A stretch of DNA of 64,000 nt from Acidobacteriota bacterium (GTDB lineage Bacteria; Acidobacteriota; UBA6911). The position numbers were made by a program, and so were the translations under genes. The notes beneath the pieces are model-generated. The model was not told the origin of the DNA. It saw only the letters and a program-made list of their open reading frames with translations, and made no database searches. The stretch is from contig JAFGTD010000152.1 in assembly GCA_016934295.1 (NCBI GenBank), positions 19,624 through 83,623 of the forward strand. The letters are read 5' to 3'. Of this stretch, positions 1 through 64,000 are shown in pieces (positions within the stretch are counted from its first letter, which is position 1; every line of letters begins with the position of its first letter).

Positions 1-824
1 AGCAAATCGTCGACTGTGAGAATGGAATGCCTGATTTCGCTGGTTAAAAGAATCGGAACCTGTTTCACAAGATCCACGATTCGTTTTTCTTCATTTCCAT
101 AGGTCTTTTGTCTCCGAACATTCCACTGCTGGTCGAACTTGCTTCGCAGCTGTTTCAGAACACGGGATGGAATGCAGATATTCATAAGCCCGGAGTTTTC
201 GCCGATTTTCAATTCCAATTGAATTGCAATAACCGCCTCGCCGGGAGACACGATCTGAAACATCTGCGCTTTGGTCCCTTTATCCTCAAGGTACAGGTCC
301 AGATCGATTACAGGATTCCAGGCAGTCCGCAGGTCCCGCATGGCAAGCCTGAGAACGCCGTCGATAATATTCATTTCAATTTCGGTTAAATTCCTGTTGT
401 CTGTCGGGGCATTTCCGGGGCCGCCCAGGATCATGTCAATCATGGGGAATACCACCGCCGGATTCATTTCCAGTGCAAGATTGTCGTCCAACGGGCGCAT
501 CCCGATACTGGAGAACATTGTCGGATCCGGAATTCCCTTCAGGAACGCGGAATAGGATTCCTGCTCCAGATTCACCAGTTTTACATCTACAAAATTCCTG
601 AGATACGCCGACAGGGAAGACGCGAAATTCCGGCCGAAATACTCATGCATCAGATGTACGGACCGCATCTGGTCCTGCGATATACGGTCTGCACGGTGAA
701 AATCATATTTCGTGACTTTTCGTTCGGACGGACTTATTTCCTCGGACGCTTCCAGGTCTACATTTTCCGAGGACATCGCCGAAAAAAGTGCGTTAATTTC
801 ATCTTGAGAAAGTACTTTATCCAT
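1..824 (-). CDS. fliM: Flagellar motor switch protein FliM, partial (C-terminus lies beyond the window start). It was not in the ORF track because it runs off the edge.
   Basis: Manual reverse-complement translation from the ATG at 824 gives MDKVLSQDEINALFSAMSSE... (the LSQDEIDALL CheY-P-binding N-terminal peptide). Downstream motifs YDF, LMHEYF, MILGGPG...NLTEIE and NICIPS are typical of FliM. The listed + strand ORFs at 108-842 are antisense artefacts. Confidence 0.8.
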   Translation of the reverse strand, partial: MDKVLSQDEINALFSAMSSENVDLEASEEISPSERKVTKYDFHRADRISQDQMRSVHLMHEYFGRNFASSLSAYLRNFVDVKLVNLEQESYSAFLKGIPDPTMFSSIGMRPLDDNLALEMNPAVVFPMIDMILGGPGNAPTDNRNLTEIEMNIIDGVLRLAMRDLRTAWNPVIDLDLYLEDKGTKAQMFQIVSPGEAVIAIQLELKIGENSGLMNICIPSRVLKQLRSKFDQQWNVRRQKTYGNEEKRIVDLVKQVPILLTSEIRHSILTVDDL

Positions 825-835
825 AACAATAAAAG

Positions 836-1606
836 TTACTGATCCTGTCCGTTCATCTTTTTAAGTTTCGTGCGCAGCCGCAGCATGGCCTTGGTATGGA
901 GCTGGGACACACGGGATTCATTGACGCCGAGAACTTTCCCGATCTCTTTCATCGTCAGTTCGTCAAAGTAATAGAGCGAAACAACCAGACGTTCTTTTTT
1001 GGGAAGCGTATCGATAGCTGTGCTGAGAATGCCTTGAATTTCCGATTTATGGAATACGAAAAACGGATCCATCTGAGGCGCATCCGGAACATACTTTACC
1101 AACGGTTCCCCGCTTTTCTCTTCGTCTTGAGAAGAAAGCTCTTGAAAGCTGCCGAGGTTCAATCCCTTGATCTGGTCCACCAGTTCGTAGAATTCTTCCA
1201 GAGAGATCTCCATCTCATCGCAGACCTCTTTATCCGTAGCCGGACGTCCCAATCGCTGTTCCAGTTCACGGTAGACTTTTTCAAGGTCCTTGCTCTTTTT
1301 TCGCAGCGAGCGCGGCGCCCAGTCCAGATTTCGCAAACTGTCTAAAATAGCTCCTTTAATCCGAAGTTCTGCATAGGTTTTGAATTTCACGCCCCGGTTC
1401 GCATCGAACTTGTCAATAGCGTCCAGCAATCCCAGTACGCCGGCGCTGACAAGGTCGTTCAGCTCTACATGCGACGGCAGCTTTGTGGAAATACGCTGGG
1501 CGATGTACTTGATCTGGGGTAGATGCTCAAGGATCAGCTCATCACGTTCCGTATTCGATTGAACCGTTGATTCGTAAGCTTTGGACTGACTGACCAATTC
1601 CTGCAT
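836..1606 (-). CDS. fliA: Flagellar sigma factor sigma-28 (FliA/WhiG family)
   Basis: 256 aa with sigma70 regions 2-4. The N-terminus (ELILEHLPQIKYIAQRI) and the C-terminal HTH (LTMKEIGKVLGVNESRVSQL) are typical of FliA. Its position after flhF-flhG is also typical. Confidence 0.9.
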   Translation of the reverse strand: MQELVSQSKAYESTVQSNTERDELILEHLPQIKYIAQRISTKLPSHVELNDLVSAGVLGLLDAIDKFDANRGVKFKTYAELRIKGAILDSLRNLDWAPRSLRKKSKDLEKVYRELEQRLGRPATDKEVCDEMEISLEEFYELVDQIKGLNLGSFQELSSQDEEKSGEPLVKYVPDAPQMDPFFVFHKSEIQGILSTAIDTLPKKERLVVSLYYFDELTMKEIGKVLGVNESRVSQLHTKAMLRLRTKLKKMNGQDQ

Positions 1607-1708
1607 TTTTATATCCTCTTACACGGGACTGCGGTAAAAGATGCAATCCTGATGGCTATTCAATAAGCATTGTTATGTCCCCCCTAAAGAGGGTCGGGAG
1701 ACAAAATT

Positions 1709-2626
1709 TCAATTAACCCAATCATTCAACAGTTTTTCCCAAACAAGTCCTCCCTCGAACTGTTCCGCGCGCCCCTGCTGTCCGAGCCGCCGCGCCAAAT
1801 TCCGAAAACACCTGCTTGAAGAAGCGTTGGGGAAACGGTGTGTTACCAGCGTCTGACTGCGGACAGCCTGCGGCACATGGGCGTCGTGGTCCACATGGCC
1901 GAGATAATCCACTTCCCTGTTTAGAAATCTCTTGACGACTGAATTTATCTGGCAGTAAACCTCGTGGGCGTCATCCGCACTTTCAACTGAATTAATAAGA
2001 ACCTGTATCTTTTTTTTGGGATCTTCGGCCAGAATTATTTTAATCACCGCGTATGCGTCAACGATTGCAGTCGGTTCCGGAGCGCTGACGACAATCACTT
2101 CCTGGGCTGACAACAGAAAGTGAATGACATTTCGCGAAATGCCGGCTGCAGTATCTATAATGAAATAATCCGTGTCGACATCCAGGTTGGAGAAGCATTC
2201 CACCAGGTGATTTCTTTGGGCCGACGTCAGTTCCGACATTCGCTGAAGTCCCGAACTGGCAGGGATGATTCGAATACCCTTCGGACCCTGAATCATTATT
2301 TCAGTCAACGATTTATTCCCGAAAAGCACGTGTCCGAGATGGTATCGAGGAGTCAATCCGAGCAATACGTCGAGATTTGCCAGACCGAAATCCGCATCCA
2401 GCACCACAACTTTATGGCCCAACTCAGAAAGGCTGACGGCCAGATTTGCAACTACGTTTGTCTTTCCGACACCGCCTTTTCCGCTGGTCACAGCCACAAT
2501 CTTGGGGCCTGCAGCGTCGATCTTCAAAATGGATCCCTCGGATGAGGAAAGCCGGGAAGATTGCGATTTCGGACTTTGATGTCCGGTTGCACTGTGATTT
2601 CTATTGAACTCAGGCTTCATAATCAT
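1709..2626 (-). CDS. flhG: MinD/ParA-family ATPase FlhG (FleN), flagellar number regulator
   Basis: Deviant Walker A motif KGGVGKT. It sits immediately downstream of flhF with a 4-nt overlap. Confidence 0.85.
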   Translation of the reverse strand: MIMKPEFNRNHSATGHQSPKSQSSRLSSSEGSILKIDAAGPKIVAVTSGKGGVGKTNVVANLAVSLSELGHKVVVLDADFGLANLDVLLGLTPRYHLGHVLFGNKSLTEIMIQGPKGIRIIPASSGLQRMSELTSAQRNHLVECFSNLDVDTDYFIIDTAAGISRNVIHFLLSAQEVIVVSAPEPTAIVDAYAVIKIILAEDPKKKIQVLINSVESADDAHEVYCQINSVVKRFLNREVDYLGHVDHDAHVPQAVRSQTLVTHRFPNASSSRCFRNLARRLGQQGRAEQFEGGLVWEKLLNDWVN

Positions 2627-3837
2627 TCCTTAAATGCGACGTCGTTTCGGTTAAGGACCAGGTCCAGAATGCATTCTCCCGTTGCCGTATGAAGGTCGTC
2701 GGGCACTCTTTGCCCATCGCTGTAATAAGAGAATGATTTCTGCGTGCGGATAATTTCGTTTAATATCGGCCCGGGAGTCGTCGTTTCATCCAGTTTTGTA
2801 AACAACAGATGATCGGGTCCGCAAATTTCGAAATTATCCACTACGGCGCGGAGGTCCTGTGATTTCGTGGCGACACTCAGGACCAGGTGTCTCTCAATAT
2901 CATTGGATTTTCTTAAAAATTCAGCCAGAGGATGCATTGCGCCAAGATCCCGAGGGCTGCGTCCTGCGGTATCGATAAGGATATAATCACGCTGTTTGTG
3001 TTCTTCAATCGTGTGAACCAGGTCGGGCAACTGGTCGACAAATCGAAAAGGTATGCCCATCAGACCGGCATAGGTACGCAGTTGATCGATGGCTCCAATG
3101 CGGTACCCGTCCGTTGTTACAAGGAGCACCTTCTTTTTCTTCTTCAAAGCCAGATGCGCTGCGAGTTTGGCTATAGATGTTGTTTTGCCGACTCCGGTAG
3201 GGCCTACAAACGCTACGATTCTTTTCTTCGGGATTCCATCCCGATCCGGTATTGCAGGAATCATTGAGAGCGCCGCCCGGGCAACGGATTGAACTAATGC
3301 ACTGCGGCTGCGCCGTTGTCCGGATGTCAGTTCATCCCACGCCATGGACATCAGTTTCTTTGCGAGTGCCGCTTCTACGCCATTGTCGATAAGATTGCGG
3401 CAGAGGCAGCTGGCAACCCTGCCTTTAAAAAGCAGCCCTGCATTTTTTCCCGTTTCCCGCGATGCCTTCCTGTCTGAAGTTTGAAGAACTTGTTCGATAC
3501 TGCGGCGTTTACGGGATGCAACGGAACGTTTTCCCGCAAGTTTTTCTGGAGAGTAGGTTCCGGTATGGACAACGCCCGGCAATGTTTCCAGGGATTCCGC
3601 ATCAGGATGAAACGTTCTGTTTTCAGAATTACTGAATTCATCCTTCTCGGATAAAAAGTCGACGGCTTCGGCATCGTCGCAGGCGGCGACCACTTCAAAC
3701 CCGGAGGAGTGCCCCCAAACACCCGACCTGCAAGGGATTTCCTTCGTGGAGAGCAGAATGGCATCCGAACCCAGATGGGTTTTAATCTCTTTGAATGCTT
3801 CCGCCATGGTTCTGGAATAGAAGGTTTTTATCTTCAT
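2623..3837 (-). CDS. flhF: SRP-type GTPase FlhF, flagellar placement
   Basis: N-terminus MKIKTFYSRTMAEAFKEIKTHLG. The NG domain has GPTGVGKTT, DTAGR and TKLDET motifs. Confidence 0.9.
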   Translation of the reverse strand: MKIKTFYSRTMAEAFKEIKTHLGSDAILLSTKEIPCRSGVWGHSSGFEVVAACDDAEAVDFLSEKDEFSNSENRTFHPDAESLETLPGVVHTGTYSPEKLAGKRSVASRKRRSIEQVLQTSDRKASRETGKNAGLLFKGRVASCLCRNLIDNGVEAALAKKLMSMAWDELTSGQRRSRSALVQSVARAALSMIPAIPDRDGIPKKRIVAFVGPTGVGKTTSIAKLAAHLALKKKKKVLLVTTDGYRIGAIDQLRTYAGLMGIPFRFVDQLPDLVHTIEEHKQRDYILIDTAGRSPRDLGAMHPLAEFLRKSNDIERHLVLSVATKSQDLRAVVDNFEICGPDHLLFTKLDETTTPGPILNEIIRTQKSFSYYSDGQRVPDDLHTATGECILDLVLNRNDVAFKE

Positions 3838-3838
3838 C

Positions 3839-5923
3839 CTAGGTCACCATCCCCAGAGAGAGAATCCGAATGCTGTGTGGAACTTCGCTGTGGGACAGAA
3901 TGGCAACATTCGGCAAAAACCGCTCCAACAGCTGTCTTACGTACATACGGATATTGGGAGAACAGAGAACAACCGGGTTGCCGGAAGATCCCGCCGTTTC
4001 CACAATGCTGCGGAAACGGTTCATGATGTCTTTCGCCTGTTGAGGCTCCAGGGCAAGGTAGGATCCCTGATCTGAATTCACCACTGCATCCTGAATATTT
4101 TTCTCGAGTTCGGGACCGACCGTGAAAACCTGGAGTTCTCCGTCTTCGGTCTGGTAAGGCTTACAGACAGATCGTCCGAGTGTCTGGCGACAATATTCCG
4201 TCAGCAGGGCTGTATTTTTTGTATAGGCGCCGAAATCCGCGAGCGTTTCCAGAATTGTCACGGTATCCCGGATGCTGACCCTTTCTTTCAACAGGTTCTG
4301 CAGTACCTTCTGAACATCTCCCACCGACAGAACCTTGGGCACCAGCTCCTCCACAACTTTCGGATGGGTTTCGGAAACCATATCCAGCAGGCTTTTTGTC
4401 TCCTGTCGTCCGAGAAGTTCGTATGCATGAGCCTTGATGATTTCGGTAAGATGCGTTGCCAGTACCGTTGCCGGATCCACCAGCGTATAGCCGGCAGCCT
4501 GCGCCTTTTCCCGTTCCTGTGTTTTAATCCATTTTGCCTGCAGTCCGAACGCAGGCTCGACGGTCTTCAGACCTGGAATTTCCTCATGGGCAGTGCCGGG
4601 ATTGATTGCCAGGAGGTGATCCTGAACCAGATCTCCGCGTGCAATCTGCACACCCTTCAATAAAATGGCATACTGTTTGGGATTTAATTGCAGGTTGTCC
4701 GTGATATGCACGGGCGGAACGATCAATCCCATTTCAAGCGCGATCTGGCGGCGAATGGATTTAATACGCTCCAGGAAATCGCCCCCCTGACTCGCATCTA
4801 CGTACCGTATCAGTCCGTATCCCATTTCTATTCCGAGCAGATCAACCTTTAGAAGCCCTTCGATCCTGTCTTTCGGCTTCTCCGCAGCATCTTTTTCCGA
4901 TTTCGCCTTTTCAAGAACCAGCGTTTCCTCTTTTTGCTTATTCCTTCTCTGGTAAGCCAGGAGCCCGGTTATGGATCCAAGGACGAAAAACGGCATCATC
5001 GGAAGGCCCGGGATCATACCGAAAATGAAGAGAAAGCCGGATCCGATGGCAACGGGGATAGGATTTTTTAAGAGCTGGGTTGTGACCTCTTCGCCGAGGT
5101 TTGTTTCCGAAGCGGCGCGCGTCGTGATAATGCCGCCGGCAACCGATATCAACAGCGACGGAATAGCCGTCACCAGTCCATCGCCGATTGTCAGGACCGT
5201 GAATCGTTTCGCCGCATCCGCAAGTTCCATATCAAACTCAAGAACGCCGATCAAAAATCCGCCAATTATATTGATTGTGAGGATTATGATGCTTGCGATT
5301 GCATCGCGGGCCGTAAAGCGAATGGCGCCGTCCATGGCTCCATAAAATTCTGATTCCCTGGCAATCTGGGTTCTGCGTTCCCGCGCTTCGGCTTCATTGA
5401 TTATCCCGGCATTCATATCCGCATCAATAGCCATCTGTTTCCCCGGCATCGCATCCAGGGTAAACCGGGCGGTAACTTCCGAAATGCGGGTGGCACCGTG
5501 GTTGATTACGATATATTGGATCGCTATCAGTACGAGGAATACGACGATGCCGACGAAGTAATTGCCTCCGACTACAAATTGACCGAAAGACTTGATGACC
5601 TCTCCTGCTGCATCTTCACCCCCGGAGCCGTGCAGCAATATGAGCCGGGTAGAGGCAATATTCAAAGAAAGTCGGAATAGCGTAATTATGAGAAGGAGCG
5701 ATGGGAATACGGAAAAACTGACCGGTTGATTGATATACATCGATACCAGCAGAACTAAAATGGAACACGTAATATTAAGGCTGATCAGGAGATCCATGAT
5801 CATGGTGGGCATGGGTATAACCATGACTAGCAGGATCCCCATTACGCCGACGGGGATAACCATGTGGAGTTTTCCGAAGGCTTTTGCAAGGTTGGTAAGT
5901 GTGGCTGTCGATTCAACACTCAT
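3839..5923 (-). CDS. flhA: Flagellar export apparatus protein FlhA
   Basis: The ORF is 748 aa, but the probable start is the ATG at 5923 (MSVESTATL...), which has a GGAGA upstream, giving about 694 aa. It has the conserved FlhA TM region and a cytoplasmic domain. Confidence 0.9.
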   Translation of the reverse strand: MSVESTATLTNLAKAFGKLHMVIPVGVMGILLVMVIPMPTMIMDLLISLNITCSILVLLVSMYINQPVSFSVFPSLLLIITLFRLSLNIASTRLILLHGSGGEDAAGEVIKSFGQFVVGGNYFVGIVVFLVLIAIQYIVINHGATRISEVTARFTLDAMPGKQMAIDADMNAGIINEAEARERRTQIARESEFYGAMDGAIRFTARDAIASIIILTINIIGGFLIGVLEFDMELADAAKRFTVLTIGDGLVTAIPSLLISVAGGIITTRAASETNLGEEVTTQLLKNPIPVAIGSGFLFIFGMIPGLPMMPFFVLGSITGLLAYQRRNKQKEETLVLEKAKSEKDAAEKPKDRIEGLLKVDLLGIEMGYGLIRYVDASQGGDFLERIKSIRRQIALEMGLIVPPVHITDNLQLNPKQYAILLKGVQIARGDLVQDHLLAINPGTAHEEIPGLKTVEPAFGLQAKWIKTQEREKAQAAGYTLVDPATVLATHLTEIIKAHAYELLGRQETKSLLDMVSETHPKVVEELVPKVLSVGDVQKVLQNLLKERVSIRDTVTILETLADFGAYTKNTALLTEYCRQTLGRSVCKPYQTEDGELQVFTVGPELEKNIQDAVVNSDQGSYLALEPQQAKDIMNRFRSIVETAGSSGNPVVLCSPNIRMYVRQLLERFLPNVAILSHSEVPHSIRILSLGMVT

Positions 5924-6044
5924 TTTTTCTGTGAATCTCCTGATCGCAATTCTTTCGCTCGGCTGAATGGAGACGCAATTTGCATTCCACTCTATGGGTC
6001 CAAGGCATCTTTTCTCCGCAGAATGTTTCTGAAGTAGAGTGTTG

Positions 6045-7112
6045 TTATCGATGTAAGACGGTCTTAGCCTTGTAAATATAGGCAAGTATTTCAGCTACCG
6101 CCCTGTAGAGATGCGCCGGGATATATTCTCCAATTTCAACGGATTTATATAAGGCCCGGGCCAGCGGTTTGTTTTCCACCTGCGGAATTCCGTGCTGCTG
6201 TGCCAACTCTTTTATTTTCTGCGCCAAAAATCCGACACCTTTAGCAATAACCTTTGGCGCTTCCATAGAGTCCATCTTATAGGACAGGGCAATGGCGTAA
6301 TGTGTCGGGTTCGTGATAATTACATCCGCTTTCGGTACTTCCGCCATCATTCGCCGCCGGGCCATTGCACGCTGAATCCTCCGGATGCGTCCTTTCGTGG
6401 TCGGATCTCCTTCCATCTCCTTGTATTCTTCCTTAACCTCTTTTTTGCTCATCTTCATCTGTTCTCTAAAGCGGTATTTCTGGAAACAGAAGTCGAAGAG
6501 CGCAACTAAAACCATCAAAATGGCGATTCGGATCAATACGTTGAAACTTATGGACGCAATCCAGTAGATAATTTTCCTCTGATCCATCAATACCAACCGG
6601 GGATAAAGCGAGAGGTGGCTTACGATCACCTGGTAGGTTATTAGAGTAACCACACTGACGACAACCAGGCTTTTAATAAGTTCGACAAGCCCGTTCTTCG
6701 AAAATATTTTCTTTAAACCATTCTTGGGATTGAGTTTTTCCGGCTTCAACTTCAATGAATGGGTTGAAAATGCCAGGCCTCCCTGCAGAATATTTGAAAA
6801 AACGGAAATGCCGAGAACTCCCACTAGAATGGGAACCATAACCGAGGCCGTTCGTACCGTGATGCCCTGGACCATTGTCGTAAGATAAGACATGCTGATT
6901 TCCTGAGGCACACGCAGGTTAAGCAGGTAATACATTTCATTCTGCAGGGTATGGAAGAAATCCTTACCGAAGTAATAGAGCATTAAAACGACGCCCATTA
7001 GTACGGCTGCGGCAGGAACCTCGCGGCTTCTTGCGACCTGGCCTTTTTCACGCGCTTTTTTCAGCTTTCTTCTAGTGGGTTGTTCTGTTTTTTTATCTGT
7101 CCCACCAGCCAT
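6045..7112 (-). CDS. flhB: Flagellar export apparatus protein FlhB
   Basis: 355 aa. The NPTH autocleavage motif (ITNPTHYAIAL) is present. Confidence 0.9.
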   Translation of the reverse strand: MAGGTDKKTEQPTRRKLKKAREKGQVARSREVPAAAVLMGVVLMLYYFGKDFFHTLQNEMYYLLNLRVPQEISMSYLTTMVQGITVRTASVMVPILVGVLGISVFSNILQGGLAFSTHSLKLKPEKLNPKNGLKKIFSKNGLVELIKSLVVVSVVTLITYQVIVSHLSLYPRLVLMDQRKIIYWIASISFNVLIRIAILMVLVALFDFCFQKYRFREQMKMSKKEVKEEYKEMEGDPTTKGRIRRIQRAMARRRMMAEVPKADVIITNPTHYAIALSYKMDSMEAPKVIAKGVGFLAQKIKELAQQHGIPQVENKPLARALYKSVEIGEYIPAHLYRAVAEILAYIYKAKTVLHR

Positions 7113-7121
7113 ACAGGCTCC

Positions 7122-7898
7122 CTAGCCCAGATGCACGAGCGTAAAAATGGTTTTATAAAGAGAAGCGAAAACGATTTCCAAATAGCGTGGGATGAAATAC
7201 AGGGAAAAGCTCAAACAGCTGAAACCGACCAGCAGCTTCAACGGCAACCCTAATATCAAGATGTGCAACTGCGGCGCCGACCGCCCGATGATGCCTACGA
7301 CAATATCGGTTATTATGGTAACGACAATCACCGGCCCGGCAATTCTCAAGCCTATGATAAATATCTGTGACGAAAGATGGACAATGTATTCAACCAGAGA
7401 GGCTTGAATCTGAATGCCGCCAACAGGCATAAGGTGAAAGCTCTCACTTATGGCCCTTAGAAACCAGTGGTGCCCGTTAAGAAGAAGGAAAAAAAGAATG
7501 CCGATGTAATTATGAATAAATGAAAATACCGGAGACTCCACATTGGTTTGCGGGTCGATCAGCTTAATCAGCGAGAATCCCATCTGGAAGGATATTATCT
7601 GTCCGGCGTATTGTATTCCAGCGAACACCAGGTTTGCGGCAAGACCCAGTATCATCCCCGCGACGATTTCACCGATTAAAATCAGGGTGACGCCGGTCAG
7701 GCTGAGCCCATCGGGAACGAAATCGACCGGCAGCAGGCGTGCCAGCAGAAAAGACGTTACCAGGGCGAATGCGATCCGGACCTGGTACGGGATTGACGGA
7801 CTGCCGAAAAAGGGGGCGAATACAATCAGCCCGGATACCCGCAACAGGACAATGACAAATTGAAGAATTTCAGTTGGAGAAAATATAATGGCGGGCAT
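7122..7898 (-). CDS. fliR: Flagellar export apparatus protein FliR
   Basis: 258-aa polytopic membrane protein positioned between fliQ and flhB. Confidence 0.85.
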   Translation of the reverse strand: MPAIIFSPTEILQFVIVLLRVSGLIVFAPFFGSPSIPYQVRIAFALVTSFLLARLLPVDFVPDGLSLTGVTLILIGEIVAGMILGLAANLVFAGIQYAGQIISFQMGFSLIKLIDPQTNVESPVFSFIHNYIGILFFLLLNGHHWFLRAISESFHLMPVGGIQIQASLVEYIVHLSSQIFIIGLRIAGPVIVVTIITDIVVGIIGRSAPQLHILILGLPLKLLVGFSCLSFSLYFIPRYLEIVFASLYKTIFTLVHLG

Positions 7899-7969
7899 TA
7901 TTCAGACATTCGCAACCCACGTTTAAATATGCAGGATAAAAGCGGGTTTGTTCCGGCACATAGTATGCA

Positions 7970-8239
7970 TCAATACACATAGCGCCCAAGTTGACTGAAA
8001 AGCTGCGCGGTAAACGACAGCAGGACATTCATCATCCATGGAAGCGCCAGAAGAAAAACCACCAAAACCGCAATAATTCTGGGTACAAAAGACATCGTCA
8101 TGTCCTGGATGGATGTTACGACCTGCGTAATGCTGACAACGAGACCGACAACCAGAGCGGTGATGAGCAGTGGGCCGCTGACCATCAGGGTAATCTGCAG
8201 TGTATCTTTCGCCAGCTTCAGAATCATAGTCTGATTCAT
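7970..8239 (-). CDS. fliQ: Flagellar export apparatus protein FliQ
   Basis: 89 aa with two TM helices. Sequence matches the FliQ family. Confidence 0.9.
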   Translation of the reverse strand: MNQTMILKLAKDTLQITLMVSGPLLITALVVGLVVSITQVVTSIQDMTMSFVPRIIAVLVVFLLALPWMMNVLLSFTAQLFSQLGRYVY

Positions 8240-8260
8240 AGGATGGATCTCCCAAAAATT

Positions 8261-9037
8261 CTAATAGAAGCTCTTGACGAGCGAACCGATAACCAGGTTC
8301 CACCCATCCACCATTACAAAAAGAAGTATTTTGAAAGGCGTGGATATCATGATCGGAGGAAGCTGCATCATCCCCATGGACAGCAGAACCGACGCGGTAA
8401 CCATATCGATAACCAGAAATGGAAGAAAAACCGCGAATCCGATCTGAAAAGCTGATTTCAGCTCTGAAATCATAAAAGCAGGAATCAGTACTCTCATCGG
8501 AAGGTCCTGCATCTCTTGGGGTTTCGGCTGCTTTGCGATATTCAGGAAAAGAGCGATATCCTTCTCTCGGGTATATCGAAGCATGAACTCACGCAGGGGA
8601 CTGCAGGCGCGATCCAGTGCCTGCATTTCCGTCATTTCCCCGTTTATCATCGGCTGCAGTGCTTCCTGGTTCACGCGTTCTATAACCGGCTGCATAATGA
8701 AAAAGGTAAGAAACAGTGAAAGGCCGACCAGCACCTGATTCGGAGGCATCGTTTGAGTTCCAAGCGCCTGCCTGAGAAAATGAGCCACTATTATCAAACG
8801 CGTAAAGGATGTAACGGAAATCAGGATGGCCGGGATAAAGGTCAGCAGCGTCAGAAGCAGCAAGACTCTGATAGGGGTAGTCAATCCCTCCTGGCCGTCC
8901 CCGCCGCCGATGCGCAGTTCTACTCCCGAGAAACCGTCCTCGGCGGAGAACGCCGGTTGCGCCGCCGCAAGGAATAGAACGATTCCAACAAGCAGGAGTA
9001 ACTTATACACTTTGATTTTCCGCACTCCTATATACCT
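8261..9037 (-). CDS. fliP: Flagellar export apparatus protein FliP
   Basis: Conserved FliP core. The ORF extends to 9103, but the signal-peptide Met (MRYIGV...) at 9037 is the likely start. Confidence 0.9.
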   Translation of the reverse strand, partial: RYIGVRKIKVYKLLLLVGIVLFLAAAQPAFSAEDGFSGVELRIGGGDGQEGLTTPIRVLLLLTLLTFIPAILISVTSFTRLIIVAHFLRQALGTQTMPPNQVLVGLSLFLTFFIMQPVIERVNQEALQPMINGEMTEMQALDRACSPLREFMLRYTREKDIALFLNIAKQPKPQEMQDLPMRVLIPAFMISELKSAFQIGFAVFLPFLVIDMVTASVLLSMGMMQLPPIMISTPFKILLFVMVDGWNLVIGSLVKSFY

Positions 9038-9127
9038 CATTCGGCGTCCGCGGTTCTGGATCAGGTTGTTGACAACCCTATAAATCTTTTTTCCGGAAGG
9101 CATCTCGAAGTCTTAATTTAAATGGAG

Positions 9128-9763
9128 TTACCGTTCCAGCGCCTCTCTTAATAAACGCATTTTAGTTCGAATATCTTCAGGCAGGGGATTTCCGGGATTC
9201 GGCACAGGACGTTTTTTCTCAAACTCAAACAGGTTTCTGAAAGAATTCCCTGATTCTTTTCTTTCCTTTTCCACGGAAGGCCTGGAAGGTTCATTGACTT
9301 CAGTTTGCAACGGGATCGGTTCGGAAATTTCTGTCAGGAGATTTATCTGATGCGCTGTATTCCCTATCAGAAAGCGCTTATCGGCAACCTGAATCAACGC
9401 AATAGAGCGCCGGTCTCCCATGGATAACGTCTCCAGTATCTTTAAGTTCTGTTCGGAGCTGGCTTTTTGAAAATATTGCGGGAAGAATTTCCTCGTACCG
9501 AAATACAGGGCGACCATTAAGCAAAGAACCAGGCCCAGGCCGCCAACAGTCCGATATAGAGGAAACTGGAAGGATTCATCGGACGTTTCGGGTACAAGAG
9601 TCTCTTGATGCTGCTTCTGGAAAGGGATTTCCATCTTTGCGGATTCTTCGGATTCGATTATACCGGCGTCTCCGGGGGATTCCCCGGCAGGCAGAATGCC
9701 GGTAAATACCGAAATTACTATAGCGATCATTAAGACTGACCTGAATGCCTTCATCATCATCAT
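9128..9763 (-). CDS. fliO: Flagellar biosynthesis protein FliO (FliZ-like)
   Basis: TM segments are followed by KILETLSMGDRRSIALIQVADKRFLIGNTAHQINLL, which matches the FliO C-terminal motif. It lies between fliN and fliP. Confidence 0.6.
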   Translation of the reverse strand: MMMMKAFRSVLMIAIVISVFTGILPAGESPGDAGIIESEESAKMEIPFQKQHQETLVPETSDESFQFPLYRTVGGLGLVLCLMVALYFGTRKFFPQYFQKASSEQNLKILETLSMGDRRSIALIQVADKRFLIGNTAHQINLLTEISEPIPLQTEVNEPSRPSVEKERKESGNSFRNLFEFEKKRPVPNPGNPLPEDIRTKMRLLREALER

Positions 9764-9773
9764 TACTAATCCC

Positions 9774-10094
9774 CTAAAGAATCACATTAAAATCCGTTAA
9801 ACGCACACCCGTGGTGCCTTCCAATTCGAGCACTTCTCCGCCGGCAATCAGCCGGTTATTAACAAGAACATCCACGTTCTCACCGGCAGATTTCGGCATT
9901 TCAACGATGGAGTTTTCCCGGAGCTGAAGAATATCTCTTATTTTCATGTTGCAGCTGGCTAATTGGACGGTTATCCGTACCGGTACATCCATAAAATCTT
10001 TTGCTTCATCCATTACTGAATGGTGGCCGTTCGTTTTTTCACTTTTTTCGGATTCTGACATTCCATCCCCCTGAATCCTATACAGATGCTCCAT
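9774..10094 (-). CDS. fliN: Flagellar motor switch protein FliN (SpoA domain)
   Basis: C-terminal VPVRITVQLASCNMKIRDILQLRENSIVEM...VLVNNRLIAGGEVLELEGTTGVRLTDFNV is the SpoA/FliN fold. An alternative start at 10061 is possible. Confidence 0.75.
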   Translation of the reverse strand: MEHLYRIQGDGMSESEKSEKTNGHHSVMDEAKDFMDVPVRITVQLASCNMKIRDILQLRENSIVEMPKSAGENVDVLVNNRLIAGGEVLELEGTTGVRLTDFNVIL

Positions 10095-10214
10095 CGTTAT
10101 TAAAAATTCGGCGGTGCAAAAAGGTGTTTCTCTTTACTCACGGAGCTTACTTCTCCAGGTAGCAGCTACTCGAGTCACCGAAAGATTCCTGAAGCGTCGT
10201 GTAATGAATTTCAC

Positions 10215-10253
10215 ATCCGGATGCAATTGCGGGATTGCTCGGCTCATCCGGAT
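10215..10253. promoter_or_regulatory. Two copies of the palindrome ATCCGGAT, 31 bp apart, with an internal GCAATTGC palindrome, in the fliL-fliN intergenic spacer
   Basis: ATCCGGAT occurs at 10215-10222 and 10246-10253. Together they also form a 7-bp stem (CCGGATG/CATCCGG). The element sits within an unusually long 165-nt intra-operon gap. Confidence 0.3.
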
Positions 10254-10259
10254 ATTCCC

Positions 10260-10832
10260 TTACAGTTGAACCACAAAATCAACGATGTAGACCTCTACGA
10301 CGCCAATTTCGGGTGATATCGCATTCACTCTTGTTTGAATCTGTTCGCGCAGTTTCTCTTTGCCCTGAGGCGTCAGTATCTGCTCCGCCGTTTTCGAGCT
10401 GAGCAGGGTAATAATGGAATCCCTCATCGCCGGTGTGGTCATTTCGATTTTTTTCTCATCCGGCTCTTCCGCCAAACCCAGTTGAAAAGAGGTCTTAACA
10501 AAACGCACTTCCTCTTTGTCGGCCAGATTTACCAGAAAAGGTTCCAGCGAGAGCGTAGCTTTGACATCCTTACGTGTCGACGGTGGCGCCTCTTCTTCCT
10601 GCTGTTCTTCAATAACCTCTCCTTTTTCGGATGCCACCCGGGCTTCCATAAAATACGGGAGGCCAAAAATCAAACCGGCGGCAATGACCAAAACCTGAGC
10701 CGCGATGATAATCCACAGTTTCTTCATTGTTCCCTTACCGGTTCTTCCCTTTTTGTTTTCAATAACAGGATTACTGTCCGCTTGTTGTTTATTCTCCGCC
10801 GCCTGTTTGTTTTTTTCATCCGGCGTGGCCAT
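10260..10832 (-). CDS. fliL: Flagellar basal-body-associated protein FliL
   Basis: Single TM segment plus the FliL domain (LEPFLVNL, SFQLGLAE, ITLLSSKTAEQI). The probable start is the ATG at 10832 (MATPDEK...), which has a GGAGGG Shine-Dalgarno sequence. The ORF track extends further to 10943. Confidence 0.75.
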   Translation of the reverse strand: MATPDEKNKQAAENKQQADSNPVIENKKGRTGKGTMKKLWIIIAAQVLVIAAGLIFGLPYFMEARVASEKGEVIEEQQEEEAPPSTRKDVKATLSLEPFLVNLADKEEVRFVKTSFQLGLAEEPDEKKIEMTTPAMRDSIITLLSSKTAEQILTPQGKEKLREQIQTRVNAISPEIGVVEVYIVDFVVQL

Positions 10833-10881
10833 TATTTGAACCCTCCAATATACATAATCCGCTCTACCGGAAATGAATGGA

Positions 10882-10897
10882 TGCAACTCACATGCCA
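10882..10897 (-). promoter_or_regulatory. Sigma54 (-24/-12) promoter for the fliL-fliM operon
   Basis: The minus strand reads TGGCAT-GTGAG-TTGCA, a full match to the YTGGCAY-N5-TTGCW consensus. It lies about 50 nt upstream of the fliL ATG. Confidence 0.55.
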
Positions 10898-11036
10898 CTT
10901 GTGCAGAAATTCTTTTTACGGCGAAGCTTTCCCTGAATTTCAAGGAAAAGGGGCGGAAATTCGGAGGTTGGAAGGATTAAAGAATTTCCAGGGAGGGAAA
11001 ATGGAAGAAAAAAACGTGCTTTTGTGTCAAATCATC

Positions 11037-12230
11037 TCATGCGTTTGACAAAATCCTGACTTTTTCCTCGGAAGATTCATTTTCGTCGTTGAAACAGACC
11101 CGATTTTTTCCGGATCGCTTTGCTCTGTACAAAGCATCGTCTGCTCTCCTGATTATACGCCGCGCGTCCAGGCGATCGAAAATGGTACAGGAAGTGATTC
11201 CAATGCTTATCGTAATACGCACCTTTGCGGACGGAAGGGTAAATGCATGGGACATAAAATTGGATCGGAGATTCTCGGCGGCACGATAGGCTCCAGCGCC
11301 GTTGGTTCTAGGCAAAAGCACGGTGAACTCTTCCCCTCCGTATCGGGCAATAAAATCCGATTTTCTCAAGGATTGACAAAGTAGCTTCCCTGTCTGTTTT
11401 AGTACATCATCGCCCGCCTGATGTCCGTACCGGTCGTTAATCGATTTAAAATCATCGATATCGATCATAAAACAGCTGAAAACTTCTCCATAGCGCCTTG
11501 CTCGCGCAATTTCCATATCGAGTTGCTCCAGCAGTCTCCGCTTATTATAAAGACCGGTGGATTCATCTGTGTGGGCCAGCTGCTTTAATTTTTCGTTCAA
11601 CTGGGACAGGCGTTGATCGTGGTCTTTCAACCGGGCATTTGCCGATGCAAGTTCCTGCCTTGTCAGGATATTATCCAGCGAGGCGGATAGATGGGTCGCT
11701 ACGATGGTTCCGAGATGGTACTCGATTTCATCCAGGCGATCGGGTCGGTTGGAGGTCATTTCCAGGCATCCGATCACCTTTCCTCTCGCCCAAAAAGGGA
11801 TAATAAGGATTGACCTCGGAAGGCTTTCGGTGTTCGCGCGAAACAGTTTTCCTTTTTTATCGGATGCCTTTGTGTCCGGTATCCATAAACGCGTCCCGGA
11901 TTTCAGAACACTGCCGGCCATACCGTGCGTAATCGGCACATAATTTTCCAGCTTTGGAACCGGCGCGCCCGAAAGACATAATCTTCTGTAGTGCGATCCT
12001 TCAACTATGCAAAGCCGTGTCTGTTCGTCGTGAAAGCATTCCTGAAAATATTCACCCAGAAAATCATGAAGCTGATCAACACTTTTTGCCGAACCCATTA
12101 ACCCGGACAGGTTATTTATAGCCAGGAGCCGGCGATAAAGTTCTATCGCCCGCTCCTGTGGCGGCACGGTCTGTCGAAGCAGATCAAGGAGGTTTTTGCC
12201 CTGTGTAATGGGTGTTGCCGCGATTGCCAT
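11037..12230 (-). CDS. GAF-GGDEF diguanylate cyclase
   Basis: 397 aa. N-terminal GAF-like domain. C-terminal GGDEF domain with an intact GGEEF active site and an RxxD I-site (RKSD). Confidence 0.85.
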   Translation of the reverse strand: MAIAATPITQGKNLLDLLRQTVPPQERAIELYRRLLAINNLSGLMGSAKSVDQLHDFLGEYFQECFHDEQTRLCIVEGSHYRRLCLSGAPVPKLENYVPITHGMAGSVLKSGTRLWIPDTKASDKKGKLFRANTESLPRSILIIPFWARGKVIGCLEMTSNRPDRLDEIEYHLGTIVATHLSASLDNILTRQELASANARLKDHDQRLSQLNEKLKQLAHTDESTGLYNKRRLLEQLDMEIARARRYGEVFSCFMIDIDDFKSINDRYGHQAGDDVLKQTGKLLCQSLRKSDFIARYGGEEFTVLLPRTNGAGAYRAAENLRSNFMSHAFTLPSAKVRITISIGITSCTIFDRLDARRIIRRADDALYRAKRSGKNRVCFNDENESSEEKVRILSNA

Positions 12231-12317
12231 AGGATTCCCTTTAGTCCATGACGGTAAAACGCGTCATCCCTTTCAATTTGTAAGGCATAGGGTAATTCCT
12301 ATTCAGTCAGCCCCAAA

Positions 12318-13565
12318 CTACCGTTTGATGTTAATGGATTCCTGGTACAGCTCATCCGTTGTTGTAATGATTCGTGTATTGGCTTGATAGGCTCGTTGGG
12401 CCGCGATAAGATTGACAAATTCCTGTGCCATATCAACGTTGGATTGCTCCAGCGACGAACCGGATATGGTGCCTCGCCCTCCAGTCCCGGCAGCCCCGAT
12501 AGAAGGCTCCCCGGAACTCGGGAATGAAATGAAAGTGCTTCCCTTATACTTCTGCAAGCCCTGGATATTTGGAAAATCCGCCAATGCCAACTGCGCGAGC
12601 GTTACCGACTGACCTGTTTCCGACTTTCCGATTATGACTCCACTGCTGTCAATGGTAATATCCGTCAAGACACTGGCTGCGCTTCCATCCTGGGTGGTGG
12701 TGGACACACCGGAGTCCCGGTCAAAGTTGGTTATAAGACCATTCCCGTCCGCGTCCCATAATCCCAACGTTACCGCCATATCGGAAGCTCCGTTCGCCAA
12801 ACCGTTAATGTTAAGAGCCGGGTTCCCCGCCGGTGCGGTCAGATTTGCATTGCTGTCAAAGGTCAGATTTCCGTTTCCAATAACAACCGGCGGATCTGCA
12901 GCAGCGCCTCCTGTATCAACTGCCGGTATCGTGGCCTCCCAACTCCAGTTAAGAGCGGCCGTATTTGTATACTCAACCGTGACGGCATGCGCCGATCCAA
13001 GCGAATCATAAACCTGTACCGTGGTAGCATACGTATCCCCGGCCTGGGCACTCGCATCCAGATTGGCAAGGATTTCAAGACTCGTCGTCGCCCGGGCCGG
13101 CAGGATCTGCCCTTTTTGTATTTCAATCGGCTCCAATGCCCCGGAACTATTTACCTGGCCGTTCACGGCCATATAGCCCAGAATATCAAACCCGTCCGAA
13201 TGGATTAGACCTCCATCCTGGTTCCATTCAAATTTACCCGACCGCGTAAAACCCATACCGCCTTCGACTGATACGACAAAAAATCCGTTCTGGTTAATGG
13301 CTGCATCCGTCGAGTTCCCGGTGCTGATTACCGTACCCTGTGTCGTCATTCTTGAAAGGCCGTTCAAAGTGCTGCCGAGTCCGACGGAAATAGGATTTCC
13401 CGTTTCGCTCGTTCCCTGGACGCCGGCCAACAACTCACTGAAATTCGCCTTACTTGACTTAAAACCCACGGTATTCATATTGGCAAGGTTGTCTCCGATG
13501 ACGTTGATTGCCGTGCTGTTGTTGTTGAGACCGGTCAAGGCCGTGTAAAAAGAAGTTAAAGCCAT
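12318..13565 (-). CDS. flgE: Flagellar hook protein FlgE
   Basis: 415 aa. N-terminal rod/hook motif (MALTSFYTALTGLNNNSTAINVIGDNLANMNT) and C-terminal (QEFVNLIAAQRAYQANTRIITT). Confidence 0.9.
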   Translation of the reverse strand: MALTSFYTALTGLNNNSTAINVIGDNLANMNTVGFKSSKANFSELLAGVQGTSETGNPISVGLGSTLNGLSRMTTQGTVISTGNSTDAAINQNGFFVVSVEGGMGFTRSGKFEWNQDGGLIHSDGFDILGYMAVNGQVNSSGALEPIEIQKGQILPARATTSLEILANLDASAQAGDTYATTVQVYDSLGSAHAVTVEYTNTAALNWSWEATIPAVDTGGAAADPPVVIGNGNLTFDSNANLTAPAGNPALNINGLANGASDMAVTLGLWDADGNGLITNFDRDSGVSTTTQDGSAASVLTDITIDSSGVIIGKSETGQSVTLAQLALADFPNIQGLQKYKGSTFISFPSSGEPSIGAAGTGGRGTISGSSLEQSNVDMAQEFVNLIAAQRAYQANTRIITTTDELYQESINIKR

Positions 13566-13644
13566 TTTTTTCTCCTGGTCCGGATTAACCGGATTATTGG
13601 GTTATTCAATTGGAGCGACGGACGGTTTAACGTCCAATCGATTT

Positions 13645-13920
13645 TTAATCGGCTGAGTTATCATCACCAGCGCTGCTCATTGCGCTCGTCAGTTCGGCAA
13701 TGCCGTCGTTAATGGATATGAGTTGTTCCAGTGAACTGAAAGTTGCCAATTGTGCAAGAAACTGCTGATTATCCACAGGATTCATCGGATCCTGATTTTG
13801 GAGCTGGGCAACCAAAAGCTGTAGAAACTCATTTTTGCTGATATCCGAGCTGGATTGATTTGTGGATTCGGTGCCGGGAAACTGAGTTCCCGGCTGCGAC
13901 ACTTCACTCACGTAACTCAT
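13645..13920 (-). CDS. flgD: Hook-cap / rod modification protein FlgD, short form (N-terminal domain only)
   Basis: 91 aa. FLQLLVAQLQNQDPMNPVDNQQFLAQLATFSSLEQ matches the FlgD N-terminal domain. No Tudor or Ig-like C-terminal domain is present. Confidence 0.7.
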   Translation of the reverse strand: MSYVSEVSQPGTQFPGTESTNQSSSDISKNEFLQLLVAQLQNQDPMNPVDNQQFLAQLATFSSLEQLISINDGIAELTSAMSSAGDDNSAD

Positions 13921-14029
13921 TTATTATTTCCTTTGAATCCTTCGACGTTGAAATGCAAGCATGTGACAAATCCTGATCACCGCACTTGCCCGAACGGAAC
14001 ATGCGTTCAGGTTTACTGCATTTTTCTAT

Positions 14030-14046
14030 TGCATATTCCGTGCCAG
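14030..14046 (-). promoter_or_regulatory. Sigma54 (-24/-12) promoter for flgD-flgE
   Basis: The minus strand reads CTGGCACG-GAAT-ATGCA. It lies about 110 nt upstream of flgD, between fliK and flgD. Confidence 0.5.
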
Positions 14047-14158
14047 ATATCGAGGCGTATGGATAAAACATATATCTCTTTTATAATCAACACCTGCCTC
14101 CATATGCCTTCCCGCCTCCGCCGCTATAGAATCTGTGCAAAAATTGCCTATGGGAAAA

Positions 14159-15955
14159 TTATGCAACGGTATGAAACCGCCCATCCTGGCTGAAACCTGC
14201 CGTGTCGGCATTGTCGGGAATTGTATCTTCCGGCGAATTTTCGTTTCCACCGAAGTTCCGGCGCGACCCTTTTTCGTTCTGCCCCGAACTGGAATGTCCG
14301 GATTTTGAGAAATGTCCGGCGTTTGACTGGGAATCGAAGAAATCCTGAAGCATCACCTGGATACGATCCACTTTCAATCCCAATTCCTGAAGGTTCTGTT
14401 GCAGAATATGAAGGTTGTTTTCCAGTATGCTCTTTACGCTTCCGGTTTCGGTCGAGATTCGCACGGCCATTCCCCTGGCTGTGGATTCAGCCCTGATTTC
14501 CATATGGCCGAACTCATCCGGATGCAGTCGGATACGGACTGCATCCCCACCGTCCCGAATCAGAAAATGAATCCGTTCGGTTACCCGGGATAAAAATTCA
14601 TCGGAATGGGGCGCAACCGTTTTTACGGTGTTCGTCCCTAGGGGTGTGGTGGATGCTGATACATGCGTCGAGCCTGCGGAAACATGAGCAGACGTCCCGG
14701 TCGGTTCACTTACATGAACGCCTTTTACCGGATTCGCATCCTTTCCTGCAACCGCCAAGGATATATCCCCGTTGACTTGAAACGTTTTCGCGGTTGCCGT
14801 CCGACCTGAATTATTCCCGGATTCGTCGTTGTCTCCGCTTGACGAAGCATTCCCGGCGGGTGTCTTTGTTGAAGTTCCGTTACCGGCAAATTCGGGCACC
14901 TGGAAAAAACCGTTCTTTCGGACAGTATCCTGATGTTTTATCGAATCTCCGACAGGCGTTTGTTTATCCCCGGAGGGATCGGATTTCTTTCGGAATACAT
15001 TTTCTGATTCCAATGCACCCGGTTCCGCATTTTCATGCTCCGTGCTGAACGATTGAATCGCTTTTTTCAGACCGGATTCTTCCGCGGATGCATTCAAACT
15101 TGACCGAAGGTTATCCATCGTAAAATTTGAACCGGCATCATCTGAAATTCCGGCGCCGGTTCTGCCGTTGTCAGCGTATTGTGTCGACGGCGCAAAAGAT
15201 GCTTCCCGGGCAGCTCGACCCGAAGTGAAATCCGATTCCGCAAAATTTCTTTGAAATTTGCCTGAATCGCCTGAAACAGAAATTTCTCCAACGGCTTTGC
15301 CTCCCTGTGTCGAATCTTCGGATCTTTGCCCTCTTTCAATGCCCTTCGTAAAATCGGCCTGCGTTCGACCATTCTGCAATTTCGAATCCGATGCAGCTCG
15401 AATACCGGCCTTTCCGGATTCTATATCCGATTCTTCAACTTTCAGCTGCAGATGAGCAGGCTTGCCGTCGGGACCGGACAGTGTTTGGGTATCCGCTTCT
15501 TTCGAAGCGGAAGTCTCTGTAGCCGTTCTCCCGTTTCTTTCGGTCTTATCCTGAACGTATTGCTTGGAAAAATTGTCTGCGTTTTCTGTTTTCGAACCGC
15601 TGGTTGTCCCGGAATGACCTTCTCGCATCCGCACTTCAGAACTTCCCTGTCTATCCCCGACCTCTTTTTCGGGATCGATATTCACTTGCGGATCCCCGTC
15701 ATTCCGGTCGGAAACATCGGACTCAATTCCATGTACGCTCGCGTTCGACATGGAACCTGTTGCATCATCGTCGGATTCATCGTAATCGGATCGGGAGTAT
15801 CCGCCGCCAATGCCGCCTTTTTCATCGTTCCGATGCAGAATCCTACTCATCTGAATTGAAAATGGGATAATCGCTTCATGGCCCGGCTGTCCGGCCGATT
15901 TGGCGGGCGCGTTTGCGCCGGTCTGGGATACATTCATCGGAAGGTTGACTTTCAT
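14159..15955 (-). CDS. fliK: Flagellar hook-length control protein FliK (Ser/Gly/Thr-rich)
   Basis: 598 aa. A low-complexity S/G/T/D-rich N-terminal two-thirds is followed by a conserved C-terminal Flg_hook domain (VRIRLHPDEFGHMEIRAESTARGMAVRISTETGSVKSILENNLHILQQNLQELG). Confidence 0.7.
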   Translation of the reverse strand: MKVNLPMNVSQTGANAPAKSAGQPGHEAIIPFSIQMSRILHRNDEKGGIGGGYSRSDYDESDDDATGSMSNASVHGIESDVSDRNDGDPQVNIDPEKEVGDRQGSSEVRMREGHSGTTSGSKTENADNFSKQYVQDKTERNGRTATETSASKEADTQTLSGPDGKPAHLQLKVEESDIESGKAGIRAASDSKLQNGRTQADFTKGIERGQRSEDSTQGGKAVGEISVSGDSGKFQRNFAESDFTSGRAAREASFAPSTQYADNGRTGAGISDDAGSNFTMDNLRSSLNASAEESGLKKAIQSFSTEHENAEPGALESENVFRKKSDPSGDKQTPVGDSIKHQDTVRKNGFFQVPEFAGNGTSTKTPAGNASSSGDNDESGNNSGRTATAKTFQVNGDISLAVAGKDANPVKGVHVSEPTGTSAHVSAGSTHVSASTTPLGTNTVKTVAPHSDEFLSRVTERIHFLIRDGGDAVRIRLHPDEFGHMEIRAESTARGMAVRISTETGSVKSILENNLHILQQNLQELGLKVDRIQVMLQDFFDSQSNAGHFSKSGHSSSGQNEKGSRRNFGGNENSPEDTIPDNADTAGFSQDGRFHTVA

Positions 15956-15970
15956 AGGATGTGTGCCTTT

Positions 15971-16438
15971 TTATGATATTTGTCTTTGCAAAGATTGCCT
16001 CTCGGCTGCATACCTCGCAGCAACCCATTCCTCCACTTCCTTCTGTTCTTTTTTGTCCTGGGCGATATTAAATTCTTTTTTTCGTTTCGCTCTAAGGATG
16101 GAGATTACTTTTCGCTTTTTCACGGCTTCGACAACAACTTTTTTCTGCTCCTGAATTTCGGAATTCAGTTTCATCAGCCGTTTTTCGTTTTCTTCAATTT
16201 CATGGAACAACCTGCTCATATACAGCCGGAACCATTCAAGGTCCCCGGCCTCAGGATTTTCTGCCTGCTTGAGGGACATTTGCAGCATCGTTTCGCGGCG
16301 TTTCTGTTCGAGTGTATCCCTTTGACGAAGCGCGAGTTGATAGAAATAGGCGATCCTCAACAACGCATCCCGCTCTTTCTGTTCGATATTCTCTCTGTGT
16401 TTCAGTAAGACTTCCAGGTTGAATCTGAATTTCGCCAA
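15971..16438 (-). CDS. fliJ: Flagellar export chaperone FliJ
   Basis: 155-aa charged coiled-coil protein located between fliI and fliK. Confidence 0.7.
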   Translation of the reverse strand: MAKFRFNLEVLLKHRENIEQKERDALLRIAYFYQLALRQRDTLEQKRRETMLQMSLKQAENPEAGDLEWFRLYMSRLFHEIEENEKRLMKLNSEIQEQKKVVVEAVKKRKVISILRAKRKKEFNIAQDKKEQKEVEEWVAARYAAERQSLQRQIS

Positions 16439-16442
16439 GGCG

Positions 16443-17807
16443 TCAATCCTTTGTCATTTCTTCCAGAGATGTGAATGCATTATCCATGTTTTCCCGTTCG
16501 TCGCTCCTTTGAACGAGGTAAGAATTTATGCAATCGATCTTTTCCAGGGCTACGTCTATTTTGGGATTGCTGCCTTTCGCATAAGCCCCTATATTGATCA
16601 TATCCTCGGCTTTGTTGTAGGTTGCGAGCCATTCACGGATTTTTCCGGCCTCCTGGAGATATTCCGGAGTTACCAGTTCCGGCATCAAACGACTTATGCT
16701 GGATAATACATCGATACACGGATAATGATTCTTCCAGGCAAGTTCCCGGCTCAGTACGATATGACCGTCGAGAAGGGAGCGAACGGCATCGGAGACAGGC
16801 TCCGTCATGTCATCCCCCTCAACCAGGACAGTATAAAATCCGGTAATACTCCCTCCGGACGTAAAGTTGCCGGCACGCTCCAATAATTTCGGGAGCATGG
16901 AAAAAACCGAAGGCGTATAGCCCTTCGACGCGGGAGGTTCTCCCGCAGCCAGCCCGACTTCACGCTGGGCCATCGCAAATCTCGTCACGGAATCCATAAC
17001 AAGGAGTACGTTTTTCCCCTGATCACGGAAATATTCGGCTATTGTAGTTGCGGCAAGCGCCGCGCGAATCCGAAGGAGCGGAGGTTGATCGGAGGTTGAA
17101 ACAACTACAACGGATCTTTTAAGTCCCTCATCGCCCAGATCTTTTTCAATGAAGCCGCGAACTTCCCGACCGCGCTCTCCAACAAGGCCGATAACAATGA
17201 CTTCGGCTGAAGTGTAGCGGGCCATCATTCCCAATAAGGTGCTTTTACCGACTCCGCTGCCTCCGAATATACCAATGCGCTGCCCCTTGCCGCAGGTCAA
17301 CAGACCGTCGATGGTCCGCACACCCGTTCCCAGAGGTTCTTTGATGTTTTTACGTTCGAGAGGATTTGTTTCCAACGGATGGACGGGATAGGCTACCGTA
17401 CTTTCAATCCTGCCTTTATCATCAATCGGCTCCCCAAAAGCGTTTACAACCCTTCCCAGCAGGGAATCTGAAACAGCGATGGTTGCCTTGGGCTTCCGGC
17501 TGCAAATCCTGTCTCCCAGCTTTACGCCGTCCACTTTGTACAGCGGCATGGAAATAACATAATTGTCGCGAAATCCGACCACCTCTGCGGGGATACTGCC
17601 TCCTGAAGGACCGTTGCCGGTAATTTCACATAACTCCCCGACCGAAACCGGGGGACCGATAGACTCTACGACAAGCCCGACAGCCCGCTTAACGGTGCCG
17701 ATCGTCTTTATCGGATTGCATTGTTCAAGCTTTTGAAAATATTTCTCAAGGTTGAGATCCTGGCCGGCCATGTAACTATTCCATATCCCCGAAAAAGGCA
17801 TTTTCAA
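16443..17807 (-). CDS. fliI: Flagellum-specific ATPase FliI
   Basis: Walker A motif GGSGVGKST and an F1/T3SS ATPase fold. The true start may be the internal Met at 17771, which would remove the 32-nt overlap with fliH. Confidence 0.9.
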   Translation of the reverse strand: MKMPFSGIWNSYMAGQDLNLEKYFQKLEQCNPIKTIGTVKRAVGLVVESIGPPVSVGELCEITGNGPSGGSIPAEVVGFRDNYVISMPLYKVDGVKLGDRICSRKPKATIAVSDSLLGRVVNAFGEPIDDKGRIESTVAYPVHPLETNPLERKNIKEPLGTGVRTIDGLLTCGKGQRIGIFGGSGVGKSTLLGMMARYTSAEVIVIGLVGERGREVRGFIEKDLGDEGLKRSVVVVSTSDQPPLLRIRAALAATTIAEYFRDQGKNVLLVMDSVTRFAMAQREVGLAAGEPPASKGYTPSVFSMLPKLLERAGNFTSGGSITGFYTVLVEGDDMTEPVSDAVRSLLDGHIVLSRELAWKNHYPCIDVLSSISRLMPELVTPEYLQEAGKIREWLATYNKAEDMINIGAYAKGSNPKIDVALEKIDCINSYLVQRSDERENMDNAFTSLEEMTKD

Positions 17808-18465
17808 CTTCGCGAAATTTCTCTCCTATGCGTGCATCAATGTCGCCGCAGCTTGTCTCCACCAGACAGCCTCCCTGTTCGATGGAATTATCAGACTGGA
17901 GGGAAACATCACACCCTTCGGCTTTCGCCACTGCCGCACCCCGTTCCATCAGAAATTTGTAATCCATGGGATTGAGGCGCACCGTAACGGATGCTTTTTC
18001 CGTAACGCGGGAAAGCGCGACACGAACGAGTGCCTGGATAATGTTTTGATCTGCCTGGATTTCACGTTTGACGATTTTTTTTGCAATCTCTATAGCCAGC
18101 CTGACGACTTCTCTTTCTGTCCGGGAATATAAGAAAGACTTTATGCGGCCGATTTCCTCAAGGGAATCCGCGTATCTTTTCATAACGGATTCCATTTCCT
18201 TAGCGGCTTCTTCCCTTGCAGCGATTTCACCCTGATGAAATCCTTTTTGATAGGCTTCACTTTCAAGTTTTTCGGTATCGATCTCCGGATCGACCGTTGC
18301 TATTTCCGGGGAATCAACCTCCGTGGTAACAGCCCGAATGCCTGGAATATCGCCTGCCTGCTCCATCTCAACGCTGGGAGAGAAAGCCTGAAAATCTTCC
18401 TTAAACAGGAAGTGCCTGATTCCCATGGCGCGTTTCGTGCCCTGCTTGATAAGTTTTGAGGTCAT
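17776..18465 (-). CDS. fliH: Flagellar assembly protein FliH
   Basis: 229 aa, acidic with a coiled coil, located between fliG and fliI. Confidence 0.7.
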   Translation of the reverse strand: MTSKLIKQGTKRAMGIRHFLFKEDFQAFSPSVEMEQAGDIPGIRAVTTEVDSPEIATVDPEIDTEKLESEAYQKGFHQGEIAAREEAAKEMESVMKRYADSLEEIGRIKSFLYSRTEREVVRLAIEIAKKIVKREIQADQNIIQALVRVALSRVTEKASVTVRLNPMDYKFLMERGAAVAKAEGCDVSLQSDNSIEQGGCLVETSCGDIDARIGEKFREVENAFFGDME

Positions 18466-18568
18466 TGGAACCGACTTACTGGAATTAACTGCTTATGGAT
18501 AAATGTTCCGAAGGGCCGCAGATTCCATTTCAGTTACAGTTAAATGGAATCACTTCATTGCAGCGGGA

Positions 18569-19582
18569 TCAGGTTATATATTCATCGCCGCTGCCGCCTT
18601 TAAGGCTGATAACACCGCTCTCGTCAAGCTTTCGGACAATGCTGACTATCTGTTGCTGGGATGTCTCTACATCCCGCACCTTGACGGGCCCCAGAACTTC
18701 CATATCTTCTTTCATCATTTCCACAGCCCGTCCGGACATGTTCCTGAAAAACTGATTCCGCAGTTCTTCGCTTGTTCCTTTCAATGCGATCGTCAGAGTC
18801 TTTTTATCGACTCGCTGGAGAATCTCCCGCATGCCGGCGTCGTCAATCAGCATGACATCGTCAAATACAAACATCAAATTTCTTATACTCAGCGCCAATG
18901 CGGGATTTTCACCCTCTATCTTTTCAAGAATCGCCCCGGCGGACTTGGTTTCCATCCTGTTTATCAACTCCGCGACCGCTCGAATTCCACCGTAGGATTC
19001 CCGGCTAAAGTCACCGAGGGATCTCAACTTCTGTTCAAGAATCGAGGTAATCTTATTAATGACATCCGGAGAAATCTGCTCCAGATTTGCCATTCGCATA
19101 ACAACATCGGCCCGAAGCGAGGTCGGCAACGATCCAAGGAGAGCGGCGGCCTGAGAGGAATTCAGATGGGCCAGCACAAGGGCGATGGTCTGTGGCTGCT
19201 CGGATTGTATGAATTTTGAGAGCTGTACCGGGTCCGCCTTCTGCAGGTTGTCAAATCCGACGATGTCGTTCTGCATTGAGATATTGAGATAATCCAGCAA
19301 TTTCTTTGAAGAATCAGCCCCGAAAGCCTTGACCAGGATTTTTTTAGCGAATTCAGGGCCGCCGCGCGCGAGGAAGGATTGTGCCAGGGTCAACCGGTAA
19401 AATTCCTCCATTACTTCATCCGCGACTTCCGTATCGATTTCACCCAGTCGTGAAATCTCTTTGCTTATATCCTGGATTTCGTCTTCCTGCATATAACGGA
19501 AGACGCCTGCGCTCGCCTCATCTCCCATCAACACGAGTAAGATCGCCGCTTTTCTTGCACCTGGTATTCGAGAATGTGGCAC
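18569..19582 (-). CDS. fliG: Flagellar motor switch protein FliG
   Basis: 337 aa. N-terminus AAILLVLMGDEASAGVFRYM, middle and C-terminal FliG domains. Confidence 0.9.
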   Translation of the reverse strand: MPHSRIPGARKAAILLVLMGDEASAGVFRYMQEDEIQDISKEISRLGEIDTEVADEVMEEFYRLTLAQSFLARGGPEFAKKILVKAFGADSSKKLLDYLNISMQNDIVGFDNLQKADPVQLSKFIQSEQPQTIALVLAHLNSSQAAALLGSLPTSLRADVVMRMANLEQISPDVINKITSILEQKLRSLGDFSRESYGGIRAVAELINRMETKSAGAILEKIEGENPALALSIRNLMFVFDDVMLIDDAGMREILQRVDKKTLTIALKGTSEELRNQFFRNMSGRAVEMMKEDMEVLGPVKVRDVETSQQQIVSIVRKLDESGVISLKGGSGDEYIT

Positions 19583-19585
19583 CTT

Positions 19586-21355
19586 CTACATCCCTTCTCG
19601 TAAAACGGAACGGAGTAACTGAGAAACCATTTCAGGATCCTTCTTCGCTTTTTCTACAAGTTTCTTTTTTATAACGGCCACCTTTCGGTTGCCTTGACTC
19701 GCCACGGAAGCTTCTTTCAGCAATTCCCGCTCAATCTGTTCGTCGCTGTGCTCCAGGGCCAGTAATTTATCCTCCGCTCCGGAGGTCGTTCCCGGTAAAG
19801 CCCCTTGACTACCCGAATCGGAAGACCCTTCAATTTCACCGGCCTTCTTTCCATCCGGCAGAGCAGCCGCCTCCCCTTCGGAAGGCAATTGCGCCTCAGT
19901 CGCGTCTCCGGTCCCGATAGCAGCCATGGATAATGCATGAGAAACGCGCCTTCGGATCGGGCGGAGAAAAATCAGATAAACCAGAAGGAAAAGAATCAGA
20001 AAAGCCAGATACTTCATCCCGGGAATTAAATATTCCCTCCACTTTACATAAAAAGTCTCTTCGGGCAGGGTTTCCACCGGCATTGTATCCGCATAGAAGG
20101 GCTCATTTTTGATGGTTACGACATCGCCCCTCCTTTCGTCATAGCCGACAGTCGCCAGCACCAGATCTCTGTAGCGGTCCAGGTCCCTTTGAGGTATCGG
20201 CTCCAGCCTGGATGTAATCTCGCCCTCATCAGTCCTGTCATAGATTTTTCTATGATCCAAAAGAACGGCTACGGAGATTCTTTTGATCGCTCCCTTCGGC
20301 TGAACGGTGTGCCGCGTAATCTTGCTGACTTCGTAGTTCGTCGATTCGCTTTGACGAATCCGTTCCAGAATGGAGCTGGCGCTCTGCGACATTGCCGGCG
20401 GGTTCAGATTGGACTGTGTTCCCGGAACCCCGGAGGCGGCTGAATTGTCGCCGGGACCGGAGCGTTCTTCCGTTCTCTGCTGGCTCAAAACCGCCGGCGT
20501 GCTGGGGTTGTATGTTTCCTCCATCTGCTCGGTAGTGTTGAAATCCATGTCCAGGGACGCGGTCACGCGCACTTTATCTTTGCCCACCAGCGGTTCCAGC
20601 ATGGAAACCACGTCGGATACTATTTCCTTCTCCAGTTGTTCGCGGTAGCTGGATTCCAATTCCGTCCGTTCCGCATCGGCGGATTCCACCGACTGCGTCA
20701 GGAGATTCCCCTCGTTATCCACTATGGAAACGTTGCGCGAACGCAATCCCGGCACGGCACCTGCGACAAGGCCTTTAATCCCGGAGACGCTTGATTTGGA
20801 AAGCTCGGATCCTCTATTGAGTGTTATAAGAACGCTGGCTTTTGCATCTTCGGTATTTTCCTCAAACACAGAATCATTCGGAAGAACGATATGCACCTTC
20901 GCATGCATCACTTCATTGAGGCTGGATATCGTTCGGCTCAACTCCCCTTCCAGAGCCCTTTGATGGTTAATCTGTTCGGTAAAATCGGTCATTCCGAACT
21001 GGCTTTTATCGAATATGTCGAAACCGACCCTGCCGCTGCCGGCCAGACCGGAACCGGCGATATCCATCTTCAGTTGATCGATTTCATTTCTGTTGCCGGC
21101 AACTTTTATCGTCGTTCCCTGGACGATGAAATCCCTATTCTCTTCCCTGAGTTTTTCCATAATGGCATGGGCGTCCTCCGGGGTCAGGTCCTGATAAAGC
21201 GTTTCATATTCGACCCTGTTCATAAAAAAGACCAGAGATCCGATCAGCGCCATGCCGAGGAATCCGAAAACGAATATTGTGGTTCTCTGCGAATGTGAAA
21301 GACGCGACCATATTTCAAGAAGCTGATTGACCATGGGAGGTCGGTTAATTGGCAT
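19586..21355 (-). CDS. fliF: Flagellar MS-ring protein FliF
   Basis: 589 aa. N-terminal TM segment plus the YscJ/FliF domain and a C-terminal TM segment. Confidence 0.9.
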   Translation of the reverse strand: MPINRPPMVNQLLEIWSRLSHSQRTTIFVFGFLGMALIGSLVFFMNRVEYETLYQDLTPEDAHAIMEKLREENRDFIVQGTTIKVAGNRNEIDQLKMDIAGSGLAGSGRVGFDIFDKSQFGMTDFTEQINHQRALEGELSRTISSLNEVMHAKVHIVLPNDSVFEENTEDAKASVLITLNRGSELSKSSVSGIKGLVAGAVPGLRSRNVSIVDNEGNLLTQSVESADAERTELESSYREQLEKEIVSDVVSMLEPLVGKDKVRVTASLDMDFNTTEQMEETYNPSTPAVLSQQRTEERSGPGDNSAASGVPGTQSNLNPPAMSQSASSILERIRQSESTNYEVSKITRHTVQPKGAIKRISVAVLLDHRKIYDRTDEGEITSRLEPIPQRDLDRYRDLVLATVGYDERRGDVVTIKNEPFYADTMPVETLPEETFYVKWREYLIPGMKYLAFLILFLLVYLIFLRPIRRRVSHALSMAAIGTGDATEAQLPSEGEAAALPDGKKAGEIEGSSDSGSQGALPGTTSGAEDKLLALEHSDEQIERELLKEASVASQGNRKVAVIKKKLVEKAKKDPEMVSQLLRSVLREGM

Positions 21356-21398
21356 TTTCTACTCCGGCAACATCTGTCTCGTGGAAGTTTTCAAGCCT

Positions 21399-21707
21399 TT
21401 AAACCTGCATGCGTATGATTTCCTGATAAGCCTGGACGATCTTATTGCGGACCTGCATCATCATCTGGAAGGACAGGTCGGCTTTTTGCATGGCGATTAC
21501 GGTATTGTGCAGATCCTGGGATTCCCCAGTTATCAGTTTTTCTATTTCCTGATTCGACTGTTTTTGCAGTTCGTTTACCGTGGAAATCGCATCCTTTAAA
21601 ACCGTACCGAAGTTCGTATCTTTTTTTTCGGTTCCCGGACGCCGGAGCGGCTCTATCTCGGGAATCTGAAGCTTCGGATTAATGGGTCCAATAATGCCTT
21701 TATCCAT
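21399..21707 (-). CDS. fliE: Flagellar hook-basal body protein FliE
   Basis: 102 aa. The C-terminal (MQKADLSFQMMMQVRNKIVQAYQEIIRMQV) matches the FliE family. Confidence 0.85.
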   Translation of the reverse strand: MDKGIIGPINPKLQIPEIEPLRRPGTEKKDTNFGTVLKDAISTVNELQKQSNQEIEKLITGESQDLHNTVIAMQKADLSFQMMMQVRNKIVQAYQEIIRMQV

Positions 21708-21717
21708 TGAATTTCCT

Positions 21718-22143
21718 CTACCTGAGTATTTCCAGTGTCTTCATGGCCATTTCTTTGGCTGAATTCACCGCCTGGAGATTTGCTTCATAGGAGCGTGTGG
21801 CGGAGAGCACATTCACCAGCTCTTCCATGGGTTTTATATTCGGGTAGTAAACATAACCTTCGGAATCCGCATGCTTATGACCGGGTTCATGTCGCCGATC
21901 GGGATCGGTACGATCCGTGGTGATGCCCGAGATCTCCACTCCCTGTACCGCGTTTTCAAATTCCGCGCCGAAGGACCTCGCGGGTGTTACGGAACTGAAA
22001 ACGACATCTTTTCTGCGAAATGGTTCCACCCCTGCCGGTCGCGTGGTATTGGCGTTCGCGAGGTTGCTGACAAGCACCTCAAGCCTTTTGCGCTGGGCGG
22101 TCAGACCGGAAGCACTGACTGCGATGGCGTCCAATAAGCTCAT
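21718..22143 (-). CDS. flgC: Flagellar basal-body rod protein FlgC
   Basis: 141 aa. N-terminal SGLTAQRKRLEVLVSNLANANTT and C-terminal SYEANLQAVNSAKEM motifs. Confidence 0.9.
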   Translation of the reverse strand: MSLLDAIAVSASGLTAQRKRLEVLVSNLANANTTRPAGVEPFRRKDVVFSSVTPARSFGAEFENAVQGVEISGITTDRTDPDRRHEPGHKHADSEGYVYYPNIKPMEELVNVLSATRSYEANLQAVNSAKEMAMKTLEILR

Positions 22144-22548
22144 TTAATTTCCTCCTTCGTTTATACTGATGGCAAGCGTCCGAAATTTTCCCTTCAATAT
22201 TTCCGCCATCATGGAATACCCGAAAGATGTCTCGCTGAGTTTTAAAAGCTCCCTATCCAGATCCACGTTATTTTGATCTGTCCTGGATATCAATCCGGGG
22301 ACTTCGAAAGGCTGAACCTGCGAGGGGCCCGGCAGCCAGCTTTGAACGTGCCCCGGGCGACTGGTTCGCTGTGGCGTCGTTGTTTCACTCAAAAGTTCCT
22401 GAATCGTCGCGTGAAAGGACACATCCTTTGTTTTGTATCCCGGAGTGTCAATATTTGCGAGGTTGGAGGCGACAATTTGCTGACGCTTTGAAAGCCTGCT
22501 CATATACGGGCCTATCGCCTGCAGTGTCGGATCCTGAAATAAATCCAT
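22144..22548 (-). CDS. flgB: Flagellar basal-body rod protein FlgB
   Basis: 134 aa. The N-terminal rod motif (QQIVASNLANIDTPGYK) is present. Confidence 0.9.
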   Translation of the reverse strand: MDLFQDPTLQAIGPYMSRLSKRQQIVASNLANIDTPGYKTKDVSFHATIQELLSETTTPQRTSRPGHVQSWLPGPSQVQPFEVPGLISRTDQNNVDLDRELLKLSETSFGYSMMAEILKGKFRTLAISINEGGN

Positions 22549-22597
22549 ACAATTCCTCCAAAAGTCTCCGTTCAGGTCGAGACTAGCAATAAATCAA

Positions 22598-22612
22598 AGC
22601 AACTAATGTGCC
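22598..22612 (-). promoter_or_regulatory. Sigma54 (-24/-12) promoter for flgBC-fliEFGHIJK
   Basis: The minus strand reads TGGCAC-ATTAG-TTGCT, a full match to the consensus. It lies about 50 nt upstream of the flgB ATG. Confidence 0.65.
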
Positions 22613-22790
22613 AAAAATGCTTTAAATATTTGATTTATTAAAGAAGCACGACGTTTGGAGTGCATCGGTTCTCTTCTTTTACGCATCTACTGTACCGGCC
22701 GATCGATTTTGATTCCTTTCGGTGCATCTACCCTCATTTTAACGACAGGAAACAAATCCTTGATGATAAGGATATTACCGGGCATTTAAC

Positions 22791-24182
22791 TCAAACGGAC
22801 GCATGCGAGTGGGCAGATTTTGCCTGCCTTCCCTGCAGCCCCCTGTCCTGAAGTCCGAATTCATTTAATTTATTTCTCAGGGTTCTCAGGCTAATGCCGA
22901 GACTTTTAGCGGCCCGAGTCCGATTTCCCCCGGTATCTTCCAGGGTTCTGCAGATCAATTGACGCTCCATTTCCCGCATGGTAACTCCGGCGGAAAATCC
23001 CAGTTCGTGGGATTTTGTTTCCGTCTCGGACGCGGAAATCTCCGATTGGGGATTCAACAGAGGCAGATCTTCCACCCGTAGGTTTTCGCCGGGACAAAAG
23101 GCAAGAGCCCGCTGAATCGTATTTTCCAGTTCACGCACGTTGCCCGGCCAGGAATACCGCATCAAACGATCCAGCGCGTCAGAACTTAAAGCGACGGAGT
23201 TCTCTCCCGAATGTTTCCCGTATTTCTTGCAAAAGAAATCCGCAAGCAGGGGAATATCCTTACGTCGTTCCCTCAGAGGCGGGATGGTTAAACGAACCAC
23301 GTTCAACCGATAAAAGAGATCCTGCCTGAAATCGCCGCGGCGCACCAGTTCCTGCAGGTCGCGGTTTGTGGTGGCAATTATGCGGACATTGATCGAAACC
23401 GGAGTGCGTCCGCCGATGCGATCCACTTCTTTTTCCTGCAGAACCCGCAGTAGTTTGGCCTGAAGAATCGACGCCATTTCACCGATTTCATCGAGCAGCA
23501 ATGTTCCTTCGTTTGCAAGCTCGAATTTTCCGGGTTTTGAACTGATGGCCCCGGTGAATGCACCCTTCTCAAAACCGAACAATTCGCTTTCAAGCAGATT
23601 TTCAGGAAGAGCGGCACAATTAACCGCAACGAAATCATTGTTCGACCTGCCGCTCTTTTGATGAAGCATTCGCGCCAGCAATTCCTTGCCCGTTCCGCTT
23701 TCCGCTTCTATCAATATCGTGGCTTCGGTTGCGGCAGCCTGTGCAGCTAGTTCAAGGGTGCGTGAAAAATCCGGATCCTGAGTCAGGATCGTATGTGCCG
23801 TCTTTTCGTTTTTTTGCGGAATGGAATCAAGCGCCCGTCTGACTACACGCTCCAGTGCTTCCGATGAAAAAGGCTTGAGCAGATAATCATAGGCGCCGTG
23901 ACGCATCGCATCCACAGCGTTCTGAATCGTACCGTAGGCGGTCAGGAGAACAACCGGAGTTTGGGGCGAAAGAGATTGAACCTTCTTCAGGAGGTCCAGC
24001 CCGCTCAGTTCGGGCATTCTCATATCCGTAAGAACAAGATGGTAATATTTTTCCTTCAACCTGCACAAAGCCTCCATCACGCTTCCTGCAGTCGTGATGC
24101 CGTACCCTTTGCGCCTGAGCGTTTCTTGAACCGCAATAAGCATTTGCGGTTCGTCGTCAACCACAAGTATTTCTTCATCCAT
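22791..24182 (-). CDS. Sigma54-dependent two-component response regulator (FlrC/FleR-like, NtrC family)
   Basis: REC domain (VVDDEP...LVLTDMRMP), AAA+ sigma54-interaction domain (GESGTGKE...GAFTGA) and a C-terminal Fis-type HTH. The probable start is the ATG at 24182 (MDEEILVV...). That start overlaps the kinase stop in the sequence CATGGATGA. Confidence 0.85.
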   Translation of the reverse strand: MDEEILVVDDEPQMLIAVQETLRRKGYGITTAGSVMEALCRLKEKYYHLVLTDMRMPELSGLDLLKKVQSLSPQTPVVLLTAYGTIQNAVDAMRHGAYDYLLKPFSSEALERVVRRALDSIPQKNEKTAHTILTQDPDFSRTLELAAQAAATEATILIEAESGTGKELLARMLHQKSGRSNNDFVAVNCAALPENLLESELFGFEKGAFTGAISSKPGKFELANEGTLLLDEIGEMASILQAKLLRVLQEKEVDRIGGRTPVSINVRIIATTNRDLQELVRRGDFRQDLFYRLNVVRLTIPPLRERRKDIPLLADFFCKKYGKHSGENSVALSSDALDRLMRYSWPGNVRELENTIQRALAFCPGENLRVEDLPLLNPQSEISASETETKSHELGFSAGVTMREMERQLICRTLEDTGGNRTRAAKSLGISLRTLRNKLNEFGLQDRGLQGRQAKSAHSHASV

Positions 24183-25491
24183 GCATCGATTCCTTTGTAC
24201 TCCGGCTTTTTTCAGGCTCGGAAGGACGTGTTCCGAAGCTGATGATAAATGTAGTGCCGTGATTGATTTCACTGGAAACCCGGATGGTCCCGGAATGCTG
24301 TTCTACAATCCGATGGACCACGGAAAGTCCCAGTCCCGTCCCTTTTTTGTTGGTGGTGAAAAATGGATCGAATATACGATTCAGATTTTCCGGCGGAATG
24401 CCGATGCCTGAATCCTGGATTTTCACTTCCAGCCCCCTCCCGCTATCGTGCTCCTGTTTGATATTTTTAGTCTGAACCAGGAGCGAGCCTTCGGAAGGCA
24501 TGGCGTTCATGGCATTCATAATCAAATTCAGCATCATCTGCTTTATAAGTTCACTGTCGGCGCAAAGAACCGGCTGATCTGCTTTAAGTTGCTTCAGTAT
24601 CCGGACCTTCCGTTGATTCATAATAGGATGGGTAAATGCCAGAACGTCCTGAATGATTCTATGAATATCCACTTCTGCAAACGCCGGGGATAATGGATTG
24701 GCAAAATGAAGCATATTCGAAACTATATTATTTAGCGACCGGCTTCCGATCCGGATGTTCTCGGCCCACCGTTTTAAATCTCCCGACACCTCTTTTTCCA
24801 AAAGTGAAGCAAACAGCTCAACACTTCCCAGGGGATTCCGAATCTCGTGGGCCAGTTCTACTGCCATTTCTCCCATCGCGGAGAGTCTCTCGACCCGTTT
24901 ATTCTGCTCCTGGAGAGCCTTCATTTCGGTAATGTCGCGGATGATATGAAGAGTGCCGACCTGATCGCCGCCTGCATCCGTCAGAGGCGCACCCGAAGTA
25001 GCCAGTATCTTCTGTTTTTTCCCACGTTTGAGCGGGATTTCGACCTCGCGCTTGCTGCCGCTGCGCGCAACGGAAGAAGCGAGATAGGAGCGTACCCCCG
25101 AGTTGAGATAAGGCCGGCGATGTTTCCCTGATTTTGTAAGCACCTCGGCAGCCATTGGATTGCACAGGGTCAAATCACCCCTGTCGTCTAGAACCAATAC
25201 ACCGCATGGGAGTCTTTCGAGAATGTTATGCAAAAAATTCTGAGCTTCTTCCTTTTCCCGCAGGCTTTTTTCCAATTCCAGATTCTTGGCTTCCAGTTCC
25301 TCGGTAAGTTCCTGCGCTTTTGCCTGGAGTTGGCTGTATGCTGTTTCAAGGGAACTTGAAGCTTTCGTAAACATTTCAAAAGCTTCAATAAGTAATCCAG
25401 TTTCCCCCCCTTGCCTGATTCTTTTTTTGGGATCGGACGGAAATATCATGTTTTCAATTTTTTCTCTGACTCTCTCAACCTCCGGCGCCAT
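24175..25491 (-). CDS. Cytoplasmic PAS sensor histidine kinase (FlrB/FleS-like)
   Basis: No TM segment. Coiled coil, PAS domain, HisKA (ELAHEIRNPL) and HATPase_c (GTGLGLSVV). Translationally coupled to the downstream response regulator. Confidence 0.85.
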   Translation of the reverse strand: MAPEVERVREKIENMIFPSDPKKRIRQGGETGLLIEAFEMFTKASSSLETAYSQLQAKAQELTEELEAKNLELEKSLREKEEAQNFLHNILERLPCGVLVLDDRGDLTLCNPMAAEVLTKSGKHRRPYLNSGVRSYLASSVARSGSKREVEIPLKRGKKQKILATSGAPLTDAGGDQVGTLHIIRDITEMKALQEQNKRVERLSAMGEMAVELAHEIRNPLGSVELFASLLEKEVSGDLKRWAENIRIGSRSLNNIVSNMLHFANPLSPAFAEVDIHRIIQDVLAFTHPIMNQRKVRILKQLKADQPVLCADSELIKQMMLNLIMNAMNAMPSEGSLLVQTKNIKQEHDSGRGLEVKIQDSGIGIPPENLNRIFDPFFTTNKKGTGLGLSVVHRIVEQHSGTIRVSSEINHGTTFIISFGTRPSEPEKSRSTKESMHG

Positions 25492-25752
25492 AGGTGCCCT
25501 CCAGGGGATCTTGCCTCAACATTCGACATAGCGCGACCGCTCTCGTTAGGACGATGCCTGCTCGATTAATAGGCAATCCCTATGCCATGTCGCGACCAAA
25601 AATTTTTAAAATATGTATTCCATTTATTTACAATAGGATAGACTTACCGCGCCGACATTATATTCTCCGGACCCTACTTTCATTTCCATCTAAGGAGTCA
25701 ATTTGTTGACATTCGTGCAATCGAAGCTTTGACGTACAATCAGTGAATAAAG

Positions 25753-25801
25753 CAGTGGGCAGTGGGCAGTGGGCAGTGGGCAGTGGGCAGTGGGCAGTGG
25801 G
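25753..25801. repeat. Perfect heptanucleotide microsatellite (CAGTGGG)x7
   Basis: Seven uninterrupted CAGTGGG units, read directly in the sequence. Intergenic, between the kinase and the divergent response regulator. Confidence 0.9.
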
Positions 25802-26045
25802 CGATCCCGATGCCGACTCCGATACCGACACCGGGGAGAAATTTGGACACCCATTATCTAGCAGTAAGCAGTGGGTAGTTGGCAATAAATCGTGTGCAGC
25901 AGGGGCGAACCTTGCATCCGAGGGCAAAATCGGTGTCGGGGTCGGTATCGCTATCGGGATCGAAAGTGGGTAATGTGCAGTGGGCGATCCCGATGCCGAT
26001 TCCGATCCCGACTCCGGTGGGGAGAAATTTGGACACCCATTATCT
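25802..26045. repeat. Two direct copies of a roughly 57-bp unit [CAGTGGG + (CGAYNC)x5 hexamer array + GGGGAGAAATTTGGACACCCATTATCT], with an inverted copy of the hexamer array between them
   Basis: Direct copies at 25802-25859 and 25978-26045. Inverted hexamer array at 25931-25962 (CGGTGTCGGGGTCGGTATCGCTATCGGGATCG). The whole block is bracketed by a 10-bp direct repeat, AGTGAATAAA, at 25742-25751 and 26082-26091. Confidence 0.8.
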
Positions 26046-26120
26046 TAATGTTGAAGATTGAGAACTCATCTCTGTTCAAAGAGTGAATAAAATTTTTTTT
26101 GCGCAGGCGGAATGATTTTG

Positions 26121-26150
26121 TTGACAAATATGAATACTATGAGATATATA
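26121..26150 (+). promoter_or_regulatory. Sigma70-like promoter (TTGACA-N18-TATATA) for the downstream response-regulator gene
   Basis: TTGACA at 26121-26126, an 18-nt spacer, then TATATA. It lies about 65 nt upstream of the ATG at 26214. Confidence 0.35.
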
Positions 26151-26213
26151 AAAAATCCGAGTCGCAGTTTTCAGCATCCGTTTAACTAAAATCCGAATTC
26201 TTACGAGGGGCCA

Positions 26214-27626
26214 ATGGTACGCAAAAAGGACGTCAGGATCCTTATCGTCGATGATGAAGACTATATGCGGGAAGTTGTCCGACAAGCTCTCGAAGGTGCC
26301 GATTTTGAAGTTGATGAAGCCGCCGACGGTAAAACGGCACTGGCAATGCTTCGTCAATATCCCTACAACGTAATCGTTACCGATATACGACTGCCCGGAC
26401 TGACCGGAGATAAAATCCTCGAAGAAGCTCTTTCACTTTTTTCTGAAACGATTGTCATTGTAATGACCGGCTTTGGAAATATACAGTCCGCCGTAGAAGC
26501 CATGCGTAAAGGCGCCTACGACTACTTACCGAAACCGTTTCAGTTGGACGAACTTGTAGTTCGTGTCGAAAAAGGACTGGAAGAGCAACAACTCAAGTCG
26601 GAGAACCGGATGTTGCGGGGAGAGCTTCAAAGCAAGTATCATTTCTCGAATCTCGTCGGAAACAGTTCGGCGATGCAGAACATCTACAGGCTGATCAGTG
26701 TTGTTGCCTCCAAGAACAGCACGGTGCTTATCGAGGGAGAAACGGGAACCGGCAAAGAATTGATCGCGCGTGCCATTCACTACAACGGCCCCCGCAAAGA
26801 CCAGCCTCTGGTCAGCGTCAATTGCGGAGCGATCCCTTCGAACCTTCTTGAAGACGAGCTCTTCGGCCATGTAAAAGGAGCTTTTACCGGTGCCCATCAG
26901 CACAGAATCGGAAGGTTCGAACAGGCAAACCATGGCACGCTTTTCCTGGACGAAGTGTCCAGCATGCCGATGGATCTCCAGGTAAAATTGCTGCGGGTAC
27001 TTCAGGAACGTGAATTCCAGAGAGTCGGCAGCCCCACAACTGTTAAAGTGGACGTGCGCATCGTTGCCGCTACAAACAGCAATCTTCTTGACGCGGTAGA
27101 AAAGGGCGATTTCCGGGAAGACCTGTACTATCGTTTGAACGTAATACCCATGCATGTCCCGTCACTGAAAAATCGACGCGAGGACATCCCGTTTTTAATC
27201 CAGCATTTCTTAAACAAATACTGCACGGACGAGGATCTTCAACCCAAAAGCGTTTCGAATGAAGCTATGAAGTACCTGATGTCCTACGATTGGCCGGGCA
27301 ACGTCCGCCAGCTGTCGAACTCGATTGAAATGGCGGTCGCGCTCTCGGGAGACAGGGATGTCCTGGATATGGAGGATTTCCCCGTTGTTACAAAGCCGGC
27401 CGACTCCAAGGCATCCTTTCAGGCCATCGATATTCCGGACAACGGCCTCGATTTCAACACCATGATTTCCGACCTTGAAAAACAGCTGATACTCCAAAGT
27501 CTGCAGGTGGCCAGGGGAAATAAAAAGCGGGCGGCCTCCCTTCTCCAGTTGAAAAGGACCACCTTCGTCGAAAAGCTGCGTCGCATGGGAGTGGAATCAT
27601 CTGCGGGCGAATCGGCCGAAATCTAA
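26214..27626 (+). CDS. Sigma54-dependent response regulator (NtrC family); no kinase gene adjacent on this side
   Basis: 470 aa. REC domain with conserved Asp residues, AAA+ domain (GETGTGKE, GAFTGA) and a C-terminal HTH. Confidence 0.85.
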   Translation: MVRKKDVRILIVDDEDYMREVVRQALEGADFEVDEAADGKTALAMLRQYPYNVIVTDIRLPGLTGDKILEEALSLFSETIVIVMTGFGNIQSAVEAMRKGAYDYLPKPFQLDELVVRVEKGLEEQQLKSENRMLRGELQSKYHFSNLVGNSSAMQNIYRLISVVASKNSTVLIEGETGTGKELIARAIHYNGPRKDQPLVSVNCGAIPSNLLEDELFGHVKGAFTGAHQHRIGRFEQANHGTLFLDEVSSMPMDLQVKLLRVLQEREFQRVGSPTTVKVDVRIVAATNSNLLDAVEKGDFREDLYYRLNVIPMHVPSLKNRREDIPFLIQHFLNKYCTDEDLQPKSVSNEAMKYLMSYDWPGNVRQLSNSIEMAVALSGDRDVLDMEDFPVVTKPADSKASFQAIDIPDNGLDFNTMISDLEKQLILQSLQVARGNKKRAASLLQLKRTTFVEKLRRMGVESSAGESAEI

Positions 27627-27658
27627 TAACTCATTACCGAATCGCGCAAATAACCGAA

Positions 27659-27698
27659 CCCATGAAGAAAGGAGTCCTTCTTCATGGGTTTTTTCTTT
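27659..27698 (+). terminator. Rho-independent terminator
   Basis: CCCATGAAGAAAGG...CCTTCTTCATGGG forms an 11-13-bp stem, followed by TTTTTTCTTT. It sits just after the stop of the response-regulator gene. Confidence 0.75.
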
Positions 27699-27984
27699 AG
27701 CCCGCATCTCACAGGGGTACCCGCTGCTTCGCTTCTAAAGCCGCTTTGTACAACAAGTCGCTGCAGTATAAAATGGCCCAAATTTTCAGCTGGAATCCCG
27801 GTGAAAATTTGGGCTGTTGGAAATGCGGGCCATGTATCGAAATAAGATTGTCCCTTTCCGGTCAATCTGCGAAAATCTCCTCTCCCGTATTTCTAACAGG
27901 GTTTGCCGCGGTTTTTTCATCCAGCGGGTACAACGGCCTTGCTTATGGCGCCGCCGTTTGATAATCGGTATAACCTTGTATAAA

Positions 27985-29403
27985 ATGCAGGCTATTTCAA
28001 GGAGGTGGAGATTGCCGACTAAAAAATTATGGGGGGGACGTTTTTCCTCCGAGGAAGATCCTTTCTTTTCCGACTTCAACCGGTCTCTCCCTTTCGACAG
28101 CGAGTTGCTCGAAGTGGACATCCTTGGCAGCCTCGCATATGCCCGCGCCTTGGAACGGGCCGGCGTATTCAACCGCCGCGAAAGATTATCGGTGGAAAAG
28201 GGACTGCGCGGTGTCTTGAAGGACCACCTGCGCAATCCCGGCTTTATTGAGGAAAGCCGGGCTGAAGACGTCCATACCTATGTAGAGCAGGCCCTGACCG
28301 GAAAAGTAGGCGCTCTTGCGCTTAAACTGCACACAGGGAGAAGTCGCAACGATCAGGTGGCGACCGACCTTCGGCTTTATCTTCTTCAAAAAGAATCCGG
28401 GATTGAAAAGAGGATACTGGCCCTGCTCCATACACTGGCCGATCTAGCGGATGAATATCTCGGGGTGATCCTGCCTGGATATACCCATCTTCAGAGAGCG
28501 CAACCCGTGCTTTTCTCCCATTACCTGTTGTCGTATGCGGAAATGCTGCTTCGGGATCTCGAGCGGCTTGGAGATGCAAAGAGCCGAACCGATGTCTGCC
28601 CGCTGGGGTCCGGGGCTCTTTCGGGGACGGTCTATAATATCGACCGTAAAGCGCTGGCCCACGATCTTGGATTTTCGACCGTTTCGGGCAATAGTATGGA
28701 TGCGGTTTCCGATCGCGATTTTGTTCTCGATTTTCTCTTTTTTGCATGCACCCTCCAGATACACCTGAGCCGTCTTTCGGAGGATTTTATCCTGTACAAC
28801 TCCGGAGAATTCTCTTTTTTACAGATGGATGACAGTGTGGCTTCGGGGAGCAGCCTGATGCCGCAGAAAAAAAATCCCGACGCCCTGGAACTGGTCCGCT
28901 CCAAAACCGGTCGAACGCTCGGCCATCTGGTCTCGCTCATGACGGTCCTGAAGGGCACACCCATGACCTATAACAAGGACCTCCAGGAAGACAAGGAGGG
29001 ATTATTCGACGCCATTAAAACAACGGAAGACTGCCTGCATATGGTTCAACTTGTTCTCGAAAGAGTGCACCTCAATCCACAACGGATGCAGGAGTCGGCA
29101 ACCCAGGGCTACCTGAATGCGACCGAACTCGCGGACTACCTTGTCGCAAAAAACATGCCTTTCCGTGAAGCGCACAGCCTGATAGGAAAAATTGTAGTCC
29201 GGGCTTCCGAATTGGGGCTTACGCTGGAAGAATTACCCATTCGGGAATACCAGAGCTTCTCTCCCCTCTTTGAGGAGGACCTGTATGGTTGCCTGGATCT
29301 GAAAAAAGCAGTCGCCCGCAGGAAAGAACTGGGCGGAACCTCCCCCGCAACCGTTAAAAAAGCGATAAGAACATTGAGAAGGAAGATACAGAAATACAGA
29401 TAG
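27985..29403 (+). CDS. argH: Argininosuccinate lyase
   Basis: LWGGRFS N-terminal motif and a fumarase/ASL fold throughout. The start is either the ATG at 27985 or the TTG at 28012, which has a perfect AAGGAGGTG Shine-Dalgarno sequence 6 nt upstream. The ORF track extends spuriously to 27817. Confidence 0.9.
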   Translation: MQAISRRWRLPTKKLWGGRFSSEEDPFFSDFNRSLPFDSELLEVDILGSLAYARALERAGVFNRRERLSVEKGLRGVLKDHLRNPGFIEESRAEDVHTYVEQALTGKVGALALKLHTGRSRNDQVATDLRLYLLQKESGIEKRILALLHTLADLADEYLGVILPGYTHLQRAQPVLFSHYLLSYAEMLLRDLERLGDAKSRTDVCPLGSGALSGTVYNIDRKALAHDLGFSTVSGNSMDAVSDRDFVLDFLFFACTLQIHLSRLSEDFILYNSGEFSFLQMDDSVASGSSLMPQKKNPDALELVRSKTGRTLGHLVSLMTVLKGTPMTYNKDLQEDKEGLFDAIKTTEDCLHMVQLVLERVHLNPQRMQESATQGYLNATELADYLVAKNMPFREAHSLIGKIVVRASELGLTLEELPIREYQSFSPLFEEDLYGCLDLKKAVARRKELGGTSPATVKKAIRTLRRKIQKYR

Positions 29404-29650
29404 ACACTTCATCGAACGTACTAACGTGCGAACGTACTAACGTGCGAACGTGGGATGACGGGATGGGCTTATTGATTGAACGAAATCGGCATGTCTTCAT
29501 ACCTGTAACTCTTTGGGAATGCGGAGCGAGTCTCGGTCACGGATGAATGGGGCGGGGCAGGTAGGAGCGTTTGAAAGTACTAACGTGCTAACGTTAAAAC
29601 CAACTACATTGTGTTCGGGTTTATGACGGATGAATGGCAAAGGAGATGAG
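29404..29650. repeat. Left repeat array of the argH-speA islet: two inverted copies of a composite unit (AACGT repeats at 8-bp phase plus a GGTGACGGATGAATGG-like submotif)
   Basis: 29411-29458 reads (CG)AACGTACTAACGTGCGAACGTACTAACGTGCGAACGTGGGATGACGG, the reverse complement of the right-side unit. Further copies lie at 29536-29562, 29576-29597 and 29622-29640. Confidence 0.7.
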
Positions 29651-29714
29651 TACCGCCAGCATATTTTATCTTTCCGGTAACTGAATTAATTTGCCTCCTT
29701 TCTTTCTATATAAT

Positions 29715-30314
29715 CTATTCATATTGTAGGTGTACGTTTTTAAAACCGTTTATTCTCAACATTTTAAAAAATTCTTCTGAGGGAGTGTCCCTAACTTGAA
29801 GTTGAAGAATTACGCATGAAACGCACTCAGTTTTAGAGCGGATCCAATTCTCTAATTGCGGATAGTTCATATTTCTGCCATCAACAATAAATGTATCAAT
29901 TCCCAAAACCCTTATTGGTGCAAGATGTTGCCCTCTGATTGGATTATTGCTAGCAAAATCAAACCAAACAGTAATGATTCCTGACATTTTATAAGTATTT
30001 TCATTATCTGTAAGCGGCAAAAACTTCCACGTATTGATGTAATTTACAGCGCTTTCATTTAAAAAAGAATGTCCTGCAATGATGTTTGTTTTCTCTACGA
30101 TACCGTTTTCGTTAATTACAACAGATAAGATTACTCGTCCTGGAATTTTTGGCTTCCCGATATCAGGATATTGAAGTTCACCTTTTTCAATCACACGATC
30201 AAGCAGAAATTCCTCAGTAACATATTCCGTATTGAACGCAAGTGTTGATGTAACAAATAACGAACAAAATGCAATGAATATCATGAAGGCTTTCATCCTC
30301 ATGCCTTTCCACAT
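29715..30314 (-). CDS. Hypothetical secreted protein (signal peptide; weak resemblance to a TonB C-terminal-like fold) in an AT-rich islet
   Basis: 199-aa ORF, about one-third GC by eye against roughly 50% in the flanks. N-terminus MKAFMIFIAFCSLFVTSTLA; the likely start is at 30296. The middle region (YPDIGKPKIPGRVILSVVINENGIVEKTNIIAGHSFLNESAVNYINTWKFLP) is reminiscent of TonB_C. Confidence 0.45.
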   Translation of the reverse strand: MWKGMRMKAFMIFIAFCSLFVTSTLAFNTEYVTEEFLLDRVIEKGELQYPDIGKPKIPGRVILSVVINENGIVEKTNIIAGHSFLNESAVNYINTWKFLPLTDNENTYKMSGIITVWFDFASNNPIRGQHLAPIRVLGIDTFIVDGRNMNYPQLENWIRSKTECVSCVILQLQVRDTPSEEFFKMLRINGFKNVHLQYE

Positions 30315-30371
30315 GAATGATTATAATATTCCTATACCCCCTATTCCGGGCAAGGGCAATTAAAAAGACAT

Positions 30372-30810
30372 AATGTTTTCGGCAATCATATGAAGAGCTG
30401 CATCATAGAGCGTTCTCACATTCATACGTTAGCTCACGAAAGAGTGATTTATTCCGTGATAGATACCCCGCCATTTATCCGTCACCGGATCTCACCCCAC
30501 CTTTCCAGGCAGCAACAACTACAACGACATATCGATTTCGGCAATCAGGGAACGAACTCCGTCATCCCACGTTCGCACGTTAGTACGTTCACACGTTAGC
30601 ACGTTCGCACGTTTTACGTTAAAAGTTAGAACGTTTGCCCCACTCATGAACCGGCCCTCCGCCATTCATCCATCACCGGACCTCACTCTTTATTCCCAGA
30701 TAGATACAATTATAAATATAAACCGATTTCGGCAATCAGGGAACGAACTCCGTCATCCCACGTTCGCACGTTAGTACGTTCACACGTTAGCACGTTAATC
30801 GTTAAAGATA
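30372..30810. repeat. Right repeat array of the islet: three direct, diverging copies of a roughly 100-190-bp unit containing ACGTT at exact 8-bp phasing
   Basis: Copies at about 30372-30500, 30527-30690 and 30722-30810. ATTTCGGCAATCAGGGAACGAACTCCGTCATCCCACGTTCGCACGTTAGTACGTTCACACGTTAGCACGTT is duplicated almost perfectly. ACGTT starts at 30569, 30577, 30585, 30593, 30601, 30609, 30616 and 30631. Confidence 0.75.
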
Positions 30811-30834
30811 TAAAAGTTCCAACGCTCGAGGGCT

Positions 30835-32751
30835 CTACTCTTCCAAATAGGTGTAGCTTCCTAAAGTAGTTTGGAAGGATTCGCAGTAAGAATCCAGTTC
30901 CTCTTTTGTAATCTTCGATTGATTTTCCGCGTTCCGGGCCATGGTGCGGAAGTTCTCGACCAGATTCTGCTCGCTGTAGCCGGCGGATTCCAGAACCTGT
31001 CCCAGCGTTTCTCCGCGGACTATTTTGTCGATATGAGGTTTGCCGGAATCGTCAATGAGAAAATGGGCCTCGTTTGCAGAGCCCAGAAGGTTGTGGTTCA
31101 TGCCGAGCGATTCCTGATAGGCTCCGATCAGGAAAATCGCCAGAAAATAGGGTTCGTCGTTGACGCCGTGAAGCTCCAGTGCCTGCTTAACATCCCGCAG
31201 GTCGACGAATTTATCGATCTGCCCGTCGGAATCGCAGGTAATATCGCAAAGGGTCGCCCGTTCCGTAGGCTCTTCCGTAAGGCGTGTAATCGGTATGATC
31301 GGGAAAAGCTGGTCTAATGCCCAGCTGTCCGGAGTGGACTGAAATACTGAAAAATTGCAGATATATTTACTGGCCAGGATGTTCTCCAGATCGATGAACT
31401 CCTCGGGGCGTTCTTTCATGGAACGTGAAAATTTAATGGCTTTTCTGCAAATCTGCCAGAACAGCCACTCGCCCTGGGCTCGGTTTTGCAGGTTCAGATA
31501 TCCCAGATTGAAAAGGGATTGAAGCTCTTCGCGATTCTGGAGAGCATCATGGTAGTATTCACGAAAATTCTTTGGATTAATTTCCTTGTAAAGGTCCGTC
31601 ATCTCCTCGACGACTTCGGAATCAACCTTTGAAGGATTGATCATTGTGCCGCCCAGACCGGGATTCAGGGTTCGTATTACATTGGTAATAAAAAGCGCGT
31701 GATGGGCGGCTACCGCGCGCCCGCTTTCAGTCACAATCGTCGGTGGCGGCACATTTTCCGATTCGCAGATCTCGTTTATAGTATAGACAATATCATTGGC
31801 AAATTCCTGCATACTGTAGTTTACGCTACAGTCCGAAGCCGTCCGGCTGCCGTCGTAATCCACACCGAGTCCGCCCCCTACATTAAGGAATCCTATCGGG
31901 AATCCCATTTTATATACTTTTGCATACACCCGGGCCGCTTCTTTTATCGCATTCTTGATTCTTCTTATATCGGTAATCTGGGAGCCGATGTGAAAGTGAA
32001 GCATCCTGAGCCGGCGGGCCAGGCCCTCATCCGAAAGCAGTTTGAGGCAATCCAGGAGCTGAATGGTGTTTATTCCGAATTTGGAGGTTTCTCCGCCCGA
32101 TTCTTCCCATTTTCCGGCCCCGCGCGAAAACACCCGTACACGCACGCCCAGGTCGGGACTCACACCCAGCGCAGAGGATACCTCGGTTATCTTCTTGAGG
32201 TCGTTTACTTCCTCAATAATTAAGATTGGATTTTTGCCGATTTTTGAAGCCTGAATCGCCCATTCCAGGTATTTACGGTCTTTGACTCCATTGCAGATTA
32301 ATAGAGCTTTCGAGTGAAGGGACATTGTCAGTGCTGCGGCCAGTTCGGCCTTTGTACCCACTTCCACACCGTATTCGTATCGATGCCCCGCGGCCATCAG
32401 GCGTTCCACGACACTGCGCTTCTGGTTCACCTTCATCGGGAAAACAGCCCGATGCTGGGCGGTGTAATTATACTCCGCTATGGAATTGCGAAAGGCTTCG
32501 TGCAGCTCCTTAATCTGGGTGTCGAGAATCTGGGGAAAGCGCAGCAGGTATGGAGGCGGAACTTTGCGCTGCAGGAGAGCCTGAACCAGGGAAACAATTT
32601 CAACTCCCATCAAGGGATTTTTGGTTGGATGAACCGTTAAACAACCCTGCTCACTGACATCGAAATAACCGCCGCCCCAATTGTCCACGCCATAAATACG
32701 GTTTGGAATTTCGCTTGGAGAAAGTCGGAGGCTTTGGGTAAATTCTTTCAT
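30835..32751 (-). CDS. speA: Biosynthetic arginine decarboxylase
   Basis: The SpeA family is recognisable over the full length. The probable start is the ATG at 32751 (MKEFTQ...), which has a GGAGGGTG Shine-Dalgarno sequence. The ORF track extends to 32793. Confidence 0.9.
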   Translation of the reverse strand: MKEFTQSLRLSPSEIPNRIYGVDNWGGGYFDVSEQGCLTVHPTKNPLMGVEIVSLVQALLQRKVPPPYLLRFPQILDTQIKELHEAFRNSIAEYNYTAQHRAVFPMKVNQKRSVVERLMAAGHRYEYGVEVGTKAELAAALTMSLHSKALLICNGVKDRKYLEWAIQASKIGKNPILIIEEVNDLKKITEVSSALGVSPDLGVRVRVFSRGAGKWEESGGETSKFGINTIQLLDCLKLLSDEGLARRLRMLHFHIGSQITDIRRIKNAIKEAARVYAKVYKMGFPIGFLNVGGGLGVDYDGSRTASDCSVNYSMQEFANDIVYTINEICESENVPPPTIVTESGRAVAAHHALFITNVIRTLNPGLGGTMINPSKVDSEVVEEMTDLYKEINPKNFREYYHDALQNREELQSLFNLGYLNLQNRAQGEWLFWQICRKAIKFSRSMKERPEEFIDLENILASKYICNFSVFQSTPDSWALDQLFPIIPITRLTEEPTERATLCDITCDSDGQIDKFVDLRDVKQALELHGVNDEPYFLAIFLIGAYQESLGMNHNLLGSANEAHFLIDDSGKPHIDKIVRGETLGQVLESAGYSEQNLVENFRTMARNAENQSKITKEELDSYCESFQTTLGSYTYLEE

Positions 32752-32817
32752 TGGTACAAGCACCCTCCATTTGCCAAACCTTTGAGGTAACAAATCACGG
32801 ATTCATCTATTCAGCCG

Positions 32818-33381
32818 TCAGGATTTTACCCGCTCCTGGTATTTTCCTTCGCCGGTGTCGACGCGGATAAGCTCCCCTTCATTAATAAATGGCGGCACTT
32901 GAATCACCAGCCCGGTTTCCAGGGTAGCCGGCTTTGTAACGTTGCTCACTGTGGCCCCACGAAGCGCCGGTTCCGTGGATACAACCCTGAGTTCTACGGA
33001 AGTGGGCAGTGTCACGCCGATCGCATTCCCTTCGAAAAATTCAACCTGCAGCTTTATATTCGGAATAAGGTACGGGATGGACTCTTCAAGAAGATTGGCA
33101 GGCAAATGAAACTGGTCAAATGTCTCCGTATTCATGAAGTAGTAGTCGCCCCCGTCCGAGTAAAGAAATTCAACCTCGTGGTATTCAAGATAGGCCTGCT
33201 CAACGCGATCATCCGAGCGGAATCGATGCTCGATTATCGCTCCGGTCTTCAATGACTTCAATTTAGTCTGGACAAAACCGTGCCCTTTCCCGGGCGTCAA
33301 ATGCTGATATGAAAAAACGCGGTAAAGCTCATCGTTCAGCTTAATAGCCATTCCCTTCTTGATTTGTGTTGCAGAAATCAT
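32818..33381 (-). CDS. efp: Elongation factor P
   Basis: 187 aa. KOW/OB domains with a lysine-type modification loop (TPGKGHGF). Confidence 0.9.
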   Translation of the reverse strand: MISATQIKKGMAIKLNDELYRVFSYQHLTPGKGHGFVQTKLKSLKTGAIIEHRFRSDDRVEQAYLEYHEVEFLYSDGGDYYFMNTETFDQFHLPANLLEESIPYLIPNIKLQVEFFEGNAIGVTLPTSVELRVVSTEPALRGATVSNVTKPATLETGLVIQVPPFINEGELIRVDTGEGKYQERVKS

Positions 33382-33682
33382 TCCAGTAACCCCATTTCGA
33401 TTGCGAAATAAATACTTTAAGCCTTAACCCGCATTTCAGGTCGCCGGTATTATGAGAGCGCCCGCCTATCCGACATGGCGCTTTCTGCGTTTCCGTGGTC
33501 GCACCGTATCGGAATTCAGGATTAAGCAAAGCCTGTAATCCGGCTTCCCTGCATCCGGATTGATTGATCTCAGGGTATCGGTAGATATCTTGTACTGACC
33601 GATACGTAGATCGAAATTTTAATAAAATGGACAGCAATACAGGCAGCAGGCTTAATTAAGAGCCGTGATGTATTATGAAGTT

Positions 33683-34240
33683 TCAGATCTCAAGAATTTC
33701 GTTTTCTTTATTTTTCTGAAGTTCTCCGATCTGCTCAATGTACTTGTCTGTTATTTCCTGGACTTTCTTAAGCCCATCCCGTTCTTCGTCCTCGGAAATT
33801 TCTTTCTTTTTCAAAAACGATTTCAACTGATCGTTCGCCTCGTGTCGCACCTGACGAATCGCCACCCTGTGCTGCTCTCCTATCTGCGACACCGATTTGG
33901 CCAGTTGTTGACGTCGTTCCTGAGTAAGGGGCGGTATCGGAAGTCGTATTACCTTCCCATCGTTAGTGGGCGTCAAGCCGAGATCGGACGCGAGGATCGC
34001 CTTTTCAATCACGGATATTGTAGAAGGATCCCACGGCTGGATCACTATTAACGCGGGCTCGGGAGTTGAGAGAGAGGCCATTTGATTCAGGGGCGTCGGC
34101 GTTCCGTAATAATTGGCCTGAATATGGTCCAGTATGTTGATTGAAGCCCGGCCGGTCCGGATCGTAGCCAGGTTTTGCCTCATATCGTCCACGCATTTTT
34201 CCATACCCTTTTTGGTGGTATCGAGTGTATCTCGGATCAT
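33683..34240 (-). CDS. frr: Ribosome recycling factor
   Basis: RRF family. The probable start is the Met at 34240 (MIRDTLD...). Confidence 0.9.
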   Translation of the reverse strand: MIRDTLDTTKKGMEKCVDDMRQNLATIRTGRASINILDHIQANYYGTPTPLNQMASLSTPEPALIVIQPWDPSTISVIEKAILASDLGLTPTNDGKVIRLPIPPLTQERRQQLAKSVSQIGEQHRVAIRQVRHEANDQLKSFLKKKEISEDEERDGLKKVQEITDKYIEQIGELQKNKENEILEI

Positions 34241-34291
34241 GAAATCTAACCTCCTGTTTGCGGAGCGCACTCTCGTGAAGAGACGGTCGCA

Positions 34292-35026
34292 CTACGATTG
34301 AATAACGGATCCCACATTCAAGCCCAAAACAGCATCCTTTATATTCCCATGACGCAGCAGGTTGAAAACTATGATAGGCATTCCGTTCTCCATACAAAGC
34401 GTAACAGCCGTTGTATCCATGACCTTCAATCCTTTAGCCAACACTTCCTGATAGGTAAGCGTGTCAAACTGTCTGGCCGAAGGATTTTGCATAGGGTCCG
34501 AATCGTAAATTCCATCCACCTTGGTGGCTTTGAAAATGGCATCCGCGCCGATTTCCATCGCTCGAAGGGCTGCTGCGGTATCTGTTGAAAAGTATGGATT
34601 TCCCGTACCTGCAGCGAAAATGACAACGCGTCCTTTTTCAAGATGCCTGATGGCGCGGCGTCTTATAAACGGTTCCGCGATTTCCTTCATTTCAATGGCG
34701 GACTGAACCCGCGTAAAGACAGAGCGTTTCTCGAGTGCATTCTGAAGTGCAAGGGCGTTTATCACCGTAGCCAGCATGCCCATATAGTCCCCGCTGACAC
34801 GATCCATCCCCGCTTCGCTAACGGAAATTCCCCGTATGATATTTCCGCCTCCGACGGTTGCCGCGACCTGTACACCGATTGTATGGAGTTCGGAAATCTC
34901 TTCGGCGATACGGTCGGCCATTGCCGGATCGACACCAAAACCCTGGCCACCCATTAAAGCTTCGCCGCTCAGCTTCAGCAGCACTCTCTGGTATTTTGGT
35001 TTTGCTTCAGTGCGATTCGATTCCAT
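34292..35026 (-). CDS. pyrH: UMP kinase
   Basis: [11 protein letters not shown]-terminal motif and an amino-acid kinase fold. Confidence 0.9.
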
Positions 35027-35269
35027 CCGACCTCCTGGAAGAGCCGAGGCGTGCCGTCAATAACCGAAATGGGCATCAGTCAATTGAGGGAACGTCCGGA
35101 CCGGATATATTCCCCTGCGGGGTTGTGCCGCACAACCTGAAAATAGACCGTCTGCCTGGATTCCCACTCATGGGTATCGAAAAACCGGGGCTTGAACCGC
35201 TTCTGTGAAAATACTGTTCAGCCGATCCGACAGCATACAAGTGGAATTGCGATTCAAGAAAACAGGCGT

Positions 35270-35860
35270 TTATTCTCCGAGTTTATATCGGACAAAACGG
35301 CGCACCTGGATGTTTTCTCCTATCTTCTGAATATGCGCTGCAATGTGTTCACGCACACTGATTGAGGAGTCCTTCACAAAAGGTTGTTCCAACAGGCATA
35401 CTTCGGAATAAAACTTTGATAGGCGCCCTTCCACGATTTTTTCCAGTACATTCTCCGGTTTCCCGCTATTCCGCGCCTGTTCGAGAAAGATTTCCCGCTC
35501 CCCGGCTAGAACATCTTCAGTTACATCCTCTTTATTGACGAATCGTGGTTCGCTTGCCGCGATATGCATCGCCAGATCTTTGGCCAGGATCTGAAAATCG
35601 GGATTCCGAGCTACAAAATCGGTTTCACAGTTCAGCTCGACCATGACGCCAATTTTGCCGTTATGCACATATGTGCCGATTAAACCGTCCTTGGTTTCGC
35701 GACCGGATTTCTTGGCAAGAGACGCAAGACCCCGCTTGCGAAGAATTTTTATGGCCTCTTCTATATCCCCGTTCGCTTCCTGCAGTGCGCCTTTGCATTC
35801 CATAAAACCGACACCGGTTTTTTCCCTCAGTTCCTTCACAAGATTAGCGGATACGGCCAT
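35270..35860 (-). CDS. tsf: Elongation factor Ts (short form)
   Basis: N-terminal UBA-like [20 protein letters not shown] and the TDFVARN motif. Confidence 0.9.
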
Positions 35861-35998
35861 GGTATATCTCCTCGCTTCTATTCTCTTCGCTCGATGAACC
35901 CGGGATCGACTGTTTCGAGCAGAAGTGGAATAAACTTCCGCCCGGAAGCATGGATAATCCTCGGAAATTCTTTATAGAAAACTGCAGCAAAACATCGG

Positions 35999-37159
35999 CT
36001 AGCTTTCCTGACCGGTCGTCGAAGTTTTCCCCGGATCTTCCGACTTAGCGTCCTTCACTTCGGTCGGCTCTTCCTTTTCTTCTTCTGACTTTACGTCCTT
36101 TGCAGGATCGGCCGGTGCAGATTCCGCCGGTGCAGGATCGGCTGGTGCAGATTCCACCGGTGCAGGATCGGCCGGTGCAGATTCCGCCGGGGTTGCCGCG
36201 ACCTCGGTCTTTTTGGTTTTAGCTTTGCGCTGCAGTGTTTTTCGCATGGTAGTTTTTGGCTTAGCAGCGGATTCCGCGGCGCCCGCATTTTCGTCTGCAG
36301 AGGAACCCTGACCATCGGGAACAGTGGCTGCATCCGTTTGATCGGTTGCCGGCGCTTTCGTATCTGCAGCCGCGGCGGCCGCTTTTTCAGCAGCTTCTCG
36401 AGCGGCGGCAGCCTGCTTTGCCTGGATCTGGCGCTGTTTTTCCATTTGTTCCGCCAGTTCCTTTTGCTGTGCTTCGTATACGGCCTTGCCGTCCAGATAT
36501 GCCTGGGCGATTGTATCCGTAATCAGCCGGATAGCCCGCAGGGCATCATCGTTGCCCGGAATGATATAGTCGATTTCATCCGGATCGCAGTTGGTGTCGG
36601 CCACGCCGACTACCGGAATTCCCAGCTTGACCGCCTCTTTAATCGCGATGGTTTCAAGTTTAGTATCAATCACGAAAAGCGCGTCCGGCAATCCGGTCAT
36701 ATCCTTGATGCCGGAGAGGTTTTTCTCGAGCTTTTTTCTTTCCCGCTCGTAACGCGCCACCTCTTTTTTGGAAAAAAGATCGTATTGCCCGTTACTACGC
36801 ATGGTCTCCAGTTCGCGGAACCGTTTAATGCTTTTCTGTATCGTAACGAAATTGGTGAGAAGTCCTCCCAACCACCTCTGATTTACGTAGTAGGTCGATG
36901 TCTTTTGCGCAGCTTCCTGAATGGCTTCCTGCGCCTGCCGCTTCGTACCTAAAAACAGGATGGTTTTCCCCTGGCTTCCCAGATCGTACATGAATTGAAT
37001 TGCGCTCTTGAACAGCCTGATGCTTTTCTGCAAATCAATAATGTATATGCCGTTTCTCTGCCCGAAGATATATTCTTTCATCTTCGGATTCCAGCGTTTT
37101 GTCTGGTGGCCGAAGTGGACTCCTGCCTCCAGCAATTGCTTCATGGTTATCGAAACCAA
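35999..37159 (-). CDS. rpsB: 30S ribosomal protein S2 with a roughly 135-aa low-complexity C-terminal extension
   Basis: TTG start at 37159 with a GAGGAGGT Shine-Dalgarno sequence. The N-terminus (V)[25 protein letters not shown] matches S2. The C-terminal tail is rich in A/E/K/P and contains [10 protein letters not shown] repeats. Confidence 0.9.
36101..36190. repeat. 3x 30-bp perfect or near-perfect tandem repeat inside the rpsB 3' extension
   Basis: TGCAGGATCGGCCGGTGCAGATTCCGCCGG repeated three times, with two substitutions. It encodes the ([10 protein letters not shown])3 segment. Confidence 0.8.
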
Positions 37160-37175
37160 CTAGAACCTCCTCAGG

Positions 37176-37568
37176 CTACCTCTTCGAGAATTGGAATCTC
37201 TTACGAGCCCCTTTCTGTCCGTATTTCTTTCTTTCCTTTATGCGCGAATCTCGGCGTAGCAGACCGGCCTTTTTTAACTTGGGTCGCAGTTCCGTATTGA
37301 ACTGCAGTAACGCATTCGCGATTCCAAGCCGTATGGCGCCCGCCTGACCGGAAGTTCCCCCACCGTCCACAAGGGCACGGATATCGAACTTGCCTAATGT
37401 ATCTGTAACGGCCATTGGGTAACGGATTATCGTTCGCTGTGTCTCGCCCTTGAAATATTCGTCCAGGTTACGTTTGTTGACAGTTACCTGTCCCTCGCCG
37501 GGAATAAGACGCACGCGAGCGGTTGAGCTTTTTCTTTTCCCCGTTCCGTAATATTCAACTATCGCCAT
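37176..37568 (-). CDS. rpsI: 30S ribosomal protein S9
   Basis: The C-terminal ...[11 protein letters not shown] is diagnostic for S9. The ATG at 37568 is preceded by GAGGA. The track ORF starts 12 nt earlier at a TTG. Confidence 0.9.
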
Positions 37569-37615
37569 TAAAATCCTCAACTTGCTTCACAATGAAAAGC
37601 AATCGGCTTGTGTGA

Positions 37616-38044
37616 TTATAAAGCCAACGCCGTAGGTTGCTGGGCCTGGTGCGGATGCTCCGGGCCTTTATATACCTTCAGTTTCTTTCTCATGGATCTG
37701 CCCAGTTTGGTCTTAGGCAGCATCCCGAAAATGGCATCACGTACCAGTCTGTCCGGGTGTTTTTCCAGAAGCGCGCCGGCAGTAATTTCCTTCAATCCAC
37801 CGGGATATCCGCTATGGTGGCGGTACTTTTTATCCTCTAATTTATTGCCAGTCAGTTTGATCTTCTCGGCATTAATTACAATTACGTGGTCTCCGGTATC
37901 AAGAAAAGGAGTGTATACCGGTTTATCCTTGCCCGTTAAGAGCCTGGCGGCACGCGCGGCAAGTCTCCCGAGAACCTGCCCTTCCGCGTCAATTACGTGC
38001 CATTTTTTCTGCATATCCTCTTTGCAGGGGATAATACTCTTCAT
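37616..38044 (-). CDS. rplM: 50S ribosomal protein L13
   Basis: N-terminus [29 protein letters not shown] matches L13. Confidence 0.9.
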
Positions 38045-38574
38045 TACTCTCTCCCTCTTTAAACTACCAAGTAGAACAATCCCTTAGGCTATCCAAGACA
38101 CGTGTAAGTGTCAAGAAGAATTGACATTATAATACACCGGTATTTTGGCGGATTTAATAAAGAAGTGGTGAAAAACCGGGCAATTTAATGCAGGGCGGAC
38201 CACACCCTCAACGTGCACCAATCCTTAAATCTTTTCCAGCCTGGTACTTTTCTCTCCTGAACCGCGTAACTCCTTTTCGCGGTTTACCCGTCCTTCGTTC
38301 GGGCTTGAGGGATAATTTTAAAACTCCGAAGCAAATATTACAAATGAAACATGACCGTTCTTTAAAGAAATTGAATATTTAAGGATTCGTGACGCGTGTC
38401 ACTTCGGAAATTAAGAAAAAACGCAATATGATTCTCAACAAGACGATAAGGCTTACAGGGAACAGGCACGAACTTGCTGTTTCATTGGAATTACAAAAAT
38501 GAATCGTGACTTTCTGAAAAAAATGTTTCTCTTAAAAATTTACGAAAAATAACGAAGAAACCGGCGCAAACATT

Positions 38575-39636
38575 ATGCTCAGTTTTCTAAATCGAAACAA
38601 ACAGGCAATTGGTCTTGACATCGGCTCCAGCGCATTAAAGGAGGCGGAACTCCGTCCTCTGCGCAAAGGCGGGTATGAACTTATCAGTCTTGGAATTGAG
38701 GAAGTTTCTCCGGATTGTATCGTCGACGGTGTCATCATCTCAAAACTTCCGGTATCGGAAGCGATTGACCGTATCTTCACCGGACAGAATATTAAGAATG
38801 AACGCGTTATGACATCCATTTCCGGTCATTCAGTCATCGTTAAAAAAATATCCTTGCCGGTGCAGAGTGAAGCGGAACTGTCGGAATCCATCCATTGGGA
38901 AGCGGAACAATACATACCTTTCGATATATCGGACGTGAATCTGGACTACCAGGTTCTTGGAGAAAATACGGCGACCGGAAACCTGGATATTTTGCTTGTA
39001 GCCGTTAAAAAAGACAAAATAACCGACTTTTCCAGTGTTGTTAAAATGGCCGGGAAAACTCCGGTCCTGGTGGATGTCGACGCATTCGCGCTTCAAAACG
39101 CCTATGAAATAAATTACGAACCGGCCGGCGATGACACAGTCGCACTGCTCGATATAGGCGCAAACACAATGACGATTAACATCGTTTCCGGCACCGAATT
39201 CCTGTTCACACGCGATGTCGGTGTCGGGGGGCATCAATACACGGAATTTTTACAGAAGGAATTCAACATCGACTATGACCAGGCTGAATCCTTGAAACAC
39301 GGCCAGGAAATTGAAAACGTCGATGCAGCCGAAGTAAACCGTGTCATTGAATCCGTTACGGAAATCATCTGCCTCGAAATTCAGAAGACGTATGATTTCT
39401 TCAAGTCTACAACGACCGTGGAACATATTGACCGCATGATCGTTAGCGGAGGCGCCGCGCATACTACCGGGCTGATAGACGCACTAGCCCGGAAGTTTGA
39501 AATCCCGGCCGAAAAATTCAACGCATTCAAACGGATCAAATACGACCCGAAAAAATTTCCATCCTCAACGATAGCGGACCGCGCTGCAGATTTCGCCATC
39601 GCGGTCGGTTTAGCAATCCGAAATCCTGAGGAATAG
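38575..39636 (+). CDS. pilM: Type IV pilus assembly ATPase-like protein PilM
   Basis: Actin-like fold; the N-terminus IGLDIGSSALK. First gene of pilMNOPQ. Confidence 0.9.
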   Translation: MLSFLNRNKQAIGLDIGSSALKEAELRPLRKGGYELISLGIEEVSPDCIVDGVIISKLPVSEAIDRIFTGQNIKNERVMTSISGHSVIVKKISLPVQSEAELSESIHWEAEQYIPFDISDVNLDYQVLGENTATGNLDILLVAVKKDKITDFSSVVKMAGKTPVLVDVDAFALQNAYEINYEPAGDDTVALLDIGANTMTINIVSGTEFLFTRDVGVGGHQYTEFLQKEFNIDYDQAESLKHGQEIENVDAAEVNRVIESVTEIICLEIQKTYDFFKSTTTVEHIDRMIVSGGAAHTTGLIDALARKFEIPAEKFNAFKRIKYDPKKFPSSTIADRAADFAIAVGLAIRNPEE

Positions 39637-39643
39637 AACGGCT

Positions 39644-40213
39644 ATGATTAAAGTAAACCTGCTGAAAGATCCTATCGCCCGTACGCACAGGACTTATATA
39701 AAGCCATCCACGTCCCGAACAGGGCCGCTCCTCATTGTCTTCATTGTTCTGGTCGTGGGATTGATGGGCGCTTGGTATTATGTTGTGAACGAACGGAAGA
39801 ATGAACTGACTGAATATCGCAATGAACTTAAAGCTGAAGAGGCTCGGCTGCAGGCATTAAAGATAAAACTCGAGAAATACGAAGAAGATAAAAAGCAGAT
39901 TCAGAGCCGGATCAGCGTGATTGAACAACTAAAGGAACAACAGACAGGTCCGGTTCTTCTTCTTAACCATGTACTTCACAGCATTCCCAGAAACAGGCTT
40001 CTATGGCTGACCTCGCTGATTCAGAAGGACAGCGCCGTTCAAATCGTCGGTCAAACTCAAAAAATAGAAGCGATCCCGGACTTTATGACCAATCTTGCAG
40101 AAACCGGTTTTTTTCAAAGCGTCGATCTTGAGATGATTGATAGCGTAGGCCAGGATGATGCTTCGAAATTCTCGCTCCTTTGTATGAGCGCACAGTACCA
40201 ACCGGAGGAGTGA
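39644..40213 (+). CDS. pilN: Type IV pilus assembly protein PilN
   Basis: Single TM segment plus a coiled coil; position in the operon. Confidence 0.8.
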   Translation: MIKVNLLKDPIARTHRTYIKPSTSRTGPLLIVFIVLVVGLMGAWYYVVNERKNELTEYRNELKAEEARLQALKIKLEKYEEDKKQIQSRISVIEQLKEQQTGPVLLLNHVLHSIPRNRLLWLTSLIQKDSAVQIVGQTQKIEAIPDFMTNLAETGFFQSVDLEMIDSVGQDDASKFSLLCMSAQYQPEE

Positions 40214-40217
40214 AGAA

Positions 40218-40841
40218 ATGGATCTAAAGGATATCCGTTTAGACAACCTGTCCCGGCCTTTTAAGCACGCACTTTTAGCGGGCCTTATTGTCTGCCTTGC
40301 AGTTGTCTTTTACATATACTTCATGAAGGATCTCATAAGAGAGCGTGATGCGCTTGAGGTCGAGACCGTAAATCTTGAAACCTCCGTGGCCAAAATGACT
40401 GCGGTGGAAAGCCAGCTGAAAGAGTTTGAACAGGAGCTGGCCCATCTTAAGAAATACCTCGCAGACCTTCGCAGCATCCTTCCGGCTCAGAAGGAAACTC
40501 CCACTGTTTTGCGAAGCGTGCAGCATATGGCTGTTTCCAGCAATCTCAAGATCCTGAAATTTTCCCCAAAACCGGTCATTACAAGGGATTTTTATTCCGA
40601 CTGGCCGATCGATATAGAGGTGCAGGGCAACTATAACGGCCTTGGAACCTTTTTCGAAAAAATCGGCGGAGCGACCAGGATCATCGATGTCGGGACCATT
40701 TCCATACAGCATATCGAAGGATCCACGGATCCGAAGTTGACGCTGAAGGCAAGATGTACAGCGACAACATTTGTATATAAAGAAGACCAGCCGGATCCTG
40801 CCGGGAATGATGCTTCGGGTACAAAGGAGAAAACGCCTTGA
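40218..40841 (+). CDS. pilO: Type IV pilus assembly protein PilO
   Basis: Single TM segment, coiled coil and PilO domain; position in the operon. Confidence 0.8.
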   Translation: MDLKDIRLDNLSRPFKHALLAGLIVCLAVVFYIYFMKDLIRERDALEVETVNLETSVAKMTAVESQLKEFEQELAHLKKYLADLRSILPAQKETPTVLRSVQHMAVSSNLKILKFSPKPVITRDFYSDWPIDIEVQGNYNGLGTFFEKIGGATRIIDVGTISIQHIEGSTDPKLTLKARCTATTFVYKEDQPDPAGNDASGTKEKTP

Positions 40842-41410
40842 TCCTTACCTATTTCAACCACCCCTATTCGCGGTATTTCCGAAGGCAAACAGGTTCATGC
40901 CGAAGGTCTTCCGCATTCGGGATTACAGGATGTCTGCTCCTATGCTTCGCGATATCCGTACTTCCGATGAAGCAGGCAACAGCACAGGAAGCAAAACGCG
41001 GCACTGTGACAGGATCGCAACAGCCAGGTTCCGTCAAGAGCCCCCGGTCGAACTATACCGGGATCGCCTACAGCCCCAGCAATCTTCGAGATCCCTTTCT
41101 GAACCCACTCCTTAAAAAACCGGGCAACGAAGGAGATCAGGAAATTGACCGCGGTCTGCCTCCACCGGGAATCGCCGGCACTTTTATAGAGGAGGCGGTA
41201 CTCAAAGGGATCTCCATTAAGGAGGATGGGCGCCTTGCTATCGTCAAAGGATCCGGGAATCGAGCCTATTTTCTCAGGGAAGGAGACAGGCTTTTTGACG
41301 GATACCTTAAGGAAATTTATCGTGACTCTATCAAATTGGTCCGCGAAATAAAAATGAGGTCTGGGAAAATCATCACCCAGGAAGTGACCAAGCGGCTAAG
41401 GACACCATAG
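40838..41410 (+). CDS. pilP: Type IV pilus assembly lipoprotein PilP
   Basis: Hydrophobic N-terminus and a PilP-like C-terminal beta domain. It lies between pilO and pilQ. Confidence 0.7.
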   Translation: MILTYFNHPYSRYFRRQTGSCRRSSAFGITGCLLLCFAISVLPMKQATAQEAKRGTVTGSQQPGSVKSPRSNYTGIAYSPSNLRDPFLNPLLKKPGNEGDQEIDRGLPPPGIAGTFIEEAVLKGISIKEDGRLAIVKGSGNRAYFLREGDRLFDGYLKEIYRDSIKLVREIKMRSGKIITQEVTKRLRTP

Positions 41411-41411
41411 G

Positions 41412-43916
41412 ATGGCGGGTATGAAAATTCGACTCACTGGAAAGAACATTTTCGGATCTAATCAAACGGGGAATACAAAGTACTGTATTCTTCTTTTCAT
41501 TCTAGCGTTTTCCGTTCCGTTGTTTACCGCGGCAAAGGAAGTGTCGGAGGATAAGAAACCTCCCTCCGTTGGATCCCTTAAGGACATTTCGGCTTCACAG
41601 GAGGATGGTAAATTGACGGTAACCATGAAAACGGACCGGTTGATGAAGCCGCAAGCATTCAGGCTGGAGAATCCCTCCCGTCTGGTTGTCGACTTTCAGA
41701 ATACCGTTAATAAAGTTACTTTCATGAAATTGCCGTTAAATGCGCCGTCCGCCAAGCAACTGCGCGTCAGTCAGTTTCAGAGATCTAATCCCCAAATAGC
41801 GCGGGTAGTGTTCGATCTGGAAAAGGATTTTGGAACTCACAACATAACTCAAGACAATACTTCGGTTCAGGTAACGCTCTATCCTGCAAAGCCTGGAACG
41901 AACAAAACCGCTTCCGGCATTGAAAAGAAAGCTGAAAGCCCGGCCGTTACACCGGCCAGCGCTGCCAAAACCACCGAACCGGTCAAGACAGCCGATTCTT
42001 CGGAAAAACCGGAGGCTGCCGGGGTGGATTCCTCTTCCCTGAAGAAAGCTGAAAGCCCGGCCGTTACACCGGTCGGCGCTGCCAAAACCATCGAACCGGT
42101 CAAGACAGCCGTTTCTTCGGAAAAACCGGAGGCTGCCAGGGTGGATTCCTCTTCCCTGAAGAAAGCTGAGAGCCCGGCCGTTACACCGGTCAGCGCTGCC
42201 AAAACCATCGAACCGGTCAAAGCAGCCTCTTCCTCGCAACAATCGGAGATCCCCAAGGTTGCTTTTTCCTCCCTGAAGAAGGCTGAAAGCCCGGACGTTA
42301 CATCGGCCCGTGCTGCCGAAAGCATCGAACCGGTCGAAGCAGCCGTTTCCTCGCAACAATCGGAGATCCCCAAGGTTGCTTTCTCTTCCCGGATGAAAGC
42401 TGAAAGTCCGGCCGTTTCGCCTGTTCCTGCCAATATCGATTCTTCAAAAGAAACCGAATTGAAAAAAAGCGGGCTCAAAATGTCGGACGAAAAAGCCAAA
42501 GAAATTCCGGCTTTGATAGCATCACTGTCTCCAATGTCGCCGCTCAACCAGTCTGCTCCACCTCCAGCACCGCCTGCGGTATCTCAATCATCCCAAATTT
42601 CAAGGTTCTCCGGACAGCTGCTGACTCTGGATTTTGTCGAGCTTCCACTGGTCGACTTTTTCCGGGTTATGTCTGAAGAAGCCGGCATCAATATCGTTCT
42701 CGATCCCAAGGTAAAAGGAGATATCTCCATCAAAGTAGAAAAGCTACCGTGGGATCAGATTTTTGACATGGTTCTGGTCAATTATTCCCTGGATAAGCAG
42801 ATTGAAGGCAACCTGATTCGCATTGCGCACAAATCGACATTACAGGAGGAGGCTAAACAGCAAGAAGCTCTCAAGAAAGCCAAACTGCTTGCCGCAGACC
42901 TGGAAACGCGGGTCAAGCGATTGAATTATGCGAAAGCAGAAGACCTCATGTCATCCCTGGAGGACTTGAAAACGGTTCGCGGTAATGTTGTGCACGATGA
43001 ACGAACGAACTCGCTGGTTATGACCGATATACCGAGTGAGCTGGATAAAATGATGCAATTGATAACCACTCTGGATATACCGCAACCGCAGGTGGAGATC
43101 GAAGCCCGCATCGTTTCCGCCGCACGGGATTTCGCCCGTGAAATCGGCATACAATTCGGTTTTGTCCAGGGTAATCTCGAACGCGTCACCGTCGGCGGGC
43201 CGAATACTTTCGGCACTATCGGCGGCACGAGGCCAAGCGCAACGCCGAACTCAACCTATATCGCCGGGAATCCTGCGACAGGTAGGGGCGCTGCCGAAGA
43301 TGAAGTCGGCGATATCGGATCCGTCAGCACGGGTGGTGCGGGTAATTACAATGTGAATCTGCCCGCAACGAAAGCTTTCGGCGGGCTGGGCATCTCCGTC
43401 GGGAATATCTTCGACACCTTCCTGCTTGACGCGGCGCTTACAGCCGGAGAAACCAAGGGCCTTGCCAAGCTCATTTCGCAACCGAAGGTTACGGCCCAGA
43501 ACAACAGCCCCGCCGTCATTACCCAGGGAACCCGTTTCCCCGTGTTGGTAAATTCAAATAATACGATCACGGTACAGTTTTTCAATGCCGCATTAACGCT
43601 GACGGTAACGCCGCAAATTACCTATGAAGGCAATATCGTTCTTGATTTGAAAGTCGAGAACAACACGGCGGATTGGGGACGGAATGTCGGCGGTGTCCCG
43701 TCCATAAGAATCAGTGAATCCGCAAGCCGGGTATTGGTCAGCGATGGAGGAACAACTGTTATCGGCGGCATCCTCATCGACGATGAATCCAACTCGGGAG
43801 ATAAGGTACCCGGTCTGGGCGACCTGCCTCTTGTCGGAAATCTTTTCCGCCGGTCGTCTGTTTCTCGGTCCACCCAGGAAGTCCTGTTCTTTGTTACACC
43901 CCGAATCGTCAACTAG
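41412..43916 (+). CDS. pilQ: Type IV pilus secretin PilQ with an AMIN domain and an internal tandem-repeat linker
   Basis: Signal peptide, AMIN-like domain (LTVTMKTDRLMKPQAFRLENPSRLVVDF), repeat linker, secretin N domains and the secretin C domain (VPGLGDLPLVGNLFRRSS...VLFFVTPRIV). Confidence 0.9.
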   Translation: MAGMKIRLTGKNIFGSNQTGNTKYCILLFILAFSVPLFTAAKEVSEDKKPPSVGSLKDISASQEDGKLTVTMKTDRLMKPQAFRLENPSRLVVDFQNTVNKVTFMKLPLNAPSAKQLRVSQFQRSNPQIARVVFDLEKDFGTHNITQDNTSVQVTLYPAKPGTNKTASGIEKKAESPAVTPASAAKTTEPVKTADSSEKPEAAGVDSSSLKKAESPAVTPVGAAKTIEPVKTAVSSEKPEAARVDSSSLKKAESPAVTPVSAAKTIEPVKAASSSQQSEIPKVAFSSLKKAESPDVTSARAAESIEPVEAAVSSQQSEIPKVAFSSRMKAESPAVSPVPANIDSSKETELKKSGLKMSDEKAKEIPALIASLSPMSPLNQSAPPPAPPAVSQSSQISRFSGQLLTLDFVELPLVDFFRVMSEEAGINIVLDPKVKGDISIKVEKLPWDQIFDMVLVNYSLDKQIEGNLIRIAHKSTLQEEAKQQEALKKAKLLAADLETRVKRLNYAKAEDLMSSLEDLKTVRGNVVHDERTNSLVMTDIPSELDKMMQLITTLDIPQPQVEIEARIVSAARDFAREIGIQFGFVQGNLERVTVGGPNTFGTIGGTRPSATPNSTYIAGNPATGRGAAEDEVGDIGSVSTGGAGNYNVNLPATKAFGGLGISVGNIFDTFLLDAALTAGETKGLAKLISQPKVTAQNNSPAVITQGTRFPVLVNSNNTITVQFFNAALTLTVTPQITYEGNIVLDLKVENNTADWGRNVGGVPSIRISESASRVLVSDGGTTVIGGILIDDESNSGDKVPGLGDLPLVGNLFRRSSVSRSTQEVLFFVTPRIVN
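41925..42440. repeat. 117-bp (39-aa) tandem repeat, about 4.4 copies, inside pilQ
   Basis: Copies start at 41925, 42042, 42159, 42276 and 42393. They encode KKAESPAVTPxSAAKTxEPVKxAxSSxKPEAAxVDSSSL. Confidence 0.85.
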
Positions 43917-43946
43917 TCCGGGGAAAAGCGACTGACCCAACAGTCG

Positions 43947-43999
43947 GAAAAACCCCGGTTCCAGGAAACTCCCCATTTTCCCTGGAACCGGGGTTTTTT
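43947..43999 (+). terminator. Rho-independent terminator after pilQ
   Basis: AAAACCCCGGTTCCAGG...CCTGGAACCGGGGTTTTTTATTT forms a 13-bp stem with a U-tract. Confidence 0.8.
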
Positions 44000-44292
44000 A
44001 TTTATGGAAAACCTTCCTGTCTATGCGGGGCGCTCCCTCCGGCATTTCGGACGTCACACGGCTTTGCAGATTCCGATCTCACGCCTGCGGTCTGGAAACA
44101 TACGCCCTTACGGATTCAGGTCTGTTTTCATGTTTTTGACAACACACAATTATTGATGATAGTATCCAACTCCCGCACGGACGGACCGGACCCGACAGTC
44201 GTCCTAAGGCCTAAATTTCTAACAGGATTTCGTCACAGTACTACAACGGCTCCAAAATCCCGTGCTCTGAACAACACAAGGGTACACCGATC

Positions 44293-44928
44293 ATGAAGAG
44301 AAAGCTGCTGTTTCCGCCGATTTATCCTATTACCGACAAAAAAATGGCGCGAAGTTGCGACCACTACAGCATATTGAAAGAACTGGTGCGGGGCGGCGCC
44401 CGGTTTGTTCAGATCAGGGATAAATACACTCCGGCTGCAGAGTTGCTGAAGGACCTCAGGCGATGTGTGGATTTCGCTTCGAGCAGAAATGTAACCCTGA
44501 TCCTTAACGATCGTTGCGACCTCGTTCTATGCAGCGGTGCATTCGGGGTGCATCTCGGGCAGGACGACCTTCCTCCGGAGACAGCCAGGACCCTCCTTGG
44601 GGGGGAAAGCATTATCGGGCTCTCAACACATTCTCTGCCGCAGGTTCGAAAAGCATCCTTATTGCCTGTCCAGTACATCGGATTCGGCCCGATCTTTCCC
44701 ACTTCCACAAAAGAAAACGCGGCACCGGTTGCAGGCTTGAGTAGATTGAGACAGGCATGTAATGCGTCTTCGGTTCCCGTTGTCGCCATAGGAGGCATAG
44801 GATTACAACAGGTAGGCGATGTTTTGAAGGCGGGAGCTTCCAGTGTGGCGATTATTTCCGCATTGATGCAGGCGGTCGACCTGACCGGCAGGATGCAGCA
44901 GTTTCTTGAGGCCGCCAGGGGGAGATAA
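44293..44928 (+). CDS. thiE: Thiamine-phosphate synthase
   Basis: 211 aa, TMP-TENI fold (IYPITD...VQIRDK...GVHLGQDDL...GGI). Confidence 0.85.
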   Translation: MKRKLLFPPIYPITDKKMARSCDHYSILKELVRGGARFVQIRDKYTPAAELLKDLRRCVDFASSRNVTLILNDRCDLVLCSGAFGVHLGQDDLPPETARTLLGGESIIGLSTHSLPQVRKASLLPVQYIGFGPIFPTSTKENAAPVAGLSRLRQACNASSVPVVAIGGIGLQQVGDVLKAGASSVAIISALMQAVDLTGRMQQFLEAARGR

Positions 44929-46042
44929 TAGATCGGGAATAGGAAGGATACCCCTCAAACACCATATCGGATCCTGCAGAAAAGCCTCTTCGAATTCTGA
45001 ATTTCGGGGCAACCGCTGTCGTACCGTAGCCTTTCCCTCCAACTGAAGGAATCGCATTTTCCCCGCCAAGAATCATCGGAGCAACGATAAAATAAAAACA
45101 GTCTACCATCCTCCTGGAGAGGAATTCCCAGTGCACCCGGCTGCCGCCTTCAACCAATAGTCCGAGAACGTTCCGCTTCGCCAATTCTTCCAGTACGGCC
45201 GCAAGATCCAGAATCCGGCTTGCAGATGGAATCGGTATGATTTCAGCCCCGACGGCTTCGAGCGCCTTTTCCCGGCCTGTCGCGCGCCTCTTGTTACAGA
45301 ATATCAAAACGGGGGCAGGACCGGTCATTTTAAAAATACGGGCGTCCGGAGGTGTCCGCAGGTGCGTATCCAGTATAACCCTCAGCAGCGGCCGGCCTCT
45401 GGCGCCGCCCCCCCGATAGGTCAATTGTGGATCGTCTGAAAGTATTGTCCCGACTCCAACCAGCAGAGCATCGGCGCGAAGCCTGAGGTATTGTCCGAAC
45501 TCCCTGCCTTCGGGGGAAGATATCCTATGGCCTCCTTTTTTACCGGTACCGATCCTCCCATCCAGGGACATCCCCACTTTCGAAACCACTAACGGAAGTC
45601 CCGTGGTCATTCGGCAGGCAAAGGCTTCGATAATTTCACCGGCCTGTTCTTCCATAAGCCCGACATCCACACGCATGCCGCTGGAACGCAGCTTTTTAAT
45701 GCCACGTCCGGAAACCAATGGATTCGGATCGACCCTGGCGACGACAACGCGCCGGATCCCTTCCCGAATTAAAAGTTCCGCACACGGAGGCGTTCTTCCC
45801 GTGTGGGAACAGGGCTCAAGAGTGACATATACGGTGGCATTCCGGGTTTCCCCGGACGCTGTCTTCAGAGCCCGCACTTCTGCATGATCCAGCCCTTCGT
45901 ACTCATGCCAGCCCCTGCCTATCACTTTTCCGTCGCGAACAACCACACACCCTACACTGGGATTCGGACTGGCCAGGCCGATATGTTTTTCAGCAAGCGC
46001 CAGAGCCATTTTCATATACCTGCGATCCCGGGCATCAAACAT
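44852..46042 (-). CDS. ribD: Bifunctional riboflavin biosynthesis deaminase/reductase RibD
   Basis: CMP/dCMP deaminase motifs HAEVRAL and LEPCSHTGRTPPC, plus the RibD reductase domain. A roughly 28-aa C-terminal tail overlaps the 3' end of convergent thiE. Confidence 0.85.
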   Translation of the reverse strand: MFDARDRRYMKMALALAEKHIGLASPNPSVGCVVVRDGKVIGRGWHEYEGLDHAEVRALKTASGETRNATVYVTLEPCSHTGRTPPCAELLIREGIRRVVVARVDPNPLVSGRGIKKLRSSGMRVDVGLMEEQAGEIIEAFACRMTTGLPLVVSKVGMSLDGRIGTGKKGGHRISSPEGREFGQYLRLRADALLVGVGTILSDDPQLTYRGGGARGRPLLRVILDTHLRTPPDARIFKMTGPAPVLIFCNKRRATGREKALEAVGAEIIPIPSASRILDLAAVLEELAKRNVLGLLVEGGSRVHWEFLSRRMVDCFYFIVAPMILGGENAIPSVGGKGYGTTAVAPKFRIRRGFSAGSDMVFEGYPSYSRSIISPWRPQETAASCRSGRPPASMRK

Positions 46043-46130
46043 GATCGTTCCGAATTAAAAATTGAAGATTAAAGATTGAAAACCAAATATTGTTCTTCCC
46101 CGTCCTTTGGGAATCCTGTCTTTCCGGAAT

Positions 46131-47429
46131 TTATTCTGTGTTTTCGGAATCTGTTTTGACCCTATCAGGTTCCTGCAGTTGTATTCGGATCCAGTATACG
46201 CGTCTTCGATCGGCGTCCAGAATCCTGACATTAAAGCCTTCATAATCAAAAACTTCTCCCGGAGCCGGAACACGCCCCAGGTATGACATGATCAATCCGC
46301 CGACAGTCGAACAATTGAAACCGCTGAATTTCTTCTGAACCCGGTCTTCAAGCATGCCGAGTTCCGTGCTTCCGCGAATAACAAAACTCATGGGGCCTTC
46401 TTCAATAATCTTGCTTACTTTAGCCTCATCCTCGTCCCGGATCTCCCCGATAATCTCCTCTACCAGATCTTCTATCGTTACCATTCCCGCTACTCCCCCG
46501 AATTCGTCGATCACAATAGCGGCATGATCCGCCCGGGCCTGCAGCTCCTTGAGAAGTTTGGAAACCGGCTTTGTCCCCGGCACGGATAAAACGGGATTTA
46601 CAAGTCCCGCTATGGATTCGGTCTCCGCTCCCTCGACATATGCAGCCATCAGCTGGCGGATATAGACAATGCCGATGATATGATCCATGTCATCGCGATA
46701 TATCGGTATGCGGGAATGCTTGCACTGCACCATAGTATCCCGCAGTTCAGCGACAGATACTTTCTCTTCGCACGCGATTATTTTTGTCCGCGGCGTCATG
46801 ACTTCACGGACGAGAGTGTTCCCGAATTCGACTACCGACTGGATAAGCTCGGAATCCTCTTCCTGAAGGATGCCTTCATCTTCCCCAATATCCAGATAGG
46901 CCTGTATCTCCTCGTCGGTCGCCTCCTCACTGTCCGTGCCGTTTCCGTCTTCGACCTCTTCGTGCATTCTCTTGTGTAAATTCAACAGACCGGAAACCGG
47001 CAGAGCCAAAAGATGCAGTACCCGGTAGAAATGCCCATAGATTTTCAACAGTCGCACCAGCTTTTTTTCAGGCTCGTTCTGAGTGAAAAGTTTAGGCAGC
47101 AGCTGACGGAAAAGAACCGATATAAGAGCGACGGAAACGAATGCATAAAGCAATCCCTCTGCCGGCCATCGCTGCAGGCTCAGGTGTGTCGTCAGAACTG
47201 CAACGACGATCAAACAGACCTGTATCCCCAGATGAACAGGGACCATGATCTGCATTTTATTTTCCAGGACCAGCGACAATAAAGGCGAAAGCGGCTTTTC
47301 CTGCCGATCCATTATCATCCGCAACGCGAGAGGGCTGGCAAGGGTTATTGCACTTTCAACCAGAGAGAGGACAAACAGCATGCCGGCACATATTATGATG
47401 GCCGAAATTTCGAGGTTCAAACCTGTCAT
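46131..47429 (-). CDS. CNNM/HlyC/CorC-family transporter (DUF21 + CBS pair + CorC_HlyC)
   Basis: 432 aa. Four N-terminal TM segments, CBS domains and a C-terminal transporter-associated domain. Confidence 0.8.
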   Translation of the reverse strand: MTGLNLEISAIIICAGMLFVLSLVESAITLASPLALRMIMDRQEKPLSPLLSLVLENKMQIMVPVHLGIQVCLIVVAVLTTHLSLQRWPAEGLLYAFVSVALISVLFRQLLPKLFTQNEPEKKLVRLLKIYGHFYRVLHLLALPVSGLLNLHKRMHEEVEDGNGTDSEEATDEEIQAYLDIGEDEGILQEEDSELIQSVVEFGNTLVREVMTPRTKIIACEEKVSVAELRDTMVQCKHSRIPIYRDDMDHIIGIVYIRQLMAAYVEGAETESIAGLVNPVLSVPGTKPVSKLLKELQARADHAAIVIDEFGGVAGMVTIEDLVEEIIGEIRDEDEAKVSKIIEEGPMSFVIRGSTELGMLEDRVQKKFSGFNCSTVGGLIMSYLGRVPAPGEVFDYEGFNVRILDADRRRVYWIRIQLQEPDRVKTDSENTE

Positions 47430-47932
47430 GGATAAGCCTTTGATTTTATTAGAACGGGGTCTCCACTTTTAAAAAAGATTCGCCTCGTAAGTTTCTTCTG
47501 CAACCGAAGCATTGTTCCATCGTCTTCTTCGTGATCATACCCCAGAAGATGGAGAATCCCGTGTATAAGAAGCTTTCTCATTTCGTTTTCCGGATGATTG
47601 CGGTACTGTTCGGCATTGCGGACGGACACATGAGGAGCGATAATAATCTCTCCTAGAAAAGGTTTGCCGTCCTCCATGTCTTCATTATAAACGAAACACA
47701 GTACGTCGGTAGGATAGTTTCTTTGAAGGTAGCTGTTGTTGAGTTTTTTGATTTCGTATTCACTTACAAAAGCAACGGATAATGAACGGTCCGGAGCCCC
47801 TATCGCCTGAAGGACCGCTGAACAGAAAAAGGCGGCCGATTTGGAGTCAATCTTATACCGTCTTTGCTTGTTCAGAACCAGTATTCGGGACAGCAGTTCC
47901 TTCCGCTTCCGGGTCGATGCGTTTGAAGTCAT
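47426..47932 (-). CDS. ybeY: rRNA maturation endoribonuclease YbeY
   Basis: HGILHLLGYDH metal-binding motif. The N-terminus is probably shorter than the ORF, which overlaps the upstream gene. Confidence 0.8.
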   Translation of the reverse strand: MTSNASTRKRKELLSRILVLNKQRRYKIDSKSAAFFCSAVLQAIGAPDRSLSVAFVSEYEIKKLNNSYLQRNYPTDVLCFVYNEDMEDGKPFLGEIIIAPHVSVRNAEQYRNHPENEMRKLLIHGILHLLGYDHEEDDGTMLRLQKKLTRRIFFKSGDPVLIKSKAYP

Positions 47933-50243
47933 AGTCGGGATAATCTATGCGCCGGTGAAACACGCCGGTCAAAATTTTAAAGAAACTCTCTTTCACAAGT
48001 CGGATATCGCTAAGGGTAATATCGCATTCATCGAACTGATCCTCCTCCAGAATTCCATTCACAAGCCGATCGATCATTCCCTTTATCTGTGAAGAATTGG
48101 GATCCAAAAGAGTCCGGGAAGCCGCTTCCACGGAATCCGCCATCATCATAATGGCCGCCTCTTTGGTCTGGGGTTTGGGGCCCGCATAACGAAAATCCGC
48201 ATCTAAAACTTCTCCGTTCCTATTATCCGCGGTTTGCCTGGCTTTCTTGAAAAAATAGGTCATCATGCGCGTCCCGTGGTGCTGCGGGATCATCTCGCGA
48301 ATGCGCTCCGGAAGCCCGATTTCCTTTGCCAGCTTCAGCCCGTCTTTTACGTGTCTGTTGAGAACAAGGCAGCTGATTCTTGGAGATATTTCCTCGTGCT
48401 TATTATAATCGCGCGATTGATTCTCCACGAAATATTCCGGCTTAATAACCTTCCCGATATCATGATAGTAGGAGGAAACACGGGCCAGCAATGGATTGGC
48501 ACCTATTGCTTCAGCGGCATCCTCGGCCAAGGTGGCTACCATGAGGCTGTGATGATAGGTGCCGGGCGCTTCGACCGATAAACGACGCAGTATCGGCGCA
48601 TTGAGATTGGACAGTTCCAGCAGGCGGATATCGGTTACGACTCTGAAAATCAGTTCCAGTGCCGGCAGCATCATGGAGGCCATTGTCGAGGCCAGAATAC
48701 CGCTTAAAAATGCCACGATTATCAGGTCAATGCCGTTGGATAAGCTGACCGGATTCTGCCTCAGGATATGCATGCCCAAAAGACAGATGCAATTCAGAAA
48801 CCCTATCGCAAACCCCGCTTCCAGAATCGCAGCGCGGTCCTTATATTTCCGGATGCTGTAAATGCCGGCAAGGCTGCCCGTAATCAGATATACAGCCGAG
48901 TCAATCTCGCCGTAAAAAAGTCCGGTCAAGGTCGCCAGGATGATAGAGGTAATAATCCCAAGATTGACGTCAATAAGAATGGTCGCCAGAAGCGGTCCAA
49001 GCGCAAAAGGAATGGCGTAGTACAGAACCGAGGGATCCTGAAATCGGCTAAACCTTTCGTCAAGAATATCGGCAAGAGCGGTGGCCAAACGAATAATCAG
49101 CAGTTCGGATGTAATAATGACAAGAGCCAGTGTCGCATAATTCCTGATTTTTTTATGACGCGACTGGAAAAAAACAAAGTAGCGCCAGAGCGAATAAACC
49201 AGAATGACAACGAATAAAAAATATCCCAGACCCTGCAATATTATGGAGGACGGTTTCCAAAGGTCTCTCAGGGCATTCAACTGCCTCAATAAATCAGCGG
49301 TTATGGTTTCGCCGTAACGCACAATCGTTTGCCCACGCTTGATCTGTACTTCCACAGGCGGAATGCGGGAAACGGCCAATGCGCGTCTCGCCTCTGTTTC
49401 CTCTTTGTTATATACCAGTGTAGGAACCAGCATTGTTTCAAGATAGCGGATCAACTGATCTTTCTCTTTACTCGTCCATCGGGGAATATCCAGGTCGAAA
49501 CGGCGCAGGTCTTTTTTCGCTTCTGAGAGATCCCGTACCGGTCCGGCATCGGCAAGGAGATGCTCGAAGGGAGAATTGTCCCGGATGACTATCCCTATTT
49601 TCTGGTGCTGGGCGAATCCTTCGCGATCCTCGATTATTCCTTCCTTGAGAACAGCATCCAGGATTTCAAGAATTTTTTTCTCTACGGTCGGATCGAAATT
49701 TTCCCTTACCAGAATTTTCAGGAGATCACTGGGGAAAAAATCGCCGACGAGACTCTTCAGCTCATTCAGAAGATCCTGCTGCAACTGGGAATTCGATTGT
49801 CTTTGTCGGGAGACTTCCTTCTCCTCCAGAAGCATGCGGGCATCGGAGAACACACGACTCACGGCACTCTTTATATCGGAGATACGGTCCTGGTCCAGCT
49901 GATATACGAACGGAATCCCGTTCTCCGCTTCCGCCCGTTTTATGGCGGTAGCCTCGAAATCGATGTATTGGGCGTCTTTTGAGGCGCGAATATCCTGGTT
50001 GGCGGTCTGCCCCTCTTCAAATTCGGGGATATTCTGATGTCGGAATCCCACCAGAATCGCTGTAATGGCAACCGTTGCGCAGAAACCGACAATAAAGTCA
50101 CGCCACGTCAGTTTACTGCGAAGACTCTTCAACAGCCTCAGGATATATTTCTGCGGCTGTCGGTCCCATCCCTTATCCAATCTCGCCAGGTTAGCCACGC
50201 AGTTCGACCTTTTCTTAGGATATAAACAGTCCCAATAACACAT
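47853..50243 (-). CDS. 7TM receptor with intracellular HD phosphohydrolase domain (PgpH/YqfF-like)
   Basis: About 790 aa. Extracytoplasmic N-terminal domain, 7 TM segments and a C-terminal HD domain (HHDIGK). The true start is probably internal, because the first codons lie inside the hairpin at 50241-50321. Confidence 0.8.
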   Translation of the reverse strand: MCYWDCLYPKKRSNCVANLARLDKGWDRQPQKYILRLLKSLRSKLTWRDFIVGFCATVAITAILVGFRHQNIPEFEEGQTANQDIRASKDAQYIDFEATAIKRAEAENGIPFVYQLDQDRISDIKSAVSRVFSDARMLLEEKEVSRQRQSNSQLQQDLLNELKSLVGDFFPSDLLKILVRENFDPTVEKKILEILDAVLKEGIIEDREGFAQHQKIGIVIRDNSPFEHLLADAGPVRDLSEAKKDLRRFDLDIPRWTSKEKDQLIRYLETMLVPTLVYNKEETEARRALAVSRIPPVEVQIKRGQTIVRYGETITADLLRQLNALRDLWKPSSIILQGLGYFLFVVILVYSLWRYFVFFQSRHKKIRNYATLALVIITSELLIIRLATALADILDERFSRFQDPSVLYYAIPFALGPLLATILIDVNLGIITSIILATLTGLFYGEIDSAVYLITGSLAGIYSIRKYKDRAAILEAGFAIGFLNCICLLGMHILRQNPVSLSNGIDLIIVAFLSGILASTMASMMLPALELIFRVVTDIRLLELSNLNAPILRRLSVEAPGTYHHSLMVATLAEDAAEAIGANPLLARVSSYYHDIGKVIKPEYFVENQSRDYNKHEEISPRISCLVLNRHVKDGLKLAKEIGLPERIREMIPQHHGTRMMTYFFKKARQTADNRNGEVLDADFRYAGPKPQTKEAAIMMMADSVEAASRTLLDPNSSQIKGMIDRLVNGILEEDQFDECDITLSDIRLVKESFFKILTGVFHRRIDYPDYDFKRIDPEAEGTAVPNTGSEQAKTV

Positions 50244-50321
50244 TAGCCCGCATTTCTCACTACTTTTCTGTAACGGTAATAATTCTCCTGCTACAGAAAA
50301 AGCGGGAAATGCGGGCTAATG
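50241..50321. other. Long perfect inverted repeat with nested inner inverted repeat
   Basis: CATTAGCCCGCATTTC at 50241-50256 pairs with GAAATGCGGGCTAATG at 50306-50321, a 16-bp stem. Inner stem CTTTTCTGTA/TACAGAAAAAG. It lies between the etfA 3' end and the HD-gene 5' end. Confidence 0.6.
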
Positions 50322-50496
50322 AGGGAAAACCCGAACGTATCTGAATGTTTTCATGAGAGTGAATCTTTAAAACGCGAACGCCGGTTTCCCGTTTTACCCT
50401 TTTTCGGAGCAAAGATCCACCGCGGGCCGCATCGCCGTTTTTATTCTCTGCAACGGCAACTCCCCGGTCGCCGACAACAAGAAATGCGGCTTCGTG

Positions 50497-51477
50497 TTAC
50501 TCTTTCTGACTTTTTATAGCCTGCGTCAAAGCCGGTACAACCTCGAACAGGTCTCCGACAATGCCGTAATCGGCTACATTGAAAATGGGGGCTTCAGGGT
50601 CCTTGTTTATCGCTACAATAAATTTGGATGAAGACATCCCGGCCAAATGCTGAATCGCACCGCTGATTCCACAAGCGACATACAGCGTGGGCGAAACAGT
50701 TTTCCCTGTCTGTCCCACCTGATGCTGTTGATCAATCCATCCGGCATCGACCGCTGCACGGGATGCCCCCATAGCACCGCCGAAAGCATCCGCTAATGCC
50801 TCTACAACAGGAAAGTTTTCAGGGCCTTTCATTCCCCTGCCGCCGGAAACGATGATGTTGGCCTCTGTCAGTTCGACTTTCTGGCCGGAGGATTTTCTAG
50901 TCTCCTTTACGGATGCACGAATTTTCTCGGCATTCAATTCGGGCGTCAGGGTAACGGTTTCTGCATTGCGTGCCGTATCCGCGTCGCCGAGAGGGAAAAC
51001 ATTAGGACGCAGCGTCGCAATTGCCGGACTCATAAGGAGCCGAACCCTGGCATAAGCTTTGCCGGCATAGATCGGCCGAATACACTCCAGTTGTCCGTCA
51101 TCGACAATTTCGGCCGCAATGCAATCTTGAGCCAGTCCTACGCCGAGTCGGGCTGCCACCCGGGGCATAAGATCCCTTCCCATGGCGCTTGCGGTACCCA
51201 GGATAAATCTCGGCTCGACCTGTTTCGCCGCTTCAGCAACGGCGGTGCAAAAACCTTCCGTGGAATAAGAAGCCAACAGTTCATGTTTAACACACTGTAT
51301 TTTATCCGCGCCGTAATGCGCGAGATTCTCGGAAGCATCCCCCGAACCCACACGGATCGCTGTTACCGGCTCCTGTAATTGATCCGCTAATTTCCTCGCA
51401 GCCGCCAGCGCCTCAAGCGATGTCTTCTTAACCTTGCCTTCCCGCTCTTCTATGAAGACTAAGATTCCCTGAGCCAT
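50497..51477 (-). CDS. etfA: Electron transfer flavoprotein alpha subunit
   Basis: 326 aa. The EtfA fold and a FAD-binding C-terminal domain. Confidence 0.85.
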   Translation of the reverse strand: MAQGILVFIEEREGKVKKTSLEALAAARKLADQLQEPVTAIRVGSGDASENLAHYGADKIQCVKHELLASYSTEGFCTAVAEAAKQVEPRFILGTASAMGRDLMPRVAARLGVGLAQDCIAAEIVDDGQLECIRPIYAGKAYARVRLLMSPAIATLRPNVFPLGDADTARNAETVTLTPELNAEKIRASVKETRKSSGQKVELTEANIIVSGGRGMKGPENFPVVEALADAFGGAMGASRAAVDAGWIDQQHQVGQTGKTVSPTLYVACGISGAIQHLAGMSSSKFIVAINKDPEAPIFNVADYGIVGDLFEVVPALTQAIKSQKE

Positions 51478-51553
51478 CTTCCCTCCTTAATCCAGCCCGC
51501 ATGTCTCACATGATTTCTACTGCGGCGGGCCGGTACATAGCATCATTTGCGGA

Positions 51554-52330
51554 TTATATAACCTTTGCTTCCTCGTGCAGCAATTTCATCAATTGAGGCA
51601 CAACTTCAGATACATCGCCCTGCAGAATTTTTCCTGGTGGCCTTGAAGGAGGCAGCTTAACCTGCTCCACAGACAGGCGCGGTTTCCTGTCATCCTCTGC
51701 GAGGCCCAGCGAATCCAGATTCTTTACTTCGATCTTTTTCTTCTTGGCGGCCATGATCCCTTTCAAGGACGCATATCTCGGAGTATTCAGGCCTTTCTGA
51801 GCCGTAATCACTGCAGGCAGGCTGCCTTCAACGATCTCATGAGCTCCTTCGATATCTCTCTCGGCTCGAAAAATCTTTTCCTGGATTTCCAGTTTTGTTA
51901 CAACCGATGCCTGCGGAAGATCGAGACACTCCGCAACTACGGAGGGCACCTGCCCGTTATCCACGCCTATGGCGTGCTTGCCGAATAGTATCAGGTCGGG
52001 TGCAAGCTCTCGACAAACAGAAGCCAGTGCTTTCCCGATAATATAAGAATCGGCATTGTCGAGAGTGGGATCGGATATTAAAACCGCGGAATCCGCTCCC
52101 ATTGCCAGGCATGTCCGCAATCCCGCGGTAGCCTGTTCGGAACCGGCGCCGACCACGATAACTTCGCCACCCTGCGCTTCTTTTATCTTCAGTGCCTCTT
52201 CCACCGCAAACTCGTCATAGGGATTCACGATGAAGGATACGTCGGTAAGTTCGACCCCTTTTTCATCCGGAGTTACTCTAATTTTTATAGCGGTATCCGG
52301 AACATATTTAACACAAACGACTATCTTCAT
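51554..52330 (-). CDS. etfB: Electron transfer flavoprotein beta subunit
   Basis: 258 aa. N-terminus MKIVVCVKYVPD. Confidence 0.85.
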   Translation of the reverse strand: MKIVVCVKYVPDTAIKIRVTPDEKGVELTDVSFIVNPYDEFAVEEALKIKEAQGGEVIVVGAGSEQATAGLRTCLAMGADSAVLISDPTLDNADSYIIGKALASVCRELAPDLILFGKHAIGVDNGQVPSVVAECLDLPQASVVTKLEIQEKIFRAERDIEGAHEIVEGSLPAVITAQKGLNTPRYASLKGIMAAKKKKIEVKNLDSLGLAEDDRKPRLSVEQVKLPPSRPPGKILQGDVSEVVPQLMKLLHEEAKVI

Positions 52331-52438
52331 GACCCATTCCCCGTTTTTTAGATTCGTTTGAAGGACGTCTCAACCACATATTCTGTTCCATGACCTCGAT
52401 TTCAAGGATATGCCGTCGGCTACGATCCGCTTATTTAC

Positions 52439-52675
52439 CTAATTATTACGAGCTTCTACGTACTCGATCGCATTTTGTACGGTCTTGATCTTTTCCGCAT
52501 CTTCATCAGGAATTTCGATGCCGAAAGCTTCCTCAAATGCCATGACAAGTTCAATTGTGTCTAAAGAATCCGCCCCAAGATCGTCGACGAATGACGCACT
52601 CCCCGTAACTTCCGATTCGTTGACACCTAATTGATCCACAATGATTGATCTGACCTTTTCTTCTACTGATGCCAT
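52439..52675 (-). CDS. acpP: Acyl carrier protein
   Basis: 78 aa. The phosphopantetheine-attachment motif [18 protein letters not shown] is present. Confidence 0.85.
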
Positions 52676-52875
52676 TCCAGTTCCTCCTCTTTCATTTGGT
52701 CACCAGCGAGCTTCAAAGCTGCGGTTGAAAGGCTCACATTGTAGCATTCAAATACACGGAAGCAAGCGATTCGACATGCTAATTTTGCATCCGTATCCAG
52801 AGGGTGGTCCCTGTTTCCAGGCACTTTCACCGGCCAGTCGTCCGGCCCCTCAATAAATCCTATAGCTAAAGCCAG

Positions 52876-53904
52876 CTACCCGCTGATCGATTCAAATCCG
52901 TTAGAACCGTTATTGATCCGGTTCAACTCGGATTCGAGTTTTGTATTCACCTGATTCTCGGCAAATTCCTTTGCAACGCGAATCGCGTTCTTAATAGCGT
53001 TGCTGCTGGATCTTCCATGACAAATGATGGAAGCGCCGCGAAGTCCCAGGAGTGGAGCACCGCCATACTCTGAGTAATCAAGACGTTTCTTCAGCCGTTT
53101 GAAAGATTGCTGGCTTAATAAAGCTCCGAGCTTGGCCTGCAGGTTGCTGGAAAGCTCGTCTTTCAACAGCTTCAAAACCGCCTCTATCAGCCCTTCACTT
53201 GTCTTCAAGGCTACATTCCCGGTAAATCCATCGCATACGATAACATCCGCCCGACCGTTATAAATATCCCGACCTTCAACATTCCCGATAAAATTGAAAT
53301 GGAGCCGCTTCAGAGCCTGGTGAACCTCCTTGGTCAGTTCGTTTCCCTTCGTTTCCTCTTCTCCGACCGACATAAGACCGACGCGAGGTGAATGAACTCC
53401 TACGATTTTCTTGCTGAACAGATGTCCCATTACCGCAAATTGCACCAGATGATGCGGTTTGCATGTCACATTGGCCCCGACGTCCAGAAGAACGGCATGC
53501 CCCGTCAGCGTGGGCAATACAGCAGCCAGAGCGGGTCGGTCGACTCCGGGGACCGAGCCGAAAACCATTTTGGAGGTAGCCATCACCGCACCGGTATTGC
53601 CCGCACTCACCAAGCCGCTTGCTGTTTCATCTCTTACCAATTTTGCGGCAACGCGTATGGAAGAATCCTTCTTTCTACGAATCGCCAGTGTAGGAGATTC
53701 ATCCATCGCAATGACCTGTGTTGCATTGCGAATTTCGATAGACAGCCTATCGCCCCCGGCCTTCTTCAGGATAGGAGCCAGAATGGCTTCCTTCCCTACG
53801 AGAATTACATGCACATCGTAAGCCTTGGCGGCTTCAATGCTTCCTTCCACTTCACTGTAGGGAGCGTTATCGCTCCCCATACTGTCAACGGCGATCTTAA
53901 TCAT
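52876..53904 (-). CDS. plsX: Phosphate acyltransferase PlsX
   Basis: 342 aa. N-terminus MIKIAVDSMGSDNAP. Confidence 0.9.
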   Translation of the reverse strand: MIKIAVDSMGSDNAPYSEVEGSIEAAKAYDVHVILVGKEAILAPILKKAGGDRLSIEIRNATQVIAMDESPTLAIRRKKDSSIRVAAKLVRDETASGLVSAGNTGAVMATSKMVFGSVPGVDRPALAAVLPTLTGHAVLLDVGANVTCKPHHLVQFAVMGHLFSKKIVGVHSPRVGLMSVGEEETKGNELTKEVHQALKRLHFNFIGNVEGRDIYNGRADVIVCDGFTGNVALKTSEGLIEAVLKLLKDELSSNLQAKLGALLSQQSFKRLKKRLDYSEYGGAPLLGLRGASIICHGRSSSNAIKNAIRVAKEFAENQVNTKLESELNRINNGSNGFESISG

Positions 53905-53940
53905 TTATCCACGCGAATTGCTCGTGCTATTCAGGGAATC

Positions 53941-54126
53941 TTATATATCTTCCTCACCTTCCATCACCTGGCGCCCCTTATAATAGCCGCACTTCGGGCA
54001 AGCCTGATGCGGCGCCTTGGGTTCCAGGCAGTTCGGGCAAACACCGGGTGTAACAGTCTGAAGAAAATCATGCGCGCGGCGTTTTCCGCGACGCGATTTG
54101 GAATGTCTCCTTTTTGGATTAGGCAT
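53941..54126 (-). CDS. rpmF: 50S ribosomal protein L32
   Basis: 61 aa. The N-terminus MPNPKRRHSKSRRGKRRAH and a zinc-ribbon C-terminal domain. Confidence 0.9.
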   Translation of the reverse strand: MPNPKRRHSKSRRGKRRAHDFLQTVTPGVCPNCLEPKAPHQACPKCGYYKGRQVMEGEEDI

Positions 54127-54175
54127 GAACGGGTTTCTCCATTTTATGAAGGAATGATATTCCCTAATGAAATTT

Positions 54176-54706
54176 TTACTTGTCCGATTTTTTCTTAAAA
54201 TCCAGCAGAACCGAAAGGCGTGGATCTACTGTCTCTCCAGTACAGGAACATTTTCCTTCATTTAAATCGGCCCCACATTGGTAGCAGAGACCTTTACAAT
54301 CCTCTCGACAAACTAACTTCATGGGAATTGCAAGCTCAATTTGTTCTAAAACCATCAAATTCACATCAAATGCAACCCCATCGTAAAATGCGACTTCCAT
54401 ATCCTCGTATTTTAACTCCACCTCAACATTCTGATCCGACCACTCCGGTTGCGGGAGGTAGGAAAGATCAAATCCGGCAGAGACAGCTTTGCTGTATTCC
54501 TTAGTACACCTGGAGCACTTGAAGTGAACGACCGTTTCCACCGTTCCCGTGATGTGAAGGTCGCCATTTTTATGATCCAGCAAAAAATCCGCGGTCACAG
54601 GTTCGTTGAGAACCGCATCTTCGCGAGAAAATTCAATTTCTCCTGCCTGAAATACATGGTGGACGTGAAGCGGCTCCGGCTTTAGATCCTCAATTTCAAT
54701 GAACAC
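54176..54706 (-). CDS. yceD: YceD/DUF177 family protein (L32-associated)
   Basis: 176 aa. C-terminal Cys cluster CREDCKGLCYQCGADLN. Conserved position upstream of rpmF-plsX. Confidence 0.8.
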   Translation of the reverse strand: MFIEIEDLKPEPLHVHHVFQAGEIEFSREDAVLNEPVTADFLLDHKNGDLHITGTVETVVHFKCSRCTKEYSKAVSAGFDLSYLPQPEWSDQNVEVELKYEDMEVAFYDGVAFDVNLMVLEQIELAIPMKLVCREDCKGLCYQCGADLNEGKCSCTGETVDPRLSVLLDFKKKSDK

Positions 54707-54866
54707 AGCAAATACTCCTGCCTTCAGGCGAAGGTGGAATTATATTACCGGGGGAAGCTTTGTCAAGGATAAAACCGGTGGAATATAAGGACTTACGGCG
54801 GCATTGTGAATCAATAAAGCACAATCCGACGACGGCATTGTATAGCACCGGCCTAGGACGAATAAA

Positions 54867-55667
54867 TCAGGGTTCCGGCTCCGCTTCTGTTGATTCCTGC
54901 ACCTTTTCCAGTTCGGCCATCAATTTCTGTCTCAAGCTGCTGTATGCGGATCCCTGCGAAGTGGCTTCCTGAAGAACCTTTACGGCCTCATCGTTTTTTC
55001 CCTCGGCAATTAGAACCCTGGCCAGTTGCATGCTCAGATCATCTTTCGGAAGATCGTATTGCGCGTCGTTTATCATTCTCTCCAGAATTGTCTTTACCTC
55101 TCCATAATTCCCCGATGCCTCATAATGCTGCGCCAGCACCTTTTGGGCCAGGTATCCGACAGTGCGCGCCTTCGAGTTATTCGCGGCTTCCCTCAGGTTC
55201 TTAACGGCCTCTTCCGCCTTTCCCTGTTTCAGCTGGGTAAGGCCCAGATAGTATCGGGCGATTATTGAAACCTTGGAATAACCGTATCCCGACACTATCG
55301 AGGAAAATTCCTCGGCAGCTGCTTGATATTTTAATGACTCGTTGCTGAATACGGCATTGGAACCCTTTTCATAGGGATCGTCTGTTGCATCAGGATCGAT
55401 CTCTGCATGGTAAAAATCTATTCCTCTTCCCAGAATCTCCTGCGCCTGGATTTCCTTTTTTTCGAGAAATAATATTCCGCCATAAGCTCCGAGAGCCACC
55501 AGTATCGCTATCGCTCCCAGGATAATAATTTTCTTCTTATGTGTGGCAAGGAAATCAACCAGAGAAACAATGGATCCGTGTACCGAATCCTCGGCAAGTA
55601 TTTCTTTGCGAGTAAGCTTTGTGGTCCCCACTGTTCTTTCCTTATCCCTGTCAGTAATAGATTGCAA
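54867..55667 (-). CDS. Membrane-anchored TPR-repeat protein (YfgM-like)
   Basis: N-terminal TM segment followed by TPR-like helical repeats. Confidence 0.55.
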   Translation of the reverse strand: MQSITDRDKERTVGTTKLTRKEILAEDSVHGSIVSLVDFLATHKKKIIILGAIAILVALGAYGGILFLEKKEIQAQEILGRGIDFYHAEIDPDATDDPYEKGSNAVFSNESLKYQAAAEEFSSIVSGYGYSKVSIIARYYLGLTQLKQGKAEEAVKNLREAANNSKARTVGYLAQKVLAQHYEASGNYGEVKTILERMINDAQYDLPKDDLSMQLARVLIAEGKNDEAVKVLQEATSQGSAYSSLRQKLMAELEKVQESTEAEPEP

Positions 55668-56054
55668 AAAATAACATACCCACCTTCTGTAAGCAATCGG
55701 TAATCCTTTCCTGTCATCAACAATAAAATATCAGGCGGCTGGTCCGCATTTCTTACGAAGGATCAGGTAGCTCCGCCTGAACCAGGGCGGCGCGGCAGTA
55801 AACTTATGAGAAATACCGGCCGGAATTCCCTGCCCTCGAAATAATGAATCCTCTTATCCCGAATATTCGCAAGAGTAACTCCATTATATTGGGAAATAAT
55901 AGCTTACCGACTATACTTCCCTGTAGGCACAGGATGTCGTGTATGAATTACTTTCGAGAAAACCGGGTTAAAATGCTAACATAGGACGCGGTTAAGCGTA
56001 TTTTTAATATAGGGATGCACACGCATACAAACGTGCTCCCTGTAGGAGGATTGG

Positions 56055-57422
56055 ATGAAGAAACTTGTTTGTTTGATGGCATCGTTTGTTTGTGCTGCGA
56101 TCCTGTTGTCCGTCAACTTCTCTGTTGAGAGTTCCCAAGCCGCGGACAACTCAAAATTCGGCATCGCCTACAGCGGCAATATCATGGGATATTTCGAGTC
56201 CTGTGGCTGAGCGGAAACAGGCGAGCAGCTCGGCGGGCTGTACAAGAAAGCGTATTTTCTGGATCAATACCGTAAAAACAACGGAAATTTAATCGTCGTC
56301 GATGCAGGCGACCTTCTGAACGAAGATGAGGAAATCCCCGAATCGGTCATGGAATCAGCCAGGATCAAGGCCGATTCAATGGTCCGAATCTTCAATCATA
56401 TCGGCGTAGATGCCGTCAATGTGGGAGAAAGGGATTTAGCCCTTGGAATCCCCTATCTCAAGGAGTTGGAGGGAAAATACAATTTTCCGTTTATATCGGC
56501 GAATTTAACGGATGAAAACGGCTCTCCGATTTTCAAGCGGTATGTCATAAAGAACATCAACGGAAAAAATGTGGGAATCTTCGGACTTATGGGCGATATG
56601 TCCGAAATGGTCGGTAAAGTTGAGAACGCCACCGGTGGAACGGTGAAGGTTCAGGATGTCATAGAAGCGGCTACATCCGTCCTTGCGGAACTTGCCGGCA
56701 AGGTAGATTACACAATCGCGTTGGCCCATCAAAAGACCAACAGAGACTGGGTTCTCGCCAGACGGGCCGAAGGCATCGACGTAATCATAGGCGGCGATGA
56801 TTATTTGAAAACCGAAGATCCCAAAAAGGCAGGAGAAACCCTTATGGTACGGGCAGGTGAAAAAGGCCAGTACCAAGGATTGTTGGAAGTAACCCTCAAT
56901 GGCGGGAAAACAGCCGAGAACTCCCTGATTCCTTTCGGCGATAAAATCGATGACGATCCCGAAGTAAAACAGATGCTTAACGAATACAACGATAAAATTG
57001 TCGCACTCTATGGAGGCGGGTCGGATACCCAAAGCGACGCCACTGCCGCCCCTGTCGCGTTAAGAGCCAGCTCCTGTGAACCCTGCCATACGGAAGTCGT
57101 ACAGAAATGGCAGGCCTCGGATCATGCCAAAGCTTACAGCACACTGGTCGAACGATCCAAGCAGTTCGATCCGTCATGCCTTGTATGTCACACAACACGC
57201 TTCGAGCAGCCCGGAGGGTTCACGATGACCCGGCAGCAGCCGGAATTGATGAATGTTCAGTGCGAATCCTGCCATGGGGATGCAACGAATCACCTGGGCT
57301 CAATGCAACCGATACCGGTGGCGAATCCGCCCATTGAAGTCTGCATCAAATGCCATACCGCCGACCGTTGCCCCGATATGGAAGAAAACTACGACGGCTA
57401 TTGGCAGAAAATAGTCCATTAA
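56055..57422 (+). CDS. Candidate selenoprotein: a secreted fusion of a degenerate 5'-nucleotidase-like metallophosphatase domain to a C-terminal tetraheme cytochrome c, with an in-frame TGA at 56208-56210
   Basis: AGGAGGA Shine-Dalgarno sequence plus ATG at 56055. Signal peptide MKKLVCLMASFVCAAILLSVNFSVESSQA. The frame stays open across a single TGA (…YFESCG-TGA-AETGEQLGGLYKK…) and continues to 57422. 5'-nucleotidase-like similarity spans the TGA (IAYSGNIMG ~ ILHTNDLHG; VVDAGDLLN; FPFISANL). The C-terminus carries four CxxCH motifs (CEPCH, CLVCH, CESCH, CIKCH). The downstream part has no signal peptide of its own. Confidence 0.6.
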
Positions 57423-57692
57423 AACATAAATGTTTATCGGGGAAGAGTGTGTTTCGACGGAATTAAGGAATGCGCTCTTCCCCTTACCCTCCCGCTCTCT
57501 CCCCCCTCAATTTTTACGCACCCCGAAATTCCTGGTATTTTCTGCAATTTACCTGTAGATCGGAGAAACTTCCTTGAACTTTGAAGCGTCGGGCGGTTTG
57601 AAGAATCTTCGATTCGGGGGCGAGCGTAGGATGCACTGAACACCGCCATATATAAAACTCTTGAGAAGCGCCGGCCAACCTTGCACCACAGG

Positions 57693-57731
57693 CAAAAAAA
57701 CGCAGGGGCACGGTATGTCGTGCCCCTGCGT
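57693..57731 (-). terminator. Rho-independent terminator after nuoM (a hairpin on both strands)
   Basis: ACGCAGGGGCACG-gtatgt-CGTGCCCCTGCGT. On the minus strand it is followed by TTTTTTTG. Confidence 0.8.
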
Positions 57732-57765
57732 TTGAAATAATCTCCGGCTGTATGAATTCTTCGTT

Positions 57766-59352
57766 TTATTCTGCGTGTACGCTTTTATTTTCAGCAGGCA
57801 GCTTTGGGATATCCGCCATTTCAGACTTGTAATAATCGGGCCTTACACGCTCAACGATCGCCTGCACCGGCTCATCCAGGTATTTGGTGAAAAACGAAGG
57901 ATAAATCCCGATCCAGAACGCCAGGATAATCAGAGGAACGAAGGTCGCCAGTTCCCGAAGATTCAAATCCGGTAGCGCCTTATTCAGGGGGTTTTCGATC
58001 TTTCCAAACATAACCCTCTGATACAGCCACAGCATGTAGGCGGCGCCCAGAACGATCCCGATGACGGCCAGAGCAGCGTAGATCCAGAGTCCCGGCGCGG
58101 CGAAGGTACCCTGCAGAATCAGAAACTCCCCGATAAATCCGTTCAGTCCCGGCATGCCGATGGAACTGAGCGTCATAATCAGAAAGACTGTTGCATACAC
58201 AGGCATGATATGGCTCAATCCCCCGTAATCGGCAATCAGGCGGGTATGGCGCCGTTCGTATACAATGCCCACGATCAAAAAGAGTGCGCCGGTGGAAATG
58301 CCGTGATTGATCATCTGCAGTATGCCGCCCTGAAGGGCGACCGGTGTGGCGGCAAACACTCCCAGCATGACAAATCCCAGGTGGCTGACCGATGAGTACG
58401 CCACGAGCGATTTCATGTCCTTCTGCATCATGGCGACCAGGGCGCCGTATATGATACCGATCAGCGACAGAATCAACAGCGGTTCCATAAACCGCATCGT
58501 AGCGTCCGGAAACATGGGAAGAGAAAATCGGACGAAACCGTAAGTTCCCATTTTCAGCAGTACGCCCGCCAGGATGACGGACCCGGCCGTGGGCGCCTGC
58601 ACGTGTGCATCCGGCAGCCAGGTGTGAAACGGAAACATCGGGACTTTAATGGCAAAACCGACAAAGAAGGCAAGAAACACCCAGAATTGAAGGTCCGGAG
58701 GAAATCCAAGCTTCTGGAAACCAAGGATATCAAAAGAATAAACCCCCGTTTCCTGGAATTGATGGAAATAAATCGCCAGGATTCCTACCAGCATCAGGAC
58801 CGATCCCGCCAGGGTATAGAGGAAGAACTTTATCGCGGCATACAGTTTTCTCGGGCCTCCCCAGACGCCGATGAGGAAGTACATGGGAACAAGCATAATT
58901 TCCCAGAAAACATAAAAAACCAGGAAATCCATGGCCATGAAAACGCCGAGCATTCCTGTCTGAAGCAGAAGCATGAACGCGTAATACTCTTTAATGCGCT
59001 CTTTGATGGCGGTCCAGGACGAAAGAATGGAGATGAAACCCAGAAGAGTCGTCAGCAGAATCAGCAGCATGCTGATTCCGTCGATGCCGAATTTATAGGT
59101 GGCGCCGATCATCGGAATCCATGAATGCTCGTATATGAAACGGAATCCATCGGGTCCGATATATTCCGGATTATTGAACGCCGTTAAAAGCGGGATGGAA
59201 ATGATGAAACCTATAAATGCGGTGATATTGGCAATCCATTTGACAGCTTGTTCATTCTCCCGCTTTGTGAGCATAATCAAAATCATTCCCACCAGAGGGA
59301 AATAGCAGACTATGTTCAGGATATTGTCCATGAAGAATTCCATCGAATCCAA
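57766..59352 (-). CDS. nuoM: NADH-quinone oxidoreductase subunit M-like antiporter subunit
   Basis: 528 aa, 14-TM NuoM/ND4 family. Confidence 0.85.
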   Translation of the reverse strand: MDSMEFFMDNILNIVCYFPLVGMILIMLTKRENEQAVKWIANITAFIGFIISIPLLTAFNNPEYIGPDGFRFIYEHSWIPMIGATYKFGIDGISMLLILLTTLLGFISILSSWTAIKERIKEYYAFMLLLQTGMLGVFMAMDFLVFYVFWEIMLVPMYFLIGVWGGPRKLYAAIKFFLYTLAGSVLMLVGILAIYFHQFQETGVYSFDILGFQKLGFPPDLQFWVFLAFFVGFAIKVPMFPFHTWLPDAHVQAPTAGSVILAGVLLKMGTYGFVRFSLPMFPDATMRFMEPLLILSLIGIIYGALVAMMQKDMKSLVAYSSVSHLGFVMLGVFAATPVALQGGILQMINHGISTGALFLIVGIVYERRHTRLIADYGGLSHIMPVYATVFLIMTLSSIGMPGLNGFIGEFLILQGTFAAPGLWIYAALAVIGIVLGAAYMLWLYQRVMFGKIENPLNKALPDLNLRELATFVPLIILAFWIGIYPSFFTKYLDEPVQAIVERVRPDYYKSEMADIPKLPAENKSVHAE

Positions 59353-59455
59353 CTCCCTGTATTTAAATCAAGATTGAGACTTTAAGATCCCGCCGATCCT
59401 GTCGATCCTCGGGAGCCCTAACTATGAATACCCGAAACCTGCCCGGATCAAAGAA

Positions 59456-61519
59456 TTAAAAATCAAGCAAACCGTTATAATAAACCAGTATCAATACTAC
59501 AATTCCGAAAACCGCCACTAAGGCATAACGCTGAACCATTCCGGTCTGGAAGGCTGTAAACAGACGATTCAACTGCATGTTTATCCAACCGATCAGGTTG
59601 ACCAGTCCATCGACCACATAGGTGTCGAAAAGTTTTGAGATCGTGGAAATACCACGTGTAGCAGCGGCACTGCCGTTTACGCCGACGCCGTCGATAAATT
59701 TCGAATCGAAAAAGAAACAGATATTTCCAAGATTTTTAGCCCGGTTGACAAAAAGCGCATCATAGAGTTCATCGATCAGATATTTGCGATACACCAACTG
59801 GTAAACACCCCTGATTTTAGCCGTAATCCTGTCCGCCGTGCCGGGTCTGGCCACATAGAAACGATAAGCGATGAAGATACCCAGAAGCGCGACGGCCACG
59901 GATGCTCCCGTCAGCAAAAGTTCCAGGCTGGTTGAATGGGCCGCGTGGTGTCCGGACGCCTCATGGGGCAGATGCAGTACCGGCTCCATGAAATGCTCGA
60001 ACTTGTTGGCAAATCCTGTCCATGCCGGAAGTCCGATCCAACCGCCGATTACCGAAAGCCCGGCCAGCGCCACAAGAGGATAAATCACCCTTTTGGGAGA
60101 TTCGTGGATGTGATGCCTGGTATGTTCGTCCATCCGCTCCTTCCCCCAGAAGGTCAAAAACAGGAGCCTGAACATATAAAAAGACGTCATTCCCGCACCG
60201 ATCCAGAGCAGGGCCCAGATAACGGGATGGCCGTTACTATAGGCCTTCCAGAGAATTTCATCTTTGCTGAAAAATCCGGCAAAGGGCGGGATGCCCGCAA
60301 TCGCCAAAGTGCCTACAAACATCGTCGCGTATGTCCATGGCAGGTATTTCTTCAGCCCTCCCATTTTCAACATGTCCTGTTCGTGGTGCATCGCCATGAT
60401 GACCGAGCCCGAACCGAGAAATAGCAGCGCCTTGAAAAAGGCATGGGTCACAACGTGGAAGATGCCCCCCACGAAAGCCCCGACTCCCAGTGCCGCAAAC
60501 ATATACCCCAGTTGGCTTACCGTCGAGTAGGCCAGAACCCGTTTGATGTCGGTCTGCGCAAAACCGATTGTGGCGGCATAAATCGCCGTAAGCGTCCCCA
60601 CAACGGCAACGATCATCATTGCCTCGTGCGATCTGCTGAACAGGGCATTGCTGCGGCAAATCATATAGACGCCGGCAGTCACCATTGTGGCGGCATGGAT
60701 CAAGGCGGAAACGGGCGTGGGTCCTTCCATGGCGTCCGAGAGCCAGACATAAAGGGGAATTTGGGCGCTTTTGCCGCAGGCTCCGATAAAGAAACAGACC
60801 GTCGCCCAGAAAAGATATCCGGTTCCGGTTTCAACGGGAAGTTCCGCTGCTTTTTGAAAGACTGTTTCAAAATGCAGGGAGCCGAAATGTACAAAAACAA
60901 GCATCATGCCGAGAATAAATCCGGCGTCCCCGATCCTGTTGACAATAAACGCTTTCTTCCCTGCATCGCCTGCGCTCTTTTTTTCGAAATAAAAACCGAT
61001 CAGCAGATAGGAACACAGTCCGACTCCTTCCCAACCCACGAACATCATCAGGTAGTTATTTGCCAGAACCAGGGTGAGCATGGCGAACATGAAGAGGTTT
61101 AAATAGGAAAAGAACCGGTAATACCCGGTGTCATCCCACATATACCCGGTCGAGTATATGTGGATAAGGAATCCCACTCCGGTCACGAACAGAATCATCA
61201 CGGCCGAAAGCGGATCCAGCTGGAATCCCCAGGAGATTTCAAAACCGGCCAAACCCCCTTCGGCAAGTGGAAGCGAGCCGGCGCGGATCCACGTGAGAAA
61301 GTCTTTACTGAACAGTTCTTTGTGCTCTACGAAAAAAAGCTGATAGACAAGGATGATACTGAGAAGGAAGGCCAATCCTACAGAGGCAAGTGCAATCACG
61401 GAAACTATCTTTTTATTGAGTTTTTCGCCCGCATACCACAGCTTGGCTAGGCCTAAAAGACCGATGAGCGCACTCCCGGCCAAAGGCAGGATCGGTATCA
61501 ACCAAATATAATCTAACAT
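59456..61519 (-). CDS. nuoL: NADH-quinone oxidoreductase subunit L-like antiporter subunit (with long C-terminal horizontal helix)
   Basis: 687 aa, NuoL/ND5 family. The C-terminal region (YLIDELYDALFVNRAKNLG...FIDGVGVNG) matches NuoL. Confidence 0.85.
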   Translation of the reverse strand: MLDYIWLIPILPLAGSALIGLLGLAKLWYAGEKLNKKIVSVIALASVGLAFLLSIILVYQLFFVEHKELFSKDFLTWIRAGSLPLAEGGLAGFEISWGFQLDPLSAVMILFVTGVGFLIHIYSTGYMWDDTGYYRFFSYLNLFMFAMLTLVLANNYLMMFVGWEGVGLCSYLLIGFYFEKKSAGDAGKKAFIVNRIGDAGFILGMMLVFVHFGSLHFETVFQKAAELPVETGTGYLFWATVCFFIGACGKSAQIPLYVWLSDAMEGPTPVSALIHAATMVTAGVYMICRSNALFSRSHEAMMIVAVVGTLTAIYAATIGFAQTDIKRVLAYSTVSQLGYMFAALGVGAFVGGIFHVVTHAFFKALLFLGSGSVIMAMHHEQDMLKMGGLKKYLPWTYATMFVGTLAIAGIPPFAGFFSKDEILWKAYSNGHPVIWALLWIGAGMTSFYMFRLLFLTFWGKERMDEHTRHHIHESPKRVIYPLVALAGLSVIGGWIGLPAWTGFANKFEHFMEPVLHLPHEASGHHAAHSTSLELLLTGASVAVALLGIFIAYRFYVARPGTADRITAKIRGVYQLVYRKYLIDELYDALFVNRAKNLGNICFFFDSKFIDGVGVNGSAAATRGISTISKLFDTYVVDGLVNLIGWINMQLNRLFTAFQTGMVQRYALVAVFGIVVLILVYYNGLLDF

Positions 61520-61779
61520 AGTTCCTATCTCGGCTTGAATTGAACTTACTTCCCATAACCTGAAAATACCGGCATATACACAGAAGCGCCCCTATTTATC
61601 GAAGCTTGCCGTTTTTGCCATAAAAACAGGGACTAGTAACACAGCGAAGCAAACGTTGTCAATTTGAATGTTCGCGGATCCATACCACCGGGCTATGGAT
61701 ACTGAATGGCGTTAACCTGAACAGATTCATTATTTACAATAAAACCGCCTGGAGAAAACGGCGTCATCATTCCGGGAAA

Positions 61780-62406
61780 TCAGTTTTCTCTTTCTCTGAT
61801 ATGTATTTCCTGGATCAGAAGATCCCTGTATATGGATTCAACCTGCAAATTGGTCTGTTTCAAGGTTCCCGATGTATCAATTGTGTAATCCGCTAATTTA
61901 AGCTTTTCTTCCATAGGCATCTGGGATTCTATCCGTGCTTTCGCCTCTTCGAATGCCAGATCATCCCGGTCCATAAGCCTGGAAACCTGCAACGCGGGAT
62001 CACAGGACACGACTACCAACCGGTGATAATTATTATAAGAGCCGGCCTCAACCATCAACGCCGCCTCTACAACAATAATTCCTCCGGCCGATATTTTTTC
62101 CAGTGAGAAGATTTTCCTGAGAATCTCCGCACCGACCGCCGGATGTGTCAACCTGTTCAGCAGCAGCCTTTTCTCCGGATCACAAAAGACTATTTTCCCT
62201 AAAATTTTCCGGTCAATGGAACCATCGCTGCACAGGATTTCATCCCCGAACGCTCCAACGACTTTCTTTTGTGTTTTTGTTCCGCGGGCAAGCAGTCCGT
62301 GCACAATCCGATCCGCGTCGATGACATGGGCGCCCAATTCGGCAAACTTCATCGATGCATAGCTTTTACCCGTTGCGATATTCCCGGTCAGACCTACGTG
62401 CAGCAT
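61780..62406 (-). CDS. coaE: Dephospho-CoA kinase
   Basis: N-terminus MLHVGLTGNIATGKS, which includes the P-loop. 208 aa. Confidence 0.85.
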   Translation of the reverse strand: MLHVGLTGNIATGKSYASMKFAELGAHVIDADRIVHGLLARGTKTQKKVVGAFGDEILCSDGSIDRKILGKIVFCDPEKRLLLNRLTHPAVGAEILRKIFSLEKISAGGIIVVEAALMVEAGSYNNYHRLVVVSCDPALQVSRLMDRDDLAFEEAKARIESQMPMEEKLKLADYTIDTSGTLKQTNLQVESIYRDLLIQEIHIREREN

Positions 62407-62487
62407 GGCTGGATAATCCCGATTAAAAGCAGGAGTTGGAAGAAACGTTTTAACGTTGAACGTTTGAACGTTATTCTTCCGGCTTGG

Positions 62488-63465
62488 CTACTGACTACTA
62501 TTCGGCGGTATATCGGCAACGACAATACTATTGGAAAGTTCGTTCACAACGTAAACGGTACGGTTGTCCGGGCCGACGATAATGTTTGTGGGACCTTTAT
62601 CTACTTTAAATGTTTTAGCTTCGAGACTGCTGAGATCCGCCGGAAGGACTGAAACGTTCCGCGAAGCGCTGTTAACGACGAAAACACGGTTTCCGTCAGG
62701 ACTTACAGCCACGCCAAACGGCATTTTCCCGACAGGTATCGTTACAATCGGCCTCATCATTTGGGCGTCGACAACCGACAAATTGTTCGATCGGCTGTTT
62801 GCAACAAAAACCTTTTTACCGTTCGGAGTAATGGCAATTCCATCCGGAGCTTCTCCAACGGCGATTTTTTCAACCACGACCAGCCGTTCCGGATCCACGA
62901 TCCAGACTTCATTATCTCCGCCCATGATGACGTATACCATTTCCGTGATCGGAGAAACCGCGGCCGTGAACGGTGCAGCCCCCATTTTCATCGTCGCCGT
63001 GACTTTTCTATCGCGAATATCCACGATATGCAGCCGGCCTTCCCGACTTCGGCCGTAATCCGTAACATAGGCCCTGTACCCTCGCGGACTGACCGTAACG
63101 GAATTCGGGTATCCTCCGACATTGATGTCGTCGACGACGTGTGAATTTTCCAAATCCACAATGGTTACAACACCCGTATCTTTACAGGCCACCAAGGCGA
63201 TTTTGCCCTCTTCGGCCAGAGCAAAACCGAGCGGAGACGCTCCAACTTTTATAATCTGGTCCACAACCCCTTCCGAAAGATCGATGCCGATCAATTCATC
63301 GGTTCCGAAAGAGGTCGCGTACATTCTTCCCCCATCAGGACTCAGCGCAATAAAGTTTGGTGATTTTCCAACTTTTTTAATTCTATAGGTCTGTTTTGTC
63401 TGACTGAAAACCGGCGCTAAAAAAACAAGAAAAAGAAGGACCGGAATTCCTCTACGTCCCAACAT
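62488..63465 (-). CDS. Secreted YVTN-family beta-propeller repeat protein
   Basis: Signal peptide. Repeated roughly 40-aa units with (Y/F)V(T/V)(N/D) motifs (YVTDYG, VFVANSRSNNLSVVD, VFVVNSASRNVSVL, VYVVNELSNSIVVAD). Confidence 0.7.
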   Translation of the reverse strand: MLGRRGIPVLLFLVFLAPVFSQTKQTYRIKKVGKSPNFIALSPDGGRMYATSFGTDELIGIDLSEGVVDQIIKVGASPLGFALAEEGKIALVACKDTGVVTIVDLENSHVVDDINVGGYPNSVTVSPRGYRAYVTDYGRSREGRLHIVDIRDRKVTATMKMGAAPFTAAVSPITEMVYVIMGGDNEVWIVDPERLVVVEKIAVGEAPDGIAITPNGKKVFVANSRSNNLSVVDAQMMRPIVTIPVGKMPFGVAVSPDGNRVFVVNSASRNVSVLPADLSSLEAKTFKVDKGPTNIIVGPDNRTVYVVNELSNSIVVADIPPNSSQ

Positions 63466-63556
63466 TTTGACACCTCAAATTACTATTTATCAGAAAATTC
63501 AATACCCAGTCCTGAAAGCTCTATCAACAAATGATGAAAATTTATAAAATTTTGGC

Positions 63557-64000
63557 TCATTTTGTCGCAGCTATTAAGCTGAAGACTCCCGAATGAGGGG
63601 AATCCGGGGTATTCAATCCTTGAAGAATCACCTGGCGAAATCCGGCCTCAAACAGCAGCTCAATTATCTCCTCCTGGTCATAATAGACCGCTTCGGCTTC
63701 AGCCTTATTCTTTTTTATATACTCCAGGTACAGTTTTTTCCATTTCGAAGCCCAGGAATTTTTTGATGATGCCGATTCTATTAACTCGGCAAGTATCAGA
63801 TACCCGTTCGGGGCCAGAACCCTCATGACTTCCGAAAGATATTGCCTGGCCGGATGCCGATGAAAATCAAAAATGGATACGGCAACATCCCCATATTCAT
63901 CCGAAACAGGCAGTTTCGGTTCCTGAAACAGCTTGAATTCGACTGTCTGCTGCAGATTCAGCTGCACGGCCCTCTGCTTGGCACGCTCCAGTAATGTGAC
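63557..64000 (-). CDS. SAM-dependent methyltransferase-like protein, partial (N-terminus lies beyond the window end)
   Basis: The C-terminal portion (RVLAPNGYLILAELI) is methyltransferase-like. No SAM-binding GxGxG motif lies within the window, so the gene probably continues past 64000. Confidence 0.4.
   Translation of the reverse strand, partial: VTLLERAKQRAVQLNLQQTVEFKLFQEPKLPVSDEYGDVAVSIFDFHRHPARQYLSEVMRVLAPNGYLILAELIESASSKNSWASKWKKLYLEYIKKNKAEAEAVYYDQEEIIELLFEAGFRQVILQGLNTPDSPHSGVFSLIAATK

What the first reader, a model, noticed from the sequence alone, without database searches (positions are those of the whole stretch)
25742..26091. Hepta- and hexanucleotide simple-sequence repeats between the flagellar PAS kinase / sigma54 regulator operon and a divergent sigma54 regulator: potential slipped-strand (phase-variable) control region
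Seen in sequence. A perfect (CAGTGGG)7 microsatellite lies at 25753-25801. It is immediately followed by a (CGAYNC)5 hexamer array and a conserved 27-bp tail. The entire roughly 57-bp unit recurs at 25978-26045, and an inverted copy of the hexamer array lies between the two copies (25931-25962). The block is bracketed by a 10-bp direct repeat, AGTGAATAAA (25742-25751 and 26082-26091), which suggests a local duplication or insertion event. Heptamer tracts of seven or more units in promoter regions are classic substrates for slipped-strand mispairing. They alter promoter-element spacing and give ON/OFF or graded switching. Here the tract is about 260 bp upstream of the kinase start on one side and about 410 bp upstream of the divergent response-regulator gene on the other. 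A weak sigma54-like element (aGGggCG-N4-TTGCA, 25901-25916) and inverted hexamer arrays, which could be enhancer-binding-protein upstream activating sequences, sit in the same block. Variation in repeat number could therefore tune expression of the flagellar master two-component system.
Basis: partly seen in the sequence, partly recalled or inferred. Interest (0 to 1): 0.55.

Follow-up and report, generated by a model that had tools for sequence, protein, structure and literature searches.

The report
Fast-evolving simple-repeat spacer between flagellar promoters
The repeats are real, but they sit in a dispensable, rapidly changing stretch of DNA between two conserved promoters of an uncultured Acidobacterium, so they look like an ordinary bacterial microsatellite rather than a proven genetic switch.

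Summary
These are a perfect (CAGTGGG)7, two CGAYNC hexamer arrays plus one inverted copy, a 27-bp tail duplicated exactly, and a 10-bp bracketing direct repeat.

Fourteen loci from about ten related lineages of uncultured Acidobacteria show the whole block (25752-26081) is a lineage-specific filling. Three lineages have an empty site with a single copy of the bracketing repeat. The filled lineages hold unalignable interiors of very different length.

The conserved regulatory elements lie outside the block. They are a minus-strand sigma-54 promoter (25572-25587), a palindrome at a fixed 116-119 bp from it, and the regulator gene's TTGACA/TATATA promoter. The distance across the block varies from 68 to 450 bp with no helical phase kept.

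I read the tract as a slippage-prone, G-quadruplex-capable heptanucleotide microsatellite. It belongs to the known STRR / long-SSR kind, and the same unit occurs in many phyla. It grew inside an old insertion- or duplication-derived spacer.

Phase-variable promoter control is not supported, although copy-number heterogeneity could not be tested. The sigma-54-like site inside the block is a remnant of a hairpin repeat and is not conserved. Interest is low to moderate.

The parts
25742..25751 (.). Left copy of the 10-bp direct repeat AGTGAATAAA; end of the conserved left flank.
   Evidence: D5. Conserved in all relatives. Present as a single copy in the empty-site lineages L131 and L138/139.
25753..25801 (+). 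Perfect (CAGTGGG)7 microsatellite. Seven GGG runs with 4-nt loops make a canonical G-quadruplex motif on the + strand.
   Evidence: It is the only + strand G3N1-7 x4 motif in the 64-kb window, and ViennaRNA with the G4 option prefers a quadruplex for the isolated tract.
25802..25831 (+). Hexamer array 1, (CGAYNC)5.
25833..25859 (+). 27-bp tail, copy 1 (GGGGAGAAATTTGGACACCCATTATCT).
   Evidence: (D4). No match anywhere else in the window, nor in the genome or metagenome collections.
25862..25882 (+). Three degenerate heptamers: CAGTAAG CAGTGGG TAGTTGG.
25883..25930 (.). Unique spacer. It holds GGGGCGAACCTT (25902-25913), a remnant of the hairpin repeat GGGGCGAAC...TTCGCCC seen intact in relatives.
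   Evidence: sequences of L006, L130, L136 and L137.
25931..25962 (-). Inverted hexamer array. It is the left arm of an 86-nt hairpin or cruciform with 25985-26016.
   Evidence: I1: 32-nt arms, 84% complementary, 22-nt loop. It is the dominant stem in the DNA fold of the block, z = -2.8.
25964..25984 (+). Three heptamers, AAGTGGG TAATGTG CAGTGGG (two degenerate), heading the second copy of the unit.
   Evidence: D2.
25985..26016 (+). Hexamer array 2 (5.3 units); right arm of the hairpin.
26019..26045 (+). 27-bp tail, copy 2, identical to copy 1.
26046..26081 (.). Right end of the block. It carries remnants of a GATTGAA heptamer (five units in L006). The last ~33 bp are homologous to L006, L130 and L005.
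26082..26091 (.). Right copy of the direct repeat AGTGAATAAA, followed by a T-run. This is the start of the conserved right flank, an A/T-rich stretch about 30-40 bp upstream of the regulator's -35.
25572..25587 (-). Context, not part of the block. Sigma-54-type promoter TGGCATAGGGATTGCC for the kinase/regulator (FlrBC-like) operon.
   Evidence: GCAATC.C..TGCCAT is invariant in 7 lineages.
25697..25710 (.). Context. Invariant palindrome GTCAATTTGTTGAC, 116-119 bp from the sigma-54 promoter in every lineage; a candidate activator site.
26115..26152 (+). Context. Second ATTTTGTTGACA site, which includes the -35 (26121-26126), plus the invariant ATGAGATATATAAA. This is the likely promoter of the divergent response-regulator gene (ATG at 26214).
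   Evidence: It does not meet the scan tool's strict -10 rule.

Best explanation
The block 25752-26081 is non-coding, lineage-specific filler made of simple repeats. It sits in the gap between two conserved, divergently oriented promoter modules of an uncultured Acidobacterium.

An old insertion or duplication opened the site, leaving the AGTGAATAAA direct repeat at both ends. The inserted segment began with a CAGT-type heptamer array and held a GC-rich hairpin repeat.

Since then the interior has changed freely. In this lineage the heptamer array was expanded and homogenised to seven perfect CAGTGGG units, most likely by replication slippage (inferred). A [heptamer-hexamer-27 bp] unit was duplicated in direct orientation, and its hexamer part also in inverted orientation, most likely by template switching (inferred).

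The tract belongs to the known class of intergenic heptanucleotide microsatellites of free-living bacteria (cyanobacterial STRR, 'long SSRs', G4-forming GGGNNNN repeats). It can form a G-quadruplex, and the inverted hexamers can form a cruciform.

It has no sequence-specific regulatory role. Both promoters and the candidate activator site lie outside it, and the spacer length is evolutionarily unconstrained. Changes in copy number are therefore expected to be close to neutral.
For: Shown:
- The repeats are real.
- Empty sites with one copy of the bracket occur in L131, L132-134 and L138/139.
- Filled lineages whose regulator proteins are 92-95% identical to the window's have interiors that cannot be aligned, while the flanks are near-invariant.
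- The first bases after AATAAA are CAGT-type heptamers in every filled lineage, in different numbers: 7 perfect here; ACAGTTG GCAATCG GCAGTAA GCAGTAG in L137; 2 in L130; 4 in L006.
- The palindrome-to-sigma-54 distance is fixed at 116-119 bp, while the distance across the spacer runs from 68 to 450 bp without phase conservation.
- The block gave no Rfam family, no Pfam match for any block ORF and no terminator-like site.
- The tail and hexamer arrays were found nowhere else, so they are local duplications and not a dispersed element.
- (CAGTGGG)>=3 occurs in more than 120 species-representative genomes of many phyla. It is usually embedded in CAGTNNN variants and often sits at contig ends.

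Literature:
- Heptanucleotide long SSRs are the commonest class in many free-living bacteria and are attributed to polymerase slippage (Mrazek 2007, as summarised in PMC4679880).
- G-rich heptamers GGGAATC and GGGGA(C/T)T form G4s in vitro. They vary in length between close relatives and have no identified regulatory role (PMC4692102).
Against: - Seven perfect units directly abutting a conserved regulatory block, in front of flagellar regulators, is the kind of place where contingency repeats are found.
- Neutrality is inferred from comparison of lineages that differ by at least 5% in protein sequence, not from strains or reads.
- Rehm et al. found G-rich heptamers under-represented between divergent genes, so this location is atypical for the class.
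- Only one heptamer locus occurs in the 64-kb window, so genome-wide abundance, a feature of STRR/LSSR-rich genomes, is not shown for this organism.
- No terminal inverted repeats or other copies were found, so the nature of the original insertion is unresolved.
Confidence: 0.65

Rival explanations
1. Contingency locus. Slippage in (CAGTGGG)n changes the spacing or phasing between regulatory sites and switches or grades expression of the FlrBC-like operon or of the divergent regulator. The precedents are the heptamer repeat upstream of Haemophilus influenzae hmw1A and the TAAA tract upstream of Neisseria nadA.
For: - The tract is perfect and has 7 units.
- It begins 1 bp after a conserved block and lies between two copies of an AATTTGTTGACA-like site. 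If both sites were bound by one activator, they could cooperate by looping.
- The genes are flagellar regulators.
- A heptamer SSR is known to control hmw1A (PMC12721329).
Against: - The tract lies 166 bp beyond the -24 element of the sigma-54 promoter and beyond its fixed-distance palindrome. It lies 320 bp upstream of the regulator's -35.
- Spacer length varies 68-450 bp among lineages with no helical phase kept, and three lineages lack the block altogether while keeping both promoters.
- In hmw1A the repeat is transcribed within the 5'-UTR. No promoter reading into this tract was found here.
- The organism is an environmental Acidobacterium, not a host-adapted pathogen.
Confidence: 0.1
2. 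Non-B DNA element. The G-quadruplex-prone heptamers and the cruciform-prone inverted hexamers absorb the negative supercoiling generated between two divergent promoters (twin-domain model). In doing so they insulate or couple the two promoters.
For: - The tract is the only canonical G4 motif on the + strand of the window, and G4 is preferred for the isolated tract.
- The block contains a strong 32-bp-arm inverted repeat.
- The location is exactly between divergent promoters.
- Similar heptamers form G4s in vitro (PMC4692102).
Against: - Relatives do without it, or fill the site with other sequences, some without G4 motifs (L001, L129).
- There is no direct evidence of structure formation.
- In sequence context the folding program prefers ordinary pairing to a G4.
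Confidence: 0.1
3. Decayed mobile element (MITE-like or REPIN-like) whose repeats are parts of the element itself rather than products of local slippage.
For: - A 10-bp direct repeat flanks the block, and empty sites exist in outgroup lineages.
- The hairpin architecture resembles such elements.
- Elsewhere in the window a TonB-domain gene is flanked by inverted repeats built on ACGTT octamer arrays, so SSR-bearing repeat units do recur in this genome.
Against: - There are no terminal inverted repeats.
- No second copy of the tail or junction exists in the window or in two large collections.
- The bracket is shared by lineages with entirely different interiors, so the present repeats arose after the insertion.
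Confidence: 0.1
4. The block encodes a small protein or an RNA. The candidates are the 76-aa ORF at 25743-25973 (+), the 60-aa ORF at 25854-26036 (-), or a hairpin sRNA.
For: - ORFs run through the repeats, and the hexamers read as Asp-(Pro/Ala/Ser/Thr) codons.
- The hairpin is stable.
Against: - No Pfam match and no Rfam match.
- There is no Shine-Dalgarno sequence before either start codon.
- No relative conserves the ORFs or the hairpin.
- Heptamer repeats are open in all frames by construction.
Confidence: 0.03

Closest known systems
Cyanobacterial STRR heptamers (STRR1 CCCCAGT, STRR3 CAACAGT; Mazel et al. 1990, from memory) and the TAACTGA repeats of Beggiatoaceae, Cyanobacteria and Bacteroidetes (MacGregor 2015, PMC4679880)
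   Same: - Tandem 7-nt units, intergenic and imperfect at the edges.
- They differ between close relatives by 7-bp steps and cause contig breaks.
- All contain the CAGT/ACTG tetranucleotide (TAACTGA is the complement of CAGTTAT).
- Function is unknown.
   Different: - The unit CAGTGGG is not one of the described units.
- The host is an Acidobacterium.
- Only one locus is seen in 64 kb.
[quoted passage not shown]
G-quadruplex-forming heptamer SSRs: GGGAATC in Xanthomonas and GGGGA(C/T)T in Nostoc (Rehm et al. 2015, PMC4692102)
   Same: - G3-4 plus 3-4 other bases per 7-nt unit, with at least 4 units.
- Non-coding, with length varying between relatives.
- Sometimes paired with inverted copies.
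- No regulatory role has been identified.
   Different: - Those repeats prefer four units and lie within 50 bp of ORF ends between co-directional genes. They are under-represented between divergent genes.
- Here there are seven units, more than 250 bp from either gene, between divergent genes.
- G4 formation was not measured here.
Long simple sequence repeats of prokaryotes (Mrazek et al. 2007, as summarised in PMC4679880)
   Same: A heptanucleotide unit, far longer than chance, in a non-pathogen; attributed to polymerase slippage.
   Different: That is a statistical class, not a functional family. Genome-wide enrichment in this organism was not testable.
Phase-variable heptamer SSR upstream of Haemophilus influenzae hmw1A/hmw2A, (ATCTTTC)n (PMC12721329)
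   Same: A 7-bp unit in the upstream region of a surface-structure-related operon.
   Different: - The hmw repeat is transcribed in the 5'-UTR, forms an RNase III-processed hairpin, and occurs in a host-adapted pathogen with at least 11 units.
- The tract here lies upstream of both promoters in a dispensable spacer.

Membership tests
Phase-variable (contingency) SSR locus | The repeat tract lies within the promoter spacer, between a regulator site and its promoter, in the 5'-UTR, or in the ORF of the controlled gene. | tested here: not met
   The tract 25753-25801 lies outside the conserved sigma-54 promoter (25572-25587), beyond the fixed-distance palindrome (25697-25710), and 320 bp upstream of the regulator's -35.
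Phase-variable (contingency) SSR locus | Unit number is polymorphic among close strains or within a population. | not testable with these tools
   No relative is closer than 95% protein identity. The only second assembly of the same sequence (L135) breaks inside the tract. More distant lineages do differ in unit number.
Phase-variable (contingency) SSR locus | A long, perfect tract (mutationally active). | tested here: met
   7.3 copies, 100% matches.
Phase-variable (contingency) SSR locus | Spacing across the tract matters for expression, that is, length is constrained to discrete states. | tested here: not met
   The distance across the spacer is 68, 82, 104, 238, 276, 301, 339, 352, 416 or 450 bp in different lineages, with no helical phase kept. 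This is indirect, comparative evidence.
Heptanucleotide LSSR / STRR-type repeats | A tandem array of 7-nt units longer than chance, in non-coding DNA. | tested here: met
   the region is intergenic.
Heptanucleotide LSSR / STRR-type repeats | Many dispersed arrays per genome. | tested here: inconclusive
   There is one heptamer locus in the 64-kb window, and the rest of the genome is not available.
Heptanucleotide LSSR / STRR-type repeats | The unit is identical to a described STRR unit. | tested here: not met
   CAGTGGG is not a rotation or complement of CCCCAGT, TTGGTCA or CAACAGT. It shares only the CAGT core (sequence inspection; STRR units recalled from memory).
G4-forming heptamer SSR (Rehm et al.) | At least four G3+ runs at 7-nt spacing. 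| tested here: met
   Seven GGG runs with 4-nt loops; regex and ViennaRNA gquad.
G4-forming heptamer SSR (Rehm et al.) | Quadruplex formation demonstrated (CD spectra, K+ dependence). | not testable with these tools
   Needs biophysics.
MITE / insertion element | Target-site duplication with empty sites in relatives. | tested here: met
   The 10-bp AGTGAATAAA lies at both ends. It is single-copy in the empty sites of L131 and L138/139.
MITE / insertion element | Terminal inverted repeats. | tested here: not met
   No inverted repeat pairs the two ends of the block.
MITE / insertion element | Multiple copies in the genome. | tested here: not met
   The tail occurs only twice, both times in this block. 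There are 0 hits in genome contigs and metagenome contigs; the source genome itself appears to be absent from those collections.
   The core is present in the window. Homologous GGGGCGAACCTT segments in L006 and L130 continue CCGG, and in L136 TTTA, so they lack TTGC; the site is absent in other lineages.

The most novel reading that the evidence does not exclude
The same CAGT-core heptamer, here CAGTGGG, forms tandem arrays in Acidobacteriota, Planctomycetota, Bacteroidota, Cyanobacteria, Chloroflexota, Verrucomicrobiota, Desulfobacterota and others. This may reflect a shared, sequence-specific process, such as a CAGT-recognising protein or a dedicated mode of array growth, rather than neutral slippage. 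In this locus the array would then serve as a length-variable, G4-forming spacer. It would set the coupling between the activator site of the sigma-54 flagellar promoter and the promoter of the divergent regulator, giving heritable but reversible tuning of motility in a free-living bacterium.
Probability: 0.08. Interest if true: 0.7.

Novelty: new member of a known kind. Interest (0 to 1): 0.28.

Why it matters
If the ordinary reading holds, the value is mainly negative and practical.

- The locus shows that a striking perfect microsatellite in front of regulatory genes need not be a switch.
- Comparing empty and filled sites in related metagenome lineages can separate conserved promoter architecture from filler.
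- The comparison also defines the likely real control elements of an acidobacterial flagellar cascade. These are a sigma-54 promoter with a fixed-distance palindrome and a second copy of the site at the regulator's own promoter.
- It adds Acidobacteria to the hosts of STRR-like, G4-prone heptamer repeats.

The wide phyletic spread of the CAGT-core heptamers is unexplained and is the part that deserves a systematic census.

Tried and rejected
- Rfam, whole window at gathering thresholds: no family.
- 20-mer of the 27-bp tail: no hit in genome contigs or metagenome contigs.
- 22-mer of the left junction in metagenome contigs: no hit, although L006 (a JGI metagenome) contains it. That collection is therefore incomplete for this clade.
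- Exact look-up of the window's regulator protein: not on record.
- The identical kinase gave only a Logan contig that ends inside the tract, so no copy-number comparison was possible.
- Hexamer pattern CGAYNC x4 in the 134 loci fetched up to that point: none.
- Small ORFs in the block against Pfam at E <= 1: none.
- Terminator scan: none. The sigma-70 scan flagged only a weak + strand site at 25605-25634. The regulator's conserved TTGACA-N18-TATATA fails the tool's -10 rule.
- NCBIfam naming of the three regulators: only generic NtrC/AtoC-like matches, all below cut-offs. 'Master regulator' is therefore not established.
- I considered whether the interior is a decayed tandem duplication of the regulator's promoter and 5' end, because L001 holds a 35-nt copy of the regulator's ribosome-binding site and start. 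The similarity does not extend further, so this is left open.
- A literature search for STRR terms gave nothing beyond the three papers cited.

Full report
**1. Observation**

- TRF reports a period-7 array at 25752-25802 with 7.3 copies, 100% matches and score 102.
- The 14-mer CAGTGGGCAGTGGG with up to two mismatches matches 8 times against 0.22 expected.
- Five CGAYNC hexamers follow at 25802-25831. The triple-hexamer pattern matches 10 times against 0.16 expected.
- The 27-bp tail occurs twice, identically, at 25833-25859 and 26019-26045.
- The second copy of the unit is 89% identical over 53 nt (D2).
- An inverted hexamer array at 25931-25962 pairs with 25985-26016 (32-nt arms, 84% complementary, 22-nt loop, I1). 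This is the dominant stem when the block is folded as single-stranded DNA (z = -2.8).
- AGTGAATAAA brackets the block (D5).
- There are also degenerate heptamers at 25862-25882 and 25964-25977.

**2. Context**

Pfam confirms the neighbouring genes:
- a PAS/HisKA/HATPase kinase at 24175-25491 (-);
- an NtrC-type sigma-54 activator at 22791-24272 (-), followed by flgB, flgC, fliF and fliG;
- a divergent NtrC-type response regulator at 26214-27626 (+), followed by argininosuccinate lyase.

NCBIfam gives only generic AtoC/NtrC-like matches below cut-off. JGI names some kinase homologues FlrB. The window comes from an uncultured Acidobacteria MAG: a 100% identical protein sits on a 92,874-bp NCBI contig.

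**3. Comparison with relatives**

I fetched the same locus from lineages whose regulator is 88-95% identical. I then read and aligned the intergenic regions.

The flanks are strongly conserved.
- Left flank: the kinase start; a minus-strand sigma-54-type promoter TGGCATAGGGATTGCC at 25572-25587, with GCAATC.C..TGCCAT invariant; the palindrome GTCAATTTGTTGAC at 25697-25710; and the sequence up to ...GTACAATCAGTGAATAAAG.
- Right flank: from AGAGTGAATAAAATTTTTTTT through ATTTTGTTGACA (-35 at 26121-26126) and ATGAGATATATAAA to the regulator's ATG.

Between these flanks the lineages cannot be aligned.
- L131, L132-134 and L138/139 have no block. L138 reads ...GACGTACAGTCATTGAATAAAATATTTTTTTAACAGGAATTTGTTGACA..., a clean empty site with one copy of the bracket.
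- The block is therefore an insertion or duplication that arose in the ancestor of the 92-95% clade.
- Its interior has since been rewritten in every lineage.

**4. Spacing**

- The palindrome lies 116-119 bp from the sigma-54 promoter in all lineages. This holds even in L132-134, where the downstream operon differs (flhG-like, fliA, fliM).
- The distance from the palindrome to the regulator's -35 is 68, 82, 104, 238, 276, 301, 339, 352, 416 (this window) or 450 bp, with no conserved helical phase.
- My inference is that the palindrome works with the sigma-54 promoter, as an upstream activator site at about -140, and that the length of the other side is free.
- Further sigma-54-like sites precede flgB (22598-22613) and other flagellar genes. 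This fits a sigma-54 flagellar cascade.

**5. What the repeats are**

In every filled lineage the first bases after AATAAA are CAGT-type heptamers:
- seven perfect CAGTGGG units here;
- ACAGTTG GCAATCG GCAGTAA GCAGTAG in L137;
- GCAGTAG GCAGTGA in L130;
- GCAGTCG GCAGTCC GCAGTGG GCAGTAG a little further in for L006.

A second heptamer, GATTGAA, has five units in L006 and about two remnants here. A hairpin repeat GGGGCGAAC...TTCGCCC is intact in L006, L130, L136 and L137 and is reduced here to GGGGCGAACCTT at 25902-25913.

The hexamer arrays and the tail occur in no relative, nowhere else in the window, and in neither large collection. They are therefore local, recent duplications.

**6. The wider class**

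About 0.3 matches are expected by chance for a random 21-mer in that much sequence (my own estimate). The hits come from Planctomycetota, Acidobacteriota, Bacteroidota, Cyanobacteria, Chloroflexota, Verrucomicrobiota, Desulfobacterota and a few Streptomyces.
- The arrays are embedded in CAGTNNN variants with a median of 7 units. 23 of 124 have an inverted partner within 250 nt, against 7% of random windows.
- By a crude ORF test, 65 of 103 evaluable arrays are intergenic and only 8 lie between divergent ORFs.
- Period 7 dominates the tandem repeats of those loci. 29 of 88 heptamer arrays with another consensus also carry CAGT/ACTG, against 5.5% for random units. That sample is biased by how it was chosen.

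This matches published descriptions:
- STRR heptamers of cyanobacteria (from memory);
- TAACTGA repeats, the complement of CAGTTAT, shared by Beggiatoaceae, Cyanobacteria and Bacteroidetes (PMC4679880);
- heptanucleotide long SSRs attributed to polymerase slippage (Mrazek 2007, summarised);
- G4-forming GGGAATC and GGGGA(C/T)T repeats that vary between close relatives and have no identified regulatory role (PMC4692102).

The tract here is a canonical G3N4 motif and the only one on the + strand of the window. ViennaRNA with the G4 option prefers a quadruplex for the isolated tract (-14.4 against -10.3 kcal/mol) but not in its sequence context.

**7. Other readings tested**

- No Rfam family matches, no terminator-like site was found, and no block ORF matches Pfam.
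- The ORFs lack ribosome-binding sites and are not conserved.
- There are no terminal inverted repeats.

**8. Verdict**

- The inference of an insertion or duplication is supported.
- The idea that the tract sits in, and tunes, a promoter is not supported. The real promoters and the candidate activator site are outside the block, and the spacer is dispensable and free in length.
- The most likely account is a slippage-prone, G4-capable heptanucleotide microsatellite, plus locally duplicated hexamer arrays, in unconstrained filler DNA (confidence about 0.65).
- Whether unit number varies within the population could not be tested. The only independent assembly of the same sequence stops inside the tract.

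Noticed in passing
window 29413-30797: The TonB_C-domain gene (29715-30314, -) lies between argH and the arginine decarboxylase gene. It is flanked by inverted repeats of about 65-150 bp built on ACGTT-core octamer arrays (29413-29562 against 30542-30731). The right arm is tandemly duplicated (30468-30605 and 30659-30796, 86%). Relatives have other content at this place: a cupin gene in L001, and the two genes only 27 bp apart in L131. This looks like a cassette with SSR-bearing ends. Another AACGTT octamer array lies at 62444-62472.
   Followed up: partly
loci L009-L128 (genome-contig hits): (CAGTGGG)>=3 arrays occur in many phyla, mixed with CAGTNNN variants. They often come as inverted pairs forming long hairpins and often sit at contig ends. 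Period 7 and its multiples 14 and 21 dominate tandem repeats in those loci. Why the CAGT core recurs across phyla is unexplained.
   Followed up: partly
window 25572-25587, 25697-25710, 26115-26152: A conserved regulatory module travels with the regulator gene, even where the divergent operon differs (L132-134: flhG-like/fliA/fliM). It consists of a minus-strand sigma-54 promoter, a palindrome GTCAATTTRTTGAC at a fixed 116-119 bp from it, and a second AATTTGTTGACA overlapping the regulator's own -35. This suggests the divergent response regulator activates the sigma-54 promoter and autoregulates.
   Followed up: partly
window 22598-22613 (-), 14030-14045 (-), 10882-10897 (-): Good sigma-54 promoter matches lie upstream of flgB and of other flagellar genes, for example TGGCACATTAGTTGCT before flgB.
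   Followed up: no
L001/L002/L003, about 40 nt into the spacer (for example L001 ~1085-1120): In the 95% lineage the spacer holds a 35-nt copy of the regulator's own ribosome-binding site and start (GAGGGGTCCATGGTACGGAAAAAGGA). This opens a called 108-aa ORF that overlaps the true gene start. It is evidence of local duplication at this site.
   Followed up: partly
L004 start, L005 start, L135 end: Several independent assemblies break inside this spacer: L004 and L005 begin within it, and L135 ends after four heptamers. The region is repeat-rich and hard to assemble across the clade.
   Followed up: no
window 41925-42416 and 36101-36190: There is a 117-bp tandem repeat (4.2 copies, 87%) inside the 834-aa ORF 41412-43916, and a 30-bp repeat (3 copies) inside ORF 35999-37159 (-). 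They are probably repetitive protein domains or linkers.
   Followed up: no
window 57480-57506 (-): This is the only other canonical G-quadruplex motif in the window, on the minus strand.
   Followed up: no

What the first reader, a model, noticed from the sequence alone, without database searches (positions are those of the whole stretch)
29404..30834. AT-rich 1.4-kb islet at the convergent argH/speA junction, flanked by inverted arrays of a novel repeat with ACGTT at exact 8-bp phasing
Seen in sequence. A segment between the argH stop (29403) and the speA stop (30835) is visibly AT-rich, about one-third GC against roughly 50% in the flanks. It carries one 199-aa secreted-protein ORF and no recognisable transposase or integrase. 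It is bounded by copies of a composite repeat unit, three direct copies on the right (30372-30810) and two reverse-complement copies on the left (29404-29650). Each unit contains 5-8 iterations of NACGTTNN with exact 8-bp periodicity (ACGTT starts at 30569, 30577, 30585, 30593, 30601, 30609, …), plus a GGTGACGGATGAATGG-like submotif in both orientations. The overall layout is inverted repeat arrays bracketing a foreign-composition cargo gene, inserted at a convergent terminator region. That resembles a cassette or MITE-like mobile unit, or iteron-like protein-binding arrays. It is not an obvious IS, integron attC or REP element. The 8-bp phasing (about 0.76 helical turn) would place successive sites on different DNA faces, as in some iteron or filament-forming binding arrays.
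Basis: seen in the sequence. Interest (0 to 1): 0.65.

Follow-up and report, generated by a model that had tools for sequence, protein, structure and literature searches.

The report
Variable gene cassette flanked by octamer-array repeats
Between two converging housekeeping genes of an uncultured Acidobacteriota bacterium sits a strain-specific, foreign-looking gene for a small secreted TonB-type protein; it is bracketed by inverted copies of an undescribed repeat built from a phased 8-base motif, a modestly interesting accessory-gene hotspot and not a recognisable transposon.

Summary
argH ends at 29403 and speA at 30835. The 1,431 bp between them hold one low-GC gene, ORF199 (TonB_C domain; GC3 0.32 against about 0.57 in neighbours), and five copies of a 165-190-bp composite repeat. 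Two copies lie on the left and three on the right, all facing inward. The outer module of each is an array of the octamer K-AACGT-R-Y at exact 8-bp phase.

Related genomes show that the segment is derived and variable. Relatives with 85-88% identical SpeA have a plain junction of 92-439 bp without arrays. Relatives at 89-91% have only 27-36 bp, made of 2-3 octamers. Relatives at 93-94% carry the repeat next to speA but with other cargo, such as a cupin gene.

I found the full repeat nowhere else. There is no transposase, integrase, convincing target duplication, RNA structure or Rfam match.

Phased ACGT arrays as such are not unique, because tandem 8-mers of any motif are common. Inverted pairs of such arrays with the same polarity recur in other phyla.

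Best reading: this is a cassette hotspot like a "minimal mobile element", and the arrays are probably protein-binding sites. A cassette moved in trans, like a MITE or MIC, is not excluded. The function of the arrays is inferred, not shown.

The parts
27817..29403 (+). argH (argininosuccinate lyase), the conserved left flank. The listed ORF starts at a TTG; the true start is probably near 27985-28020, because relatives are 459-462 aa.
   Evidence: Pfam Lyase_1 3.5e-72 and ASL_C2 2.8e-25. Synteny in relatives.
29411..29558 (+). Composite repeat unit L1, a full copy in array-to-tail orientation pointing inward. It holds five octamers (29414-29453), GGGATGACGG, a head (..TTGATTGAACGAAATCGG), a spacer and a tail (GGTCACGGATGAATGGGG).
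   Evidence: nhmmer E=1.5e-39, alignment, phased ACGTT. A 32-nt stretch is identical to R2 and R3.
29561..29650 (+). Unit L2, a short derivative. It has a degenerate array (GAAAGTAC TAACGTGC TAACGTTA) joined directly to the tail motif (TGACGGATGAATGGC) and lacks the head and spacer.
   Evidence: (D1, D10, I15). The same block follows the ORF in L122.
29715..30314 (-). Cargo gene ORF199. It encodes a small secreted TonB_C-domain protein; NCBI annotates 193 aa starting at 30296. It has low GC and looks horizontally acquired.
   Evidence: Pfam TonB_C 4.1e-9. It is 100% identical to MBN2319553.1, 'TonB family protein [Acidobacteria bacterium]'. GC3 is 0.315 against about 0.57. dN/dS is 0.27 against the 84% homologue.
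30336..30454 (-). Unit R1, a degenerate copy immediately upstream of ORF199. Its array has decayed to AGCGTTCTCACATTCATACGTTAGC, and its tail motif lies at 30471-30483.
   Evidence: nhmmer E=3.3e-9 and (D3, D5). It is conserved next to the ORF in L122.
30460..30642 (-). Unit R2, a full copy. Its array is 30569-30613 (six exact 8-bp units), followed by three further units at 7- or 8-bp steps up to 30635.
   Evidence: nhmmer E=9.9e-45. It is a 191-bp direct repeat with R3 at 86% identity (D2), with a 73-nt identical head-plus-array stretch.
30650..30814 (-). Unit R3, the full outermost copy on the speA side. Its array is 30760-30796 (five units). Bases 30797-30834 are decayed octamers and spacer running to the speA stop.
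   Evidence: nhmmer E=1.1e-43. The homologous unit sits next to speA in L123 and L133-135.
30835..32751 (-). speA (biosynthetic arginine decarboxylase), the conserved right flank. It is 638 aa in relatives; the listed ORF extends to 32793.
   Evidence: Pfam. Homologues at 75-94% identity, 638 aa long.

Best explanation
The 1.43-kb segment is a derived, strain-variable accessory cassette. It sits in an insertion-tolerant hotspot between the convergent 3' ends of argH and speA in one lineage of uncultured Acidobacteriota.

**Anatomy.** The cargo is a horizontally acquired, selectively maintained gene for a small secreted TonB_C-domain protein. It is bracketed by inward-facing tandem copies, two on the left and three on the right, of a lineage-specific composite repeat of 165-190 bp. 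The outer module of the repeat is a phased array of the octamer K-AACGT-R-Y. Together the copies form inverted repeats of about 150 nt around the gene.

**Shown**
- The anatomy described above.
- The foreign composition of the cargo and purifying selection on it.
- The presence/absence and cargo polymorphism among relatives, and the derived state of the segment.
- The absence of mobility genes.

**Inferred**
1. Cargo is gained and swapped by recombination, through the conserved flanks and/or between repeat units, as in Neisseria "minimal mobile elements". It is not moved by a self-encoded transposase.
2. The units multiplied by local duplication and are kept uniform by gene conversion or selection. 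A head-plus-array stretch of 73 nt is identical in two copies and 32 nt are identical in three copies, inside units that are otherwise 65-85% alike.
3. The octamer arrays act on DNA as cooperative binding sites for an unidentified sequence-specific protein that uses an 8-bp register. Ribbon-helix-helix proteins such as MetJ and ParG work this way. The arrays would mark or insulate the cassette boundaries next to the two stop codons.
For: **The junction is variable and the segment is derived**
- Relatives ordered by SpeA identity to the window:
  - 85-86% (L428-437): 92-115 bp, with a long-hairpin terminator in L428 and no arrays.
  - 87-88% (L125, L138): 106 and 439 bp, no arrays.
  - 89% (L137): 36 bp with 2-3 octamers.
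  - 91% (L124): 27 bp, consisting of three octamers that align with the argH-side array of the window.
  - 93-94% (L123, L133-135): a full unit next to speA, followed by different sequence.
  - 93% (L136): a degenerate array plus a cupin gene.
  - Sources.
- The housekeeping synteny is conserved and holds no recombinase (rpsB-tsf-pyrH-frr-efp-speA / argH-sigma54 regulator).

**The cargo is foreign but functional**
- GC3 is 0.315 against 0.56-0.59 in neighbours.
- dN/dS is 0.27 against the 84% homologue, which has the same flanking R1-like and L2-like blocks.

**Repeat anatomy**
- Searches give the unit structure and copies.
- The octamer has high information content. Of 45 octamers selected for an ACGT core, position 2 is A in 42, position 7 is G or A in 43, and position 1 is never C.

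**Against an RNA or hairpin element**
- Folding z-scores run from -1.0 to +2.0 on both strands.
- No Rfam family matches.

**Independent assemblies reproduce the structure**
- L001 is 100% identical over 29432-30562.
- L122, L123 and L133-135 reproduce parts of it.

**Precedents from the literature**
- MME definition: PMC3082526.
- 8-bp register of MetJ and ParG sites: PMC3228920, PMC3130281.
- Paired inverted octanucleotide arrays of unknown function in Geobacter metallireducens: PMC2700814.
Against: - No direct evidence exists for the recombination route.
- For the relatives with other cargo (L123, L133-136) the contigs end before argH. That the different cargos lie between the same two genes is shown for the speA side only.
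- No candidate binding protein was identified, and the 8-bp register alone does not prove protein binding.
- I could not search the rest of the source genome. "Unit found only here" rests on the 64-kb window, about 140 kb of relatives' contigs, one JGI metagenome pattern scan that evidently does not hold the relevant samples, and one protein-word search.
- The inverted terminal arrangement with arrays outermost is also what a cassette mobilised in trans would look like.
Confidence: 0.5

Rival explanations
1. The segment is a non-autonomous transposable cassette, a mobile insertion cassette or large MITE. Its terminal inverted repeats are the octamer arrays plus head. It is mobilised in trans by an unidentified transposase that binds the repeated octamers as multiple subterminal sites.
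For: - Arms of 64-66 nt are 84-85% complementary, with the arrays outermost, starting about 10 nt from the argH stop and ending about 38 nt from the speA stop.
- A passenger gene of foreign composition is present, and no transposase lies inside.
- Relatives show presence/absence polymorphism.
- Short inverted pairs of arrays with the same polarity, 20-146 bp apart, occur in other genomes. These include another Acidobacteriota MAG (L002, L057), and they look like miniature versions. There were 21 pairs of this polarity against 7 of the opposite one.
- Short-read contigs break inside the arrays (L001, L122, L123).
Against: - There is no convincing target-site duplication. The only candidate is a 5-bp AGATA match at 29398-29402 and 30806-30810, which is within chance and overlaps the argH stop codon.
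- The empty sites L124 and L137 retain 2-3 octamers instead of being clean.
- The unit next to speA persists while the cargo changes.
- There are several tandem inward-facing units, not one pair of ends.
- The full unit was not seen at any second locus.
- Contig breaks are explained equally well by the local direct and inverted repeats.
Confidence: 0.22
2. The repeats act as RNA. speA and ORF199 are on the same strand, so read-through would give one transcript. In it the G-rich upstream units and the C-rich downstream units pair into a long duplex that encloses the ORF199 message, giving a target for processing or stabilisation of the RNase III type. The C-rich, unstructured 3' part could also serve as a Rho loading site that stops transcription before it runs antisense into argH.
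For: - speA and ORF199 are co-oriented.
- The predicted duplex between R3 or R2 and L1 on the minus-strand RNA is -193 to -195 kcal/mol, against -74 +/- 6 for shuffled partners.
- The RNA downstream of ORF199 has a C/G ratio of 1.39, and the unit folds no better than shuffled sequence (z up to +2).
- GC skew is +0.2 on the left and -0.3 on the right.
- Correia elements in Neisseria are a precedent for transcribed inverted-repeat elements bound or cleaved by RNase III (PMC2649163, abstract).
Against: - Any inverted DNA repeat gives such a duplex energy, so this is not independent evidence.
- No transcript data are available.
- The mini-arrays of 27-36 bp at the empty sites have no partner arm.
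- Conservation is concentrated in a 6-of-8 motif with strict phase. That is typical of protein recognition, not of base pairing.
Confidence: 0.12
3. The whole segment is an old, vertically inherited intergenic region with terminator or insulator arrays. The short junctions in relatives are secondary deletions, so nothing was inserted.
For: - Remnant octamers at the junctions of L124 and L137 could be deletion scars.
- The unit is confined to this locus.
Against: - The more distant relatives (85-88% SpeA identity, more than 20 contigs) have array-free junctions, one with an ordinary hairpin terminator. The array-bearing state is therefore nested and derived.
- The cargo GC3 of 0.315 is far from the genome's.
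- Cargo differs between close relatives.
Confidence: 0.08
4. The structure is an assembly artefact, a chimeric join of a low-GC fragment into the metagenome-assembled genome (MAG) contig at repeats.
For: - The source is a short-read MAG.
- The repeats are the kind of sequence at which assemblers misjoin.
- The argH-to-L1 join is seen only in the window itself.
Against: - An independent Logan assembly reproduces 29432-30562 exactly.
- A second sample has the homologous ORF with the same flanking units.
- The speA-to-unit join is reproduced in L123 and L133-135.
- The first 27 nt after the argH stop align with the L124 junction.
Confidence: 0.03

Closest known systems
Minimal mobile elements (MMEs) of Neisseria
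   Same: Two conserved genes with different whole-gene cassettes, or none, between them in different strains. The cargo has low GC and there are no mobility genes in the cassette (definition in PMC3082526).
   Different: - Incorporation by homologous recombination after transformation is unproven here.
- The far flank is unseen for the alternative cargos.
- MMEs are not defined by bracketing inverted composite repeats.
Mobile insertion cassettes (MICs) and MITEs (PMC3129680)
   Same: Inverted terminal repeats bracket a passenger gene and there is no transposase, so mobilisation in trans is conceivable.
   Different: - No target-site duplication and no second copy were found.
- No cognate IS is known.
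- The ends are tandem arrays of an octamer, not simple inverted repeats.
- Several units are stacked at each end.
- Empty sites keep part of the array.
Paired octanucleotide-repeat sites of Geobacter metallireducens (class 1 'global regulator binding sites', PMC2700814)
   Same: Pairs of sites on opposite strands, each made of about four tandem octanucleotide repeats, separated by a variable distance, lying in intergenic regions, with unknown function.
   Different: - The octamer is different (GTTGCTYN against KAACGTRY).
- G. metallireducens has 24 pairs per genome, whereas only one locus is seen here.
- No cargo gene is described between the Geobacter pairs.
Ribbon-helix-helix operator and centromere arrays (MetJ metboxes; ParG OF/parH)
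   Same: Tandem sites at an 8-bp register. One MetJ dimer binds each 8-bp box and at least two adjacent boxes are required (PMC3228920). [quoted passage not shown] The metbox AGACGTCT also has an ACGT core (established knowledge).
   Different: - No cognate protein or regulated promoter is identified.
- The arrays sit at 3' ends of convergent genes, not at promoters.
- MetJ is confined to Gammaproteobacteria.
Modular intergenic repeats (BIME/REP in enterobacteria, BOX in pneumococcus, Correia elements in Neisseria)
   Same: Composite, modular, non-coding repeats in intergenic 3' regions, with variable module copy number and possible effects on transcripts.
   Different: - Those families are high-copy and form stable hairpins.
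- This unit is not structured (z about 0) and is single-locus as far as could be seen.
Integron gene cassettes
   Same: Small promoterless-looking cargo genes separated by repeated non-coding elements, with cargo that varies between strains.
   Different: - There is no attC-like folded site.
- No integrase lies within about 8 kb on either side.
- The repeats are in inverted orientation around the gene.

Membership tests
MITE / mobile insertion cassette | Terminal inverted repeats | tested here: met
   Arms 29413-29478 against 30542-30607 and 30733-30796 are 64-66 nt long and 84-85% complementary.
MITE / mobile insertion cassette | Target-site duplication flanking the ends | tested here: not met
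   No direct repeat abuts the arms. The only match is a 5-bp AGATA at unequal distance from the arms, which is within chance.
MITE / mobile insertion cassette | Multiple dispersed copies, or a cognate transposase-bearing element with the same ends | tested here: inconclusive
   No second locus was found in the window, in about 140 kb of relatives' contigs, in one metagenome pattern scan or in a protein-word search. The rest of the source genome could not be searched.
MITE / mobile insertion cassette | Clean empty site in a related genome | tested here: not met
   L124 and L137 lack the islet but keep 2-3 octamers that are homologous to one arm.
Minimal mobile element (MME) | Site bounded by two conserved genes | tested here: met
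   argH and speA are convergent neighbours in all relatives whose contigs are long enough.
Minimal mobile element (MME) | Different whole-gene cassettes in different strains | tested here: inconclusive
   The window and L122 carry the TonB_C gene, L136 a cupin gene, L133-135 other AT-rich sequence, and L124, L125, L137, L428 and L435 nothing. The alternative-cargo contigs end before argH.
Minimal mobile element (MME) | Incorporation by homologous recombination of the flanks | not testable with these tools
   This needs population-scale flank phylogenies or experiments.
Integron cassette | attC site with a folded bottom strand, and a nearby integrase with attI | tested here: not met
   Units show no significant fold. 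The neighbourhood of about 8 kb on either side is housekeeping genes only.
REP / BIME / REPIN | Short imperfect palindromes forming stable hairpins, present in many copies | tested here: not met
   Folding z-scores are -1.0 to +2.0, and only one locus was found.
Ribbon-helix-helix operator array | At least two tandem short sites at a 7-9-bp register | tested here: met
   There are 5-6 exact 8-bp units per array. The octamer consensus is KAACGTRY.
Ribbon-helix-helix operator array | A cognate RHH protein and a regulated promoter or partition function | not tested
   No candidate protein was sought beyond the islet. The arrays lie at 3' ends of convergent genes.
Plasmid or phage iterons | Adjacent rep gene or origin | tested here: not met
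   The only gene inside is a TonB_C protein, and the flanks are argH and speA.
Any Rfam RNA family | Match at the gathering threshold | tested here: not met
   There were 0 matches in the window and in 17 array-bearing loci. Only sub-threshold chance hits appeared in 29000-31200.

The most novel reading that the evidence does not exclude
Inverted pairs of phased ACGT-core octamer arrays, here KAACGTRY, would be the recognition ends of a so far undescribed system. That system would be either a transposase or recombinase that reads tandem octamers, or a ribbon-helix-helix-like boundary protein. It would delimit and move or insulate small accessory-gene cassettes. The window would show a cargo-carrying member, and the miniature pairs with 20-146-bp inner spacing seen in Acidobacteriota, Planctomycetota, Patescibacteria, Bacteroidota and phage contigs, together with the Geobacter metallireducens paired octanucleotide sites, would be its cargo-less relatives.
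Probability: 0.15. Interest if true: 0.7.

Novelty: new variant of a known kind. Interest (0 to 1): 0.42.

Why it matters
- **If the best reading is right**, this is a clean example in an uncultured phylum of how convergent gene junctions serve as landing pads for small accessory genes without any mobility gene. It also adds an undescribed composite repeat to the catalogue of intergenic elements.
- **The more interesting point** is the phased, high-information octamer array in inverted pairs. This architecture was also noted, and left unexplained, in Geobacter metallireducens. Identifying the factor that reads it would explain a recurrent but unannotated class of intergenic sequence, whether that factor is a DNA-binding protein, a recombinase or an RNA-processing enzyme.
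- **The cargo itself**, a small secreted TonB_C protein, is ordinary.

Tried and rejected
1. **Known RNA family.** Rfam was run at E<=10 on the region and at gathering threshold on the window and on 17 array loci. Nothing was found.
2. **Structured RNA or hairpin element.** RNAalifold and single folds on both strands gave z about 0.
3. **tRNA or tmRNA attachment site.** None was found in the window.
4. **Dispersed copies of the unit.**
   - The metagenome scan with AACGANNNCCRTCAYCYCACGTT gave 7 hits, all chance matches inside coding sequence. The scan did not even recover L123's own JGI sample, so that collection lacks the relevant data.
   - The nhmmer profile found only the junction copies.
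   - A protein-word search with the translated array plus head found nothing.
Controls in viral contigs show the random null is wrong: ACGTT at 8 bp gave 53 loci, at 7 bp 39, at 9 bp 109, ATCGT at 8 bp 41 and AGCTT at 8 bp 50. What does stand out in the genome set is the share of arrays with variable spacers around a fixed AACGTT core, 79% against 34-57% in the viral sets.
6. **Arrays as operators upstream of genes.** Their contexts are mixed: 47 tandem, 20 convergent and 15 divergent.
7. **CsrA-type GGA sponge.** The GGA motifs in the unit are not conserved between copies (read from the alignment).
8. **Sigma-70 or sigma-54 promoter in the unit.** Only R3 and L123 have a TTGCC(G/C)-N15/16-TATAAT match. 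It is not conserved in the other copies.
9. **Source contig look-up.** The NCBI protein was not on record in the contig index.
Full report
**1. What is there**

- argH (Lyase_1/ASL_C2) ends at 29403 on the plus strand. speA ends at 30835 on the minus strand.
- The 1,431 bp between them contain one credible gene, ORF199 (29715-30314, minus strand).
  - It matches Pfam TonB_C (E=4e-9) and starts with a Sec-type signal sequence.
  - It is identical to NCBI protein MBN2319553.1, 'TonB family protein [Acidobacteria bacterium]', from a MAG contig of 92.9 kb. The window therefore comes from an uncultured Acidobacteriota genome.
- The low GC is real but confined to the core.
  - GC is 0.35 for 29651-30371, 0.41 for the whole segment and 0.46-0.49 for the repeats, against 0.49 for the window.
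  - ORF199 has GC3 0.315, against 0.56-0.59 in four neighbouring genes.

**2. The repeats**

- ACGTT recurs at exact 8-bp phase at 29415-29451 (minus strand, 5 units), 30569-30613 (6 units) and 30760-30796 (5 units). A weaker run lies at 29574-29594. Shuffles of the window give none.
- These arrays are the outer module of a composite unit of 165-190 bp. Read from the flanking gene inward, the unit consists of:
  - (K-AACGT-R-Y) repeated 5-6 times,
  - GGGATGACGG,
  - a head (AGTTCGTTCCCTGATTGCCGAAATCGG),
  - a variable spacer,
  - a tail (..TGGGAAT.AAG.GTGAGGTCCGGTGAYGGATGAATGGCGGAG).
- A profile of six copies finds three full units in the window: L1 29411-29558, R2 30460-30622 and R3 30652-30813. 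It also finds a degenerate R1 (30336-30435). A short L2 (29561-29650) has only an array and a tail.
- All units point inward, so the two sides form inverted repeats of 64-82 nt at 72-85% complementarity.
- R2 and R3 share a perfectly identical head-plus-array stretch of 73 nt inside units that are otherwise about 65-85% alike. L1 shares 32 identical nt with both. This points to gene conversion or constraint on that part.
- I collected 45 octamers with an ACGT core from this lineage and from a second Acidobacteriota MAG. Position 2 is A in 42, position 7 is G or A in 43, position 1 is never C, and position 8 is mostly C or T.

**3. What it is not**

- No tRNA or tmRNA gene is present.
- No Rfam family matches.
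- No recombinase gene lies in the islet or in the housekeeping neighbourhood (rpsB-tsf-pyrH-frr-efp-speA / argH-sigma54 regulator).
- The unit does not fold better than shuffled sequence on either strand (z from -1.0 to +2.0), and RNAalifold finds only trivial helices. It is therefore not a hairpin element of the REP, BIME or attC type.
- No direct repeat abuts the ends. A 5-bp AGATA match at 29398-29402 and 30806-30810 is within chance expectation.

**4. Related genomes**

SpeA homologues at 75-94% identity are plentiful. I read the junction in 12 look-ups. The table orders relatives by SpeA identity to the window.

| SpeA identity | Loci | Junction |
|---|---|---|
| 85% | L428-434 (13 contigs carry this SpeA) | 92 bp with a long-hairpin bidirectional terminator, no arrays |
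| 86% | L435-437 | 115 bp, no arrays |
| 87% | L125 | 106 bp, no arrays |
| 88% | L138 | 439 bp; the same ends as L125 plus its own insert of about 330 bp |
| 89% | L137 | 36 bp containing GAACGTAT AAACGTTT, which is part of the 16-nt palindrome GTATAAACGTTTATAC |
| 91% | L124 (GCA_016933615.1) | 27 bp, entirely CACGTTAG TACGTCAA CACGTGAAG; aligns with the first 27 nt after the argH stop in the window |
| 93% | L133-135 | a full unit next to speA, then unrelated AT-rich sequence |
| 93% | L136 | a degenerate array, a cupin gene, then tail-like motifs |
| 94% | L123 | a full unit, then sequence resembling the start of L136's cassette |

- The array-bearing state is thus nested within array-free relatives and is derived.
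- The arrays predate the present cargo.
- The cargo differs among the closest relatives while the speA-side unit persists.
- A second sample (L122) carries an 84%-identical ORF with the same R1-like and L2-like blocks on either side. Over this pair dN/dS is 0.27, with the TonB_C half nearly invariant. The gene is therefore real and maintained.
- Independent assemblies reproduce the structure. L001 is identical over 29432-30562.

**5. Is the unit dispersed?**

- Within the 64-kb window and about 140 kb of relatives' contigs, phased ACGT arrays of three or more units and the full repeat unit occur only at this junction.
- A metagenome scan with a head-specific pattern returned only seven chance hits in coding sequence. 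A protein-word search with the translated unit found nothing.
They give no support for a high-copy element.

**6. How special are 8-bp ACGT arrays?**

The hits come from many phyla, above all Chloroflexota (Anaerolineae, Chloroflexia) and some Acidobacteriota, often with several loci per MAG.
- The random expectation of about 1 is misleading. In viral contigs the counts were:

| Pattern | Loci |
|---|---|
| ACGTT at 8 bp | 53 |
| ACGTT at 7 bp | 39 |
| ACGTT at 9 bp | 109 |
| ATCGT at 8 bp | 41 |
| AGCTT at 8 bp | 50 |

  Phased arrays of any 5-mer are therefore common as ordinary tandem repeats.
- What distinguishes the genome set is core conservation with variable spacers.
  - In 79% of loci the spacers differ between units, against 34-57% in the viral sets.
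  - The third spacer base is nearly always A, giving a palindromic AACGTT core.
  - The window's octamer (AACGTR, directional) is a different flavour.
- The arrays are almost all intergenic, in tandem, convergent and divergent contexts alike. None matches Rfam.

**7. Paired inverted arrays**

- Directional arrays tend to come in inverted pairs with one polarity: (AACGTNNN)n, then an inner segment, then (NNNACGTT)n. This is the polarity of the window's two sides. There were 21 such pairs against 7 of the opposite polarity, and the close pairs are 20-146 bp apart.
- Examples are two loci of another Acidobacteriota MAG (L002, L057) with the same GAACGTGY octamer, and loci from Planctomycetota, Patescibacteria and Prevotellaceae. 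A phage-like contig has such a pair in almost every intergenic gap.
- The inner segment is often a GC hairpin flanked by A and T tracts, which is a bidirectional intrinsic terminator.
- Published analogues are the 24 pairs of sites in Geobacter metallireducens. [quoted passage not shown]

**8. Mechanism**

- What is shown is evolutionary. This is a derived, variable accessory cassette at a convergent junction, without mobility genes. [quoted passage not shown] The recombination route is inferred here.
- For the arrays I favour a role as DNA-level protein-binding sites, for three reasons.
  - The motif is strict in six of eight positions.
  - The phase is exact.
  - There is no fold.
- An 8-bp register is what ribbon-helix-helix proteins use. 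One MetJ dimer binds each 8-bp metbox and at least two adjacent boxes are needed (PMC3228920). ParG ACTC boxes are separated by 4 bp, occur in direct and inverted orientation, and each bind one dimer (PMC3130281). This is a resemblance, not a test.
- The main rival is a cassette mobilised in trans, whose ends are read as tandem subterminal sites.
- An RNA-level reading also cannot be excluded.
  - It would involve speA-ORF199 read-through, a duplex of about 150 bp between the upstream and downstream units, and a C-rich unstructured 3' region that loads Rho.
  - The predicted duplex energy is -193 kcal/mol against -74 for shuffled partners, and the C/G ratio downstream of ORF199 is 1.39.

**9. 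Verdict**

The islet is inserted and variable, but MITE-type mobility is not shown.
- This is a new variant of a known kind. Interest is moderate.

Noticed in passing
window 62440-62475: GGAAGAA-ACGTTTTAACGTTGAACGTTTGAACGTT-ATTCTTCC: four AACGTT hexamers at 7-8-bp spacing enclosed by a 7-bp inverted repeat. It lies in the 81-bp gap between two minus-strand ORFs (61780-62406 and 62488-63465). It is a palindromic-core array of the kind that is widespread in other phyla, and the only other ACGTT array in the window.
   Followed up: partly
window 25740-26050: A second composite repeat of the type 'short tandem array plus unique module' lies in the divergent region upstream of the sigma54 response-regulator gene. 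A perfect (GCAGTGG)x7.3 at 25752-25802 is joined to a module of about 65 bp (GCGATCCCGATGCCGAYTCCGAT.CCGAC..GGGGAGAAATTTGGACACCCATTATCT). The module recurs at 25977-26047 and is partly inverted at 25934-25963.
   Followed up: no
L160 4565-4703, 8364-8454, 9733-9834, 10222-10343; L190 2229-2344 (IMGVR_UViG_3300037264_008483): In a GC-rich phage-like contig, almost every gap in a string of minus-strand genes holds (AAACGTCR)n, a GC hairpin and (YGACGTTT)n. These are inverted octamer arrays flanking what looks like a bidirectional terminator. The genes have no Pfam match except a weak Laminin_G_3 hit.
   Followed up: partly
L002 5945-6058 and L057 2775-2985 (Acidobacteriota MAG Spart_072): Inverted pairs of the same GAACGTGY octamer array as in the window, 53 and 146 bp apart. 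In L002 the pair encloses a canonical terminator, AAAAAACGCGGTTC-ATTCAGC-GAACCGCGTTTTTT.
   Followed up: partly
L003-L121 (genome scan hits), e.g. L009, L017, L024, L100: NN-AACGTT arrays with a variable dinucleotide are multi-copy in several Chloroflexota and Sulfomarinibacteraceae MAGs. They fill short intergenic gaps, often directly next to a Shine-Dalgarno sequence or a stop codon. Some, such as L017, are perfect long palindromes.
   Followed up: partly
L138 5136-5585; L428 5415-5515: The argH/speA junction is variable even in array-free relatives. L138 has its own insert of about 330 bp relative to L125. The 85% relatives carry a long perfect hairpin, TTGCACAGATTTCATA...TATGAAATCTGTGCAA.
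   Followed up: no
window 29715-30296 against L122 327-908: In the TonB_C cargo protein, residues 1-113 are almost invariant between two strains (4 changes). The C-terminal 80 residues, which have no Pfam match, have diverged strongly.
   Followed up: no
window 41925-42416 and 36101-36190: A 117-bp x4.2 tandem repeat lies inside the long ORF 41412-43916, and a 30-bp x3 repeat lies inside ORF 35999-37159. These are probably coding repeats.
   Followed up: no

What the first reader, a model, noticed from the sequence alone, without database searches (positions are those of the whole stretch)
56055..57422. Periplasmic metallophosphatase-like / tetraheme cytochrome c fusion interrupted by a single in-frame UGA after Cys: candidate selenoprotein
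Seen in sequence. A strong Shine-Dalgarno sequence and ATG at 56055 start a classic Sec signal peptide (the ORF reaches the TGA 51 aa from the Met). The same frame stays open for a further 404 aa across one TGA at 56208-56210 (…NIMGYFESCG-UGA-AETGEQLGG…). The TGA sits inside a region that aligns with the first metal-ligand motif of 5'-nucleotidase/UshA-type calcineurin-like phosphoesterases (ILHTNDLHG -> IAYSGNIMG). The canonical metal ligands are mostly substituted (GNHE -> GERD). The read-through product would therefore carry an adjacent Cys-Sec pair (C-G-U) in place of a dimetal site. The C-terminal 100 aa carry four CxxCH heme c motifs. Heme c attachment requires Sec export, and the only signal peptide is upstream of the TGA. 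This argues that the UGA is decoded, presumably as selenocysteine, rather than terminating. A modest hairpin (CAGCUC-GGC-GGGCUG at 56226-56240) lies 15 nt downstream and could be part of a bacterial SECIS. I do not recall a described selenoprotein family with this architecture, though I cannot search. The alternative is a recent nonsense mutation or a sequencing error.
Basis: partly seen in the sequence, partly recalled or inferred. Interest (0 to 1): 0.8.

Follow-up and report, generated by a model that had tools for sequence, protein, structure and literature searches.

The report
Known UshA-like tetraheme selenoprotein gene
The in-frame TGA is real and almost certainly encodes selenocysteine, but the gene is an ordinary full-length member of an already catalogued selenoprotein family (NCBIfam NF041198, "UshA-like (seleno)protein") whose biochemical function is still unknown.

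Summary
An AGGAGG Shine-Dalgarno sequence and the ATG at 56055 open a signal peptide. A single in-frame TGA lies at 56208-56210 in the context S-C-G-U. The frame then stays open to the TAA at 57420-57422, and the C-terminus carries four CxxCH motifs. The read-through product passes the curated equivalog model NF041198 "UshA_like_PCGU" (334.8 bits, cutoff 275). Its cytochrome part alone maps to profile positions 406-513 of 519, so the fusion is the family's normal architecture. The family (CxU motif) is listed in Zhang & Gladyshev 2008 and in reviews from 2022 and 2026. Among the window plus 80 homologous loci from several phyla, the homologous codon is TGA in 59 and TGC/TGT in 22. Sec loci carry a hairpin with a GG-starting loop 18-28 nt after the UGA, with compensatory changes. 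Cys forms encoding the same peptide have lost it. TGA is a normal stop elsewhere in the window. The canonical phosphatase metal ligands are not conserved across the family, and C-G-U is the invariant site. The likely role is a periplasmic redox enzyme wired to four hemes, but the substrate is unknown. Sec machinery cannot be checked within the window. Verdict: real, correctly read, not novel.

The parts
56044..56049 (+). Shine-Dalgarno sequence AGGAGG, 5 nt upstream of the start codon
   Evidence: Read directly from the sequence.
56055..57422 (+). Complete selenoprotein gene: 455 codons including Sec52, then the TAA stop. It is a UshA-like (seleno)protein of family NF041198.
   Evidence: Translation. 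NF041198 scores 334.8 bits against a cutoff of 275, E = 8.5e-100. The C-terminal part alone maps to profile positions 406-513 of 519.
56055..56141 (+). Predicted Sec-type signal peptide, residues 1 to about 29 (KK, a hydrophobic core, then SQA|A)
   Evidence: Judged by inspection of the translation; no signal-peptide predictor was available. Homologues have comparable N-termini.
56202..56210 (+). C50-G51-U52 motif. TGA at 56208-56210 is the Sec codon.
   Evidence: C and G are invariant in 80 of 80 aligned family members, and position 52 is U in 58 and C in 22. The codon census is TGA 59, TGC 16, TGT 6. C50 and U52 are the only Cys/Sec residues in the mature N-domain.
56225..56241 (+). Bacterial SECIS-type hairpin: 7-bp stem GCAGCUC/GGGCUGU, apical loop GGC (56232-56234) starting 21 nt after the UGA
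   Evidence: Folds. The stem is identical in 10 related Sec loci, but Cys forms encoding the same peptide have lost it. The homologous helix in other clades is 90.5% paired with 4 compensatory pairs. Sec and Cys loci differ at p of about 1e-6 to 6e-9.
56151..57014 (+). UshA/5'-nucleotidase-like N-terminal metallophosphatase-fold domain (residues ~33-320) with degenerate metal ligands
   Evidence: PDB sequence hits to 3ivd, YfkN, SoxB and CD73. AF2 core pLDDT is 80-97. Foldseek gives 3ivd E = 1.3e-20, then UshA and CD73. Ligand positions are not conserved.
57060..57419 (+). C-terminal tetraheme c-type cytochrome module (residues ~336-455). The CxxCH motifs are at 57075-57089, 57177-57191, 57261-57275 and 57342-57356.
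   Evidence: Pfam Cytochrome_C554 E = 1.1e-15. PDB hits to c554 1bvb and OcwA 6i5b. The four CxxCH motifs plus H357 and H413 are invariant.
56349..57422 (+). The truncated 357-aa ORF that a standard gene caller would report in place of the full gene (a mis-annotation, not a separate gene)
   Evidence: ORF list. Most database homologues are such N-truncated calls of 355-405 aa.
57698..57733 (.). GC-rich 15-bp palindromic terminator-like hairpin between this gene and the convergent nuoM gene. It was scored on the minus strand and may act in both directions.
   Evidence: Assigning it to this gene is an inference.

Best explanation
The gene at 56055-57422 encodes a full-length Sec-containing member of the known UshA-like (PCGU) selenoprotein family NF041198. 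During translation, the UGA at 56208 is recoded to selenocysteine by SelB and Sec-tRNA, guided by the SECIS hairpin at 56225-56241. The pre-protein is exported by its N-terminal signal peptide, and four c-type hemes are attached in the periplasm. The N-terminal domain keeps the 5'-nucleotidase metallophosphatase fold, but it has lost the dimetal ligand set and the nucleotide-binding C-domain. Its only conserved functional feature is the C50-G51-U52 loop next to the former active site. The most likely mechanism is redox catalysis at a Cys/Sec (selenenylsulfide/selenol) centre, with electrons relayed through the fused tetraheme module to or from periplasmic or membrane electron carriers. This mechanism is inferred, not shown. 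The substrate is unknown; a sulfur or other chalcogen compound is a reasonable guess, because SoxB is the nearest characterised non-nucleotidase relative. What is shown: family membership, the Sec/Cys alternation, the conserved SECIS, standard genetic code usage, the fold, and the ligand loss. What is inferred: actual Se incorporation in this organism, the redox role, heme-to-Sec electron transfer, and the substrate.
For: NF041198 equivalog hit above its cutoff, covering both the N-domain and the cytochrome domain. Literature listing of the UshA-like CxU selenoprotein. 59 TGA against 22 Cys codons at the same column across Acidobacteriota, Thermodesulfobacteriota, Eisenbacteria, Nitrospinota, Gammaproteobacteria and others, with the reading frame conserved on both sides. 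Full-length database homologues carry PCGC. The SECIS hairpin is conserved at synonymous sites in the window's clade and lost in Cys forms encoding the same peptide. In other clades the helix is 90.5% paired against 21-47% for slid controls, with 4 compensatory pairs. Sec against Cys hairpin energy and z-score give p = 1.3e-6 and 6e-9. TGA is an ordinary stop in 13 of 46 long ORFs of the window. The fold is the 5'-nucleotidase N-domain. The canonical ligands are not conserved, while C-G-[U/C] and the heme motifs are invariant. C50 and U52 are the only thiol/selenol residues in the mature N-domain. In one clade, NapC/NirT-type and cytochrome b-fused multiheme cytochromes lie nearby.
Against: No selA, selB, selD or tRNA-Sec is present in the 64-kb window, so Sec competence of this genome is unverified. 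The hairpin alone is not better than shuffled sequence. There is no Rfam hit. No family-wide operon partner points to a substrate. AF2 places the C-G-U loop with pLDDT below 50, so proximity of Sec to a heme is untested. The motif is S-C-G-U, not the consensus P-C-G-U (S in 4 of 80). The Sec-versus-Cys statistics ignore phylogenetic non-independence.
Confidence: 0.85

Rival explanations
1. The TGA is a recent nonsense mutation (a pseudogene) or a sequencing or assembly error in an otherwise Cys-type gene.
For: A single TGC/TGT-to-TGA change would produce it, and Cys forms of the family exist.
Against: 58 independent assemblies from several phyla have TGA at exactly this column. All 10 closest genome loci and L084 are TGA. 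The downstream SECIS stem is intact and identical to that of Sec relatives, while true Cys forms have lost it. There is no other stop or frameshift in the 403 downstream codons.
Confidence: 0.02
2. Translation stops at the TGA, and the downstream part is made separately from an internal start such as the ATG at 56349. This would give a 51-residue secreted peptide and a cytoplasmic 357-aa protein.
For: This is what gene callers output. A weak promoter-like match exists at 56158-56185, no more than expected by chance.
Against: The downstream product would lack a signal peptide although it carries four invariant CxxCH motifs that need periplasmic heme attachment. The region between the TGA and the internal ATG is conserved as protein, including the invariant G60-G61 and G85. 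Cys forms are continuous single proteins.
Confidence: 0.02
3. The protein is a selenoprotein, but it is still a hydrolase. Cys50 and Sec52, with residual acidic or His residues, would bind a metal in a remodelled phosphoesterase or SoxB-like thiosulfohydrolase site, and the hemes would serve only as an electron sink for a coupled step or as a structural or docking module.
For: The fold is a metallophosphatase. SoxB is the second-best NCBIfam hit. In the window's own clade some ligand-like residues persist: D86, E125, D127 and H225. D127 is D or E in 80 of 80 and N150 is invariant.
Against: Across the family no complete ligand set is conserved. The motif II Asp is D36/G19/N18, the motif III Asn/His positions are variable, the motif IV His is present in 36 of 80 and the motif V His in 31 of 80. 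The nucleotide-binding C-domain is absent. The SoxB score of 83.8 is far below its cutoff of 550. Sec usually marks redox catalysis (PMC2398784 discussion).
Confidence: 0.1
4. The UGA is read through by a route other than Sec, for example near-cognate Trp or Cys insertion, or a reassigned genetic code.
For: One database homologue (P0013) shows Trp at this position.
Against: That Trp is an annotation artefact, because the DNA has TGA. TGA terminates 13 of 46 long ORFs in the window. A conserved SECIS-type hairpin specific to the TGA forms argues for SelB-dependent decoding.
Confidence: 0.01

Closest known systems
NCBIfam NF041198 'UshA_like_PCGU', UshA-like (seleno)protein, listed as 'COG0737, UshA-like', CxU, in Zhang & Gladyshev 2008 (PMC2398784) and in the 2022 and 2026 reviews (PMC9312934, PMC13188914)
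   Same: Signal peptide, C-G-U about 50 residues from the N-terminus, UshA-like domain and C-terminal tetraheme module. The score is above the equivalog cutoff, and Sec and Cys alternate at the same column.
   Different: Ser replaces Pro before the Cys (S-C-G-U). The protein is shorter than the model (455 aa against 519 profile positions), and profile positions ~273-405 are not covered by the best-scoring stretch or by the C-terminal fragment when scanned alone. It is at most 80% identical to any database protein. No member has a known function.
E. coli UshA / human CD73 / E. coli c4898 (3ivd) 5'-nucleotidases
   Same: The fold of the N-terminal metallophosphatase domain matches over ~320 aligned columns at ~20% identity. 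The positions of motifs I-V and of the GGxA[RK] helix also match.
   Different: The dimetal ligands are largely substituted and are not conserved in the family. The C-terminal nucleotide-binding domain is replaced by a tetraheme cytochrome. A Cys-Gly-Sec loop has been added after motif I. The protein is not expected to be a nucleotidase.
SoxB thiosulfohydrolase (TIGR04486; PDB 2wdc)
   Same: A periplasmic member of the same superfamily that acts on a sulfur substrate and not on a nucleotide. It is the second-best NCBIfam hit.
   Different: The score of 83.8 is far below the cutoff of 550. SoxB keeps a di-Mn site and has no hemes and no Sec.
Cytochrome c554 / NrfA-type multiheme modules (Pfam PF13435; PDB 1bvb; OcwA 6i5b)
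   Same: The C-terminal ~115 residues match the c554 module, with four CxxCH motifs at conserved spacing of 34, 28 and ~25-30 residues.
   Different: Here the module is fused to a phosphatase-fold domain. Only three conserved candidate distal His residues (H357, H413 and a C-terminal His in 68 of 80) serve four hemes.
[quoted passage not shown]
   Same: Periplasmic or extracytoplasmic selenoproteins, curated from genome data and found in similar anaerobic lineages.
   Different: The hits are only weak and below cutoff (16.2 and 34.9 bits). The motifs and architectures differ.

Membership tests
NF041198 UshA-like (seleno)protein (PCGU) | Whole-protein score at or above the curated equivalog cutoff | tested here: met
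   334.8 bits against a cutoff of 275, E = 8.5e-100.
NF041198 UshA-like (seleno)protein (PCGU) | C-G-U/C motif shortly after an N-terminal signal peptide | tested here: met
   S-C-G-U at residues 49-52. C and G are invariant in 80 of 80, with U in 58 and C in 22. The preceding residue is Ser, not the consensus Pro (P in 66 of 80, S in 4 of 80). The signal peptide was judged by inspection only.
NF041198 UshA-like (seleno)protein (PCGU) | C-terminal tetraheme c-type cytochrome domain as part of the family model | tested here: met
   Residues 320-455 alone hit profile positions 406-513 of 519 at E = 4.7e-30. All 80 extracted full-length members, the window included, have four CxxCH motifs, although that locus search was seeded on cytochrome motifs.
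Bacterial selenoprotein (general) | Homologues with Cys aligned to the in-frame UGA, and conservation on both sides of it | tested here: met
   TGA 59, TGC 16 and TGT 6 at the same column. Nine full-length PCGC proteins.
Bacterial selenoprotein (general) | bSECIS stem-loop shortly downstream of the UGA, with G in the apical loop | tested here: met
   7-bp stem with a GGC loop 21 nt after the UGA. The support is comparative. The single-sequence energy is not significant.
Bacterial selenoprotein (general) | selA, selB, selD and tRNA-Sec present in the same genome | not testable with these tools
   None is in the 64-kb window, and the rest of the genome is not available. selB lies next to a Cys-form homologue in a related contig.
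Bacterial selenoprotein (general) | Selenium actually incorporated at the UGA | not testable with these tools
   Needs 75Se labelling or mass spectrometry.
5'-nucleotidase / UshA (COG0737, calcineurin-like phosphoesterase) | Conserved dimetal ligand motifs (DxH, GD, GNH[ED], H, GHxH) | tested here: not met
   In the window the motifs read GNIMG, AGD, GERD, AH and GDDY. Across the family none of the ligand positions is conserved. Pfam Metallophos scores only E = 0.024, below its cutoff.
5'-nucleotidase / UshA (COG0737, calcineurin-like phosphoesterase) | C-terminal 5'-nucleotidase substrate-binding domain | tested here: not met
   No such Pfam hit. Structural matches cover only ~320 columns of the N-domain. 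The C-terminus is a cytochrome.
SoxB thiosulfohydrolase (TIGR04486) | Score at or above the equivalog cutoff | tested here: not met
   83.8 bits against a cutoff of 550.
Cytochrome c554-type multiheme module (PF13435) | Domain score above the gathering threshold, with CxxCH motifs | tested here: met
   58.7 bits against 20.8, residues 341-408. PDB 1bvb E = 1.3e-8.

The most novel reading that the evidence does not exclude
The family could be an unexplored class of periplasmic selenoenzyme. In this reading, a catalytically dead 5'-nucleotidase scaffold presents a Cys-Gly-Sec loop to a covalently fused tetraheme wire, or even donates Cys or Sec as the missing sixth ligand of one heme. That would echo the His/Cys-ligated hemes of SoxAX and TsdA, and the enzyme would carry out sulfur, selenium or another chalcogen redox reaction. 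The evidence does not exclude this. Only three conserved distal-His candidates exist for four hemes, C-G-U is the only invariant feature of the N-domain, and no member has been characterised. The window's gene would then be one more example of the class, not its discovery.
Probability: 0.3. Interest if true: 0.6.

Novelty: new member of a known kind. Interest (0 to 1): 0.25.

Why it matters
For this window the practical point is annotation. The gene should be called as one 455-codon selenoprotein gene (56055-57422) with Sec at codon 52, not as a 357-aa cytochrome lacking a signal peptide. Most public homologues are mis-called in that truncated way, and one is mis-translated with Trp. More broadly, the family is widespread in anaerobic and sediment bacteria and is clearly under selection for Sec, yet it has no known function. 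The data assembled here give a clean starting point for biochemical work: an invariant C-G-U, loss of the phosphatase ligands, a conserved tetraheme module, and natural Sec/Cys pairs with and without the SECIS. None of this is a new discovery.

Tried and rejected
- **Rfam, gathering thresholds:** no RNA family hit in the window, including any SECIS model.
- **Single-sequence folding of the putative SECIS:** not better than shuffles, so I relied on comparative analysis.
- **Search for tRNA-Sec and selB in the window:** none found. By inspection the other ORFs are flagellar, pilus, ribosomal, ETF, Nuo and regulatory genes.
- **Search for other in-frame-TGA genes in the window:** the only extra candidate (24181-24693) is antisense to a histidine kinase gene at 24175-25491 and was rejected.
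- **Gene-neighbourhood clustering over 84 loci:** no family-wide partner. The synteny in the window's clade is housekeeping. Clade-specific neighbours (NapC-type multiheme cytochrome, cytochrome b fusion, DsbA-like, CcsA, DciA) are suggestive at best.
- **AlphaFold2 model:** good for the core fold, but pLDDT is below 50 for the C-G-U loop and 50-70 for the cytochrome modelled without hemes. No coordinates are returned, so the Sec-heme distance could not be assessed.
- **Literature:** no functional characterisation was found. The 2007 Olavius symbiont selenoproteome paper does not mention the family. One literature query failed on syntax.
- **SoxB or nucleotidase identity:** considered and rejected on score and on missing defining features.
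Full report
**Observation.**
- AGGAGG (56044-56049) precedes the ATG at 56055.
- The N-terminus MKKLVCLMASFVCAAILLSVNFSVESSQA|AD has the n/h/c organisation of a Sec signal peptide.
- Codon 52 is TGA (56208-56210) in the context ...YFESCG-U-AETGEQLGG...
- The same frame continues for 403 more sense codons to TAA (57420-57422).
- CxxCH motifs lie at residues 341, 375, 403 and 430.
- A standard ORF list shows only a 51-aa ORF and a 357-aa ORF starting at 56349.

**Identity.** With Cys substituted for the stop, the product hits the curated NCBIfam equivalog NF041198 "UshA_like_PCGU - UshA-like (seleno)protein". The E-value is 8.5e-100 and the score is 334.8 bits against a cutoff of 275.
- SoxB (83.8 bits, cutoff 550) and the 5'-nucleotidase/cyclic phosphodiesterase models follow far below their cutoffs.
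- Pfam sees Cytochrome_C554 (E = 1.1e-15), while Metallophos reaches only E = 0.024.
- Residues 320-455 scanned alone match NF041198 profile positions 406-513 of 519 (E = 4.7e-30). The family model therefore already contains the tetraheme domain, and the "fusion" is the family's normal architecture.
- Distant homologues taken from other phyla reach or approach the same model's cutoff, from 254.8 to 375.3 bits.

**Literature.**
- "COG0737, UshA-like", CxU motif, with 76 Sec sequences and 92 Cys homologues, appears in the GOS selenoproteome analysis (PMC2398784).
- "UshA-like protein, COG0737, CxU, WP_013162925.1" appears in a 2022 review, which cites that paper (PMC9312934).
- "UshA-like protein, NF041198, CxU, WP_263046620.1" appears in a 2026 review (PMC13188914).
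- I found no functional characterisation.

**Is the UGA decoded?** Four lines of evidence say yes.

1. *Sec/Cys alternation.* A protein search returned two kinds of homologue. Full-length proteins of about 450 aa carry PCGC at this position. Many proteins of 355-405 aa begin just after it. I fetched 80 genome loci spanning Acidobacteriota, Thermodesulfobacteriota/Desulfatiglandales, Eisenbacteria, Nitrospinota, Gammaproteobacteria, Binatia, Calditrichota and others, at 26-71% identity, and read the homologous codon in each. Including the window, the counts are TGA 59, TGC 16 and TGT 6. Nearly all loci have a signal-peptide-like N-terminus upstream, and every extracted protein has four CxxCH motifs downstream. 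The one database homologue with Trp at this position (P0013) has TGA in its DNA.

2. *SECIS.* The window has a 7-bp hairpin (G56225-U56241) with a GGC loop starting 21 nt after the UGA. On its own it is not better than shuffled sequence.
   - The same stem (CAGCUC/GGGCUG) is conserved at synonymous sites in the window, in L001-L009 and in L084.
   - Three Cys-form genes encoding the same peptide EQLGG[L/I] have drifted (CAA CUC..CUC; CAG CUU GGG GGA AUU; CAG CUU GGC GGA UUA) and have lost the stem.
   - In other Sec clades the hairpin sits on different codons (L-A-R-R-A-S) but at a similar distance from the UGA, with the loop 25-28 nt downstream. This argues for an RNA-level constraint and not a protein-level one.
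   - On 28 such sequences a 9-bp helix is 90.5% paired, against 21-47% when the 3' partners are slid by 1-3 columns. Four pairs show double-sided changes, for example GC 14 / CG 12.
   - Over all loci, the best hairpin in the 16-37 nt window has a median of -8.6 kcal/mol (z = -2.15) in 60 Sec sequences and -3.1 kcal/mol (z = -0.24) in 25 Cys sequences. Mann-Whitney gives p = 1.3e-6 on energy and 6e-9 on z. These p-values are not corrected for phylogeny.
   - The Desulfatiglandales clade (L010-L014) has only a 4-bp stem at that place.

3. *Genetic code.* TGA ends 13 of 46 long ORFs in the window, so the code is standard. No other credible in-frame-TGA gene exists in the window.

4. *Topology.* Four invariant heme c motifs require export, and the only signal peptide is upstream of the UGA.

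What cannot be checked is the Sec machinery. The window has no tRNA, no SelB homologue and no recognisable selA or selD among its ORFs.

**Anatomy and likely mechanism.** Sequence comparison with solved structures aligns residues ~46-315 to 5'-nucleotidases (3ivd, CD73, UshA), YfkN and SoxB. Residues 339-417 align to cytochrome c554, and residues 348-437 to OcwA (6I5B), a nonaheme electron-transfer cytochrome.
- An AlphaFold2 model has mean pLDDT 74.9 and pTM 0.72. It is confident for residues 60-320 and poor for residues 43-58 and for the cytochrome modelled without hemes.
- Its best PDB matches are 5'-nucleotidase N-domains (3ivd E = 1.3e-20, ~320 columns, ~20% identity). The nucleotide-binding C-domain of those enzymes is absent.
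- In an alignment of 80 family members, none of the canonical ligand positions is conserved. Motif I Asp is D41/N30. Motif II Asp is D36/G19/N18. The motif III Asn position is E33/D12/A12/W11. The motif IV His is present in 36 of 80, and the motif V His in 31 of 80.
- C50, G51, [U/C]52, G60, G61, G85, N150, the four CxxCH motifs, H357, H413, Q402 and E404 are invariant.
- C50 and U52 are the only Cys/Sec residues in the mature N-domain.

I therefore favour a redox site formed by the Cys-Gly-Sec loop on a catalytically degenerate phosphatase scaffold, with the fused tetraheme module relaying electrons. This is an inference. The substrate is unknown.

**Genomic context.** Context gives little help.
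- The gene is monocistronic in the window, lying between a divergent TPR gene and the convergent nuoM gene.
- Synteny with related Acidobacteriota loci involves housekeeping genes (TPR, YceD, PlsX, ETF).
- One Thermodesulfobacteriota clade has NapC/NirT-type and cytochrome-b-fused multiheme cytochromes nearby, which is compatible with a respiratory electron-transfer role.

**Rivals.**
- A nonsense mutation or sequencing error is excluded by the conservation of the TGA and by the intact SECIS.
- Termination followed by internal restart would yield a multiheme apoprotein with no signal peptide.
- Non-Sec read-through is contradicted by normal use of TGA as a stop and by the SECIS.
- A retained hydrolase function with a Cys/Sec-ligated metal remains possible (about 0.1), but the family-wide ligand loss does not favour it.

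**Novelty and score.** The finding is real and was correctly interpreted. It is a new sequence, at most 80% identical to any database protein, of a family that is already curated and listed, including its cytochrome domain. NCBI's PGAP annotation pipeline, which uses this NCBIfam equivalog model, would presumably name the gene correctly. A specialist would not be surprised. The residual interest lies in the unknown biochemistry of the family. Interest 0.25; novelty: new member of a known kind.

Noticed in passing
L081:143-2065 (with the Cys-form homologue at 2118-3476); also the contigs of P0010 and P0012: A selB gene (Sec-specific elongation factor) lies 53 nt upstream, on the same strand, of a Cys-form homologue. 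SelB-domain genes also flank two other Cys-form homologues, and UGSC-family genes, a known selenoprotein family, are nearby.
   Followed up: partly
L084:420 (protein P0013): The database protein shows PCGW, but its DNA has TGA. The source translated a Sec codon as Trp. Most database homologues of 355-405 aa are N-truncated gene calls that start after the TGA.
   Followed up: yes
L052:8746-9882 and L059:11588-12388: A second copy of the same family lies next to the matched gene (tandem paralogues). The L052 neighbour appears N-truncated and may be a Sec form beside a Cys form.
   Followed up: no
L018 (QMSR01000145.1, labelled Thermoplasmata archaeon): The locus has the same gene, SECIS and neighbours as the Thermodesulfobacteriota loci L015-L021. 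It is probably a bacterial contig mis-binned into an archaeal MAG.
   Followed up: no
window 25752-25802, 25807-25833 and 25985-26016: Short perfect or near-perfect tandem repeats (GCAGTGG x7.3; 12-nt and 6-nt units) lie in the ~700-bp intergenic region between a histidine kinase gene (24175-25491, minus strand) and a sigma-54 response regulator gene (26214-27626, plus strand).
   Followed up: no
window 57698-57733: A strong 15-bp GC-rich palindromic terminator lies between the convergent selenoprotein gene and nuoM. It may work in both directions.
   Followed up: no
window 836-24272 and 38575-43916: There is a large flagellar gene cluster and a pilM-to-pilQ-like cluster. The best homologues and the synteny of the target gene point to an Acidobacteriota-like genome. 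Taxonomy was not tested independently.
   Followed up: no
L010-L014 (Desulfatiglandales clade), about 21 nt after the UGA: These Sec forms have only a 4-bp stem at the place where other clades have a 7-9 bp SECIS stem. A Q-to-M substitution breaks one pair. Their functional SECIS may be a different or bulged structure.
   Followed up: no
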